From NCBI GenBank assembly GCA_010015805.1, contig ML978122.1:124001-188000 (forward strand): DNA of 64,000 nt, read 5' to 3'. Source of the DNA: Rhizodiscina lignyota. Lineage: Eukaryota. The notes beneath the pieces are model-generated. The model searched no databases and had not been told where the DNA came from. It was given only the letters and a program-made list of their open reading frames with translations. This document shows positions 1 to 64,000 of this stretch, piece by piece (position 1 is the stretch's first letter; every line of letters begins with the position of its first letter). The position numbers and the translations under genes are program-made.

Positions 1-1780
1 AGCAGTAGCTGTAGGAGTGAACGTAATGCCTCCGACAACGATTGGTTGGGGAACGAGAGACGCGCCAGCGGGTGTTGAGCCTAGACTTTCGAATGCGCCA
101 GATGAAAGAGTCGTCGTGCTGCCACCGATCACCAGTACGGTGTTTCCATTGCGAGATCCGCTGCCACTTCCCGAGCCACCCGAATTACCAGAACCACTGC
201 CACCATTTGACCCACTACCATCATTTGACCCACTATCACCTTTTGGCCCGCTTCCACCACCAGAGCCACTTCCACTTCCTGATCCGCTGCCACCGGTCGT
301 TTGAATTACGACTGGAACCGGAGAAGCGCCAGAAGATGGAGTCACAAATACTGTCGAGCCAGGTGTCAGAGTCTGCCCACCCGCCACGAGATGTCCGCCA
401 TTGTCAGCAGAAACAGTGACGCCGTTTTGTACGATTGTCCGCGCAGGAGTAGCAGTGGGCTGGGCTGGGCTGTTCGGCGTATCCTGCGCCTGAGCTGGAC
501 GACCAGGAGAATTTTGAGGCTGCGCGTTAGATGCGGCAGATGCAATCACTCCAGCAATACCACCGGCTTGATTGTTATCCTGACTGTCATGTGCCGCTGC
601 AGCTGTCGCTGTGGTCTTAGGAGTTGTTGCAGTACGAGCAGCTGACGCTGCAGATGCAATTGCACCGGCTAGGCCGTCACCATTGTTTCCTTCGCTTTGA
701 GAATTTGCCCCCTCTGAAGCCTGTCCTTTTCCACCTCCGCCTCCGCCAGCTGTCGGTTTTGTCTCCGGGCTTGTTGGTACTGTAGCTTCTGTGTGAGCAA
801 GGTGAGGCGTCGCTCGATGGCCGCCCGAAGATGAAGTGTCTTGATCGGTTTTGCGACCCGGTGGAGGTGTCGCTGGTTCATCGTCCTCGTAAGATACTGA
901 TGTGTCAGTTAATAGATAAGCAGTATCTAGGATAGTCGCTGGCGCTGGCAGCAACGGCCAGTTGCAGCTCTTGAATGCTGCTTCTCCTGGGAAAACTGAT
1001 TGATAAAAGTCTGTCTCATCGATTTGGTCATAATACGTCGTGTAGAAGACGCCTCTGGTGTCTCCACCCTTTGGAAATGGTATGCTGATATCTTTATTTC
1101 CAACATACGAGTATATGTCCGGCGGGAAAGTTGTTGGACCGGGTTGAGGGTGAGACGGGAGTGTCACCGTTGTGCCGTTGGGTGCTCTCTTGCAAACTGC
1201 ATCACCGCCAGTTGTGGTCGTTGCGAGTGTACCGTTGAAGCTATATGAAGAGTCATACAAGGTATATTCTGTTGGAAATGTACTGTTCTAAATTAGCAGA
1301 CCAAGGTATAAGAAGGTGCAGAGATCTCCTACATGACTGTTGTTCCATTGTTGTTGAAGTCAGTAGTCACTGTGAAAATAGCAGACCCAGCGCTATCGAC
1401 AGGCGGCCTTGTATAGCCTTCTGGGAGATCAATAAAGTGAGTCTCTGTCCTTGTTGTGTTCTTCCTCCGGTTCACAATGAGGACCACGTCTGCTGCCTTG
1501 ATCGTCTCGTTGAAGTACCGCTGCGAATAGCGTACTACATCCACAAACATGTAGGTTCCCATAGTACAATTTAATGAACATGATGGCACTGTTGGAAGAG
1601 AAGGTGCACTTGTCGGATGAGGTGCACGTGTCGTTGATGAATTAGTATACGATACAGCTGACGGATTGGTTAGGACTGTCTTGTACCATGAAGAATGAAG
1701 TTTTCCTTACTGCGGGGAGCAAATGAATGGCAGTAACAAATTGCAACGAGAGCCTGTAGTATTAAGAAACGAAAGAACAT
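1..1780 (-). CDS. Secreted Ser/Thr/Gly-rich cell-surface glycoprotein (3' end outside window)
   Basis: ATG at 1780 gives a signal peptide (MFFRFLILQALVAICYC). Intron GTAAGG..CTAAC..CAG at ~1709-1659 and a second intron at ~1330-1290. The last exon stays open to position 1 and contains GGQTLTPG / VVGGITFTP motifs and GSGSGS tracts. Confidence 0.8.
206..259. repeat. 3 x 18-bp imperfect coding tandem repeat (Gly/Ser linker)
   Basis: TTTGACCCACTACCATCA / TTTGACCCACTATCACCT / TTTGGCCCGCTTCCACCA. Confidence 0.8.
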
Positions 1781-2327
1781 TGCCATCGCGGGTATCATAA
1801 CATTTGGAAACAGAGAGTTGCACGGGAGATGTTAGGCAGAGATGAGAAGAAAGGAAATGCGCCTGCAGAAGAGCAGGCTGGAGACAACAGCGCAAATCAG
1901 ACCGTCTCCTCTTGAGGCCTTGATTTAGCTCCTCTTCCCATACACGCCAGTTCTCCCCGCTACCTTCCAGTTCATAATTAGCCTCGTGCGGCTGAGCATC
2001 GTGGGAGTCATGGCACGCAGGTTGCACTTCATCTAAGGGCAAGGTCTGGAATCCGCCAGCCGGCTCGGCAGCTTGAAGCTATTCGTCCTCGGCATGCCGG
2101 CCCTAGGCGGTTCAATATATGGCTTGCATAGCGTCCCGGTTTCAGGATGCGAATGAGTGTGGCGGAGCGAATGAAGTGCGGAGAAGGGAGGGCTGTCCCG
2201 TTGCTGGAGGGTCAGGGCTGGTGCGGAATTCTCCGCGTCTTGGCGCGTCTTCAAGTCGCGTTCACTTTACACCTCTTGGCTTTCACGACTTTTAGAGGAG
2301 CCGAATTCCCCTTTATCTAGGCCCGCG

Positions 2328-4089
2328 ATGGCCCTCGAAACGGTTGAGGGTGAGGCGTCGCCGCCTCCCAATATTGCCGAGGCAGTCAATATCCAGAAGA
2401 AACCTCCGCCAGAGTCGCCGCAAAATGTCTGGACCCGGAGGATGGTCATTCTGGCCTTCTGGGCAGTCGCCCTCTTGCTTGGAATGCCTGTATGGTGGAA
2501 GACCACGGAGGTCTACAGAGCTAGTTTGCCACTGTCCCAGATGACAGACTGGGCTGAAGGAAAGGTATGTGAATTCTAGTAGTTGATCGTGCCGATGCTG
2601 AGAAGTGCGCCAGAACTGTAAACCTGTATTTCCTCTGCGCATTGCGGTGAAAGCCCCGATGTTGTCGTCTCAAGAGATAGAGACCATTATACGAATTACG
2701 CAGCATGCTTTGGATGACCTGAACGACTTCTCGGCCCATCATCTTCGCCTAGTTCCTGCGGACCCGATAATACATCGCATGAGTATTCAGGAGATACAAG
2801 AGTATGGAAATAAGACTTCTTCTCAGAGGAACGATAGCGAAGACATATCTTTACTGCTGAACCTGAAGCCTTCTTTTGGTTCAAGTACAAGTTCGACTCA
2901 ATTGCAGCCTTATGCGGCCACTCTGGATATATACTTTCCGAACAATCAAGTCCCGCTTTCTACTGCGACATCATCTCCTTTGGCCAACTTCATTGCCAAT
3001 GAACTGCAGGCTCTATTCTCGGAAGAGCAAGCGTCTCTGTCATACTTGATGGCATCGATTCCTTCTGTGGCACAAACGTCAAAATCGAAAGCTCTCTCCT
3101 CGGAAATGGCAACCAAGCTCTCTCGGCGCTCCACGCGTTCCTTCAAGTACGCACCGACTTATCACCTCACCTTCTCTCTCTTCACTGCCAAGGCGAGACC
3201 ATCAGCATGGGAGATTGAGGCTGCGTTGGAAGAATATCTATCACCTCTTCTAGCATCCCTTTCAATCATCAGCAACTTTACCATCGATTCGCAAGTCCAG
3301 CTCTATGCTACCTTTTCACCCTCAATACGGCAACCAGAGTTCGATCATGAGCGCCAGGCGTGGACTGTGCGCAAAGAGGACCTTGGTGGCTTTATCAATG
3401 CCGCAGAATGGCCACTAAGCCCAAGCATCGGAGCCGGGCCGACTGTCAATTTCATTCTTTACGTACCTGACTCGGCTCAATCCCCCCTGCTCATTGCCGA
3501 GAATGGGGGAAACAGCTGGCTAGTGCCACAATGGGGTGGCATTCAAATCATGAATCTTCCATTTTCGGCAGACGGTAGCACTAGGCCAACAGTGCTTACC
3601 AATGATGATCTACGGCCAGCGATGCACGTCTTCTCGAATCAATTAATGTCTCTGCTCGGTCTGCCAGATACACCAAACTCACTCCCGCTGAAACTATCGA
3701 CCCTCACACGCTTACATACGACATCCCTCCTCTCATCCGCTTCCTCGACACTCGGCGCCTTGGCCCGCCTCACGCAATCACTCACATCCATCGCCATTCC
3801 GGACAGCGTAGCGACTTCTGTGACTACCACCCTATACCGACTGGATGCGGCATGTACCGATATGAAAGAAGGCCGCTTTGCTTCCGCCCTTGAGAACGCA
3901 CGAGTCGCCGAGGCAGAGGCGGAGAAGGCATTCTTCGAACGAAGCATGGTCGGCCAGGTCTACTTCCCCGAGGAACACAAAGTCGCGGTGTATCTGCCGC
4001 TGCTGGGCCCAGTCGCTGTTCCTTTGGTCATGGCCGCGTTGAAGGAGATCCGGTTGCTGGTTAGAGGGAGAAGAGTACAAGATGGATGA
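2328..4089 (+). CDS. GPI17: GPI transamidase subunit PIG-S/Gpi17
   Basis: Exon 1 2328-2564 has a TM segment and the [12 protein letters not shown] motif. Intron 2565-2613. Exon 2 has [20 protein letters not shown] and C-terminal [31 protein letters not shown]. Confidence 0.95.
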
Positions 4090-5452
4090 AAGATACGTGG
4101 AAGTGTTCAAAGTATTCCACTACTGTGCAACATCGTGAACACCCGGAGCGACGCCGGTCGTACGGACGTGGCGAACTCGCTGCAAACGCAGACGGTGCAA
4201 AAGCATTTTGAATGCAAGCTTTCGTCTGGCCATTCCGTATGAGAAAAGCTGTTGCGGCAGTTCAGTGCTCACGGACATTAGTCTAGCAACTTCATGCTAT
4301 GTCTTGTGGCTCAAGACTTCGAGGGGAAAATGCAGAATCTAACGAAATTTGGCTTCGAACGGTCGGTATCTGATGTAATGGCAAGCACCAATATCAATCA
4401 CAGTATGCATATTACGGGCAAGCCGGACAGCGCGCCCGGCATAAGTAGACCTATTATCTACATTTCCTGCACATCTGCCCCAATTGCAATTTTCGACTTA
4501 TCGCATACCGTAGCTTTTGGGCTTCCTCGTTGTACGCCAAGGACGCCGTGGCTACGCCTATCAGCGCACAGCTTTGCTACGACCAATAGACCCACGAAGG
4601 CACTTTTCTCCCCATTTGCAAACGACCCCTCAGTCAGATTAACCAGATTAACCTTGTGGAGAGGTATCCACTCCTTGCCGTGGAGGGTTAGCGGCCGTCT
4701 TTAGGGTACAACGAGGAAGCCCAAAAGCTACGGTATGCGGTCCTCACGAGCAACGCAACATCCTTGACGATGATTAAGTGGCTTTTCTGCAGTGAATGTT
4801 TCCGTAGGCAAGCCCAATACTCGATCTGCGGCTTCTCGAATGGTGGGCTTTACTCTTTCATGTCTTAATTTCACGCCCTCTACGCAAACGTGTGAATCTA
4901 AATTTCTAATTGAATGAGCGGAGGGACCACAGGGGCAAATAATATGCTGGAAAGCAGGTTGAAGACCATCAACGCCCGACTGGCGCCCCATCTGTGCGCA
5001 ATGGAGCTGCACCTCGATGGTCAAACCTCATAGGCGAAAAGACTCTCGCTTAGAAGGTATCTTACTATTACAAGCCACCAAATCCATTGTCTGAAGGAGA
5101 TTGGCTCCGATTCACGCGGGGCAAACAGGTGCGCAACTGGTCATGCATCGCTGCGTCTGAAATGACTGAAGGGCGTTGAGCGCATGCTATCCTCGGAGGC
5201 GTGACGTGGCGGGGCAAAACAGCCTCATTCGCAAGAGGTACTGATAAATACGGCACAGATATCCTCACTTCAGCAGTCCCCCAGACGCTTTACGTTTCCT
5301 ATTTTCACCCAGTCGAAGACGCAAGAGAACTGAGGTTCTAAGGTTCTGATCGTGGAAGCACTACATGTATAATTGGTCTATCATATCTGCATGCTAGCAC
5401 GGAAATTAACCATGTGCGAATGTCCGGTTCCTCATAAGCATTCTGAACAGGG

Positions 5453-7266
5453 ATGCTAACTTATTCTAGTTCGACATATTCTATGGATTCTACTTCGACG
5501 AGGCCAAGCCTTACTACTGGTTTTGAGCCGTTACTCCAGAACGACACAATAACAGATAACACCAGCCTTTTCGACCAACCTCGGCGGACAATAGAGCAGA
5601 GCGTGTGGATACCTTCCAACATTCCCGATGTCCAAGGCCGAGGCTCTCAGTCTCATTTATGGACTACTACGGCACCATCGACTGATTCCATTTTGGAAAA
5701 CACTGCACCGCTTCCCTTTACATGGGCAGATCCTACCTCGTGAGTAACTCCTCTGTCTCATTACGCTGAATATTCACAGAACTAACATCGCTTGGATGGG
5801 GGTATGATAACAACATTGCAAAGAGCCATTCCAATCACCAGTCTAAATTTTTCTTTTTCCCTCTGACTAGTATTGACGTCAGGTAGGTTTTCGGCTTGCG
5901 GTTGAGCCGACGTCAGTGGATGGCATGTTTGTCATTCCCAATCTGCAACCGACGTGTCCCAGAACTCGGCCGGTGATGGTAGTTGACCATAGCGGACCTT
6001 GTCCGCGAGGATGGGTTAACGAGGAGTTCTGCGGTCTCATAGCTTCCGCAATTACCATTCTTTGACTTCAAGGAATTCTTTTCCGTTTAAACATGTCTGA
6101 GTTTGTCCTGAACTTTGCATCATTTATCACGTCCTACTGCTGACTCTATTTTCATATTTTAAAGTCAACGATGTAAGCTGTAGAATATTGTGGACTTCAC
6201 AGATCGCTCGGGCTCCCCATGCTCATGTTTCTGTCAAACCCCTATCCATATGCTACAGATTTCGACTCGACAACGATATTCACACACTATCGTTCGACAT
6301 CGACCCGCTCCCATGCGACTTTAATATGGCCTGGCTTGGCCAGACTGTCTCCGAGGGTGGCAATGTAGAAGTCTGCAACCCTATGCATGGTACTGATGTA
6401 CATGGACAAACCACCATGGATAAGGAGCGTGGCCTGGGTGGAGACGGACCGACTGGTGTGGATAATGCCAGCGCGAAGAGCGATGTGAATGCTACCGGCA
6501 ACGCCACCGGCGACATCATGTACATGAATGATTTCACTTCCTCCAACGATTTCAGCTTCACCAACGACTTTAGCACCCCCAACGACTTCAGCTCCGCCAA
6601 CAATATCAGCCACACCGACATTTTCTATGCCGTCGATACAGTCAAGTACGCAAACAATGTCCTTGACACCAGCCTCATCCACCATGATCAGCCATTCACT
6701 GAGCTTCATTTGTCGGACTTTCGAACTGCGAGGAGACGTGATCACAGCGTCGTGGAGGCTAGAGACTTTCCTCTAAGGGAAGATATTGAGTTTGATGCAA
6801 AAGAGTTACTTTCGCCGTCTGGACTGATGTCTGGAGCTCTAAGCCTCAGCGATCAGCGATCAGCTTTGGCATTTGGCCAGCAGCCACCTTTATCAACCCC
6901 TCAACAAATGGAAATCATGATAGGATGAGGGCCATCGAACTACCAAAGTGAGTGCAGTATTCCGTACAACCCTTGCATTTTGCATCGCAATCCGAGCGCA
7001 CTATCTGCAGACCTCTAATATATGAGTTTAATACGTTATTGACCATAAATTTAGATACGACGCGGGAACTCTCACACGTTTGCGATTATGACGGTTGCAA
7101 TGCTCCATTCCGCCGCATCTACGACCTGCACCGACATCGCCAATGCAAGCATGCCCGCGAAGGGAGGTTCCCCTGTCGCTTTACGGGATGTGAGAGGGTG
7201 AACCGGAAGTTTCCTAGGAAGGACAAGCGGGACGAGCACGAGAGGAAGGTCCATAGGCACGGCTAG
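5453..7266 (+). pseudogene. C2H2 zinc-finger protein gene with an in-frame TGA (5' structure uncertain)
   Basis: The last exon encodes two C2H2 fingers (CDYDGC..HRQCKH; CRFTGC..HERKVH). Intron 6948-7054 (GTGAGT..TTGAC..TAG) joins it in frame to ORF 6188-6928, but TGA 6926-6928 lies 19 nt before the donor. A further upstream exon-like ORF (5453-5739) ends at a GTGAGT donor. Confidence 0.55.
6527..6616 (+). repeat. 5 x 18-bp coding repeat (NDFxxx)
   Basis: NDFTSS NDFSFT NDFSTP NDFSSA NNISHT. Confidence 0.85.
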
Positions 7267-7746
7267 CGGGCGGAGTTCATTTGGTGTTGTTCGGGGATGC
7301 AGTTATTGCATGTCATTGATCCCTGTTTACTTCCATTTGGCGAGTGGAATAAAGGTTTTGCTGGTAATCCATGTTCTCCAGTGGATGGCCAAAGGTAATG
7401 GTAGAGGGAATGACTTTGAAAGATAAATGATGATGCTGGGTTCCCGGTTCGGTATCATGGCAAGAAATGGTTTGCGCAGTTTGATTCAATTTTGTCAGTC
7501 ACTTACAGCATGTAACGAGTCACTTATGCGCCTTATCAAATAGAAATCAGTGTCTGCCAAGTTCTTCCCAATTATTTGTATCAAGGTCGGCAAAATGATG
7601 AATTGTTGGCGATACTTGAATGCGAAGGCTCGGTTGGCTTCATTGCGGCGCCTCGGGGGTTTAAGCCGAAAACAGACGCGCTAATGGCCATTCACCTCAC
7701 ATCTCTTCCTTTGATCCAATCTCTCGCGGTTGAGCGTCAACACTGT

Positions 7747-9281
7747 ATGATGCTTGAGCTTCATATTTTGGGACCTGCTTTTGGCTTGCCCTCAATCGAC
7801 CCCGAGTGCAATGCCGCCGTTGCATTCCTTCAGCAAACCTTGACCCCGAACAACATAGGATGGAAGCTCGTTCCGGATCACGATGCTTCTGCCAGTCCAT
7901 CCGGTGACACTACTTTAATACCTTTAATCTCAGTGTGATTAAGTGGCTGACTCTGTAAAGGAGGCTTCCCGCTGCTCTGGGATGACACAAGAAGCGTTGT
8001 CGGCTTTACGTCCATCGTGAAGTATATCGGTGCTACCTACAGCGATATCTCTTCCTCAGATGAGCATCTTTCTACGCAGAAGCGCGCAGATAGCATAGCG
8101 TATTTATTCCTAGGCCATACACAATTAATGGTAACCTATCTGACGGTCTACATTATTACAGTTTTACAGCCTTTCTAACCTCGACCGCCCTCCCGCTTTT
8201 GGACCTCTCCCTTTATACAACATTCGAGAACTACTACTCCCTCACCCGTCCAGCTTTCTCCAGTATCCTCCCTTGGCACGCAAACTACGTAATCCCACCT
8301 TTGCGCCGTGATGCCGCCAGAGCACGCACTCAGCACCTCGGTCTCGCAAGCCTCGACATTGACACGGTTCATGACGACTTCGCACGGCTGGAGGGCGCCG
8401 GCGGGGCGAGCAACAGCAATAGTATCAGTGGGCAATATGAGGCAACAAAGAAAGTGCAAGAGCGAAGTACTGTAAGCGGAAGACAAGCACCCAGTTTGCT
8501 GCCCCTCGGGAGGAAGAAGTTGAGCAGTCTGCTCAGTTCGCCGCAGCACGCCGATCGATTCAAGCTAGACATGCTTGCGAACGAACTCTTTGAGCCCTTG
8601 AGTGCTCAACTAGGGAACAAGAAATTTTTGCTTGATGACGAGCGGCCTAGTAGTATAGACTGCTTGGCTTTTGGATATCTGGCGTTGATGCTGTGTCCGG
8701 ACTATCCGCAGTCTTGGCTTAAAGACACGATCAAGAAACGGTTTCCGAAGCTTCAGCGATATACGGATGACATGGGCCATCGGTATATTGGCAAAGACCC
8801 TATCAGTGCCGAATGTGTCATCAAGGGCAATACTTCATCGAGTCCGCTGCCATGGCAATTACCTGCTCCACCATCAGTGGCTCGGACAGCTACGAGCATT
8901 AGCCGAGAAATACTTCATACCTTCCCAATCTCCCAGACATTATCGTCTATCGGCCTCCACTTTCCTCCTGGCACCACAGGGTCGACTACCACGCGGCTAT
9001 TAAACGTCTCTTCCTTCGTATTCTCGGTACTGCTAGGAGTAGCGTACCATTTTGCAACCATCAAGCCAGATTCATGGGACTTCATCTTCAAGGCGTCCGA
9101 CTTTGATTCCGAACCGGGAAGCTCGAAAATTGACGCGTTTGCCGCCGATCCGAACGCAACATTGGCGGCATTGGAGCAGTTCAATTCGAGCTTGGAACTG
9201 AATGCGAGTCAAGAGCGGGAGAAGGAGAGGATGGGAGGAACGGTAGTTGGAGCGGTGGACGTCGACATTGAGGTCGACTGA
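7747..9281 (+). CDS. SAM37: Mitochondrial outer-membrane SAM complex metaxin-like subunit (Tom37/Sam37 + GST-C-like domain)
   Basis: N-terminus MLELHILGPAFGLPSIDPEC. Introns 7904-7960 and 8100-8161 restore the frame. Contains LDLSLY..ENY, PSSIDCLAFGYLALML and a C-terminal hydrophobic segment. Confidence 0.85.
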
Positions 9282-11343
9282 TTCATTTATGCGGTAATGT
9301 AATCGGATTGCCTCTCTTGCCAGTAACATGTATGAATATACCAAGAAATCGATACCCTCTATCTTCTCGCGAATTCAGGGAAATGGATGCCACTATTGAC
9401 TCTATGAATGATCGTATACTCTTAAGTCTTGTATCGGGCATGATGCCAAGTGGCCTTGCCAATGTCTTCTTGTATCATGCGGATGCACTAGAGTCTGTCA
9501 TCTACTCCACTATCCTGTTTGGCAATTGCAAACTGCTTTGATCCCGGCCATTCGCACCTCTGTGCAACCCTGTTTACCATTTGAAACCCTCACAGCCACT
9601 GCGAGACCCGTCCGGAGCAAGTATGAATCGTGTAGGAGCACCAAAAGGCCCTGTCCAGTTTCCAATATTGTAATATGTATTACGTTTTTCCGTTATGGCA
9701 TCCCAATGATGTACGTGTCCATGATTGTTCTCAAGAGGCGTTGCAATTGCGAAGGTATGCCATGCAGTTGGAGTCCACCCCATCTGGACGCACTCTGAGA
9801 GCTCGCTGCTCTCGCTCAAGAGAATATACCCGTCTGCTTCCAATTGATTGATCAGATATGGGCTTTAGTGAAGCTCGCCGCATATACGGCATATACGGCG
9901 TCGCCATATGAAAGGCGGTGAACAAGGAGCGGAGTGCACTCCAATGTGGGCCGGGCCGTCCTATCTAGTCTCCTGCATCTTCTCGATTCCATCAATGAAG
10001 AGCAACCACGTCTTCTGCAATACTGGCGAGCATTCCTGCCATCGCGGTGTCGGAGTCCTTTTGCATGATTCTTCCCAGCTCACCTTCCCCAAGGTGAAGA
10101 GAGGCCGCTTAATGTCATATTCTTTTGTCAAGATGAGTAACATAGCACTTTAAGAAGTGCATGCTCCTCCAAGGTGCTCCCAGCAATTATCTGGCTAGGA
10201 TCGCTGCTAGTGACCGTGTCCCCCAAGTCCCTGACCCCAGATATTGCGTCTTATTTAGCCTAGGGATCGTGGTGATCGACTTCTCTGCGGAATCCCATGC
10301 AGGCTATAGGGTGGATATATTCCGCTGACTTGCATATTGCAGCACCACGGCAGGGATCCACCACCGAGGTCCTCAGTGTCGCAGAAGTTGTTGGGCCTCA
10401 ATGTCCACATACTTGCACATAGCGGCTTAAAATTGAGACATTACTGCCTATATGGAAAAAGGTTGGGCGATCAACGCATGAGTCTCCTCATGCTCGCATC
10501 TTCCTGCACGTCGATCGTCTAATGTACGAAACTTCAATCTGCATATGCGTCGACGGAGGACGGCGATGTTTTGCGTCCGTCCTTCCTCTCGTGCTTAGAT
10601 GCCAGACCTGGAGCTATCATGAGTCAGAGATTACCTTTGCCTGTCCTTGTTCAAGCTTTGGCCCATGCCACTGGGTCGTTTTTGTCCTTTCAATTCTCTG
10701 GTTCTGAAATTCACCACGTGCAGACCCTTGTGTCTGACCTTTGGACAGGGATCAGTGCGAGTATAGCTCGTCCTCGATAGAAATAACTCCCCGGAAGAGT
10801 GGAAGAGATCATCTAAAAGACATCATGATTGTGAGACCGAAAGACAGGTTAGATACGATGAATTGCTGAAAAGAGGAAGATGTGATGAAACTGCCATCAC
10901 CGACAATGACTCTTGTTCAACATTCAAACTAATCTATGATTTGTAATACAGCTGACCATTGAAGTGGAAGAGCTGAAGTGGAAACAGAGGTATACGTCAA
11001 ATTGCCTTTCCAAGATCGGTACGGAGGAATTTTGATGATTTCGACGGTTTAGAGGCAGCGGTGGAAGAAAATCATGTAAACTACCTACACCACGTCACGA
11101 TGGGGAATTAGTGAAGTGTGAAATCATCAATTTCAAGGGAAATACAAATTTGAAGACCACCTCAGAAAGGATGAGGTTTTTCAATTGTAGTCGAGAGCAA
11201 AGGCCGTATGCACGTGCTCGCGCCTCTATTCTTGGCAAAGTCAATCGCGACTATTCCAAATCTGTCTAGCGTAATATCAATCGCAGGTTTACGAGATTTA
11301 TGAGATTAATCTGCGCGAAGACACCATCATAGATTCGATCCTC

Positions 11344-12273
11344 ATGGCGCCCACACGCCGCTACCTCCGCATCACGAAATACTCGGTCCTCGAAGTACGC
11401 ATCTACTCCGACCCCCCCGCAATCGCAGACTCATGGCTCCTCCGACGCGGCGACCCCGCGCTCCCACGCGTCATCGAAGCTGTTCGTCCACTCGTGTTAC
11501 CGAAGTTACGAGAGGAAATTGAGAGGGCGAAGAGCAAGAGCAAGGCGAGTAAGAGGGGAGTGAAGGATACGGTTGTTCAAGGTGCGTGAATCGATATATA
11601 TCTGAGCATGGTGATATGGCAATATGTGGAGGTCGTAAGGATATGGCTAACGCAGATGTGTGCAGATGACTTCGAGATGTCCATATTCCTGACGGAGAAC
11701 TCAATGCGCCATTCCCTTCTCACGAAGCATAAGAGCTTCAACGAAAAGCGGCGCATCACGAGTAACTCGAATAGATTGACCGGCTGGTTAACGAGCGGCA
11801 GTGGCGATGCGCCGATCGATGTAGACGCCGAAGACAATCCTTCTGCCACCATCGCGCGCGAGGAAGAGGAAGAGATTGTGAACCTAGACGATATACCTGA
11901 CGCCGGCCTTTCTACAACTGATACGAGAGGCAAGCGGCGGCGAGTGCCAGACGAGGAATCGCTCTTCGTGGACGACGCATCCGAAGCATCGTCTGTAGGC
12001 TTCCAAACACAGCGTACTCCCCCTTCAAAGAGAACCAGGACAGTCGAAGATGACGACAATGATGAGGAGGGTGATGGCGCGCTAGACGACAAGAAGAAGA
12101 TGTCGGTCAATACCTCCTATGACGGCTTCTCTATCTACGGTCGCATTCTGTGCCTCGTGGTCAAGCGCCGAGGCGCGAAAGCTGCTGCCCCGTCTGGACA
12201 GAAGATGCTCGAGAGTTGGGTTTCTACACAGGCGGCGCAAGATGCTGGAGTGGTTGAAGATGACGAGGGCTGA
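11344..12273 (+). CDS. Conserved fungal hypothetical protein (acidic, likely nuclear)
   Basis: Exon 1 11344-11581; intron 11582-11665 (GTGCGT..GCTAAC..CAG) joins it in frame to exon 2. Motifs RYLRITKYSVLEVRIY and SYDGFSIYGRILCLVVKRR. Confidence 0.85.
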
Positions 12274-15200
12274 ATTTGACTGCTCTTCTCCAGCTAGGAG
12301 CATGCTTCGCAATCTCCCTGGTCATTCTGAAACCTGCCCAAATACTAAGCGATTGACGAGTACTGAATGTCGCGGATGATTTCGCCATGTCCGGACTCAT
12401 TGGAAGAGGCAAGTCTGCAAGAAATGGATGAATGAATCAATCTTGCTTGCTACCTTGAGCCTCATGATACATCGGTCCCGAAAATAAACTCCCCTATACC
12501 GCGGCAACCTGGTATGTGGAACTACGAAACAATGCCCTCCACGCTTACGAGTGCTCTGTTTGGGTTGCGCACAATACCGGTTTCGTATGACGATCGATCA
12601 TCTTGTTAATATCGAGCAGACTGAAACTGACGATCAGCATCCCTCAAACCTGTGGCGGACAAAGATGGTTTCTAAGGAGCGTCTCGTGCTGATGCAGACA
12701 TGGGTAAAACCTTGATGCACATCATACATGCACGTGAGAGGATAGAGTCGCAGACAGGTGCAGGTATTGTCACTGGTCAGGCATCAATAGATTCGCGACG
12801 TCGTGGATAGACGAAAAGATCTTCGGCGTCGAAGGGCGGCAGAAGATGCTTTTTCAGTATCGATGCCCAAGGGCCGGAAATATGGTCGCGAAGGTGGAAG
12901 AGACGGCAGAGAAGGTGTTCGGGCCGCAGTCCCGTCTCTTTCCCATCTTCACATATCAATCATCGTGATCTCCATTTAGGCAATTGAAGGGAGTCACAAA
13001 CGCGCATCACAAAGAAGAGCGGTAAAAGACGAACTTCAGAACTATCGGAAAACCCGGATGCCACGTTTTCTCCATCTGCTTAGTGATTCCCAGCCTCATC
13101 ATAATGCAAATGATCACCAAAGGCAGAGTCATGTACCTGCATGCCTCCCGGACATGACGAACTGCAAAGGGGAAAGGGCCTCGCCCAAAGCCACCAGCCG
13201 CCCCAGACCCATAGAAAGTAAGGGTCCACAAGAGGCTCAAAAACGTGGCTTGCGACACTAATGGCACGGGAATTATTTTGGAAAATCCAATTTTTTTTCC
13301 TTGCTCGTGCGGTGGATATTTAGCCATTTAGCGAGATGAAGTAATCGAGGCGCACGCCCTGAAGCGGATGCGCGATTCAATGCGAGAAAAGGAGGAGATG
13401 AGGAAATTCATTTCGCGACAGGAGAAATAGATTGCCATGCCATGGGTCGGGCTGAATTTCGCAGAGCCAGCTGTCTTCTTCCAGTTCTAGACTCGCAAGT
13501 CTATTTTCGGACATTCGAAGACATTCCAATGTCTTTTTGGGGCTTCGACGTCAATTTCGGACGAGTGAGGGTGAGAGGCTGCTGTGCGCTCACGATTTTG
13601 TGCCCCTGTCGATCCGAGCAGGCGGTTCTGTGTGGCCTTCCGTAAGGACGGATGACTTGCAGCAAGCGTCCACAGCGTCGGGACGTGAAACACCCTCCAG
13701 CAAACACACCCTCTCCGCGACGGAGCGCAAACGTCATGAAACCGGCCGAGAGGAACAATCTCGATGATTCATGGAGAAGGGCTAGGAGAATTTGTGAGGC
13801 GGGCTCGCTTTCGCAAGCTGATACTCACTCCACCAAAGCGCCCGAGGCACCGCGAGAGGCTCTCCTGCGTTGGGCGAAACGCTGGTGGGGAGCGATTGGC
13901 CAAGGATGTTGGCACATTGGAGGTGGTTTCAAAGGCGATTAAGGTTCATCCTTAGAGGCGACGCGTTAGAGCTGATGAGCGATTTGCCTCCCCCTGATCG
14001 TCCAGCTTTTTTTCGGTGCCGCGTGCTGCTGGGTTCCGCATTTTCCGTCGTCAGCCCCGCCAGTTGCGGGAGCTAGTCAGCCTAGAAGAATGGTGGAAAG
14101 ATTAAAGCGCTCCTTTTCTGGCGGCGATTGCTTGCGCTCGGTGATCTGCGCATCCTGAAGGATGATGGCTTGGTGGTCGCACAGCAGTTCGTAGCGGAGA
14201 ATTGCAATCGGCGAAGAGATTGCGCAGGTGAGGTGGGCGGCGTGCAAGTGTGCGACCGGTGAGACATATTGATTGTGCGATGCAGTGCGACAAAGGAGGC
14301 CGGCCAAGGTGCAACCTGTCATAAGTGTCAAATGCCACGTGGGATCGACCGTCCTAGGCGTTCTTTGACGGCGCGAGCCAGGTTCTGCCAACCGCAATGC
14401 TCTACGGGCGGCCGTGGCGCTAAGGATCAATAAGTATCGATAGACTCGACGCTTGTCACAATTCGTACCGCGCCTGAGAGAGTATTGATAGGATTTACCG
14501 CCGGCTACACGAAACCGTTCGATGTGCCCATGCTCGGCGGGTTTTGACGACGCTCAGTCACACCAAGATCATGTACCATGCGCTTACTCCGGACACTGAC
14601 GTCTGTTTTCGAGTGCGGTGAAGCGCAAGATGACGAGGCTCCACGATCGCAAATGCTCCGTCATCACCACAGCAGGAGACTTCTTCGTTCTTGGTGTTTC
14701 ACGAGGTAGATCCAAAAATAAGCCCACTCCATCTGACAGCGATGATTTGACAGGACGTCGGGGGTTAAGCATAAACACGGTACGTACCCACTGCCGTGGA
14801 GGTAGGTAAGTTTAGATGTCGATTACGAGGGCGGCCTATTTGAGAAAAGCTGCTCCGGTGCGCAGCTCGCTTTCGTCGACGGCGAGAGGGGAGCACACGA
14901 AAACAGGCGGTGGTATTGATGGGCCATGCGGGTCAGCAAGCGTTCTTGGACGTCTCTTGCAGGGAATGGCACGAGCACTTGGTGTAGGCCATTCCGAAAG
15001 CACCGAACAGCCAGCCTATCATGGCGGCGGACTCGCCCTGAGCGATTTGTTTGTTCGTCACGCCGGCCGAGGAGGTCCGCTGCAAAGATGGGAAGTTTGC
15101 TTGCTCGTCGTCGCTTGCTTCTACCTTCCAGATGTGCGCGCCGGGCGTCGTCTCAGCTGGCAAAGATTTTCGAGTGCGGCGGCGCCGGACGCAGCGATGG

Positions 15201-15973
15201 CTTCACGGCAGCCACGGCGGATGGAAAGCAGCGTAGAAGGGCGGTAGAACAAACTGGCCAAAAACTGCCGCATCGAGACTGGAGTGGCACCCACACCATC
15301 TTGCATGGCGGGCCTGCTGCTCGGCATGCGCGCTGCCCCTGGTTCCTGGGATGCTGGACATTCGCACTTGCGCCTCGTGATCAGACGCCGCGCTGGATGA
15401 TTCGCGCGCCAGCACGCACGCCTTCGCAGGGAGGCAGGCAGGAGGGCAGCAGGCCATGTCTCGGCGGAGCGTGCTGCTTCAAGACATGCGGCAACGAGGA
15501 AAGGTTGGAGCCCTCATTACGGGAAGCGCGGAGTGTATGTGGTCGGGAGATGATTAATGCTCGGGGCAGCGGTCGTCATGGCCATCGCAATACGCTGGAG
15601 GCAGGACGAGTCGCTTGCGGCACTGATCACCTGCCATGATGCCCATCCGAAGCCTGAAACTCGCAGGCAGGCCGGAGTGGTGCACCGTCACTGGCCCTTT
15701 CCGACCGCGTCAGGGGGCGCAGGCTGGCAGGCAGGCAGGCACTGGCAGGCAGAAAGGAGCGACCATCAGCCCTGCACACCCCTGCGCGCCAGGAGAACCA
15801 CGCTGCCGGGAGCTGCTCGATGTGTGTGCACACCGCCTGCGAGCGATCTGGCAGCAGCAGCATTTCGCTACGCTGGAAAAGCGGACCACGGATTAACGAC
15901 TATTACACCATCCTCACGCGATTCAGGGATGCGCCGGATGACTGTAACAGCTCCTTAAGTCCCCATCGCCGCT

Positions 15974-15982
15974 GTATATATA
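15974..15982 (+). promoter_or_regulatory. Putative TATA box upstream of the micropeptide ORF
   Basis: GTATATATA, followed by a C/A-rich leader, ~215 nt before ATG 16197. Confidence 0.5.
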
Positions 15983-16144
15983 CTGCCTTCCCCACCGCGT
16001 CCGCCTCGAGCTGCTTCCATCATCGCACGAAAGCCGTAGCACGCTCTGCTTGACGCCAAAGTCCACTCGACTTGCACCGTACATCATCTTTAATCCTCTC
16101 ACACACAGACACTCTTCGGCCAACCTCTCGCCACCCATCCCGAG

Positions 16145-16186
16145 CACCACCTCGTCAACACCACCTCGTCAACACCACCTCGTCAC
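16145..16186 (+). repeat. 3 x 14-bp tandem repeat in the putative 5' leader
   Basis: CACCACCTCGTCAA x2 + CACCACCTCGTCAC. Confidence 0.9.
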
Positions 16187-16196
16187 AGCCAGCACA

Positions 16197-16280
16197 ATGC
16201 CTTCCGTCGCAACATACCAGATTCCCCCATGCCCGGGCCCGCCACCGCAGCGCCCTCTTCCTCCAATCCCATCCAAATGA
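16197..16280 (+). CDS. 27-aa proline-rich micropeptide MPSVATYQIPPCPGPPPQRPLPPIPSK (SH3-ligand-like)
   Basis: Strong fungal start context CACAATGC, upstream TATA, and an RPLPPIP class I SH3-binding motif. Confidence 0.6.
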   Translation: MPSVATYQIPPCPGPPPQRPLPPIPSK

Positions 16281-19200
16281 GCAGCATCAATTGATCTGCT
16301 CCTGGATGCTGCGCGCATCTAACATCGAACCCCGAGTCGGGCCGATTGAATATCTTCAACCTCCAGTCGGTCCTTCTCTATCCAAGGGAAAATGCATTCT
16401 CATTAGGCATGCCACTGGAACCCATCGTTTGCATCGTCCACGGCACTCTTACGATTCGGAAGCTCGCTGTCCACCTGTTCATCATCACCGTCTCGCTTAA
16501 CGGCCTGCGAGTAATGGACAGTGATCCTCCTGCACCTCCTCGACGCGAGGCTCGTCTCTCCTGCACATCATAGCCGATCCTAGACGCAACTTACCGCTCT
16601 GCACCTCCACTGGCCGGTGGTGCCAAGCGTCGAACTCTACCCCAGGTTTCAACCTCCGCGACAAATACGCACCTAATCCCTCTTCGTGCATGCATACGGA
16701 ACGCCTCGGGCGTCGCCAACACGAACTCGAATTCGAACTCAACCTCGACTCTCTCGCTGCATCGGCCGACGGGGCGTAACTGAAGCCTAAGCGACATGAC
16801 CATTCCTCATCCGTATTCCGCTGGCCGGGGTCTTTGATTTCAGTCTACCATTGCATTCTCACACCGAGAGTATCACTCTTGTAATACGACTTGCAGCACT
16901 TGGCTGCCTATGTATTAGTATTGCATCAACGGCGGCGTTAACTCAATTTGGGATTTGACTAGATGGGGGCCGGCGAGCACCGTCATTCATGTCTTGGGGT
17001 TTAATGAATGAATGATGAGGAAGGGAGAACGTGGAGACGAGGCTTGCGAGCCTTGACTCGATAGTAATTGAGATACCTTACGATTGCATCGTACCCGCCT
17101 GTACCAATAGCACTGTTACCTTTCATCCTGCCAACCACTGTCTCAACATGCTGCATACCGTAGCAGTTCATTTCTCAATGCATCCATGTCCGGTGTGTCC
17201 CTTTATCTGCTCACATTATTCATGAGCATGTCTCCAGCCCCAACAATCGTCTCGTTTATGTGCTGCGGGTGTTTTCGTATCGTCTTCGATCGTGTCACAT
17301 TCCATGTAGCATGTATCTCACGCCTCGCTCTATCAAAGTCTTATCGCACGATTGCTTGCAGAAGTCACGACATCACCAACTGGTCCATTTGCCAGCCACG
17401 GATAAATTCGCGCACCCTTGATCAGGCCCGCTTGCAGCCTATCGATCTACCTATCAACCTTTCTCCAGCACATCCAGCCTTAAGAGTTGATCATCAGCAA
17501 GCATAACTGTGGCATGCGAAGCCCTTCTGCGCCTTCAGTCCTTGACGCTTTCTCGTGATCACGCACCACCGTTGCACATGCGCCAGCGACACACATGATG
17601 ACGTGCAGCAGAATGGTAGTACGGCGCTCCGCTCGATGCGCGTATTCGTCTGGCCCTGCAGCAATGCCACTTCTCGCCGCCTCGCTTCTGAGCATGTATA
17701 TTGAACGCATTGATCGCAGAGCAGGCGCCATTCCCCAATATATCTACTCTCCGCCCGTCCGCTTCTCCACACTCCCCCTTGTGGCAAGGCGTGAGAGGGG
17801 GCTGATGTTGGCAGCTTGCCCAGCCTGTCCATCCCGACTACTTCGAGCGGAAGCGGCACGGGCCTCCTGCCGCATTTAGAGCATCGCATGGGGTCGAGAA
17901 GAATTCGAGATCAAGATTGTGGATGCGACGCGGCCTTGGGCGATGGCTTGAACCCTTCGTATTTGCGCGCTCTTGCCCTTGTCGCGCATCTCCTCTGCCC
18001 ATCCGCAACTCGTACCTTGGCTTCAGTCAAGCCAGCAAGCGCACGCCCGGGGTTGCCATCCTGCGCCCACACATGTTACGCTTCCAAAAGCGGCCGGTTG
18101 ATTGGATCCGCGAGACGAAGCGAGAGGTCATGTGGATGGGCGCCAACAGAGAATTTGAGTATTTCACATTCATTGCCTCGAGCCGCCAGAGAAATGCTTT
18201 GTAAAATGGCCTCGACGGCCGGCTCGGCACAGCTGCGTGCACCCCCACGCTCTCCTCTCCCTCGACCACACTCGCATGTCCAGACACACCCATGCCGTCC
18301 CCACACCTTTGCAACTGAGGCAAGTTTGAACTCCGGAAACACTTCTCTCTCTCTGGGCATCGCGGGCGTACCCGTCCTTACCCGCAACGTTATCAAGGTA
18401 AACTGACTCATTCTCACCGTGGAGAATGTCTTGATACCGCCATTGCCGACGCATTATCCACTCTTCGTCATTGCTCGTCATTCCAGTGCTAAGTGATCCT
18501 TCCGGGTATCTCGCCATGTGCACGTTTCGTGTCTCCATCGGATAAGGATGACTTAGCCTTGGAGTCGCGACCAAATCCTAGCCGCTCGCCCACATGACCT
18601 CGTCGAGCTGTATCGACTTGGTTGTAAGCGCCGACCAAATCGACGTAAACCGGAATCGACACCGCGCTAAGGCTGCCCATATCCAACGCATTCGAGCTCA
18701 CTCCTCACCGCCGGCAATTACTTACCGGCGTGGTTCATCGCGAACGTCGCCAGCACACCAAGGCTCGCCCAGCGCGGCAGCGCGCAATCCTGCCAGACAT
18801 CACGGCATTTCGGCCCTTCATTACGCGGGCAGACCCAGCGCCATGGACGATGGGAGCAGTGCCCTTGGACACATACCTGGCTACAAATCCGGCTTGAGGC
18901 CATGTCCAACCGGGGAGTTTGCGTGCTCCCACAGCCGACGAACCACGTTTGTGCGGGTCGGTCCGCTGTAGGTACGCATCCAGGTGATGATGCACGTCAA
19001 ACGTGAATCTGGCATTGAACCTCTGCGCTGGAATTGCGCATGCTTGGCTGGAGCGGCTTAAATCTGAGGAGGATTGAAGTACACTGATCTTCGCGCAACA
19101 CACTCCCTCAGACACCTGCTGTTTCTCTTCTTTGACGTGCAAGCGAGATGGGATGTAGTTTCCCGAGCTCCTCCGGCAGAATTCGCGATGGCACCCGAAT

Positions 19201-19884
19201 GACAACCAGAGCTTCCGGGAATACCGGGAATACACCTGAAAGAGATGGTATCTCTGAGAGTACTACTGCCACTTCACTATGGTGTTGTCTCCTTGCAGTT
19301 GCTGCGTGTATGGCGACTTCCAGCTCTTTGAGTGGAATCAGACGGCCCGAAGAGCTCCTGCTTTGATTGGCGGAGATGAGTGTGCAGCTGCTTGAAGAAG
19401 GGCCGAATTGGACGCACTTGCTCTTTACCAACTTCATCCACTTTGATGCCGAACTCAAGAGAAGTCATGAGCTCTGAGAAGAGACGTTCTGCAGTGACTA
19501 CCCTATGCTGGGGACGTGGAGTGTTATGCTCCATTCACAATATCTCTGGCCCTCTGGGAGGCACTTGTGAGTCTCTCAGAGTGACATTATGATCTCAGGT
19601 TGTAGCTTCTCGTTTCCTCTTCAATGCTCATACCTTCCTCAAGTAGGACTCTAGAAGCGACTTCCCTTTGCCTTATCTTGTATTCTGCATTCAATGTTGA
19701 CAATCTCATCTTGCGGCTTCCTCAACTTCCACTATGGCAGCACGTCCATCAAAACATTCTGCCACCTCTCTCTCCTCTCTCCTTTCCTTCGTCTCACACA
19801 ACAGTCTACCTCCGAACATCCCCACTGCTAAGCAGACCCTCTCGTTTCGAAAGCCAGCATCTTATCCCATCACATTCTTTCAAA

Positions 19885-22609
19885 ATGCCTACCACACATT
19901 GTTCAAAGTGCGGCAACATCTACGGCCCTCATGATCCGTTGGTCCCTTGTGAGGAAGCGCTGGGTGGATATCCCAAATCTATCAACACGGCTTTCAACCA
20001 AGCAGGCTGGAATCAATTTAATGGGGGCACCGCCCAACAATTGGCGACCGCTGCGGGCCATCATCCGGCACCACTGGGGACTTTTCTGGCACATCGACCA
20101 CCACCTCCCATACCAACACAAGCTCAAACCCCAAACCAATTGAATGGCAACACCTCTCAGCTACTAAGTCACGCTGCAGGTGGCCAAGGACATGCTCGGG
20201 GCGCTTCTGATACACCTCAGCCAGTAACAACGCCTTCGACTTCTCAAGCCCAACCATCAGATCAATCGTCACAGAAGTTGAAGGGCAATGGCAGGAGAAA
20301 GGAGAGAAGTCTGTCAGCACCAGCAGCAATTTCTGTCGAAATTCGACGCTCCGCTCCAACACGATTGCCGCTTCGGCAGAGGGATAATAATGGTAACGGG
20401 AATGCTCATGCGCAAAACCCGTCAACGCCCTCAACTGGAACTCCCTCCCAACAGCAATCGTCAAAGCAATCAAATGCCGAAGACAAGGAGAATCAGAAAC
20501 CCCCCTCGAATAGCGGCAACCAGCGCGAGCATAATGAGGCGGACCGTTCCCAGCGGGGACCTGCTCCGCGAAAGAAACCCAGCGGAATCTTGAAGAAAAC
20601 GTCCCAGTTTGACAAGATCCCAAAGGAGCAGGCCTCAGAAGCCAATCAAAGCCAGAACAATCCTACAGCAGAAACGTCGCAGGAGGTTCCGGACGAGGCC
20701 TCCCAGCCTGAGCTAAATCATGAGCAGCCTTCGAACAATGCTCCGCAGCCTGAACAAAATGAGGAAGAAGCTCCAAGGGAAGGACTACCGGAGCGCTCAC
20801 ATCTTTCTGCAATGAGGTATGTTAATATAATTTCCATCGTCCCCAAAGACTTACCTGCGTAGATGGGAGATGAACAACATGCTCCGTTTCTCTCGGACGC
20901 GCGGTGCTCAGCACGCCGGCAAGAACTTCCCATCTCGCCTCTTAAAGAAACAGAAGCCTAGCAAGAAGCACACCGGTATCTTCGAGCCGGGTGAAACTGG
21001 AATCGGCCATGCGATTCTTGGCGCAACTAACATCGTGCATTCGACATCATGGCCATCTGCGAATCCTCTCCTCTCCCCTCGCTATCGCTCACCCAGAGAA
21101 GGCTCGGCTATCACGGCCTCGGCAAGCCAGCCAATTCTCAGCACAACTCTTAAAAGCGAGATTCAGTCGATTGGAACGAGTGTGGGAAGTGCGGATGTGA
21201 TCGAGGGAGTAGATCCGACTCTGCTAGGCGCGCCTGCGACGACAGCGTCGCAACAGGTTTCTGAGGCTATCACAGGAATAGTACGGCATACGCACATCAA
21301 CATCACAGAATCGCAAGCTCCCGACTGCACAGTGACCGGTGACGGTGAAAGTGCGAGGGACGAATCTACTGAGGATCCCAATGCATTTACTCGTGAATGT
21401 GCGAGACAGAGAAGCCATGGGCCGTCTCTTCTGGCAGGGTTCGGGGCGCACCTTGGGAGAACACATGTATGGCCACATGGATTTCCCATCAGGGCCTCGC
21501 TCAAGGCGTGGGCGAGACGCAGTCTCAAGAAGAATAAACAAAAGTGTCCCACATGGCCTGCCCCTGCAAGGAGTCAGTTCGAGACAACACGAGCAGCCCA
21601 TGATTGTCGACCAGCGAGTGCACCTCCTACGTTAACGGTAATTCAAGCAGTAGAATCAACGCCACAGGACTCGTCCGTTAGACCACCATCACAGCAAGCT
21701 CCAACAAACGCCTCGAACCCAAGCATCGTCGTGACAGAACATCCCAATCCCGGATCTTCGAATGATGGCCCCGCAACAGAGAGGCCACAAGCCTATCCGC
21801 AACTGCATGGCCCTCGCCACCTGTTTGTTCCTAGGTTGAGAAAGATTGCGAACATGAGGAGAGCAAACAGACGCGCTGGTACTTATACTTGTGTGTGTGG
21901 CGCTCGAGTTGATCATGCGAATGAGCCGCACCAATCTTGTCCTGCGGCACAAGGTGGTAATAATACCGGCGAACAGTCAACTGAACAGACAGTCCAAGTC
22001 ACGGAACAGGCAGTCGAGATCACAGAGCAGCCAGCCCAAACCGCAGAACAGTCTCACGAAGGCACCGCTCCTGCGACACCACTGTCCAATAGACCGTCTT
22101 CGAAGTCTGACAACTCGAGCCCTCCTCCTGCATCAGGCGTCATCTCGCCGTTCGACCACATCATGGAGGCGCGAGAGCAGACGCCGCACCCACATCAACG
22201 CCGCTGCTGCATCGGACGCCTTCTTGCAAAGCTGAATCGCAAGTTCAGGAGGATGAAGCCTACTGACGGCGACTGCACGGGTAAGCAAGAACTTCTGAGC
22301 GATCAGAGCTCGAGAAACCACCATGAGCTGACGAGGGGAATAGGCTGGTGCCTGCATGGTGTGGTGCTATGTTCCGAGCCACCCTACAAGCTGATACGCT
22401 TTTTGATTCATGCTGTCAAGTCGATGGTGCGCTGCCTGGTCGATGCAGTCATGGCAGTGGGTTCCTGTGGGATGTATACCTTTGAAGACCTCGAGAGTAG
22501 TGCGCTCGGCGAGATCATTTCATGCTATGGTTGTCTCGAACTCCGAGATGACGACACTCAATCGGATGCTGCGGTGGGGATAGAGATGATCGAGTATGCA
22601 CCTTCATAG
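19885..22609 (+). CDS. Large low-complexity hypothetical protein (~890 aa) with two Cys/His motifs
   Basis: CAAAATG start at 19885. A 46-nt intron at 20817-20862 (GTATGT..TAG) joins ORF 19624-20862 in frame to ORF 20870-22609. Q/P/S/N-rich. Confidence 0.65.
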
Positions 22610-23174
22610 TGCTCGGCGACATTCTTGATTGCGCGTTTGAGTCAGTCGTTTACTTTAGTATTGGAAGCGTAACTTTCGCAGTAATGTGTAATATCGAATT
22701 GAATTAAATTCACTCTCTCGCTGCTTGCTATGCTGCGCTGCGCTGCGATGTGGTATATCCCATTCCGTTGAACAATCCATTGCGCCGTGCCATGCCATGA
22801 TCAAAATACTTTTGTCGATCCATATTTTCAATCCTAACACTCTACGCCATCTTTTCCAACCTAGAAATGCCTGCCGTTTCAATACATTCTATGGTATTGT
22901 ACCGCTGTGCAATCCCGACGTAGGTATCCAATTTCGAGTCACTATCATTACGCAGGTCTTCGTTTGTGCATTACTCGCTTCTCGTCCATCTTCAATACAA
23001 ATACGACCCAAACTCCCGACCAATATCGGAACTCTCGAGATTCAAGGATTCCATGTTAGCCGTTCCGGCATCTGCTGGTTCCTGATCCTTCGAGTGTCAT
23101 CGTGGTCGATTTATTCACAATCGTTCGACCACTGGTAACAGGGCATCCATAACGGAGGCTGGATGGAACTTTGC

Positions 23175-24896
23175 TCAAGGAGGAATACCAAAGATATCCC
23201 TCGCCCGATTCGGCGCCTTCGTCTGCTGGACCTGAATGTTCCCCACATCACACCAATTCTTGATTGGCTGCATCGAATGTTAGCTTTTATTTTAGAAGAA
23301 ATGCAAAGAACTTACCAGACAACTAAGATACTTGCACCACCCGCACTGCGTCCTATTCACATAGAAATTCTTCAACAGAATAATGAACACCACCGTCACG
23401 GCGACCAGCGCGCCGGCACGCACAAGCCACCACACCCACCACAGCGGCTTGCGTCCCTTGAAGAAGCCAAGGGGCTGCCGTGCGAACGATTTAACGTTTG
23501 CAGTAGTGTCGTATTCTTCGCGGTCTGCAGGGTTTGGAACTGCAGAGTACGGAGTATTCGGGTGCTCATCGCGGCTGCTTCGTTCGCGCAGGGATGCTGG
23601 AGAGTGCAGAAGACAGACGCCAAGCGCGAGACCCATGAGGAAGCCGCCGATGTGGGAGAAGTTGTCCAAACCAGGGAGCAGGCCAAGAACAAAGGAGATG
23701 ACGACGTCGGCGAGGATGAAGAGCAGTTCCTTGACCGGGCTTGTCCTCTGCTTCCAGTTGTACAGAAGATCCAAGAGGGTTAAGGCGAGGATGCCAAAGA
23801 GACAGCCTGATGCGCCGGTTGAGGCGATGCCGGGGGCGGCGAAGTTTCCGCCAAATACGAAGCCGAAGATGCCAGAGGAGAAGTACACGAGCATGAAGCG
23901 CAAGCTACCGATCAAGTGCTCCATCTCACGGCCCATGGTAACTTGGAGCAGCATATTAAACCCGATATGAATTAACCCCGCGTGCAGGAACATGGGGACG
24001 ATGAAGCGGAACCACTGGTCGGGCTCGGGCTTGCGGTTGATGTCTGCGTGCGCGGGATCCGGGTTCGGGACGCCGCCGAAGCCGCAGAGGTCGGAGAGGG
24101 TGCAGTCTGAGGCAGTGGACGTAGCGTTGGGGCAGGGGAAGTTCAGAGGCAAGGTGGCGTCCGTGATGTTGTGCGTGTTACGCATGCAGGGCACGTAGCG
24201 AGCACCCATGTTGATGAGGACGTAGGGGGAGGGGCCGATCATGGGGTTGAAGGAGGGATGGATTTCGATAGGGGAGTGGGTTAATATAGCTATGCGATAT
24301 TATTATTTTTCCATAAATGAACATGTCAGATTCGACTTACAATTCTTCACAATCTCGACGATGAAAACAACGACCTGGACAGCTGTGATGAACCACACGA
24401 ACCACGCTATTTTCTGCTTGTACCATGGCCCTGGAGGTTTTCTTCTCGCTTGACCACGGCGTCTTGGATCTGACTCTTGCCTTCTGAACTGATTCTCTGG
24501 ATCAGGCATGCCTTGTGTCGGACTTCCTCCAGAACCATACAGACCAGGTTTTTGTTGTTGCAGCGGAATCGCATTTTTGTCTGTGAACGGGTCGTTGTAT
24601 GGCTTCGGATGCTCGTCTGCAAAAGGGTCTCCTGCATAAGATTGGGGAAGCGATACAGTTGAGCCGTGATACGACGAGTCGACGCCATAAGGTTGGCTCG
24701 GCTTTGGATATGAGGGATAGTTATGTTGATCGTCGAAGGGTGAGGTTATCGGCGAGACTTGCGTGTCTACTGTCGGCTTTGGAGGACGTGGTGAGGTCGG
24801 GACTGGTGGTAGAGGTGCATCTTGGCGGCGAATGGTTCCATCACGGCCAAGCCCGTCGTACGGGTTGTACTGGCCGTAGAATTCGGCAGCGGCCAT
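23175..24896 (-). CDS. Rhomboid-family intramembrane serine protease
   Basis: QWFRFIVPMFLHAGLIHIGFN, catalytic GASG and SHIGG motifs, multiple TM segments. Introns near 24340-24290 and 23314-23268. The last exon ends NRARDIFGIPP*. Confidence 0.93.
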
Positions 24897-25758
24897 GTTG
24901 TGTGTTCGATTCGGATTCAGCTAAACGAGCGTGTCGAATTCGAAGTTAGAGGTGAAACGAAGGTGGTTGAGAGGTTGCGGAGGCAGTAGTCGATGGAGAT
25001 GTTGAAGAAAAGAAGACGGAGAAGTAACGAATGACAAGATTTAGCATCCGGAAGGCTGTAGTTGCTGTGGGGAGGCTGAAGGGAGCGCGTTTCCAAGATT
25101 GTTCCGTTTTCTTCGCCTTGAAGGCTTGGTGTCACGTATGCGGTGCAGATTGGTCGGGGCTGAGCCTGCTACGCGATCCTGGATGTGAGACGCTGACGAC
25201 AACGCCAAGAGCGTAAAGAAGGCCGCGCTGTTCAATGCAGTTCATAAGGGAGTGTGAGAAACGAATGTCTTCCTGCTCGATGATCGCGCCTGGATTGTCC
25301 TTTGTTAAGGAGAAGCCGGCGTGGGAGGTATATCGAAGCGTCTGACGCGCGCCTGGTGGTGATACAAGAATAGCTGCGGTCAGTGGCGGTGCTGCCCCGC
25401 CACCCCAGGCCCAAAGCAGCGACGCGCATGAGCCTCCACCAGCATCACGAGAGCTGCACTCTGCATACACGCTCAAGCCTATCGACTTCGATACTGCACC
25501 GAACGGCACTTGCACTTTGAGAGCGTCACTGACCCGTCTTGCCTCAGTATCCTCGAGCTGGAGAGAAGCCACTGCTTTCGATATACGTCATCTGCCTCTG
25601 CTCCATCAAGCCATCCGAGAGGCAGCAACAATTGGGAACTCCAGGCAGCTACTGGCTTACATTCACTTCAACGAGTCAAATAGCAGACACTTTGGATCTT
25701 TATATCTCACAAGCGGATCTCATCTTCTCTTCTCCCAGCCATCAAGTCAGCTGAAACA

Positions 25759-26787
25759 ATGTCTTTCCTTGCACTCCCAAGAGAGCTCCGCGACAAGGTC
25801 TATGAAGAACTTCTCGTTAGGCCAGATGGTTTCTGGCTCAAGCCTCCCGTTGCCCATGGCCAATTTAGTTCAGAGAATCCGAGAACGGGGCGCGTCAGAT
25901 ACGGTATAGCCAACATCGAGACCTCTTTACTCTACGTGAACCACCAGATATCCGCCGAGGCTGCAGAAACATTGTATTCGCGCAACATCTTCCATGTTCC
26001 GTCACCGCTATCACACTTCGTCCAATGGCTTCTTCGTTTACCACCTCAGCATCGCAGAGCAATTCGGAGGTTGGAATTTCCCCAGAGACTACTAATGCCT
26101 CTTCTGTTCAACAATGTCGAGCCGTGGAAACGCGTGCTCGACATAATTGCCGGGCGAAGTCCCGACGTTGGAGCGGTTCCAATGCAACTCACCGAGGTCA
26201 AGATCTCCGTACCCCTGGACTTCCAGCTCTATGAACCAAGTCCTCAGCTGGGTCTTCGTAAGCTCCTAACCAACTCGGAACAGTTTTGGTGGCCTGCTGC
26301 AAAGTTCTTCGTCGGCATTCTGATGGAGACGCCTGATAAAAAGAGAGTGGAGGATATCAGCGATACAGAGTCAAAGCCAACTCTCGCCCGTATTGAGCTA
26401 ATCTATCCATCATTCGAGAACCGTGGCATTCCCGCCAGCCAAACGCCAGTTTTCAGGCCTCTCACTGGACCGGAAGCTGTTGATATAGAGATTCTGGAAG
26501 CGGTGCGGATGCTACGCGTTCCACGTAACAACCAGGAAGATGAAGGAACAGAGGATGAAGTGCTGGTGAAGATGATGAGGAGCGGAACTAGGGGTTCAGA
26601 TACGAAGAGAGCTTGGAAAGAATTCCACGCAGTGGAGCATATCAAGAGCAGAGAGAAGTGGGACTTTCATGTTGATTGGGAAGCAGGTGCGGAAGGTTCG
26701 CGTCTGATTATCACGCGGAGACGAGGGTCGGATCGGGTTGGTGGAGCGGGCAGTCTTGATCGTGATATCGCTCAATTGCAGATTTGA
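25759..26787 (+). CDS. Hypothetical protein with an N-terminal F-box-like motif
   Basis: 342-aa intronless ORF; MSFLALPRELRDKVYEELL and LLYVNHQISAEAAETLYSRNIF motifs. Confidence 0.85.
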   Translation: MSFLALPRELRDKVYEELLVRPDGFWLKPPVAHGQFSSENPRTGRVRYGIANIETSLLYVNHQISAEAAETLYSRNIFHVPSPLSHFVQWLLRLPPQHRRAIRRLEFPQRLLMPLLFNNVEPWKRVLDIIAGRSPDVGAVPMQLTEVKISVPLDFQLYEPSPQLGLRKLLTNSEQFWWPAAKFFVGILMETPDKKRVEDISDTESKPTLARIELIYPSFENRGIPASQTPVFRPLTGPEAVDIEILEAVRMLRVPRNNQEDEGTEDEVLVKMMRSGTRGSDTKRAWKEFHAVEHIKSREKWDFHVDWEAGAEGSRLIITRRRGSDRVGGAGSLDRDIAQLQI

Positions 26788-27292
26788 AGGCTGCATCTCT
26801 CAGATTGAACGAGAAAGAGAAATAGAAGAAGATGTGAAGGAGTTGGTTTCATCACTGAGTTTAGCATCTCTCAGAGTCTAGGCATTCTCGGCAGGAGTGG
26901 AACTACCTCTTCACGAATGAAGTTATACTTCTAGATTCGTATGCACTATGGCAAGGATATAACACAACAGAACAGGCCTGCAACTTATAGTTCTACCGTG
27001 CATTTAAGATGAACCACCACCAGCCCTAAAGCCCTGCTACCACGTGCAACAACCCGCTTTCGGCCTAGTCAGCATGCGCGGACATGACAGTCGCAACGTC
27101 AGTCCTTCCACCGTGTCCATTATCGCTTCAGATAAATTGTCTCACTACAAAGCTATCCGCTCTTTTGTCACTTTCAACGCTGAATGACCTGTCTGCTTGC
27201 TTTGTCGCTTGAGCAAACTCAAATACACTTCATAAATTCCACGTTCTTTCCTTTCGAAATCTCCGAACAGCACAACCGCCTTAACCGCCACA

Positions 27293-28309
27293 ATGTCCAC
27301 CACCGGCCAGTTCAACAAGAAGAATCCTACTATCAAACGAATATGTATGCACCCAAACATTTAAATGGTATTAATAATTAATCTCCGCGACTAACATTCC
27401 CCTCAAACAGTAAAAGAAGCCTCCGAACTCGCCAACTCCACATCCCCAGACTATCACGCCGAGCCCCTCGAATCTAACCTCTTCGAATGGCACTTCACAC
27501 TCCGTGGCCCTCCTGCACCCTCTCCCTACGCTGGCGGTATATACCACGGTCGCATCGTCCTGCCGCCCACGTACCCTCTCCGCCCTCCCATGTTCCGCTT
27601 CACCACCCCCACCGGCCGGTTCGAAGTCAACCGCGAGATCTGCCTCAGCATCTCAGGCCACCACGAGGAGACCTGGATGCCGGCGTGGGGGATTCGGACA
27701 GCACTAGTGGCGATTCGGAGTTTCATGGATACGGATGCGAAGGGGCAGGTCGGAGGCATTGACTGCGAAGACAGCGCCAGGAGGAAAATGGCGGAGCAGA
27801 GTAAGGACGTAAGATGTGCGACGTGCGGGAAGACGAATGCGGACATTATGAGGGAGAAGGAAGAGACCATCAAGGCCATGGGCCAGGAGGGGAAGCAGAA
27901 AGATGATGATGAGGTACCAGATGAACTGAGGTTCGCGTATAAGGATGAATTAGCAAAGAAAGTGGAGGAGAAAGCTACTGCGAATGAGAATGCGCAGCAA
28001 TCAGCACAAACGCCAACATCAGAACAGCAGAGTCCGGTATCAGGTTCACGATCTGCAGAACCAGCTGCGGATTCTCCGATTGCTCCACAGCCGCCGCAGG
28101 CAACAGTACCGACACCAACGAGAACGATACCAACAACAGCACCGCAGACAGAGCGGCTTATACCTCCTCCGCCACTACCCCGCCCAGGCGTGTTTCCTGA
28201 ACGACGAAGGAGGGGCAATGATGGTGTGCCGGAGTGGCTTGATAAGGCGATTTGGGCAGTCTTCATGGCGTTGGCTCTTATGATTCTAAAGAGATGGATT
28301 GCCTTTTGA
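27293..28309 (+). CDS. Ubiquitin-conjugating enzyme E2, UBE2J/Ubc6 class, tail-anchored
   Basis: Exon 1 27293-27344, intron 27345-27410. NLFEWHFTLRGP, YHGRIVLP, catalytic ICLSISGHH and a C-terminal TM helix. Confidence 0.93.
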
Positions 28310-28851
28310 GGATTTATGAGTGTCTGATGGTTGGAATTTTTGCTGATGGTTAGCGAGGCGTTCTGGATTGGGCTATACAGGGATGAATAGATGGTACTAC
28401 ACGGATGCATCCTTTTGTATGACGAGGTTCAATAAGATTTCGCAATAGCGTGAGTTACTCTGGTCGGTTTAGCTATGCTCGAGGCGGCCTTGTAAACATT
28501 GCACCGGTGAATCTAGAAAGTGTAAAGTGAGTGATTATCTTCAATTCGTATTTTGTAACACGGCTCTGCCACTAACGCATTTTCACAGTACCTCAATTTT
28601 CCGCGGGTTTAATTACACGAGGAAGGCGCCCCGCGGGTGCCTAGCTTCTATATCAACCTCTAACCTTCTCCCAACTTCTGCCTACTTTCAACACCATCTC
28701 CAACGATACTCTGTGTCTTCTGGCAGGTTTCTTTATAGCTGGAAACAACGCTTCGAACAACGTTCAAAGACTCCTAACAACAAGTAATATCGCCGACGCA
28801 AAGCTCAGAGCCTGCAAACAAGAAATAATCCCATCCAAGCGCAACTCCAAT

Positions 28852-30437
28852 ATGGTCGAAGTGAAGCCGCGGGGCAAATTTCCCTGCACTTTCAAGGGCT
28901 GCTACGCCAGTTTTGAGACGGAGGGCGAGCTGAAGCGGCACAAGAGAAATAACGATGAGCACGACTACTGCGAGATACATAACAAGGACTTTGAGAGTTG
29001 GGACGAGCTGGTACTTCACAAAGCGGTCGGAGAGGACAGCAAGGATCACATTACATGCCAGTGGTGCGGCATGGACTTTGGTTCTCAGGGCGGTCGTGAG
29101 AGGCACATCAGACAGGTATGCATATCCCATTTCACGCTTCTATCATCTTCTAGTGCAAGTCGACTAACGAGCCTTATCTTCAGCACCATCCAAAGGACCA
29201 AAACATTCCATGCCCGGGTGGCCCAGATTGCGGCGAGACTTTCGCCCGTGCTTCAGGCGTCGCTGCTCACCTTGAGATGGGCATGTGCACGGTGATCACA
29301 TCTGCGCAGTATTGGGCCCAGGTATACCACAAGTTCATCCACAAAAAGGTCATGGACGATCCAGGCAGGGCCGACAAAGAGGACTATGAGAATGCCGCTC
29401 GAGACACTGACGTGAGCGGAGGTGTCTCAATCACTCATCTCTTCGGAGGAGAGTCTGATCCTCCGGGCCTTGTGTCGCCACTACAGCCGCAAAAGTCTGG
29501 CAATGTTGGCAGTGGTTCCAGGCTGAATGACGCCTTTCCGGCCCTGTTACCAATCGGAGAAAAGACTGGCAACGCTAGCAATAGCCAGGACCTCGGAGGC
29601 ACTACTCTGGTTTTGCCAGACAGGACGAAGAAGAAGAAGAAGGACCGCCCGCTTGAGAAAGAGACACATCCGCTCGATATGCCGGTGGAAGACTACGAGA
29701 AGCGCCTCAAGAATGTTAAGGTTCATGTCTCAGGCCAGAAGGAAGACCCCACTCCTGCTGAAGCTGCAGCCGCAGCCGGCCAGGAAACCGCGAAGCCCTG
29801 GGCCAAAGGATCTTCCGCGTCCAAGGAGCTCTTCCGAGATGCGAAACCAACACCGCCAACTACAAACTGGCAGAAGCGCGCCGACGAGCAGAACGAGCAG
29901 CAGGCCAAAACCTTTGTTCCGAAAGGCAGATTCGACCCCGACGACCCCAACTTTGTCCTCGAGTATTTCCGTCACGTCATCACCGAAAACTGGGTCTGCA
30001 ATTTCCCCAAGTGTGTCTACCCCCACGAATTCGAGACCATCGAGGAAATCACGCATCATCTCCGCACGACGCACCGCCTCATCGAGTTGCGCTGCAACAT
30101 CTGCCTAAAGATATTCACCACGACGTACGGCCTCATCGGGCACTGCGAGGCCGCCAACGGCCGCTGCCAGGTCGCGCGCTCGAAGAACTTTGGCGTGTTC
30201 ATCGATATGATTAGTGGCGGGTTCTTGACTGCGAAGACGGTGGTAAGGGACGACGTCGAGTTCACAGTTGAGGAAGAATATGAGGACGGCACGAAGGAGG
30301 TCAAGACGATGAAGATGGATCATGTTAAGTGGGTGGGCGCGGTACCGGCTGAGCTTGAGTGGGGTGGAGACAAGAATGGAAATGGAAATGGAAATGGGAA
30401 AAAGACTGTGGTTGCCGGCTATGATTTGAGGAAGTAA
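28852..30437 (+). CDS. Multi-C2H2 zinc-finger protein
   Basis: N-terminal C2H2 fingers; intron 29116-29183 in frame; C-terminal fingers CNFPKC..HLRTTH and CNICLK..HC. Confidence 0.88.
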
Positions 30438-31028
30438 GGGTGTGCAGTTGGGAAAGATATGAGGTTGCTGCTACTTTACACTTACCCCATAGACTGGCAT
30501 GTGGGATAACAGCTTGGGGTCTGGATCGGGCACTGGCTGAAATGGTGGCGTTTCTTTGCTTTTACAGTCGGACTTCAACTGGCAAGTGGCTCCTCTGGAT
30601 GCTTAGAACAGCCCCTTGGCGTTACAGCTTATAGGTATCGGTGTCGTGATTGAGGGAACTGGGTAGTTCTCTTCAGAACGAGGCCTAATGGCGGATCACA
30701 CAAATAGGCATTTCATGATAGACCGTGATTTCAAAATCTCATCGAGTTTCCCACAATCTCAGCTGTCTGGTCACACTTTTTTGACCCTCTCCATTAGAGA
30801 TGCCAACTTCCGCTTCCAATCAACAATATGTCGCGCTTCAATACGCTCCCGTCACCCACTCTTACAATATCTCCACGAAATCGATTCAGAACTCACAAGC
30901 AAATGCAAATGCAATAATCTGTTCAGTTGTATCAGCATAGCTCCGTTAATGCACAAAGACACTAAGCTATCCGTCACCACCTCCGCTCTTTATCAAATTT
31001 GCTATACCAGCATCTCCACTTCAGACAT

Positions 31029-31232
31029 TCAGAGTTCACGCCGCGACCTGCCTATCCAAGGTGCACTACGCCGGCTCAGACTCAGTAGTATGGTCTGTCT
31101 GCCCGAGGGCCTTGTCGTCGGCACTGTCACCTCAATACGAGCAGTTTGAACAGTATCGCGATGCGAGGCGACACGATCTGGAGGCACAATAATGAGACTA
31201 AGAGCGCAGAAAAGAATAAGAATGACCTTCAT
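31029..31232 (-). CDS. Possible small secreted peptide or decayed secreted-protein gene
   Basis: MKVILILFCALSLIIV resembles a signal peptide; TATAAA at 31329-31324 lies ~90 nt upstream. No recognisable domain. Confidence 0.3.
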   Translation of the reverse strand: MKVILILFCALSLIIVPPDRVASHRDTVQTARIEVTVPTTRPSGRQTILLSLSRRSAPWIGRSRREL

Positions 31233-31964
31233 GTCCAAGGTTCCTCTGGGGTGCTTGTTGTTGAACTATGAATTCCTTAAAGTGTTGGACAACTAGGGGA
31301 GAAGAGCAGAAAATATGATAACCTTTATAAAGTTGACATTTGGTATGACCGACTCGCTAATTCATGCGAATGGGTACGAGAGCGGAAATTGCTTGGCGGA
31401 TGGACTTTGCGGTTTCACGAATGATGAAGGCTTTTCAAGTTTGTAGAAAACCAAGCAAATGTGCAACTGGGCTGTTCGATGTGAGTCTTAGCTACCCAGG
31501 AGTTGCACTGGGCATCGCCAATGGTTCGGATTGGTGCCACATCCCCAGTGAAGGGTATCGGTAGGATGGTAGCGTGTACGGTGGTGCGTCTGGAGTTTCG
31601 TATTTTGTGGCTGGGAAGCATAAAACCGGACCGGGCGAAAGAAGGCCTGAAACTTCGACACCATGCAAAGATAAAGGAAATGGTAGACCGGTACTTCCAT
31701 AAGAAATATGCATTGCTGAATACCATTGTACTTTGGGCTCTGTTAACAGCGCATTACTGCGGATTCATAGCGAGTAGGCTATTCGTTCTCCCATAGTTGA
31801 ACAGCAATGTAGTACAAGATAATGGACATCTTCAAACTCCCGAGCAATCGTGACAGCCGCCAGAAAGAACGCCAGCTGGGTCAATCATTCTACAACGCCG
31901 TAGATGTCAAAGAAAGCAAAGGCGATGATATAATAAGTAAAATCCACAGACGCACGTGCCATGC

Positions 31965-34900
31965 CTACCATGCCGCAACATCGTGATCAAAGCGAGCTAA
32001 TTCCTTCCCAGAATCCTCGACATCCTTCTTTGCTTTCATGCGCATGTAGAAAATCGGACAGTCCCTGCTACTGCAGATGACCTCCGAATGCATGCTACCT
32101 TGACAACGTTGACACTGTGTCCAAAGGCGGGCAAAGCGAACCTCCAGTTCAGAAACCTTCGTGAGCGTCTTCTGATATAGCTCGGGGAAGCGGTGACGGT
32201 CGTTAGCACACACGGCTCCATCACGCTCTTCCGCCGAGATAAGAGGCTTTTTGCAACCCATGCACGTCTGTGTCTTTTTTGCGAACTTCATGAGCCCACC
32301 CATCGTCGGAGCCGCAACGGAGATTGTACGCGTATGTTCGCCAGTGAGCAACGATGCTGCTTTCTTCTCGCCCATAATTGGCTCGAAGATACGCTCCAGA
32401 GGCTTGGCCAGCTGGTTGTCTAGATAATATTTTGTGTCAATCGGGAGATTATTTTCCAGGACGTAGATCGGATCCTCGCTCTTTTCGTAGTTCTTGCTGC
32501 CGCCCGCCCCCTTGACGATGACATACGCGACACGATCACCCAGGGCAGGAGCACTACCAGCGTCACGCTTCTTCATGCGCTCAGCTAGTTCGACGTGAGC
32601 TTGCTTTCCATCATAGTTTGTCTTGGTCAAGGCTTTCGTGATGACGAGATTCGACATATCGATCTTATTTTGCAAAAGGTCGGAAATTGTTTCTTTGACG
32701 TATCTGTGATATTGTTAGTCTTTGCTAATACCTGAACGATGAAGCAACACTCACTCTTGTGCACCGTTAACATCGCGGTCAATCAAAAGCATTCGAAGAG
32801 ATGTCTCAATGACCGTCTGAACAAGCCGGCAATTGTCTCTTCGAACTGTTTCGATACCTTTGCTGTCCATCTTGTCGAACTTGTCTGGATTTGTCCAATA
32901 CAGTCCAGCATATCGCTTCTTGTTGATGAGCAGATACGGGAAGTAGACCTTCTCGAATTCGAGTTTAATGGGATTCCGGAACTTGGAGGACATAAACTGT
33001 GCAGCCTCCTGTCCAAGCTCCATCGTTTTTCCCACATCGGTCAAGCCAAATTTCACCATGACGGAATCAGTGTCGCCGTATATGACTTGAGCATCATGCG
33101 TATAGCCATTCGCCATAGTGTACTGCTTCTCCACCTCATCCTTCGTCATTTCAATCATTTGCCGACCATAACTGGTTGTGCTACTTGCAATTTCCAAGCA
33201 CGGCAACTTGCCCACAGTGGCACCCGTTAAACCATAAACACTGTTTGCGCTGACTTTCAAAGCAAGCTGGCGACCGTTCAAGACAGCCTTCTTGAAAGGA
33301 TCAGTCTCCACAGCAAGTTCCTTCTTAGCTCTCTTACGAGCCCCAAGGAGTTCCTCGAGAATCTGCGAGAGCAATCCTTTGCGCTTATTGGCGGTGACGA
33401 ACATATCTCCGTTTGGCGTGACTATGTAATCTTCGTCCTTCTTCAAGTGGAAGCTGTCGACAGCTTTCTTGTTGAGCAACGTCGTGTAGCAGAGGTTGTG
33501 CGCTTGAATAATACTGGGATACAGGGAGGCGAAGTCGAGCGTCGCAATGGGTACGTCGTAATATCCTCTGGTGGGTTCAATGACTGTAGCTCCTTCGTAC
33601 TGCTCATCTGAGCCAGACTCTGGTCGGGGTAAGTCAGGAATGACAAGGTCCTGTTCTAGGGCCTTTCGAAAAAGCTGGCTGATGAACTTGACTTGTTGAC
33701 CTCTGGCAAGAAGGAAGTTGAAGGGAACACCAGTGACTCTTGCCATCTCAGTATAGTTGACAAGACACATAAGTTTGTCCATCAAGCGCTGGGGCAAATA
33801 CGCGTCCTTCAAGCAGTACACTGCCAGACGTCTTCTGTTGTTCGAGTCTCCGTTGAACAGCTCTGTAATCATCGTGTGATGTACATCCTCCTTCTGCTCG
33901 TTCAGGAAATGGGCGCAGACAGCATTCAGCGTGTAGCTTCGCAGTTGGTAGTCCCTTTGGATAAGCTGGAGCAAATCCAACTGCAAGCGACCGTTGGTGT
34001 TTGTCGACTTGGTATCTCGGTTGCCCATTTGCTTGCTCGAGAAATTTGTCGCCTTCGCTTCAGACTTGACGTTCTTGAGACGGCTGAAGAAGGGAAATCG
34101 TCCAACCTTCAAAAATGCGGCTCGATCCAGGAGATACGGAAAGTCGAAGTTGGCAATGTTGTACCCTATGATCACATCCGGGTCTACCTTTTCGACGAAA
34201 TCTCTCCACCCCATGAGCAGCTTCTCCTCAGCATCGTACTCAAAGATTTGAGTATTGACGATGAGACTGCAGGTGTCCAGACAAAAGACGTTTCGGACGA
34301 AAGGCTTCTCCTCGCCATATCGAGTGACGACGTTTGCGATTTGAATGACAGGATCGACGTTGGGCTCAGGGAACACTCCTCTTCTCCCAGCACACTCAAT
34401 ATCGAAAGACAGAACCCGAAGTGGAGCTATCTTGGACCATTCTCCGTCGATCGGATGGGCGATCAGGTCTTTGTAGTGGACGTAGGCTTCAATCTGACAG
34501 TTAGATTGCCGTTCACGGGCATTGATCATCCGGTATTTCGTCTTATCTACGGACACCCATGACATGCCAGCAATCTGCTTCGGTTAGCATGGCATCAATG
34601 ATGTTGTGGATTTTTCAACCCACCTTTGTGTCGACCATGAATCTCAGAACATATTGAATATTGTCAAAGGTGAGTATGCCTCCTTCCACTCCTTTCCAAA
34701 GACCCTTGTAGTTGGCCTCGCCATCCTTGATTTTCGCGCGAACTCTAGCGATGTATTTTGGATCGGTCACAGTAACCCTCAGGTACGGGCTCTTCTGGTT
34801 GCCTTGAAAGCCGAAGAGGTTCTCTCTCATGACCATTCTGACCGAGTGGATAACGGGTTGATGTTGGCCCATCCTCGTTTCAAGCCAGTTTCGGAAATCG

Positions 34901-35443
34901 TTGCAGTCAGATGGTTGAAAGCCAGATGGTGCAGCAATGTAGAGATAGTGCAGGAAGTCGGTAACATGTAGGAGCACAGAATGTCCATCCTGTAAGGTAG
35001 TTAGTACATGTCTTCATGTGTAAATGAGACGATTGAAAGCATACCTCTGTAACGCCGAACAATTTCACAGTGGTCTTGCCACCATGGAGAGTCCCCTCCT
35101 CTGCCTCAATTTGCTGAAAGGTGAGGTCGTGCGTCTTCTCGTCAAAGTCATCGGCAAGAGGTGGGCGAGTCCATTGCTGATCTTTCTCGGAGTTCTTCTT
35201 CTTTAATCCATGGATGTCCTGAGTTAGCTTCTCCAAGACTTCCGCTTCGAAATGGCTCTTCGGTTGGCTCGATCCAGGATTGCTACTGTTTGGTCCCCTT
35301 GCGAGAGTGTTCAGAGCCTTGATCGGAGTGCCATCAAGCTTTCTCTTCTTGGCTGACTGAGGAGATGCTACGATATTGCTTCGCGTATTCGTAGTCTCCT
35401 GGAGGATCCGCTTTGCGGGGGGCCTGGAAACGACGGCAGGCAT
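31965..35443 (-). CDS. POL3: DNA polymerase delta catalytic subunit
   Basis: Exonuclease motif SFDIEC, polymerase motifs [18 protein letters not shown] and YGDTDS, C-terminal Cys motifs (CQRCQG..CSSRDC). Introns near 35044-34991, 34623-34574 and 32754-32704. Confidence 0.98.
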
Positions 35444-35563
35444 GATTAAAAGAGAAGATTGACCGCGACGGACTCGAGCATGTAAGAAGTTTGATCAAGT
35501 CGTCTGCATACGAACTCGCCGTTGGTGAAGTGGCGTGTCGAGTATTTATCAGAGCGGGTGTAG

Positions 35564-35597
35564 ACGCGACTGAGGAACGGTACGCGTTGTGACGCGA
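35564..35597. promoter_or_regulatory. Cluster of MCB-like (MBF) cell-cycle elements
   Basis: ACGCGA at 35564, ACGCGT at 35582 and ACGCGA at 35592, 120-155 nt upstream of the POL3 ATG. Confidence 0.65.
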
Positions 35598-36034
35598 TCT
35601 CCTTAATCCGTCATAGCGCGGGCAATTAACGGCAATAGGATAAGCACGCGCCGTGCCGAGCTTGACCCACCGCTCCGGAGTTGGCCCGCTCGGCGCCCGT
35701 TAAGCATTTTCCTACCTGCAAGCACGTGCTCACCGTTTTCTACAACCTCAACCCCAGCATTTCAGCTAAACCGACAATGGAAATCGCTGCACACCGGTGA
35801 ACATCGCCTCGGTCTGGCACTATCTGGCGATTTCATCAGTCAAACTAAATCCTGGACTGTCAAGTAACTCTTGCTGGGTAATTTGGGCGACGGTCATCGT
35901 TCTGAGCTGAACTCAACCGCTTCATTCGGAGGAGGCTGGGACTCTTGACGTCGCGGCGGCTGAACCACGGCTGAACCAACCAAGGCGAGTATTAACACAA
36001 CACATCACCACCGGTCGCGCGATCCTCAGAGACC

Positions 36035-37489
36035 ATGGGCCACTTGTCGCCCAAAAGAAAACAACATTCGCCGCAGTCGAAGGCAGGCCTCCAAATTCAA
36101 CCTGCGAAAGCAGCTCTTCGTCGGCGATATCATCAAACCCATCTGCAGACGTGGGCATACGATCATTTCAGATTCGCAAACTTCCGGGGCTGGATTACGA
36201 CATCTCCAGAGAACAAATCATACGCTCTTGGAAAGCCCGTTCTATGTCTTATCCGGTCAACTAACTCTTCAGAGGTCGTCAAGATCCACCTGAAACTCTT
36301 TCGGCGCCAAGGGAGGAGAGGCGGGGCTCAGCAGGGAACTTATTACGCCTTGATACGAGTTGGCGGAGGCTGGATGAATGAACAGGACTGGTTTCGAAAC
36401 TTTACGATCGAAAAAGCCAGGATACCAAACTACGACGCAAAGTGGTGGTCCTTCAGGTCCGGTTCAGGGCCAAAAGATTCGGTCATGGAAGATCAGGTGA
36501 AGCCCAGCGACTGGGTAGATCTAGGACACAAATTCCGCTTACTTGATCTACCACGAGACGTCTTCGATCACATCTCCCAGTTTGTCGCCGACAAACCACC
36601 CGAATTCCTCTTCGAACAAGACCGAATGACCAAGAAGGGCCGGTACACCTGCAATTATTTCCCTGGACATCGAGACCTCATCAACTATTCACGTGTTTGC
36701 AAAGGCCTCAACAGCGCCGTAAATAGCTGGTGCTATTCAACATCGACCTTCGTATTCCAAAGCCGCGCCGCATTCTTCCAGTTCCTCTCGGAAATAGGCG
36801 AGCAGAATCGTTCACGGCTCAAGAAGGTGGTCTTGCAATTGACTTGTTACGACTACTTCGACATCTTCACTCCCGGTCCCCAGGTATCGATGCTGGACGT
36901 GCCAATCTGGAGCTTCCAAAACATAAAGCTCCGCGCGATGCTACCAACACTTCGGCTGGAAGAGCTCGTGATACGAATACCCGACGGGAGTTCTATGCGT
37001 GGCGAGTATGCTCCTCCTTCATACGATGACTCCCCCATTGCAGCACGGCTTGTTCCGCAAGTCGATATCTCCTGGATCATGATGTCTGTTCTGGAGGTAC
37101 AGCGCGAGATGGGGTTCGCAAATCGCCTTCGATTCGAAGCAGCCAACGCCCCGCACAGAACAATAGAGACTGGGCCTCCATACGTGCTGGACTGGGAAGT
37201 TGTTCTGTAAGCATGTACTGAAACTCCCCATTAATGGCACTAACATCTCTACAGCCATGCAACTCTACATTTCCAAGGAGACTACAGCTTCTTGGCCCAG
37301 TGGCTGAACAGATACAAAAAGAGCGACGCGATGAAAGTTGTATGGCCGCGCGATCAGGTGCCATGTACAGCACACTGCGTGAGGAAATTCTGCCGAGGAA
37401 CTTGCAGAAGGGTTTGCGTGATCGATCATATGATAAAGGAGCTGCTAGTTCTAGGGGAACATGACAGTGAGAGCACACACTCCCTCTAG
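36035..37489 (+). CDS. Hypothetical protein with an internal F-box-like motif (start uncertain)
   Basis: 391-aa ORF with FRLLDLPRDVFDHI. Intron 37207-37254 (GTAAGC..ACTAAC..CAG) links in frame to ORF 37292-37489. Confidence 0.7.
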
Positions 37490-37994
37490 ACGCACTAAAA
37501 GGATTATACTTGTGCAGGGCAGAATCGGGTTCTCAAAAGACCAGAAACAGTATGGCTAAACGTCAATGGACGCATCGAAAAAATCAACAAGACGATCTCC
37601 ATAAGAGCAGAGATCAGAGTGACGTCGGCTGAGCGTTCGGTGGGATTCGACACGTGGAGCAGCAGTGAGTGTTTCAGTGAGATAGAGTCGCTCAGCAGCT
37701 AGCAATGTAGCATCATCAATACACTAGCATTTTATGAAATCCGTACAATAGGCTCTTCCAATACCGCTCCGCATTCATTTTAGAAGAAGGAGGTTGAGTA
37801 TCGAGAAATATCTTTGGTTTTGTCGTGCATCCAGATGCTCCACGCGCATGAACCTCGGCACATAGCGTCCAACCTCGCGCTGCTGAACCTCACCACAGCT
37901 GGAGACAACCCATCATGAAATGAAATGTCTCATTCTCCAGCTTAGTTGTCGATCGCTCCTCTTCTCATGACTCTTTAAAGCATTCACGCTCATC

Positions 37995-39257
37995 ATGGCG
38001 GACGATCCAGATCCTTACGCCTCGCCTTGGAACGGCAATCAATATCGCCCGTTCACGGAGCTCATGGCACTTGAGAAACTGGATGACTGGACCTTCAGAT
38101 CAATAGCAAAGCCGTTTTCTCCATCCGACGCGACCGCTGCGTATGGCGGGCATGTGTATGCACAGGCGGTGTATGCGGCCAGTAAGACGGTGAATGCGGA
38201 TTTAGTTGTTTGTGTATGTAGGTGAATCGTATTTAGCATTCAGTCAATTTGCGTCTTGTATGCATAGTTTTAATTTTTCGCTTCATTTGGAAGTATTGCT
38301 CGATATATACGCTTCGTATGCTACTCTTACTCCTCAATATATTATCTCTTCTTGGTCCAACACTATCGCTGTCCACTAAACTAACTGAGAATCAATACCC
38401 AGAATGTCACAGGCATCTTCACACTACCCGCCAACACCAATCAGCCACTAACATATCATATCCGCCGTATCAGAGACGGCGGCATGTTCGCAACTCGCCT
38501 TGTCGACGTAATCCAGCGCGAGGACAAGGGCATCTGCTTCTCATGCACCGCAACGTTCAAGCGCGAAGAAGCCGACCATCTGAACCTCCAGGAGCGTGCC
38601 AATCTGTCCGAAAAGTACATCACCGTGCTGAAAGGCAAGAACCCCGAAGACCACGAGGAATGTCCCGGCGTGGACTCGCCTTGGTTTTGGCAGAACCTCA
38701 AGGACCACGAGTACAAGAACAACCCAAAGTTTCCAGGACTGCACTGCACAAAGGTCGACATGCGAGCGTACAATGAGCCTCGACCTCTGCTTGAGAGGAG
38801 GCAGTTGCAGTATTACGCCGTGATGGGAGATATGCCGTCACTTCGACAGGATCCGAATCTGCACGCCTGTACACATCTCTACGCCAGCGATCGCAATAGT
38901 TTGTTCTCAGTCACGAATATGCTGGACGTTGGAGACGACTATATGCAAATGGCATCGCTGTCACATACTGTCATTCTCCATGTTAATCCTGACGGAATGA
39001 ATGCGGTCAAAAGACAAGCAGCTGGGAAGCCAGGGACGGGCAAGAAGTGGTTCTGTCAGGAAGCATGGGCTACCAGAAATGCAGTTGGCAGAACACTGCA
39101 TGAAAGCAAGATATGGGATGACGAGGGTGTACATATAGCGACGACGATACAGGATGGATTGGTCAGGCTTGGTCCAGGGACTAGAGGAGAGAGGATGCGA
39201 GAGGACTTTGAGAGGGTTATGAGAGAGAGGGAGAGTGGGAGTAAGGGAAAGCTATGA
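37995..39257 (+). CDS. Acyl-CoA thioesterase II (TesB/Tes1 family), likely peroxisomal
   Basis: YGGHVYAQA, RIRDGG, HLYASDRNSL, MASLSHTV and TIQDGLVR motifs. Intron 38214-38402. C-terminal -GKL is PTS1-like. Confidence 0.92.
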
Positions 39258-40196
39258 GATGCTGTGTAGAGATCTCGTGGAAGCAGTGCGAAAGGCATGA
39301 CTGCAATTCATAGGGCCTGAGCGACTTTCTAGAATACAGACCATGTACGAAAAGGCTGCCCGACAGCTTCGCCACGAAGGGTGCACAGGGTCTCCAATTA
39401 AGATAGATCATTTGGCCGCCCTCGCGGCTGTATGAGACAAAAATCCAGACTGTGGATATTAATAAAGCTTGACCCACCATTGTGGCCCTGGGCAAAAGGA
39501 AATGCGGCTCCGTCCAGGCCGAGGAGTGGCTCCATTTATCCATGATTCCGTGGCGTGAGAAGCGAGCATGCACGAATATATAGCTTCCTTTGAGCCTCGC
39601 GCTGCAGCGCTTGAAGATCGAATCGCCGCCCGTCCGCCACGGCGAGACACGTGAAATCATGGCAGCATCCGACGATAGTCTCAGCGGTCAGGCTTTTTCC
39701 AATTTGAGGCCATCCCACGCAGAGTCCCACTAGTTTCGGGTCCCGTTAGTAGGCATGGAGCTCCACCAGCCGAAGGGACAATTTCCCGCCGCTGGCACCT
39801 TTCTCAGACGTAGGAGTGTGACGGAGGACGGCGCGCGATTGAGAAGTGTGGCTTTGTTGGAATCAAACGGAAGAGAGTGGCCGCGAAAAGTCGTTGGTGC
39901 ATTTGATTCAGGAAATTTCTTTCACGTTGAGATGAGATCTTGCGCACCTTATCGGGCATCCCTGTTGCTTCCTTTTGCTAGCTCGATCCCTTTTCCACTT
40001 GCAGCGCTCTGGGCAGGCTACAAACGCATTCGGTGCCGCCGCCGTCATGGCCGAAAACTTTCTCTAACATCTGGCCCCAGCACGTCACTCCCAACACCGT
40101 CAGCTCTCACGGCGAGCTGCTTTTCAAGTATACCTCTCTGCCCTGGCGCCGGGCAATTGAATTGACTCTCGTTCATCTCCACTCTCCTACCCAGCA

Positions 40197-42223
40197 ATGG
40201 CTGGAGCTGCCAACATGAGGCCGCTCCTCGCGGCCAGCCTATCTCGACAGCTGCAGCAACCAGCTCGTCGCGCATTCACCACCTCTCGACAGGCGCAATC
40301 TCTGCTGGCCCAGCGCCGCCGAGCAGCAGTGCAATCGAACCTCCTCAGACCATCTCAGCCGTTCCGCAGAGGATACGCTGATACTCCTAGCAATCCTGTC
40401 GACCCGGAGCTGAAGCAGCCGCCAAAGAAGTCCCGCTTCAGAATTTTGCGCTGGGCATGGCGACTCACCTATCTGAGCGCAATTGCTGGCATGGTCTACG
40501 TTGGAGTTGGTATCTACGAGGCGAAGCATCCTGACGATCAACCCGATCCTGATCCGAGCAAGAAGACACTCGTCATTCTTGGTATGACTCCAATGCGAGA
40601 GATCTTTTTCGAGCCCCTTGGCGCGGCATTCATGGATTCGATTGAAGGAGTGCTAACATATTCTGCACTTAGGAACCGGCTGGGGATCTGTCTCGCTGCT
40701 CAAGAAGCTCGATACCGAAAACTACAACGTCGTCGTCATCTCTCCACGCAACTACTTCCTGTTCACGCCTCTCCTGCCATCATGTACTACTGGTACCATC
40801 GAGCACCGCTCCATCATGGAGCCGGTGCGCAACTTCCTCCGCCACAAGAAAGCCGCCGTCAAGTTCTACGAAGCCGAAGCCACCAAGATTGACTACGAGA
40901 AGAGGGTTGTCTATATCAACGATGACTCAGAAATCAAGGGCGACATGTCCCAGACTGTGGTTCCATTCGATATGCTGGTTGTCGGTGTCGGTGCTGAGAA
41001 TGCCACTTTCGGTGAGCATGGCTGTAATATTCTATGAGGAAGACAATTGAAGCTAATGGATTGATTACAGGCATTCCGGGCGTCCGCGAGCACGGTCTCT
41101 TCCTGAAGGAGGTTGGAGATGCTCAGGCTATCCGCAAGCGCATTATGGACTGCTGTGAAACTGCTACTTTCAAGGACCAGAGCCAGGACGAAATCAAGAG
41201 ATTGCTGCACATGGTTGTCGTCGGTGGTGGCCCAACTGGTGTCGAATTCGCTGGTGAACTCCAGGACTTCTTCCAAGAGGACTTGAGGAAATGGATCCCG
41301 GATATTGCTGGAAACTTCCATGTCACTCTCGTCGAAGCTCTGCCTAACGTATGTCCATTTGGAACTTGAATCGTAAGCCCGCAGACTAACAGCTAGGTTC
41401 TAGGTCCTCCCTATGTTCTCTAAGAACCTCATCGAATACACCGAAAAGACCTTCAAAGAAGAAACCATCTCTATCCGCACCAAGACCATGGTCAAGAACG
41501 TCACGGACAAATACATCGAAGCCGAGTCTACCAAGCCCGACGGCAGCAAGGTGCTGGAGAAGATCCCTTACGGCCTGCTCGTCTGGGCAACCGGTAACGC
41601 TCTCCGCCCCGTCGTCAAGGACCTCATGATGCAGATCCCCGCACAGAAGGACTCGCGCCGCGGCCTTGCCGTCAACGAATACCTCGTCGTCAAGGGTACG
41701 GAGAACGTGTGGGCCGTCGGCGACTGCGCCATCGCCAACTACGCACCTACCGCACAAGTTGCCTCCCAGGAAGGTGCCTTCCTCGCGCGCCTGTTCAACC
41801 AGATGGCCAAGACGGAGGAGATCGAGACGCAGCTGCTCCACCTGAGCGACGAGCAGGGCAAGGTGCCCAATGGCGAGCCGCGCAACAAGATCTTCGCCGA
41901 TATCAAGGAGCTGCAGAAGCGTCTGCGGCGCGTCAAGCAGATGGGCCCGTTCGAGTACAGCCATCAGGGCAGTCTGGCGTATATTGGCAGCGAGAAGGCC
42001 GTTGCGGATATTAGTTGGATGACGGGCAATCTGGCGTCGGGTGGACAGTTGACGTACTTGTTCTGGAGGAGCGCGTATCTGAGCATGTGCTTTAGCAGTA
42101 AGTTGGACATGTCCGATAAAAAGCCACCAAGCGCTAACATAGATACCAGCACGTAATCGTGTCCTTGTCGTCATGGACTGGATCAAGGCCAAGATCTTCG
42201 GCCGCGACGTCTCCCGAGAGTAA
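40197..42223 (+). CDS. NDE1: External alternative (type II) NADH:ubiquinone oxidoreductase, mitochondrial
   Basis: Arg-rich presequence; LVILGTGWG, SPRNYFLFTPLLPS, VVGGGPTGVEFAGEL and WAVGDC motifs. Four introns (~40582-40672, 41012-41070, 41349-41403, 42099-42149). Ends IFGRDVSRE*. Confidence 0.95.
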
Positions 42224-42542
42224 AGGTTGCGTCCCCTTAGCGACTCTCGTCGAGCCTGTAAATCCTGTCTTACTACGTTCTTTTGACGTTCCGTGAGCGT
42301 TGCTTCTGCTTTGGCTTCTCAGTTCGTTTGCTTTCGATTCAGTATGAACAAGGACGAAATTGCTGCATAATAGACTTGATAACCTTTTCTCTTTTTGATC
42401 GACGCGATCGGGACCGTGCTGGCCTGGAGCTGGGCGTTTGCATGGGGTTTGTTTTGCTGCACAAGCTTGGAGGGATGCGCTAGGCTATGTACAGTATATG
42501 ACGAGCATTCAGAAAAATAGAATGGGGTGAATTTGAAAGTGA

Positions 42543-43591
42543 TTATTCATTGGATGATTTTTGCGTGCTTGGGGAAGAGATGCCGAGAACGTCAGTGTTG
42601 TTCGAAGAGCGTCTTCCGAACCTGTGACAACTTGGGTGGAAGTTTATTAATCTTGTCGAAGATCGCTCTCCGGTCGCTGCCAGGACATGATCGAAGGTCA
42701 ATAAATCTAGCCGAGATCGCTCTTCAGTCGCCCTGACAAGACGCAAGAAATCTATTGATCTTCTTTCCGGACCATTCTGCATCCTCGCCTCCCTCTCTGC
42801 ATGTTTCCTAATCCACTCCAGTAGCTCTCTTCCATCAGTGCGCGATATACAAGGTAGTTCAACACATATATCCGATCATCATTCTTCTGCTGGCATAGCA
42901 TATGTGTGAAAGTCTTGCAATTTTCGTGAGCAATTCTTCTGCCCTTCAGTCGGTGACTCGGTTGCACGCGCAGAGTCGATGATATTCACGGCAAACACTC
43001 GTCTTTCAATTTGCTCATGTTCGATGAGCATGTGTTGTACGTTGCTTGGAGTCTCTTTAATGTGTGTGAATAGACTTAACAAATTTCGCTTTTCTCCTTA
43101 CACACTCTCAATCCTCGATTTCGACTGCGCTGGATAGCTTCTACTCCGCTGAGACGTTCTCACGTGTCGGAAGCTCTACTAGGTATGCTAGACACACCAT
43201 ATTCAAAAGCTCGATGGACTGTCCTTCCATGCTCGCTACACTATATCTGGAAATGGATGGCTCATTTAATTGCTTCTGGGTTAACGCCTTTCAGGTCGAT
43301 CTCGGACATTTTGGAATACCATCGTCTCGAAATATCGGGATGCCACGGCGAGCACGAAGCCATAAACAGGGAAACATCCATTCTCTTTGAGAATAAATAC
43401 CCAATTGGCAAGCGCCATATACACAAAACGTCAACTTCAGTTGCTTTGCTATTTGCGACTCGATGATATTGAGAAGCGATCTGTTGCAAGGCTACCACAC
43501 ACCAGACGCCCCAAATGATATAGAGGCCAGCACTCTCGTATTTATTAAAGGCTTTTGTGCCATTTGCTGACCGCGACAGCACTGTTTGCAA
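42543..43591 (-). pseudogene. Decayed gene, possibly BTB/POZ-like
   Basis: ORFs 42543-42782 and 42879-43082 share a frame and are separated by one TGA. The upstream fragment ASCSPW..SEIDLKGVNPEAIK* resembles a BTB core. Confidence 0.3.
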
Positions 43592-43999
43592 ACACTAGTC
43601 AACGCCTAGGTTCGGCGTGTACTTCTCCGGTCTGGATTGCAAATGTCTCCAGCACAGCGGGGTAGCTATTGAGGTCGAGCCTCTCCTACAACAATTGGTG
43701 GATGGTACCGCGAAGCCGCACTAGGTAAACGAATGTACAGAGGAAGCAGTATAAACAAGACGATGGTAAGGATTGAGGTCGAATGTGCGTGGAATGTAGA
43801 GTTGGGCCACGGAAAATTCAGGAGCACGATGGTGAAAATGGCACGGCGGCAATTGGGCCGCTCCATTTAATATTTCCAGCGAAGTTTATCCACCGAGGTT
43901 AGACGCATCGTAAACATTTCTCTCCTAGTCTGTTCCCATAATTTTGAAGTCTTTTTCCAATTATTCTCCATAAGTTCTGTGGTAACTCTGAATCCGACA

Positions 44000-44794
44000 A
44001 TGGCGAAACTATTCCTCCACGACCACCCCGTCTCCTCCTACGCCCAGAAAGTCCGCATAGCCCTCCGAGAAAAGGGCATCCCATTCGACTACAAGACCCC
44101 AGATGGCCTAGGATCCGGATCATATATTGCAGACCTCCATAAAGCAAACCCGCGCCATGAAGTCCCCGCCCTGGTAGATGGAGACTTCACAGTGTGGGAC
44201 TCGAGTGTCATACTCGGCTACCTGGAGGACAAATTCCCGGAGCACCCTTTACTCCCTGCAGATCCAAAAGGACGAGCGTCGGCCAAGATGATCGAGGAGA
44301 TCTGCGACACGCAGTACGAGGCGATCAATTGGGGGTACGGCGAGGTGGTGTGGCAGAGCCGTGCTACCGGCGACCTCCAGGAGAAGATGGTCGCTGAAAT
44401 CAAGCGGCAGACCTCCGTGATGTACTCCTGGCTAGAATCTGAACTAGGAAGCAACGACTACTTCAACGGCAGCACATTCGGCTACGCAGACGTGTGCGTT
44501 GCGCCGATGATGAACCGCGGTGTGATCATCGACCTGGGTCCGGCGAAGGGCACGCCGCTGCAGAAGTGGCACGAGAGGATCCAGCAGCACGAGTCAGTAC
44601 GGAGTGTGTTTGAGGAGGTGGCAGAGGGCGCGAAGAAAATGGCGAAGACGGGGGATTTCTTCCAGAAGGGAGGAAGGGCGAGAGAGTATCGGGATCATAG
44701 GTTGGAGTGGATGATTAAGAGTGGTGGGCTGGAGGTTGTGCTGAATGGATTGAAGAATCAGAATATTAGATTTTGTAGGGCGCCGGGCGAATGA
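44000..44794 (+). CDS. Glutathione S-transferase (intronless)
   Basis: HPVSSYAQKVRIALREKG, ANPRHEVPALVDG..WDSSVI and FGYADV motifs. ACAATGG start at 44000. Confidence 0.95.
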   Translation: MAKLFLHDHPVSSYAQKVRIALREKGIPFDYKTPDGLGSGSYIADLHKANPRHEVPALVDGDFTVWDSSVILGYLEDKFPEHPLLPADPKGRASAKMIEEICDTQYEAINWGYGEVVWQSRATGDLQEKMVAEIKRQTSVMYSWLESELGSNDYFNGSTFGYADVCVAPMMNRGVIIDLGPAKGTPLQKWHERIQQHESVRSVFEEVAEGAKKMAKTGDFFQKGGRAREYRDHRLEWMIKSGGLEVVLNGLKNQNIRFCRAPGE

Positions 44795-45082
44795 CTAGAT
44801 GGTCGGGAACCGTCAAGCCATCTGTAATGAAATATCAAACGTGTAGAATTAAGAAACGACGCTCCAGACTCAAAACGGAGACGAATGTTAACAACTGCGA
44901 TACGATAACTACCAATGCGAGAAACGTTGATTCATGCAATTTAAAGATTTACGAGGAGACTCGCATACACAGTATAACCACTGCTGTTGTTTGAGCAATT
45001 CTTTTAAAGAATCGAGAGATCGTTGAGACGAAAATTTGTGAAAGTTAATATTAAATCGGCTATTTTCGGCTTACGTTTATTC

Positions 45083-45174
45083 GGGCGATTGGTCTAGCGG
45101 TTATGACGTCTCGTTTACATTGCAAGTGAACATAGAAGCCGAGAAGGTCCCGAGTTCGACCCTCGGATTGCCCT
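45083..45174 (+). tRNA. tRNA-Val(TAC) with a 19-nt intron (45120-45138)
   Basis: Acceptor stem GGGCGAT/ATTGCCC, A box TGGTCTAGCGG, anticodon stem TCTCG/CGAGA with loop TT-TAC-A, T arm CCGAG-TTCGACC-CTCGG, and a T8 run at 45182. Confidence 0.95.
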
Positions 45175-45181
45175 GTAAATA

Positions 45182-45189
45182 TTTTTTTT
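45182..45189 (+). terminator. Pol III poly-T terminator
   Basis: TTTTTTTT 8 nt after the tRNA 3' end. Confidence 0.8.
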
Positions 45190-45643
45190 ATGGCCCGTTA
45201 AGAGGCTCTGGACTTTCCTTTTTGGTGGAGTGGATGGGACGATCGATCTCGCTGGTGGGATGGCGGGGTACCAGTCTCATCTTTTTGAGATCGAATAATG
45301 CTGATTGATGCAGGGGTTGGTCAGGTCGTACCTCTCACCATCAGGGCTGGCTTCTCTCGTGAGGTCAATCTGTTTGTTTTGCTCATCGAGGAATATTACA
45401 AACATATTTCTTTGTGAATGGGGTTAATTCGAATGTGGCCTTGGTCAAGTGGTGGAGTATAGCGTGGTTGCTCGGTCTGACGATTCCATTCTGTCGTCTC
45501 GCCCCTGAAATCACGTTGCCTCTCAATCCATAGGTAGTTCGATCTTGATTAGTATCATCTATCTGCTTGGTCTCGCAAGTTGGTGAGACTGACTGGAGCA
45601 ATGCATTTTTGAGCCTCCACTCATCGTATAATTCTCAATTTCT

Positions 45644-46822
45644 TCAGAGGGCAGCAAAAGCACTGCAGTAGCTGACACTGCTATCCCTCACTGACTTCAC
45701 CAAATCGCTCCGTTCATACCTCAAGAACTTGAACTTCCCCTTCTCCGCAACCTCTCCGTCCTGAGCACCATCCTCTTTCTCTTTCAGCACTTCTAGCGTT
45801 GCCAGTACCACTCCAATAGGATGCCGTCCGCACACCGTATTCCCCGTCGCCTCCAGCTGCTCCCAGAACTTCGCGTGGCTCCCACTCTCAACCGCATCCA
45901 TACTAGCCTGGTCGACAATCGCTATGCTCTCGTGTATTGGTCGAGTAGAAGGGATAACATCTCCCGATCGCACAGAGTACGCCGATCCGCTCTTCGGCTG
46001 GTAGTATGTATAGCGGAAGCGGGAGCCCCAGTGACAGAAGTCGGAGCTCACGACGAAGACGGAGGTTGGGTCGGCAAGGTACGGTGCGAGGATATCTGCG
46101 TAGCGGCGTTCTGCAGTGGTACTGGTGCTGCCGACGAGGATGGGGATCAGAGGCGGGAAGGTTGCCGGACTGGAGAATGTCCTATGGAGTATGAGTAGAT
46201 AGAGAGATAGGGAAGGATGGTGATCTAGCATACTTTGAAAGGACTTTGTAGATGTATGGGAGGTGCATCTCCATGCTGTGCTCTGCTTCGTCGACGGATA
46301 GGGCCATCTTGTCGAACTGCTTTGTGGCTTGCAGCTCCGCGATGGTGTCCTTATCGAGGCGCAGATTACCGAGCGGTGTCTCGTAATAGTCGCATTGTGA
46401 CAGTGCGCAACCGCTCAGGTAGTGGTGATGTGAAGGTCCAAGGAGGAAGACTTGTTTGCTGTATCCGTGAGCTTCCCAACCTCGTGCTCGAACCAGGCCC
46501 TCTCTTACCAGCTGGAGAGATCGAGAGACTTGTAAGCCCATGCTGCTGCAGGACCAGAGTATGCGTATCCGGCATGCCTGCACACATAACATGAGCACTC
46601 TCTCCATCGTTTCGTACGAGATAAATTCTCAATATCCTACGGCGCGATGATGATCCTTGCTCTGGTTGAGGGCAGGGGCACAGTGTCATGCTTCGACGAT
46701 TCGGACCCAATGCATTTCGCTGCTGAAGGCACTTGATCTAACCAGCCGTCCAGCTGGCCGCTGAGCTTCTTGCCATCATCAGCATACCACGAGCCCGCGT
46801 GGCTAGCTTCTCTGGTAGTCAT
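45644..46822 (-). CDS. MHO1: MEMO1-family protein (UPF0103)
   Basis: REASHAGSWY, HAGYAYS, LLGPSHH, EHSMEMHLPY, SSDFCHWG, NTVCGRHPI and DSSVSY motifs; three introns. Confidence 0.93.
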
Positions 46823-47219
46823 GCTTCGGTTGAGGAGTTTGGAGATGAGTTTGGGAGGCTTCAGCTTGAATTATGATGGGCTTGGTGAAGTTGTTAGGCT
46901 CAAAGTTGTGAGAGAGCCAGTCCGATTTGAGAAAATCGAAAAGGATTATTGCCTGAGTAGATGGGCAGTTCATGCGAGGACGTGCAAGCGTCGCACTGGT
47001 TGATGATAGCTGTCATGGATAGTGGGGTCTCACTCAGGAACAGCAGCGGCTGCCCCACATCGCGTGCATGCCGCGCTTCCACTTCGCGGATGGCTGGGAC
47101 GCGTCTCCGACTTACGCTAGGCTCTGACCGCCTCTACCATTCGCTCTCCCACTTCACACCGTCTTCACTGCTTCTTGCTATAGCAACCCAATTATTCCAA
47201 GTATTGTATACTATCCACA

Positions 47220-47914
47220 ATGGGTCTGAAACGCAAGCGCTCCGACGTCAACATCTCGCCAGAGTCGATCTCCAGCTTCGCGTCATCCCGCATATCAGTT
47301 AGCCCAACCCCCGGCGGCAACGATGAGATGGCCATTGACGTCCCAGTAAAGGCCCAGCCGCACTCTACTTGGGAGTGGGAGAGGAGATCTGCATCGCCGT
47401 GGGAGGTAAACAGCCGTACGAGGAAAAGATTTCGAGATAATCGACCAGACGAGACGACTCTGCACGGTATGCTCGACCAGCCCTGTTATACTACAACAGC
47501 CTCTAAAATCACAATGATCCCATGCTAAGATAGATTGCAGAGAATACAATCAACAAGCTCTTCTCCGCCCAACGCGAAAACCCCCGCGCCTCCCCCGTAC
47601 CCTCTCACTCTTCCGACATCTCCACTTCCTCTATCAACCAGAAATCCACGCTCCATTCCTTCTGGTCTCTCCCCCAACCACCCCGCGTATCACCATCCGC
47701 CGCGCCGCACTCCACAGGCTTTGACAACCCGAACCTCCCGCGCTGCGAGGACTGCGAGGCGGCTCTAGGTTCGTCGGACGGCATGGACGTCGACATGATG
47801 GACACAGATGACGGTGTCGATGAGCACCAGTGCCAGGTGTGTGGGCGCAGGGTGTGCGACGGGTGCGCGGTGTCGATGGAGCTAAGGAGGTGCTTGGGAT
47901 GTGCTTGCTTGTGA
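47220..47914 (+). CDS. Conserved fungal hypothetical protein with a C-terminal Cys cluster
   Basis: Exon 1 ends RTRKRFRDNRPDETTLH; intron 47467-47540; exon 2 has CEDC..CQVC..CDGC..CLGC and stops at 47912-47914. Confidence 0.82.
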
Positions 47915-48936
47915 GAGTTCTCCGTGCTGTCTTTTGGGACACGAGGAGTTCTATTGGCGTTGTGTATATGTTATGTTGACGAATGCTTCCAATCAGAGTC
48001 GATTTCATGAAATGGGCGCCTAATCAGTGAGCAGGATGGCGGACGAACGGTTTGGCAATGAATTGCTTGGCAGCGTCTTCGGAAACAGAAATGGGACAGG
48101 CGATATGGAAAAGTTGGACTGGGTTGGGTACACGACTTGAGAGTTTGTGACAGTTCTATTATTACGAATCGAACGTACTGCTGTAAATCACTTGAGTACG
48201 CTCACTTTTGCCGTCTCTTTTTCAGGTGAAGAGTTCCTATCTTTATTGGGTTCACTATCGTCGTGGTAGCCCCAGCCAACGTCTCAGGTGGCAGGTGGGC
48301 GATCAGGTTGAATGGGTACAGAGGAAATAAGTTTTGCTCTTCAGCGCAAGTGAGAGCGTTTCTGAAGGCTGGGTGATGTATGCTTCGGAGCGGTTTTCAC
48401 CACTTTGCGAGACATTGATTGCAGCGCTTTAAGGTGAGCTACGCCCGCTCTTCAACGCCAGCGAGAGCATCTCAGAAAGTTTGACTTAACATGCTTTAGA
48501 CAAAATTTGCTAACAACGCACAATCTTAACACATGATCTGTGCGAAAGGAAAAGGGTATGCATCTTGACATCTCGCCACATTCAATCTCTCATTGAACTA
48601 TCAAGCTGTTCTATGCGAATATGTATACCTTATCTTCGAACCTCCAGTCCCGAAATCCATCCCAGTTCAGGGACCAAGCCAAAGACACTTTCTTAGTTAC
48701 CAGCTTGCGTATAGCAACCGAGCTTTAGTTTAGAAGCAAGTTTGAATCATGATATTGGAGCTAGTCCGTTGCGGCTCCTCAGTGATAGCGTTAGAGAAGA
48801 TAACGAAGAGAAATTAGGACTTTAAAGGGAGTATAGAGAATAACTTCGTCGTTATTTATCTAGCGAAAGCTAGCTTAATAGTTTTCTCTATTTGAGAATT
48901 CTCTACTTGGATAATCACGTCTATTCTCTACGGCCT

Positions 48937-49616
48937 TTACTGCTCCTCCTCCAGCAGTCCTTCGAACATCTCAACACCCCACGCATCCTCAAATGCCTCC
49001 TTGTTCGCGTTCTCCTTGGTCTCTTCCTTCTTCTTCAGGTCAGCCAATCCGACGGCAATATTCGCCTTGATCTTTGCGACTCGCTCCCTGATGGATAGAA
49101 CACGATCCGGGTGATTCTCGTACTCGTCGATCGACACCTCTCTTCCGCTTCGAGAGTAGACGCGGCCACCAGTCTCGCGGAGTTCTTGTGGATCGGGCCA
49201 GTCGCAGAGCCTGTGGATCACCTGCTCTGGCTGCACCTCGCTGATTTGGCGATTCAGAGTAGCAGGACCAGCTTGCGTCGGTGGGGCGGAATCTTGGGGG
49301 CGGCGGCGGCGGCGACGACGGCCGCGACGTGGCTCGGGATCGGTTGGCGTGGGAGTGGTTGGGGCAGCAGCCTGCGAGGCATGCTGGTGCTGCAAGTACT
49401 CGGCCGGGATGGGGGGAACTGGTGGGATTACCGAATTACCTTCTGTTGCGTAAAAGCAATTCAAAGAATGAGGGAGTGAAACATACCATAAGCTTCTTCG
49501 GCAGGTGTGCCTGCTCGGGAAGCCACGACAGTGTCCGCGGAGGAGCTGCGGGAAGAGCCAATAAGGGTGTCCGAAGAACGGCGGGAAGATTGGGAAGGCG
49601 TCTTTGAGCGCGTCAT
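48937..49616 (-). CDS. Hypothetical low-complexity protein
   Basis: ACAATG at 49616. A short intron (GTATGT..CAG, ~49486-49443) joins into ORF 48937-49464, which contains YENHPDRVLSIRER. Confidence 0.7.
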
Positions 49617-50107
49617 TGTTATTGGTGGATTGGTCGTGTTATTGTTAAACAAGAGTGAAGAGTGAAGTCAAGTATGGAACCGTAACCGGAACACCTCGCT
49701 GAATGTTGTCAAATGTGGAAGAAAGAGTGCACGAGCGAAGCTTGTGAGGGAGTTGGTGTGGGTTGAAAGAAGGAGGGAGGTTGCGTGAAGAACGAAAGTC
49801 GCTTTTATATTGCGTTCACGTCATGCCTTGAAAAGCCTTGGCGGCCGTGGTGTTGGTGTTGTGACAACACCGCGCGTAGGCGTGAAGATGTGAAGATACG
49901 CGATATGGGAAGGCGCAATTTCGTTTACAGACGGCTTTTATCGGCAACACAAAAGCCAATTTGCTGCCCGCCGAGTGCTAGTGCAAGATCTGTCCAGCAC
50001 AGGCATGATATAATCATACCAGAATGCAATGGTTCACCTAGATATTTTGGTAGATTGTGGAGAAGGTACTTCCAGCGGCAGAAGCTTCATGTTCGTACTC
50101 TAAATTT

Positions 50108-50933
50108 TTAAAATCTAGTGAATGGCAGCCTAGAAATTTATCAGCTTTCAATTCCTTCTGTGTTTCATGTGCATAGCAGTCCTTACCATTTTCCTCTCAG
50201 CGTAATCTTGACCCAGTCACCCTTTTCATCCGTCTCCTTTTCAACATGTGTTGAGAAGCTGATGGCGCTCATAATTCCATCTCCAAACTTCTCGTTCAGC
50301 ACGGCTTTGTATGCGTATCCATAATTCTGCACAATTTCGTACAATCGATAAATCAGAGGCTCTTTTGGTGGCATCTCCATCGTCCGGCCTCGATCAGGCC
50401 ATCCCGTCAATTGAGCCTCGAGAGTCGCATGGTCGATGTCTAGCAATTCAGAGAGCTTCTTGACGTCCTCGCCGCTGGCTTTCGATTGGCCGTAGAACAA
50501 CGCAGCACACGCAACTTCATCACGCCCGATATGTTTCGCGATCGCCTCGAACGAGAGGTTCTTCTTCTTCTTTGCCTCAAACAGGGTGAGAGCAGACGAC
50601 GGAAGCCGCTCGACCAGAGAGCTCTGATAGTTATCAGCCACTTGAATTGAAAAGAACATCGAGTGAAGTTCGACCTCGGCAAGAAGATACGCCGAAATGC
50701 GATGGCTCGTCTCACGCGCCGGGGACTTAGGAGATAGGAAACGGTGAGGATCTTACATCAAGCGTGGCAATTGGGTGGTCTATCGTGTGCGAGGACATCT
50801 TTGATGAGCTTTGAAATGTTCGGACAGGTACACCACGGAAGATTTTGGCTAATGAAGTTGGGCGGCTTGCGTAGGGCACAAGCGTACGAGACGAAAACCC
50901 AGAAGTCAGTGCAAGAGGCCTGAGGAAGGACAT
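50108..50933 (-). CDS. CYN1: Cyanate hydratase (cyanase) with an N-terminal extension
   Basis: [25 protein letters not shown] and ITLRGKWLPF motifs. Introns ~50756-50624 and ~50186-50130. In-frame ATGs at 50933 and 50798. Confidence 0.96.
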
Positions 50934-52094
50934 GGCGGAAGAGCAGGATGAGGGGTATTTGAATTGGATATGTCTTGGTCTTAAGTCACACCCTCAGCCC
51001 TAGTGGATGTATGTACGGGGGTATTTGGAAGCCCGCCGTGGAAATACTCTATTCGGAGGTCATCCATCCTGCATCCCTGGGTCCCGGATGAGGGGCAGAG
51101 GCTCCAGATCTCTTCCGCATGTCACCAACTGCAACAGGAAGTAACCACCGAGATCACTGCCGCCCGCCCAGAGTCTCCACTCAGTCATCATGACAGTTGC
51201 TTTTCCATGCGGCGCACAATGCGAATGAGCGGCCTCGCTGACCAGACTGCTACACCAACATGTAGTTCCGAAGGACGTCCGACAGTACATAGGATGCACC
51301 TCACATTCCAACGACAGGTCGCCGAAGTGCGCGAGACGAAGTACCGACGAGAGCGAGTGTCGCGCGAGAAGACTCATAGCGCAATGTTATCGTGGACCGA
51401 CTAGAGCTGCGTAATCTATCATGTTTTCCGAGATTTCTACTGTGCGGACAATCTTTCTCAAGCCCTTCCATTTTCCTCCTATATTCTCGCTACGTTACGG
51501 CCCGCGCATTCCGTCCGCCGTGACTGGTGAAGAAAAGTAGAGATTCAGTGGCTTCACTTTCTTCTACCGGGTTTACACTGTGTACAGAGACGTACAAGTT
51601 TGTTCCTTTAATTCCTCCACTAGTCTACGTGGAGTAAACTGTCGTCTGTTTAAGATTTCAGTAATCAACTTGTTGGGTGAAGTGTGGGAGCGGCTTTTGC
51701 GGAATTGCGGCCGATTTGCCGCGAGATGAAAAGGAGCTATACTCTGAAGATTTGGACGCTCGGGCCATCAACAGACTCAAATATACCGTCGAGATAGAAA
51801 AATGTCGCCCAGATAGGCTCGACATCCTCGGCACTTGCGGCATTGATGGGGGTTTGGAGCTTGTCGGCCTGTGGTAAGTTGGCCAGCGGTCCAGACGCGG
51901 GCGTCTTTTACAGGCTACGAGCAGTATCGCAGACAATATAGCAGAACTGGTCTATGGACGCAGCAGGCAAGTTTTCACCAAGTGCTGTTGTTGCAGAAAA
52001 CTTCAAGCCATTATTGCCTTGGCCTTTAGATGCTCATGATGGCAAGTTGGTACCTCACGCTGCTAATCAGGGTAACTGATAGTTACATTATCTG

Positions 52095-53618
52095 TTAGTC
52101 CTCAAGCGATGGGGTTCGATGTTCAAACGTAACCTCCAGGAGACCAAATGGACTGCCCTTAGGCATTGAGACACCCTTCAAGCAGAACCTCTCATCTGCC
52201 TTCTTGAACAATTTCACCCAGTCTTCGATCGTTCGATCGATTCCATTGCATACGACCAACATCTGTAGATCCATGCTAGTCATCAACCGCTCCACCGGTA
52301 GAGGTACAGCTCTCTTTCCCTCCTCGTTTGCTACAGGTGGCATGATCGGATCGTACACGACAATCCTTGCTCCTGGCTTTAACGACGGGAGGAGCGCTCT
52401 CAATATCCGGATGGCATAGTCATCCTGCCAGTTCAGAAACACGTTCTTGAAGAAGTAGACGTCTGCGACAACCAGTTGCGGCGAGAAGAAATCGTGGGCC
52501 TTGAACGTAATCCGAGATGATAGCTCAGCGGGAAGAGCAGCGTTGAACTGTGGTTCTAGTCCAGGAACGTCTTGAACGATGCACTTAAGATTCGGATAGG
52601 AATTAGCGAGGATGTGTGAGAGATGGCCCACTGACCCGCCGACCTTTAACAAGTTAGTACAATCCCTGTGAGCAGACTCTGAATCTCTGCTATCGTGACC
52701 TTGAGGCAACTTACATCTACGACAGTGGCATCCCCCAGCGCTCCCCAATCCACGCCGCCTAATATCTGCTCTGGCGTTACTGTATTCTGCTTGCCGAGCG
52801 CTTGCATCGCTTCTCCAAAGCGCCTCTCTCTCCATCCCCGTTGGCCATCCTCGCCATCTTCCTCAGCCCAATGGTAATAAGTCTTGTCCGCAAGATCCGG
52901 CCGTCCGTCACGGTTGTAGAATGCTCTTGCAACCCCACACTCACCAGGCTTCTGGGTGATTTGTTCCTTTCCAAAGCTGTATGCTTTAAGTGCTTCCGGC
53001 ATAGTCACGCATCCTTTGCCCACCTCCTCGGTATTAAGGGCGATCCACGAACGCACTAGCGGCTGCCTCACAGTGTATGCAGTAGCTGCGGTGTGCACAA
53101 CATAACCAGAACCAGGAAAAGTCTCGGCAAAAAGATGAAGAGTGAACGCTTGGCGTAGAATCCGGCGAACCACAGACTCCGGGAGCTTTGTATACGCCGC
53201 AATACCCGTATAGCTAGCGGAGCCATCAATGGGAACAGCGGAAAAGAAGTCAAATTGATTAAGCACATCAAGAACCATGACGTCGTGCTTGGTCTGCTCA
53301 CGGTCAGCCGAATTCGATCCAAACCTTGGTCATTCCATTGCATCACAAGGAGGTGAAGAAAAGGGAGCACCAAACCGTGAGGGCGTGCCAAAACAAGAAC
53401 TCTGATGGACTTATGGCAAGATGAAGCATGTCCATTAGCGTCTCGATGAGCATCATCCGGGCACTGTGGAGCTCCGGCGCCTGTGGGTATGATTCCACAC
53501 TGCTGGCAGCGAAGCTTGGAGCTGGCCAATTTTTCGTCTCCATATATGAGCTCATGCTTCTGGCAATCTCACTGATTTTGCTCGAAAGCTCGAGGAGTGT
53601 TGGTTGTGGCCCCGCCAT
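52095..53618 (-). CDS. SAM-dependent O-methyltransferase (fungal secondary-metabolite class)
   Basis: VVDVGGSVGH (across an intron), AHDFFSPQ, ADVYFFKNVFLNWQDD and LKPGARI motifs; two introns. Confidence 0.92.
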
Positions 53619-54359
53619 AGTAAAGGGAATCAGACAGTAAGAGGCAGATGAGTTGAAGAACCAAATGTAAAAGAAAGAATCGTCAAACCAAGAGCCCAGT
53701 TACTTATTTAATTCATATTTACAGTTGCTGTCTTTAACCCATGCTTGGGCTCGTAGAATGCCACCGGGACTGGAAGTTAAGGATGAGGGGCCAACGCGGA
53801 TGACAAAGCTTATGGGTTTCGTGGGTGACATAAGCTATCCATTTCCATCACGATTATGGAAAATGGTGATCAGAATTGTGAAAGTGCGCTGAAATATGTA
53901 CAGAAATGGAAGTATCCAGCGAGGCTGGCATAAGGTCTGAAAAGTTCACAATACATAGAGTGTGCATCCCAGGAAGGTAAAAGCGGCGACAAACATGTCC
54001 GCAAGCTTGCCATTTGCAGATTGCGTCGTTATAAATCGGTGACGCTGCGGTCCTTTCCGAACAAGCATTCGGCGAGCTGATTTTTAAGTTAATCGTAACC
54101 TTTTATGGCCTAGTGAGGAGGTTCTCCGTTTCCCTCTGCAACGACAACCACAATTTTTTCTGCTCGAGTGAGCCCGCATGAAGCAGCCAGTTCTAAACTG
54201 ATAAATCTGAAGCAGCTTGAATAAATTTGGCGTTCTTCGAGTCAATGGCTCGAAGATTTAAGGGCGTAACCATAAGATTGGGGCCTCAAAAACACCATCG
54301 CTGTGAGGGTAGAATTGTTGGACGATTTGCGTCTTGCTCTGAACATTCCGCCTTGCCAC

Positions 54360-54912
54360 TTATCCTGGTCCTATTTTGGGCCTATATCACAATTGTTAGT
54401 GCCGAACAGGACCTCTGGTGGAAATAACTCACATGTCGTGATGCTCGCTCAAGTTGGAGAGGTAGCGATTAAGCTCCTGGACGCGCTCTTTGTGCGTCTT
54501 GACGCCCTCACGCTTGAGACGCTCGTCCAGCTATAATAGCGTAAGCGCCAATGTTCTGTACTTCAAGTGCTATAGCGGAACTTGGACTCACCCTCTTGCG
54601 TCGTCGCTCTTCATGACGACGCTCCGCTTCAGTCTTGCCTCGATGAGCGATGAGATCTTTCCTCAGTTCCTCGCTAAGCTGGGGATCGTCCTCCTCGGTC
54701 TTTTCTGTCTCCGCCATTGTCGCAACATCCTTATCTTCCTCAGCTAGCATTTCCTGTGTGCTCTTCTTGCTCGCTGCCGCCTCTCCATCGATGGTTTTGT
54801 CGGATTCTGGTTTTGGCTTCTTCTTCTTCTTCCTTTTCTTATCGATGTCAACGCCACCTTTCAGCTTAAGAGGGCCGCCACCAACGGACGTGTACTCTGA
54901 GCTGGGCGGCAT
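54360..54912 (-). CDS. FAM32A / DUF1754 family protein
   Basis: GGGPLKLKG, KTEAERR, KTHKERVQELNRYLSNLSEHHDM and PKIGPG* motifs; two introns. Confidence 0.9.
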
Positions 54913-55180
54913 CTTGGTGATTGATAGTGGTGAAGTTTTGGGGGGAACTCGTTCAAGAGACCTTTTAAGGTCGGCCCGGTCCAGGAGTGGAATAGCTAAA
55001 TTCATGCCGGCGGTCGGCCCGATCTTCGACTCCCCGTGACAGCGCGTGTTCCTGGCGCGTTTTAGTGCAGCTTTCAAATCAGAAGCGGAAGAAGAGCAGC
55101 TCCTTACTTTGAAACTGGGTTCACGAATCACACTGTCGCAATCGTTGGGGCTTATCGACTTCGGCACATATTTCGCAGAG

Positions 55181-56485
55181 ATGCGGACGTCGCGAATAGC
55201 TCAGGATACATCACGTCTCGTCAGCGCCCTTGCAACGAATCGAACTCCACCAAGAAGGTCACTGCGCGGACGGAGTTTTGCGGAAGTTGACAATACCCTT
55301 CCAAACCAGAATGGCAGCTCTACAGAAGCCGGAAGCCGGAAGCGCAAAAGAGGCTCCAATGTACACTCAAGCGTTACGAAAATTGAAACATCCGAACGAG
55401 ACTCGAATCGAATTCCAGAATCTACCGCTGAAGTTGCGAAATCTAGCCGTGCAAGGAAGGCAAGGCGACAACCGGCGAAAAAGGTGGTAGACAATAAGGG
55501 AGATGTCAAAATCGAGCCGCCGCCAGGTTGGGAGGAAGTTTACAAGCTCACCCAAGAGATGCGATCAAAGATCGTTGCTCCCGTAGACGAAATGGGCTGC
55601 GAGGCGTTGGCGCTCAAGACAGCATCGCCGAGAGACCAGAGATTTCAGACGCTCATATCATTGATGCTGTCAAGCCAAACAAAAGACGCAGTGACCGCCG
55701 CCGCGGTGAAGAATTTGCAGGATAATCTTCCTGGCGTATGATCAATCCGTCCTGTGTAATGCATCGCGGCTTACTTTTATGTTAAGGGTCTCAACCTGGA
55801 ATCCATCCTCGCAGTCGAACCGAATACCTTGAATGAGTTCATTGGCAAAGTGGGCTTCCATAATCTGAAGACAAAATACATCAAGAATGCGGCGGTTATC
55901 TTGCGCGATTCATACGAGTCGGACATCCCTGACACCATAGCTGGGCTTACGTCTCTCCCTGGGGTCGGGCCTAAGATGGCGTATCTTTGCATGTCTGCGG
56001 CTTGGGGACGTGACGAGGGTATCGGCGTAGACGTGCATGTGCACAGAATCACAAATTTATGGGGCTGGCACAAGACAAACACTCCGGAAGAGACGAGAGC
56101 AGCGTTAGAGGCATGGTTACCAAAAGACAAGTGGCATCAGATTAACACTTTGCTCGTTGGATTAGGACAAACTGTATGCCAACCTGTTGGAAGGAAATGC
56201 GGAGAATGTGTACTAGCGGAACGAGGGCTATGCCCGGGCGCAGTTGTTGCGAAGGGCACAAAGTCGAAAAAGTTGGTCAACCGAGAAGTCAAGATCAAAT
56301 CTGACGATGGAGGGGACGTCATCAAAGAAGAGACTGAAGAGGTTGTGGAGCAGATGGAGATAAAAGCTGAAAATGTCGAAGATGTTGGTGGAGAGTCATT
56401 GGCCGAAGATATTGAGGATATCGGACTCGCTAGAAGAGGCTCACGACAAAGCCGAATAGCTAAGATCGATGAGTCCCGGTTATAG
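55181..56485 (+). CDS. NTH1: Endonuclease III homolog (HhH-GPD glycosylase/AP lyase, 4Fe-4S)
   Basis: [29 protein letters not shown] and the Cys cluster [12 protein letters not shown]. Intron 55736-55787. Confidence 0.95.
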
Positions 56486-57104
56486 TCCGCACTCGAGAAA
56501 TAGATTCTCTAACCTAACGGAAGGGGTATGAACCATTATCTTTGTGGTGAGGCTGAATCCGCCGAATTAGGCTTAGCGTACTATGTCCGATACACCGGCT
56601 GGCCAAAACGCTCGCAACATTTTGGCCTCGACTGTCTGACCGCCCAGAAATTATCGAACATGAACAAACATGGCTTCACAACGCTGTAGAACACGTCATT
56701 GATGTGTTCAGAGTTCTTCATGCGAGCGTCTTGTTGGTGGATACGATAGCCAGATCCCCGGAGTGCAGCACTCCAATCGCGAGAGTACACCAACTCCACA
56801 AATTCCAGTCTCTTGAGTTTCCTTGCTAAGACTACTATTGTCTAGTCAACATCTAGTCATCGCTTTCTCATTGTCCCTTTCATCCAGAATGACGATCGGT
56901 AATTCCACCGGGGTCTGATGCCGTGGAATGGCAGCCGTTCTGGGTCAACGTCTATATTTTCCTGTTTCGGGAATCAGTTTCTCTATCTCATTTTACTTTA
57001 GATTAAATCTACCATTGAACAAGTCATATATTCATCCGGATCTCCGGATAAAGGCCAACGTAGCGGTAGGCGTTGCGTGTTGGGCTCTAACCTTTGTGTG
57101 GGTT

Positions 57105-57134
57105 GGAGAACAATACTAAGGAGAACAATATTAA
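57105..57134 (+). promoter_or_regulatory. 15-bp direct repeat, each copy with an HMG-box-type AACAAT
   Basis: GGAGAACAATACTAA / GGAGAACAATATTAA, ~250-280 nt upstream of ATG 57387. Confidence 0.55.
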
Positions 57135-57282
57135 GCACTACCATTCCTCCGGCTGAGCCGCATCGCTGAGGCGCACGAGACGCGCGGTTCTTTCACAGGA
57201 CACTGTTTAGCATTGTCTGGTACGTTTATACCGTGAGACGCTTACGATTGTGGATATATTCCTTCTCGCGGGTCTCGACGCC

Positions 57283-57289
57283 TATATAA
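57283..57289 (+). promoter_or_regulatory. TATA box of the CAAX-peptide gene
   Basis: TATATAA ~100 nt upstream of AAAAATG at 57387, followed by a C/A-rich leader. Confidence 0.65.
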
Positions 57290-57386
57290 CGACGCCGAAC
57301 TTCGAACATCTTCCATCTCCATCGCAAACTATCAAACTCTTCCTATCGCTTCACAGTTCAAGAACTATCAACCATCCAAATCAAAA

Positions 57387-57548
57387 ATGCAGTTCTCCAC
57401 TGTCACTCTCGTCAACCAGGCTGGTGTTCAGCAAGGTACAGCATTCGCAGGCCCCATTTGCCCAATGTCTTATGCTAAAAAAGATACAGAAATCGTCAAC
57501 GAGGCCGGTGGCAAGCCAGGTCACGGCGACCAGTGCATTGTCATGTAA
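57387..57548 (+). CDS. Candidate a-factor-class lipopeptide pheromone precursor (C-terminal CAAX, CIVM)
   Basis: Spliced form (intron 57436-57489) is MQFSTVTLVNQAGVQQEIVNEAGGKPGHGDQCIVM; the unspliced form is 53 aa with the same C-terminus. Strong start context, TATA box, no signal peptide. Confidence 0.75.
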   Translation: MQFSTVTLVNQAGVQQGTAFAGPICPMSYAKKDTEIVNEAGGKPGHGDQCIVM

Positions 57549-58210
57549 ATCGACTCCTGACTCTTGCGAACGGCAACGTTTAGAGGGATCGCGACGAAGA
57601 TGACGCCTGGCTACCTTTGGAAACTCTTCAGCTCACTACTCCCGCCAACTCATCCTTCCGAATCAAGCCCATTCGCCCGATAGCTCGAGGGGCGCAAGGC
57701 ATTAGCAGGTATTGGCAAATCCCTTGCCGGCCATGCTTAGGATGCTCCGACCGTCGCCAATGAGCTTACTCCGTACAACACTGAGGGAACGTTGAGAGGG
57801 GGAAGTTGTGGGTTACCTTGGACAATATAGCGGTGGCTGATACTTCTATACACTGCTCTTTACTCTTTGATCGTCCTTTTTGCTTTTTGCATTGCTTTTT
57901 TGGAATGGACTGCGCGGCCTGCCAATGTACTCTTCCTCAGGGCTCTTAATGGAGGAGCACCGTGCTTTTTAATAACTTCATGTTGCTGGTCAGAGATAAA
58001 CAAATGCATAACTTCACTTCTATATAGGCTGGACAAATCTTCTTTGCAGATTCCGAGAGTGAAATTGACTTGACCCATAAACTGACACTGGTTGTCTCGC
58101 CGAAAACGGTTAGTCGTTGATGTTGACCCTTTGTCCGAAAAGGGTAACACGCGACGCCGTTGTAGCTGCATTTCTCGAACTGCATTGCAGCTCCCCTACC
58201 CTCGCTCAGC

Positions 58211-58984
58211 ATGTCTTTTCCAGCTGTCGATGATCGTGCTCCAAGTACGCAGCTAGGCGGCGGAAGTCAGTAGCGCTTCGTCCACGTGCAATTGCATATT
58301 CCCTGCTAACGTCCGCGCGCAGCCTTCAATCACTCGCAGTCCCGCGAAGCTGAGGAAGAGTACGATCGCCTTCGGAATCTAGCTAGACAAGAGCTCTCCA
58401 AACGATCGCAATGCCTCGACCGAGCGCACCAAGCATACGAGAATGGTGATGGCGCGTCGGCACACGAGCTCTCCGAGGAAGGAAAGAGACATGGTGCGAA
58501 GGCGGACGAGTACAACAAACAAGCATCAGACTACATATTCCGCGAGAACAACGCACATGTCGGTGCAGACACTATCGATCTGCACGGCCAGTTCGTCGAA
58601 GAGGCCGAGGACATTCTTGAGCAGCGGATAAGATACGCGCAGTCACAGGGGCAATCGCACCTCCATGTCATTGTCGGCAAGGGAAACCATTCCTACAATC
58701 ACGTCCAGAAGATCAAGCCGCGAGTGGAGCAGGTATGCCAGGAGCTTGGGCTACAGTATCGCACGGAACACAACGAGGGCAGGATATACATAAATCTGAC
58801 TGGTGGTCCAGCGGAGCCAGAGCAGAGACCGCCCACAGGACAACAATATCATGGTGGCCAGCAGCACGGAGGACAGCAACATCAGCGGCCACCACAGCAA
58901 CAGTTCGATCAAGATGAGCAGGCAGAGCAGGAACCCGAGAGGTCTCTGCTCAAATGCTTGAAGGGTTGCTGTGTGGTAATGTGA
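58211..58984 (+). CDS. Smr-domain (DUF1771 + Smr) protein with C-terminal CCVVM
   Basis: Intron 58266-58322. IDLHGQFVEEA and HVIVGKGNHS Smr motifs; Gln-rich tail ending GCCVVM*. Confidence 0.92.
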
Positions 58985-59489
58985 TAGGAGTTACTCCGTA
59001 CTCAGACCTGCAAAGGGGAACATGGGACAACACGACGTGATGAGATGAGATGAGCGATTTTGGATATGTTATGAGCATTCTGCATGCCTCGAAGCTACAG
59101 TGGACATGTGGCTTGACCCAAGCCGAACAAGAGTCGGAAGCTGCTGACAAGGACGGTATCATTCACCAATGTTAATTTGTCCGGACTTCGGAGTTCGTCT
59201 GCCTAATCTGACCATTGTGTAATATCCCCTCTTTGTTCAGAGCATTGATCGTCTTATAGGGGCGCATAACAATGGCACCAGGTGTCAACAATCTCGTTTT
59301 ATAATTCAATTACGTCGCAGAGCCAGACGTAGAAATTGTGTTGTGTTGCACACATATTGCAGTGCCACAAGTCGTCCGTTTCCAATCATCCGTTACTTTA
59401 GTTGCTTCTGTTCCTCTGAAGCAGAACCACCCGAGCAGGTGCGACCAAAGTTACAGCACAACTTCCAATACAAAACACCACGTCCAACA

Positions 59490-59522
59490 CAAAAAGAACA
59501 AAAACAAAAGAACAAAACAAAT
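59490..59522. repeat. A-rich low-complexity tract
   Basis: CAAAAAGAACAAAAACAAAAGAACAAAACAAAT. Confidence 0.7.
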
Positions 59523-61268
59523 AATGACTTCCACGAGAGTAGTGTTTAAGTCATTGACGAGCGGATCTAGTTCACCCCATTCCACGTCAGGACCCCGACC
59601 CCAGGCTATTGGGACTTCAACAGTACGTGCGCAGTGAACCTCAAGTACGGAATCGACGGACCAAAACCTGGGTGGCTCACTTGACTAAGGTGAAAAGCTC
59701 TACACAGATATGTTAAGAAATCTCCATGATCCTGATCATGAAATGAATAAAAAGGTAAGTACATCTTGATTGTGTTCATTCAATGGACACAATTAAGATG
59801 GAATTACAAAACAAAGGACCGCGTATTAGGAGACTACCATAATGTGACAATGTGTTGATGTGGCTAAGTCCATAGAGTGAGAGTATCTCATGCACTATAC
59901 GGAGTATGGATCTGAAATTCGATCTGCTCTCAGGCTCCCTTCTTCTTTTCGAGAGAGGCCTCGGCCTGTTAGTGTCACTACGAGCCAATCAGACCTGATG
60001 TTCCCCGTCATCAGACGTCAATACCGTGATTCCGATGGAGAAGCTCGGAGAAGTATACGATAAATACTCACCAATGAATGAGTGCTTGATCCAAACTCGA
60101 TGAACGTCCCGAGACTCGGAACCGGCCCTCCCAATAGGTGATGAGCAACTCGTTTCAAAACGGATTTGTTCCTGGTGAGCGGGTTTGCAAGGACATGCAT
60201 GCATGCCGGCAGCTACCGGACGATCCGCCAAACCGAACAGATGAGACAAAACGAAACGGAGCTATGAAATGCGGTCTCGGCGACATGGAGAAGAGCTTTG
60301 CACCGCCAGGAATGCTCTTCCTCGCATACGGTACGAGCGAGCGACGCGGTTGCACAAGCGACGTGGCGCTGGCGCAGCCATCGCTAAGAAAGAGAAGTGA
60401 AATTGTGTTTTCAGGAGAGGTGACAAGTGCTGGGAAGCGATGTAGCATTGTTTCAAGAGAGCGGATCGGACGCAGGTACCGCGGCTACAATCCCCGTCCT
60501 CGTATTCCGGCCATCTTCCCAAGAGCGACACAAGGAAGCCAACCACTACTTTCTCCAAATTCGCTCCCAACTGGTCGAATTGAGTCTTCTCTGCTGGACC
60601 GTCATGTCTGATAGAAGTAGACTGTTCCGAGTCTGGAGCTCGGCATTGGCATGGCGTCTTCTCTGAGGCCTTTGTCTTCAAGGAGATGCCACTGCCAAGC
60701 CGGGACAACCCTTCATTTCTGCTCGTCATCACCGTTCCCGTGGCCATCTGCGCCGACTGTCGCAGAATAGCATGCGCCTCATCTAGGCCCAGGCACCGAA
60801 ATTGACGCCTCTCCCACCTGGTTAACACATCTTTGGGGCTGATCTCCCGACGAAGGCCTGTCTAGCGTGGGATCCTCGGATTTAGCGCTGGTGTTGCCCG
60901 CTGTAAGAACGCTATAGAGGAAATTGTGGGTGAAATTGGTCGAAATGCCGGGAAGCTACCGATCTCTATCGCCTCCTGGTCTCTTTATTTAGACCCTTCG
61001 TGTCCCTTTGTATCTCTCTTGCCATTGCTGAGCCATTTTCACGCTCGTTACTTTTGTTTGTCTTTCATACGGTCTGCGACCGCGGGTTCGTTCAGACGTC
61101 CATTCATTCAGTTATCCGTTGAAGGAGACCACTCTTTGTCCGCGTTCTGCAAATTTACGCTTGAGTCAATTTGGGCCAAGTCGAGGTATCAGAGATACTC
61201 TTCAATTCTGCTTGTTATTCGTCGAAGCTTCAACTGCCTCCACCAACGGTCCCAAATCTCGACCAATC

Positions 61269-62981
61269 ATGCGATCCTCTGCCATTGCAGCAGGCCTTTT
61301 GGCCGCGCTCACGGCTCCTGCCGATGCCTACATCCGCTTCAACTGTGCGACTAACATCGTTGAAGAGCGTGCTGATCCCCTGGTTGACCCTTACAAGGTC
61401 TCCGGCCACGTTCATAAGATTGCTGGTGGGAACGCCTGGAATATGAACAGATACATGGATTACGATGAGCTCCGCTCTGCCAAGTGCTCCTCTTGCTTGA
61501 TTAAGCAGGATCTGTCCAATTACTGGACCCCGAAGTTGTACTACCATGCTCAGAACGGTAGCTTTATCAATGTACCAATGGTCGGTGACTCTGCGTCAGA
61601 CCTCAATGGCGGAATGGTAGTGTACTATCAGTAAGTGCATCACTGGGCTCCATTTGAAGCTGTGTAACTTACGATTTGATAGACAGCGTGGCCCTGACAC
61701 CAGCAACCTTACCGCCTTCCCCGAAGGCTTCCGCATGCTGGCTGGTGATACCACGAAACGTAACTTCACAGGCGACTTCCCTGCTGAAGCAGTCAACTTT
61801 GCCTGCCTTGGTTCTAATCAGCCTGAGACCAACTACCTGCCCAACTATAACTGTCCTGATGGTAAGTCATTCTCTGTTCGATAAAGACGTCTATGCCAAA
61901 CTAACACGCTTGACATGTAGGCTTGCGTGCACAATTATATTTCCCGTCATGCTGGAACGGAGAAGTAGACAGCCCAGACCACAAGAGCCACATGAGCTAC
62001 CCAGCTTCCGGTGCTCACGACAACGGACCTTGCCCGGCAAGCCACCCAACCCAGACCATCAGTTTGTTCTTTGAGGTTCTGTACGCTTCCTATCTTTTTG
62101 CGGATGACTGGTATGGTGACAAGCAACCTTTTGTTTTCTCGAACGGCGATCCCACTGGATACGGCTTCCACGGTGATTTCCTCAATGGTTGGGAAGTCGA
62201 GGCCTTGCAACAGGTGACCGACCAATGCAACAGCGACGCTGCTTTCGGCTCAACGGCCAAGAGCGACTGCCCCCCTATTGATGAGTTCACCAGCGACGAG
62301 ATGATGAACTGCAAGGTACCATCTCAAGTCGACGAGCCTATTCGTGGTGTTCTTAGCAAGCTTCCCGGATGCAACCCTGTTCAATATGGACCTGCACCTG
62401 CGAAGATGGCGACATGCTCTGGCGTTGTCACTACCATTTCTTCGGATACGCAAGTTGAAGATGCGACATTCACGGACGAGACAGGCAAAGGCTGGAGCTA
62501 CGTTGGGTGTGCAACTGATAGCAGCACCACGCGTACTTTCGATGGCGCAACTACGATTTACTCAGCCGGCGTCGGAGACACAATGACCGTTGACTACTGC
62601 CTCAACTTCTGCAAGGACTACACCTACGCTGGCATCGAATACGGCTCGCAATGCTACTGTGGTAACACGTTAGCATCCGCTGCGGCACCAAAGGCAGGTG
62701 AGCTCGGAAGTTGCAACATGCCTTGCAACGGAAACAGCACGCAGTTCTGTGGCGGCAACTGGGCTCTCTCCTCGTACAAGAAGTGCAGTGGTAGCAGCTG
62801 CAAGAACACCCCACCCACCGTGAACAAGATTAAGAAGAGGGCGTTGGATCACGAGACGGAGTATTGGTTCGAGGAGGATGAGTTCGAGGCGAGAGACACC
62901 AGCATGGACGAGGTTGTGAAAGGGGCCGCACAGTACTTGAAGAGGCATGCGCAGCACAAGAGGCACGCAAGAGACTTCTAA
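61269..62981 (+). CDS. Secreted DUF1996 + WSC domain protein
   Basis: Signal peptide; ERADPLV, DLSNYWTP, FPEGFRMLAG, FPSCWNG and GYGFHGDF motifs; WSC domain YVGC..YAGIEYGSQCYCG..CGG. Introns ~61632-61686 and 61862-61920. Confidence 0.93.
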
Positions 62982-63187
62982 GGCCCATACGAACACTTGA
63001 CCGTCAGGTGGGCATGTACAGTATTTTTTTCGACGGACGTTTCTTGTGAAGGTGGTGTCATGAACGTGGCCTTTACACTTCTTTCGCCTGGGTTCGCTCG
63101 TTCACGGAGACGAACGCCAGGCAGGTTTTATTCTTCAATCTGTACATATTGAGAATCAACATATCAATACTTGCATCTACTCTGGAT

Positions 63188-64000
63188 ACTTCAAGTATAT
63201 TCATCAGCTAAGGGATCACTCACGAGTGATCGAGAGAGCATTAAAAAGGCTAAGTCAACAAAAATTGGAAGCAGTTATTGTGTCAAGTCGTACCCTCAAA
63301 ATACTTTCCTCGAAACTATGTTGTATTTAAAATATAACGGGCTACAAACAGGAAATTTAGATGTTCAGATCTTGGTTCGGCTAAAGTGTTATGGGTGTGT
63401 TTCCGTGCTGGAACCATGGTGTGACTGCGCCGTCAGTCACGATGGGAGCCACCGCAATGCATTCTCTACGATGGGACCTTGCCCACTTATGTTAACCGTA
63501 TTTATTCAAAATCAGCTTTACATTAGACCATTACCCAAACCATCTAAACTTCCGGAGGAAAGGATAAGGAAGGCATTATGTAAGTTTAGTACCCACTATT
63601 CATCTCTTGGGGGCTATGAGAGCCGGACACTGCGGAAGTCGACGGATGAGACTCGACATATAAAATCATCCTCATTGCGCTCTTTTAACTATAATCGAAA
63701 GAGCCCTACTAAAACTTTTTCTTATGTTTTTAAGAGCCCTTCCGAGCCATTCGCGACGAAATACGCCACAAGTAACTTCACCTGCAGGTGACTCATATAT
63801 GCGGGATAGGCCCATCAATATCTTAGAGTCCCAGTCAAGTCATAGTTCTGTATAGCCTTCACCATGTAGGGATGGATTTCTTAGAGATGTGGTAGAAGAA
63901 CTTTTCTTTCAAAAGGAGGGATATCTTGATTTGCGTGTATCTTCGGTCCATTACCAAGCGAAGGCTATCCTCAAACCGCTACATTCCTTTTCCGTTTAAA
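63188..64000 (-). pseudogene. Stop-riddled AT-rich relic with a RIP-like pattern
   Basis: One minus frame reads protein-like (..LLPIFVDLAFLMLSRSLVSDPLADEY) but carries about ten TAA/TAG/TGA codons. The plus ORF 63171-63791 looks like its antisense shadow. Confidence 0.45.

What the first reader, a model, noticed from the sequence alone, without database searches (positions are those of the whole stretch)
57387..57548. Candidate a-factor-class lipopeptide mating pheromone gene missed by the ORF track
Seen: a tiny ORF with a TATA box (57283) and AAAAATG start, no signal peptide, ending GHGDQ-CIVM-stop, a canonical farnesylation CAAX box. An Asn/Glu-Ala site (VN|EAGGKPGHGDQC) precedes a ~12-aa Gly-rich core. 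Established: a-class precursors are short CAAX peptides processed via Ram1/Ste24/Rce1/Ste14/Axl1 and exported by Ste6. Examples are S. cerevisiae MFA1 (cleaved after Asn, ends CVIA), Neurospora mfa-1 (ends CVVM) and Cryptococcus MFalpha (..NQEAHPGGMTLCVIA). They are routinely missed by annotation and are poorly known outside yeasts and Sordariomycetes. Inference: this is the a-class pheromone of an apparently Dothideomycete-like fungus.
Basis: partly seen in the sequence, partly recalled or inferred. Interest (0 to 1): 0.88.

Follow-up and report, generated by a model that had tools for sequence, protein, structure and literature searches.

The report
Unannotated CAAX pheromone-like peptide gene
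A tiny, unannotated but transcribed and spliced gene in the wood fungus Rhizodiscina lignyota encodes a 35-residue peptide ending in a lipid-attachment signal, which makes it a credible but untested candidate for the "a-factor"-type mating pheromone that has not been described in its fungal class.

Summary
The ORF is there as described: 57387-57548 (+), TATA at 57283, first AUG in AAAAATG, ends CIVM-stop. A freshwater metatranscriptome contig skips exactly this stretch, so the product has 35 residues, not 53.

A CAAX ending alone is chance level here (3 of 820 small ORFs). The gene is nevertheless real:
- RNA contigs from three studies tile 57351-58017.
- Codon usage beats all 160 background small ORFs.
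- A relative about 96% identical keeps the ORF.
- The ORF holds a significant internal repeat, [LI]VN[QE]AG twice.

The neighbouring Smr gene is 99% identical to a Rhizodiscina lignyota protein, so the host is a Dothideomycete.

No homologue turned up in protein libraries or in 68 related metagenome loci. The one locus that keeps the Nth1-Smr linkage lacks such a gene.

Nothing tests pheromone function. I rate an a-factor-class lipopeptide pheromone precursor at about 0.5, another role for a small prenylated peptide at about 0.3, and an incidental ORF at about 0.12. A 2023 paper states that no a-factor gene was known in filamentous ascomycetes outside the Sordariomycetes before its own Leotiomycete candidate. 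This makes it a useful, testable lead.

The parts
57105..57135 (+). Tandem repeat GGAGAACAATAYTAAG x2 (copies share one G), about 150-180 nt upstream of the TATA box. Each copy holds the Sox/HMG-type core AACAAT. Candidate transcription-factor site; function unknown.
   Evidence: 2 matches in the window, both here; 0 of 100 dinucleotide shuffles give 2. AACAAT occurs 2 times in the 901-nt upstream region against 0.52 expected from the window's density.
57283..57289 (+). TATA box (TATATAA), 98 nt upstream of the ATG.
   Evidence: Read directly.
57351..57386 (+). 5' UTR, the minimum extent seen in RNA. There is no upstream ATG between the TATA box and 57387.
   Evidence: the X4 contig starts at 57351. 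Sequence read.
57387..57435 (+). Exon 1 coding part: 16 codons plus the first base of the split Glu codon. Holds repeat unit 1 (LVNQAG).
57436..57489 (+). 54-nt intron (GT..AG), open in frame by chance, removed in RNA.
   Evidence: table 5: the X4 contig skips 54 nt, ends GT..AG (cut +2), with 84 letters on the shorter side.
57490..57548 (+). Exon 2 coding part with the stop codon. Holds repeat unit 2 (IVNEAG), Asn20 (57498-57500), the predicted 12-residue core (57501-57536), Cys32 (57534-57536), the -IVM tail and TAA.
57409..57521 (+). Span holding the internal direct repeat: 57409-57437 and 57493-57521, 29 nt, 79% identical. It encodes VN[QE]AG... twice, which shows a two-unit build of the precursor.
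   Evidence: family D1; 2 of 2000 shuffles of the ORF reach the observed self-match score.
57549..58017 (+). Long 3' UTR of about 470 nt. The probable poly(A) site lies near 58013-58017, after ATAAAC at 57996. The next gene's TATA-like ctatatagg follows at 58020.
   Evidence: contigs of X2 (57509-58013) and X3 (57808-58017), from two studies, stop within 4 nt of each other with no loose ends. This is a weak hint. Sequence.

Best explanation
The feature is an unannotated, one-intron gene of Rhizodiscina lignyota (Dothideomycetes, Aulographales). It is transcribed into an mRNA of about 0.65 kb, and its first AUG opens a 35-codon reading frame ending in CIVM.

Most likely it is the precursor of an a-factor-class lipopeptide pheromone. 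All steps below are inferred from the S. cerevisiae a-factor pathway; none was shown here.
1. Cys32 is farnesylated by the Ram1/Ram2 farnesyltransferase (X = Met).
2. The -IVM tail is removed by an Rce1- or Ste24-type protease.
3. The new C-terminal Cys is methyl-esterified by a Ste14-type enzyme.
4. The N-terminal extension is removed, perhaps in two steps at the two repeated VN|xAG sites. The second cut, after Asn20, would leave a 12-residue hydrophilic Gly-rich core.
5. The lipopeptide leaves the cell through the Ste6-type ABC transporter and is sensed by a Ste3-type receptor.

Shown here: the gene, its splicing, its expression in nature, its coding character and its CaaX end. Inferred: everything from prenylation onward.
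For: A real spliced transcript:
- An RNA contig of run X4 skips exactly 57436-57489 (GT..AG).
- RNA contigs from 3 of 3 RNA runs laid tile only 57351-58017 of the 2901 nt laid.

It looks coding:
- It is the first AUG after the TATA box, with A at -3.
- Codon log-likelihood is 0.320 bits per codon in frame, against -0.012 and -0.321 in the other two frames.
- That score is higher than all 160 background small ORFs and at or above 81% of the 123 35-codon chunks of Pfam-supported genes.
- The X4 relative (about 96% identical) has 1 change in 108 coding nt (Gln2 to Leu). It has 2 indels in 36 nt of 5' UTR and 4 changes in 120 nt of 3' UTR. Exon 2 is identical.

Class features are met:
- 35 aa, no signal peptide, CaaX with X = Met, and an Asn 12 residues before the Cys. 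This lies within the 5-20 range used by Srikant et al. (bioRxiv 10.1101/2021.09.28.462209, section 5).
- An intron has precedent: the same text says S. pombe pheromone genes contain introns.
- A hydrophilic Gly-containing core has precedent: the Cryptococcus alpha pheromone is a farnesylated, methylated 11-mer starting Gln-Glu-Ala (passage).

Other points:
- Dothideomycetes carry one Ste6-like gene per genome in all species analysed in PMC6071951 (passage).
- The ESM Atlas nearest cluster is a 34-aa family with Pfam 'Pheromone' PF08015 on 22% of 134 members. The score is 0.80, so this is a lead only.
- From my own knowledge, no other class of fungal CaaX peptides of 40 aa or fewer is known.
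Against: - CaaX small ORFs are common by chance: 3 of 820 here, and 500-2000 per yeast genome according to Srikant et al..
- No homologue was found. The 5.8-billion-protein library gave nothing at near or longer lengths. HMMER over 1.84 billion representatives gave only a spurious repeat-protein hit across the intron-coded part. Pfam gave nothing. tblastn against 68 related loci gave a best E of 1.5.
- The single locus that keeps Nth1-Smr linkage (L014) has no such ORF.
- The residue after Asn20 is Glu. Srikant et al. describe N-X with X aromatic or uncharged.
- There is no Gly-Tyr before the Cys and no similarity by eye to the Sordariomycete precursors listed in the supplement of PMC10569646.
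- Podospora MFM and MFP are intronless (PMC3125171).
- The 901-nt upstream region has no Ste12-type TGAAACA. It has only 1 match to the MAT1-1-1 motif YYATTGAB, which is chance level: 23 in the window against 27.9 expected.
- There is no second copy in the window.
- Mating-type dependence, prenylation, export and receptor activity are all untested.
Confidence: 0.5

Rival explanations
1. It is a translated small prenylated peptide with a role other than mate recognition. Examples are a membrane-anchored micro-protein or a self or developmental signal. It may be a distant, shortened relative of the Leotiomycete BCIN_13g03330 family, whose own mating role its discoverers question.
For: - The evidence for a real coding gene is the same as above.
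- By eye, the 111-species Leotiomycete set (supplement S10 of PMC10569646, read in full) shares with this peptide a Ser/Thr-containing start, an LVNxxG block, a later IV[K/N].E.GG..K block and the CaaX end. Both therefore have a two-unit [LI]V[NK]xxG build.
- Wilson et al. found no mating-type-dependent expression of that family in three species and doubt a classical pheromone role (passages).
- The transcript occurs in soil and freshwater metatranscriptomes, so it is not tied to laboratory mating conditions.
Against: - The family's most conserved part, the Cys-rich CDG.ECCCIPIPC block, is absent here. The length (35 aa) is outside the family's 45-64 aa.
- The Asn at the fifth place of the family's LVNxN block is Ala here.
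- The resemblance was judged by eye only. Sequences from the paper were not entered into alignment tools, so no statistic exists.
- No non-pheromone function is known for any fungal CaaX peptide this short (my own knowledge).
- Sordariomycete pheromone transcripts are also abundant in vegetative or starved mycelium (PMC3125171), so environmental expression does not discriminate.
Confidence: 0.3
2. The transcript is functional or incidental as RNA (a non-coding or regulatory RNA upstream of the Smr gene), and the CaaX ORF is not translated into a stable product.
For: - The coding part is only 108 of about 630 nt, and the 3' UTR is about 470 nt.
- CaaX endings occur by chance.
- No protein homologue exists in any library searched.
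Against: - The ORF starts at the first AUG, in good context.
- In-frame codon usage exceeds all 160 background small ORFs and is frame-specific.
- The relative's contig changes the UTRs more than the ORF.
- The internal repeat keeps the reading frame and the encoded motif.
- There is no Rfam family in 56400-58400 at E up to 1.
Confidence: 0.12
3. The product is the unspliced 53-residue peptide (intron retention).
For: The intron is a multiple of 3 and has no in-frame stop, so a retained-intron mRNA would also end in CIVM.
Against: - The only RNA contig that crosses the site is spliced (1 of 1).
- An 18-codon stretch stays open by chance about 4 times in 10. This is my arithmetic, (61/64)^18.
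- The intron read in frame scores lower for codon usage (0.108 against 0.320).
- The only library hit to the 53-aa frame lies on the intron-coded part of a repeat protein and is spurious.
Confidence: 0.05

Closest known systems
S. cerevisiae a-factor precursors (MFA1/MFA2) and their maturation pathway (Ram1/Ram2, Ste24, Rce1, Ste14, Axl1/Ste23, Ste6, Ste3)
   Same: - A short precursor of similar size, no signal peptide, a C-terminal CaaX.
- An Asn 12 residues before the Cys, which predicts a 12-residue mature lipopeptide. The pathway is as described in Srikant et al., section 5.
- The precursor and mature lengths of the yeast peptide are recalled, not taken from a call.
   Different: - No sequence similarity.
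- The residue after the Asn is Glu rather than aromatic or uncharged.
- The core is strongly hydrophilic (GRAVY -1.38).
- The gene has an intron and an internal two-unit repeat.
Sordariomycete lipopeptide pheromone precursors (N. crassa mfa-1, S. macrospora ppg2, P. anserina MFP)
   Same: - A tiny CaaX precursor ending in [VI]VM, encoded by a small, well-expressed transcript.
- mfa-1 and MFP are among the most abundant transcripts (PMC3125171, passage).
- A long 3' UTR in mfa-1 is recalled from Kim et al. 2002, which is not held.
   Different: - Those are 21-24 aa, start MPST and have Gly-Tyr or Ser-Tyr just before the Cys (supplement passages).
- MFM and MFP are intronless.
- No detectable similarity here.
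Leotiomycete putative a-factor family (B. cinerea BCIN_13g03330 and 110 others; Wilson et al. 2023, PMC10569646)
   Same: - An unannotated small CaaX gene in a non-Sordariomycete filamentous ascomycete.
- By eye, a shared LVNxxG block, an IV[K/N].E.GG..K block and a C[TVI]VM end.
   Different: - It lacks the invariant Cys-rich CDG.ECCCIPIPC block.
- 35 aa against 45-64 aa.
- The spacing between the two blocks differs.
- The resemblance is not statistically tested.
S. pombe M-factor genes (mfm1-3)
   Same: A CaaX lipopeptide pheromone gene interrupted by an intron. The statement that S. pombe pheromone genes contain introns is in Srikant et al., section 5.
   Different: - No sequence relation.
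- The multi-copy status of mfm is recalled. Only one copy is seen in this window.
Basidiomycete lipopeptide pheromones (Pfam PF08015; Cryptococcus MFalpha)
   Same: - A hydrophilic, Gly-containing farnesylated and methylated core that begins near Glu-Ala after an Asn (Cryptococcus 11-mer, passage).
- The nearest ESM-Atlas cluster carries PF08015 on 22% of its members (score 0.80).
   Different: - No Pfam hit to PF08015.
- A different phylum.
- Not linked to a receptor gene in this window.

Membership tests
a-factor-class CaaX lipopeptide pheromone precursors (functional class) | Short precursor (under 100 aa) without a signal peptide | tested here: met
   35 aa after splicing. No hydrophobic N-terminal core.
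a-factor-class CaaX lipopeptide pheromone precursors (functional class) | C-terminal CaaX-stop suited to farnesylation | tested here: met
   Cys-Ile-Val-Met-TAA at 57534-57548. The rule that X = Met favours farnesyltransferase is established knowledge.
a-factor-class CaaX lipopeptide pheromone precursors (functional class) | Asn-type N-terminal processing site 5-20 residues before the Cys, followed by an aromatic or uncharged residue (Srikant et al.) | tested here: inconclusive
   Asn20 lies 12 residues before Cys32, so the position is met. The next residue is Glu, which is charged, so the residue rule is not met. The rule is, the sequence.
a-factor-class CaaX lipopeptide pheromone precursors (functional class) | Transcribed | tested here: met
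   A spliced RNA contig, plus two further RNA contigs from other studies.
a-factor-class CaaX lipopeptide pheromone precursors (functional class) | Mature sequence conserved in close relatives | tested here: inconclusive
   One relative (X4 contig, about 96% identical) has an identical exon 2. None of 68 more distant loci has a counterpart. No close relative's genome could be searched.
a-factor-class CaaX lipopeptide pheromone precursors (functional class) | Several gene copies encoding the same pheromone (frequent, not universal) | not testable with these tools
   No second copy in the 64-kb window. The whole genome is not held.
a-factor-class CaaX lipopeptide pheromone precursors (functional class) | Mating-type- or MAT-dependent expression | not testable with these tools
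   Only environmental RNA contigs are available. Promoter motif scans are not informative.
a-factor-class CaaX lipopeptide pheromone precursors (functional class) | Farnesylation, methylation, Ste6-type export and Ste3-type receptor activation | not testable with these tools
   These need biochemistry and genetics. The literature reports only that Ste6-like genes are present in Dothideomycetes.
Sordariomycete Ppg2/mfa-1 sequence family | MPST-type start and Gly-Tyr (or Ser-Tyr) immediately before the CaaX Cys | tested here: not met
   Compared by eye with the sequences printed from the supplement of PMC10569646. This peptide starts MQFS and has Asp-Gln before the Cys.
Leotiomycete BCIN_13g03330 family | Cys-rich block CDG.ECCCIP(IP)C directly before the CaaX; length 45-64 aa | tested here: not met
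   The block is absent from the ORF and from all six frames of the window and the 68 loci. The length is 35 aa.
Leotiomycete BCIN_13g03330 family | N-terminal LVNxNG and SIVK[PG]E blocks | tested here: inconclusive
   LVNQAG and EIVNEAG are present and similar by eye. The family's conserved Asn at the fifth place of the first block is Ala here. No alignment statistic was computed.
Pfam PF08015 (fungal mating-type pheromone, basidiomycete) | Match to the Pfam model | tested here: not met
   No Pfam family at E up to 0.01. There is only an ESM-Atlas lead at 0.80.

The most novel reading that the evidence does not exclude
This would be the first a-factor-class pheromone gene of the Dothideomycetes. 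Its two-unit [LI]V[NK]xxG ... CaaX build would be homologous to the Leotiomycete BCIN_13g03330 family. One ancient CaaX-peptide family would then span the non-Sordariomycete Pezizomycotina. That would give a sequence handle (intron-aware motif or profile searches) for finding the a-factor gene in Dothideomycetes, and perhaps also in Eurotiomycetes and lichen-forming classes.
Probability: 0.18. Interest if true: 0.8.

Novelty: new member of a known kind. Interest (0 to 1): 0.6.

Why it matters
Filamentous ascomycetes keep Ste3-type receptors and Ste6-type exporters. Yet Wilson et al. [quoted passage not shown] Their own Leotiomycete candidate is uncertain.

My literature searches found no described Dothideomycete lipopeptide pheromone. 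Those searches cover open-access PMC papers and bioRxiv only.

Dothideomycetes are the largest fungal class and include many crop pathogens whose sexual cycles are poorly understood. A transcript-supported CaaX peptide gene gives a concrete object for synthesis, receptor assays and knock-outs. It also shows that stop-anchored CaaX screens miss genes with introns.

The lead is limited to one little-studied species until relatives are searched.

Tried and rejected
- **Whole genome.** Not held. Copy number, the MAT type of the strain, and Ste3, Ste6 and Ram1 could not be examined.
- **Protein libraries.** The word-indexed search found nothing at near lengths or at longer lengths. HMMER over 1.84 billion representatives gave one hit, P0121, a 1145-aa repeat protein. 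It aligns 7 times to residues 6-36 of the unspliced frame, mostly the intron-coded part, and I reject it as spurious.
- **ESM Atlas.** The exon-2 part (residues 34-53) gave no usable hit.
- **Synteny.** A metagenome scan with the Smr protein gave 68 loci at 47-81% identity.
  - tblastn with the spliced and unspliced peptide gave a best E of 1.5.
  - A listing of every CaaX-like frame end showed no counterpart.
  - blastn with the intergenic DNA gave only 21-26-nt chance matches.
  - Nth1 lies upstream in 1 of 68 loci (L014), where a GTP-cyclohydrolase-II-like frame and a 528-aa frame lie in between.
- **Large records behind the loci.** Searching them was not possible because the records are not held.
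- **Degenerate DNA pattern for the last nine residues plus stop.** 0 matches in genome contigs and 0 in viral contigs. Neither collection is fungal.
- **Earlier findings of this scan.** Nothing relevant.
- **RNA families.** No Rfam family. The bacterial-type promoter and terminator scan is irrelevant to a fungus.
- **Promoter motifs.** Ste12 PRE, Mcm1 and Ste11 TR-box gave 0 hits, and CAAAG was at expectation. The MAT1-1-1 motif was at chance level.
- **Coverage pattern.** In the three RNA runs, Nth1's 3' end and the Smr gene have no cover while the peptide transcript has. The runs were found with this very stretch and contigs are filtered, so I do not use this as evidence of high expression.
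- **Leotiomycete family comparison.** A formal alignment or profile test was left out, because sequences from a paper's supplement were not entered into analysis tools. The comparison is by eye only.
- **Papers and files not seen.** Kim et al. 2002 on mfa-1 is not held. The pptx figures of PMC10569646 and the sequences of its Table 1 could not be read.

Full report
**What is in the sequence.**

The + strand ORF 57387-57548 exists as described. Its conceptual translation is MQFSTVTLVNQAGVQQGTAFAGPICPMSYAKKDTEIVNEAGGKPGHGDQCIVM. TATATAA lies at 57283-57289. There is no ATG between it and 57387, and the start context is caaaaATGc.

Reading the DNA, I saw a typical small fungal intron inside the frame: GT at 57436, a branch-like tgctaa, and AG at 57488-57489. 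It is 54 nt long, so removing it keeps the frame.

**RNA evidence.**

One search for public runs and one laying of four runs on 56400-59300 gave the following.
- X1 (kind not on record) holds the whole stretch at 100% in a single record. It may be the window's own source and is not independent.
- Three RNA (metatranscriptome) runs from three studies each gave one contig.
- X4 (freshwater) covers 57351-57433 joined to 57488-57668. It skips 54 nt with GT..AG ends (cut +2) and has 84 letters on the shorter side. This is the predicted intron.
- X2 (soil) covers 57509-58013 without a difference.
- X3 (soil) covers 57808-58017 with two C>T changes.
- X2 and X3 stop within 4 nt of each other, just after ATAAAC (57996) and just before a TATA-like ctatatagg at 58020 that precedes the next gene.

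The gene model is therefore:
- TATA box at 57283
- 5' UTR reaching at least to 57351
- ATG at 57387
- intron 57436-57489
- stop at 57546-57548
- a 3' UTR of about 470 nt

The product has 35 residues. Residues 17-34 of the 53-aa frame are intronic, and the split codon reads Glu.

**Is it more than chance?**

A CaaX ending is not. In the window, 3 of 820 ATG-ORFs of 15 aa or more end in C[VILA][VILA][MASQC], and 4 of 4421 stops are preceded by it. Srikant et al. report 500-2000 such ORFs per yeast genome (section 5). Three other results lift this ORF above that background.
1. The spliced transcript described above.
2. Codon usage. I trained a codon table on 14 Pfam-supported frames of the window.
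   - The spliced CDS scores 0.320 bits per codon in frame, against -0.012 and -0.321 in the other frames.
   - It scores above all 160 background small ORFs (mean 0.018, sd 0.122).
   - It scores at or above 81% of the 123 35-codon chunks of real genes.
3. The X4 relative.
   - It has one change in the 108 coding nt (57391 A>T, Gln2 to Leu).
   - It has two indels in 36 nt of 5' UTR and four substitutions in 120 nt of 3' UTR.
   - Exon 2 is unchanged.
   - This is one low-depth contig, so the evidence is weak.

**Internal anatomy.**

The ORF holds a 29-nt direct repeat, 57409-57437 and 57493-57521, 79% identical. Only 2 of 2000 shuffles of the ORF reach that score. It encodes LVNQAG... and IVNEAG..., so the precursor is built from two units followed by the CaaX tail. 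The first copy runs across the exon-intron boundary. The two Asn residues (10 and 20) are thus paralogous. I suggest, as inference only, that they mark two successive N-terminal cuts.

The peptide from Glu21 to Cys32 is hydrophilic (GRAVY -1.38, net charge about -1).

**Surroundings and organism.**
- Upstream lies an endonuclease III gene (HhH-GPD and HHH domains, 55040-56485).
- Downstream lies a DUF1771-Smr gene.
- The Smr frame is 99% identical to an NCBI protein named for Rhizodiscina lignyota (P0001). This protein starts at window 58211.
- The lineage is Dothideomycetes, Aulographales.
- The rest of the window is ordinary housekeeping: PIG-S, Tom37-like, rhomboid, an E2 enzyme, zinc fingers, DNA polymerase delta, a thioesterase, GST, Memo, cyanate lyase, an O-methyltransferase, FAM32A and DUF1996/WSC. 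There is no MAT gene and no receptor gene.

**Search for relatives.**
- The 5.8-billion-protein library has no protein of 29-93 aa or of 94-2000 aa related to the ORF. It does hold the neighbour's annotated product, so the gene is unannotated.
- HMMER over 1.84 billion representatives returned only a repeat protein. It matches the intron-coded part and is spurious.
- Pfam gave no hit and Rfam gave no hit.
- The ESM Atlas nearest cluster is a 34-aa family in which 22% of 134 members carry Pfam PF08015 'Pheromone'. The score is 0.80, which shuffled proteins reach a third of the time, so this is a lead only.
- A metagenome scan with the Smr protein fetched 68 fungal loci at 47-81% identity. None holds a relative of the peptide, and the intergenic DNA does not align.
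- Nth1 lies upstream of Smr in only 1 of the 68 loci (L014). There, two other genes separate them and no CaaX small ORF resembles this one.
- In 12 of the loci a G-alpha-type gene end lies upstream instead.

It also shows that this neighbourhood is not conserved at the distances available. R. lignyota has no close sequenced relative in these collections: the next-best Smr is 83% identical.

**Promoter.**
- A tandem repeat GGAGAACAATAYTAAG x2 at 57105-57135 is unique in the window; 0 of 100 shuffles give two matches.
- It holds the Sox/HMG core AACAAT twice.
- It does not fit the MAT1-1-1 consensus (T/C)(T/C)ATTGA(G/T/C) defined in PMC8022922 (passages).
- That MAT1-1-1 motif occurs once in the 901-nt upstream region, which is chance level.
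- There is no Ste12-type TGAAACA.
- The repeat remains an unexplained candidate regulatory site.

**Comparison with what is known.**

Wilson et al. 2023 (PMC10569646) state that no a-factor gene had been found in filamentous ascomycetes outside the Sordariomycetes. They propose a Leotiomycete candidate of 45-64 aa. I read the abstract, sections 9, 21 and 22, further passages, and supplement S10 in full.

By eye, that family and this peptide share the following:
- a Ser/Thr-containing start
- an LVNxxG block
- an IV[K/N].E.GG..K block
- a C.VM end

This peptide lacks the family's invariant Cys-rich block and is shorter. I did not enter the paper's sequences into alignment tools, so the resemblance carries no statistic.

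Other comparisons:
- The Sordariomycete precursors printed from the same supplement are not similar.
- An intron has precedent in S. pombe.
- A hydrophilic Gly-containing farnesylated core has precedent in Cryptococcus.
- Pheromone transcripts are among the most abundant in Podospora and Neurospora.
- Every Dothideomycete analysed in PMC6071951 has one Ste6-like gene.
- Five literature searches found no described Dothideomycete lipopeptide pheromone. The library holds open-access PMC papers and bioRxiv only.

**Verdict.**

The gene is real, expressed in nature, coding-like and CaaX-ended.

The a-factor-class reading rests on class features: size, no signal peptide, a farnesyl-type CaaX, an Asn at the right distance, and the lack of any other known class of such short fungal CaaX peptides. 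It does not rest on homology, conservation across species or any functional test.

I put it at about 0.5. A non-mating role for a prenylated peptide, possibly related to the Leotiomycete family, is at about 0.3. An incidental ORF on a non-coding RNA is at about 0.12. The unspliced 53-aa product is at about 0.05.

Noticed in passing
window 58211-58984 (+); loci L001-L068: The downstream DUF1771-Smr protein itself ends in a CaaX box preceded by a second Cys (CCVVM). This end is widely kept. In 48 of the 60 related loci whose frame reaches a stop, the protein ends CxxM, mostly CC[VIT][VI]M. P0001 and P0002 also end CCVVM. This suggests a conserved prenylated, and perhaps also palmitoylated, Smr-domain protein.
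   Followed up: partly
window 57105-57135 (+): A unique tandem repeat GGAGAACAATAYTAAG x2 lies in the promoter of the peptide gene, with the Sox/HMG core AACAAT in each copy. 0 of 100 shuffles give two matches. The binding factor is unknown, and the repeat does not fit the published MAT1-1-1 motif.
   Followed up: partly
L001, L006, L007, L008, L018, L025, L028, L029, L051, L053, L058, L060 (minus strand, 3.5-5.7 kb upstream of the Smr match): In 12 related fungal loci a gene end reading ...DIIIQENLR.CGL[ILM], preceded by FLNKID..., lies upstream of Smr. By recall this looks like the C-terminus of a group-I G-alpha subunit. It is absent from this window. The neighbourhood of Smr therefore differs between R. 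lignyota and these fungi.
   Followed up: partly
window 19279-19395 (+) and 43463-43570 (+): Two other small ATG-ORFs end in CaaX-like tetrapeptides (CAAA, CAIC). No supporting evidence was sought. They illustrate the chance background.
   Followed up: no
window 57860-58171 (-): A 103-aa minus-strand ORF overlaps the 3' UTR and the intergenic region. The RNA contigs end inside it (58013/58017) rather than covering it. It is probably not a gene.
   Followed up: partly
L012, L014, L016 (+ strand, about 1.1 kb upstream of the Smr match): A 68-aa frame ending ...CSLQ recurs in three closely related loci. It overlaps the minus-strand 528-aa frame in L014, so it is most likely a shadow frame.
   Followed up: no
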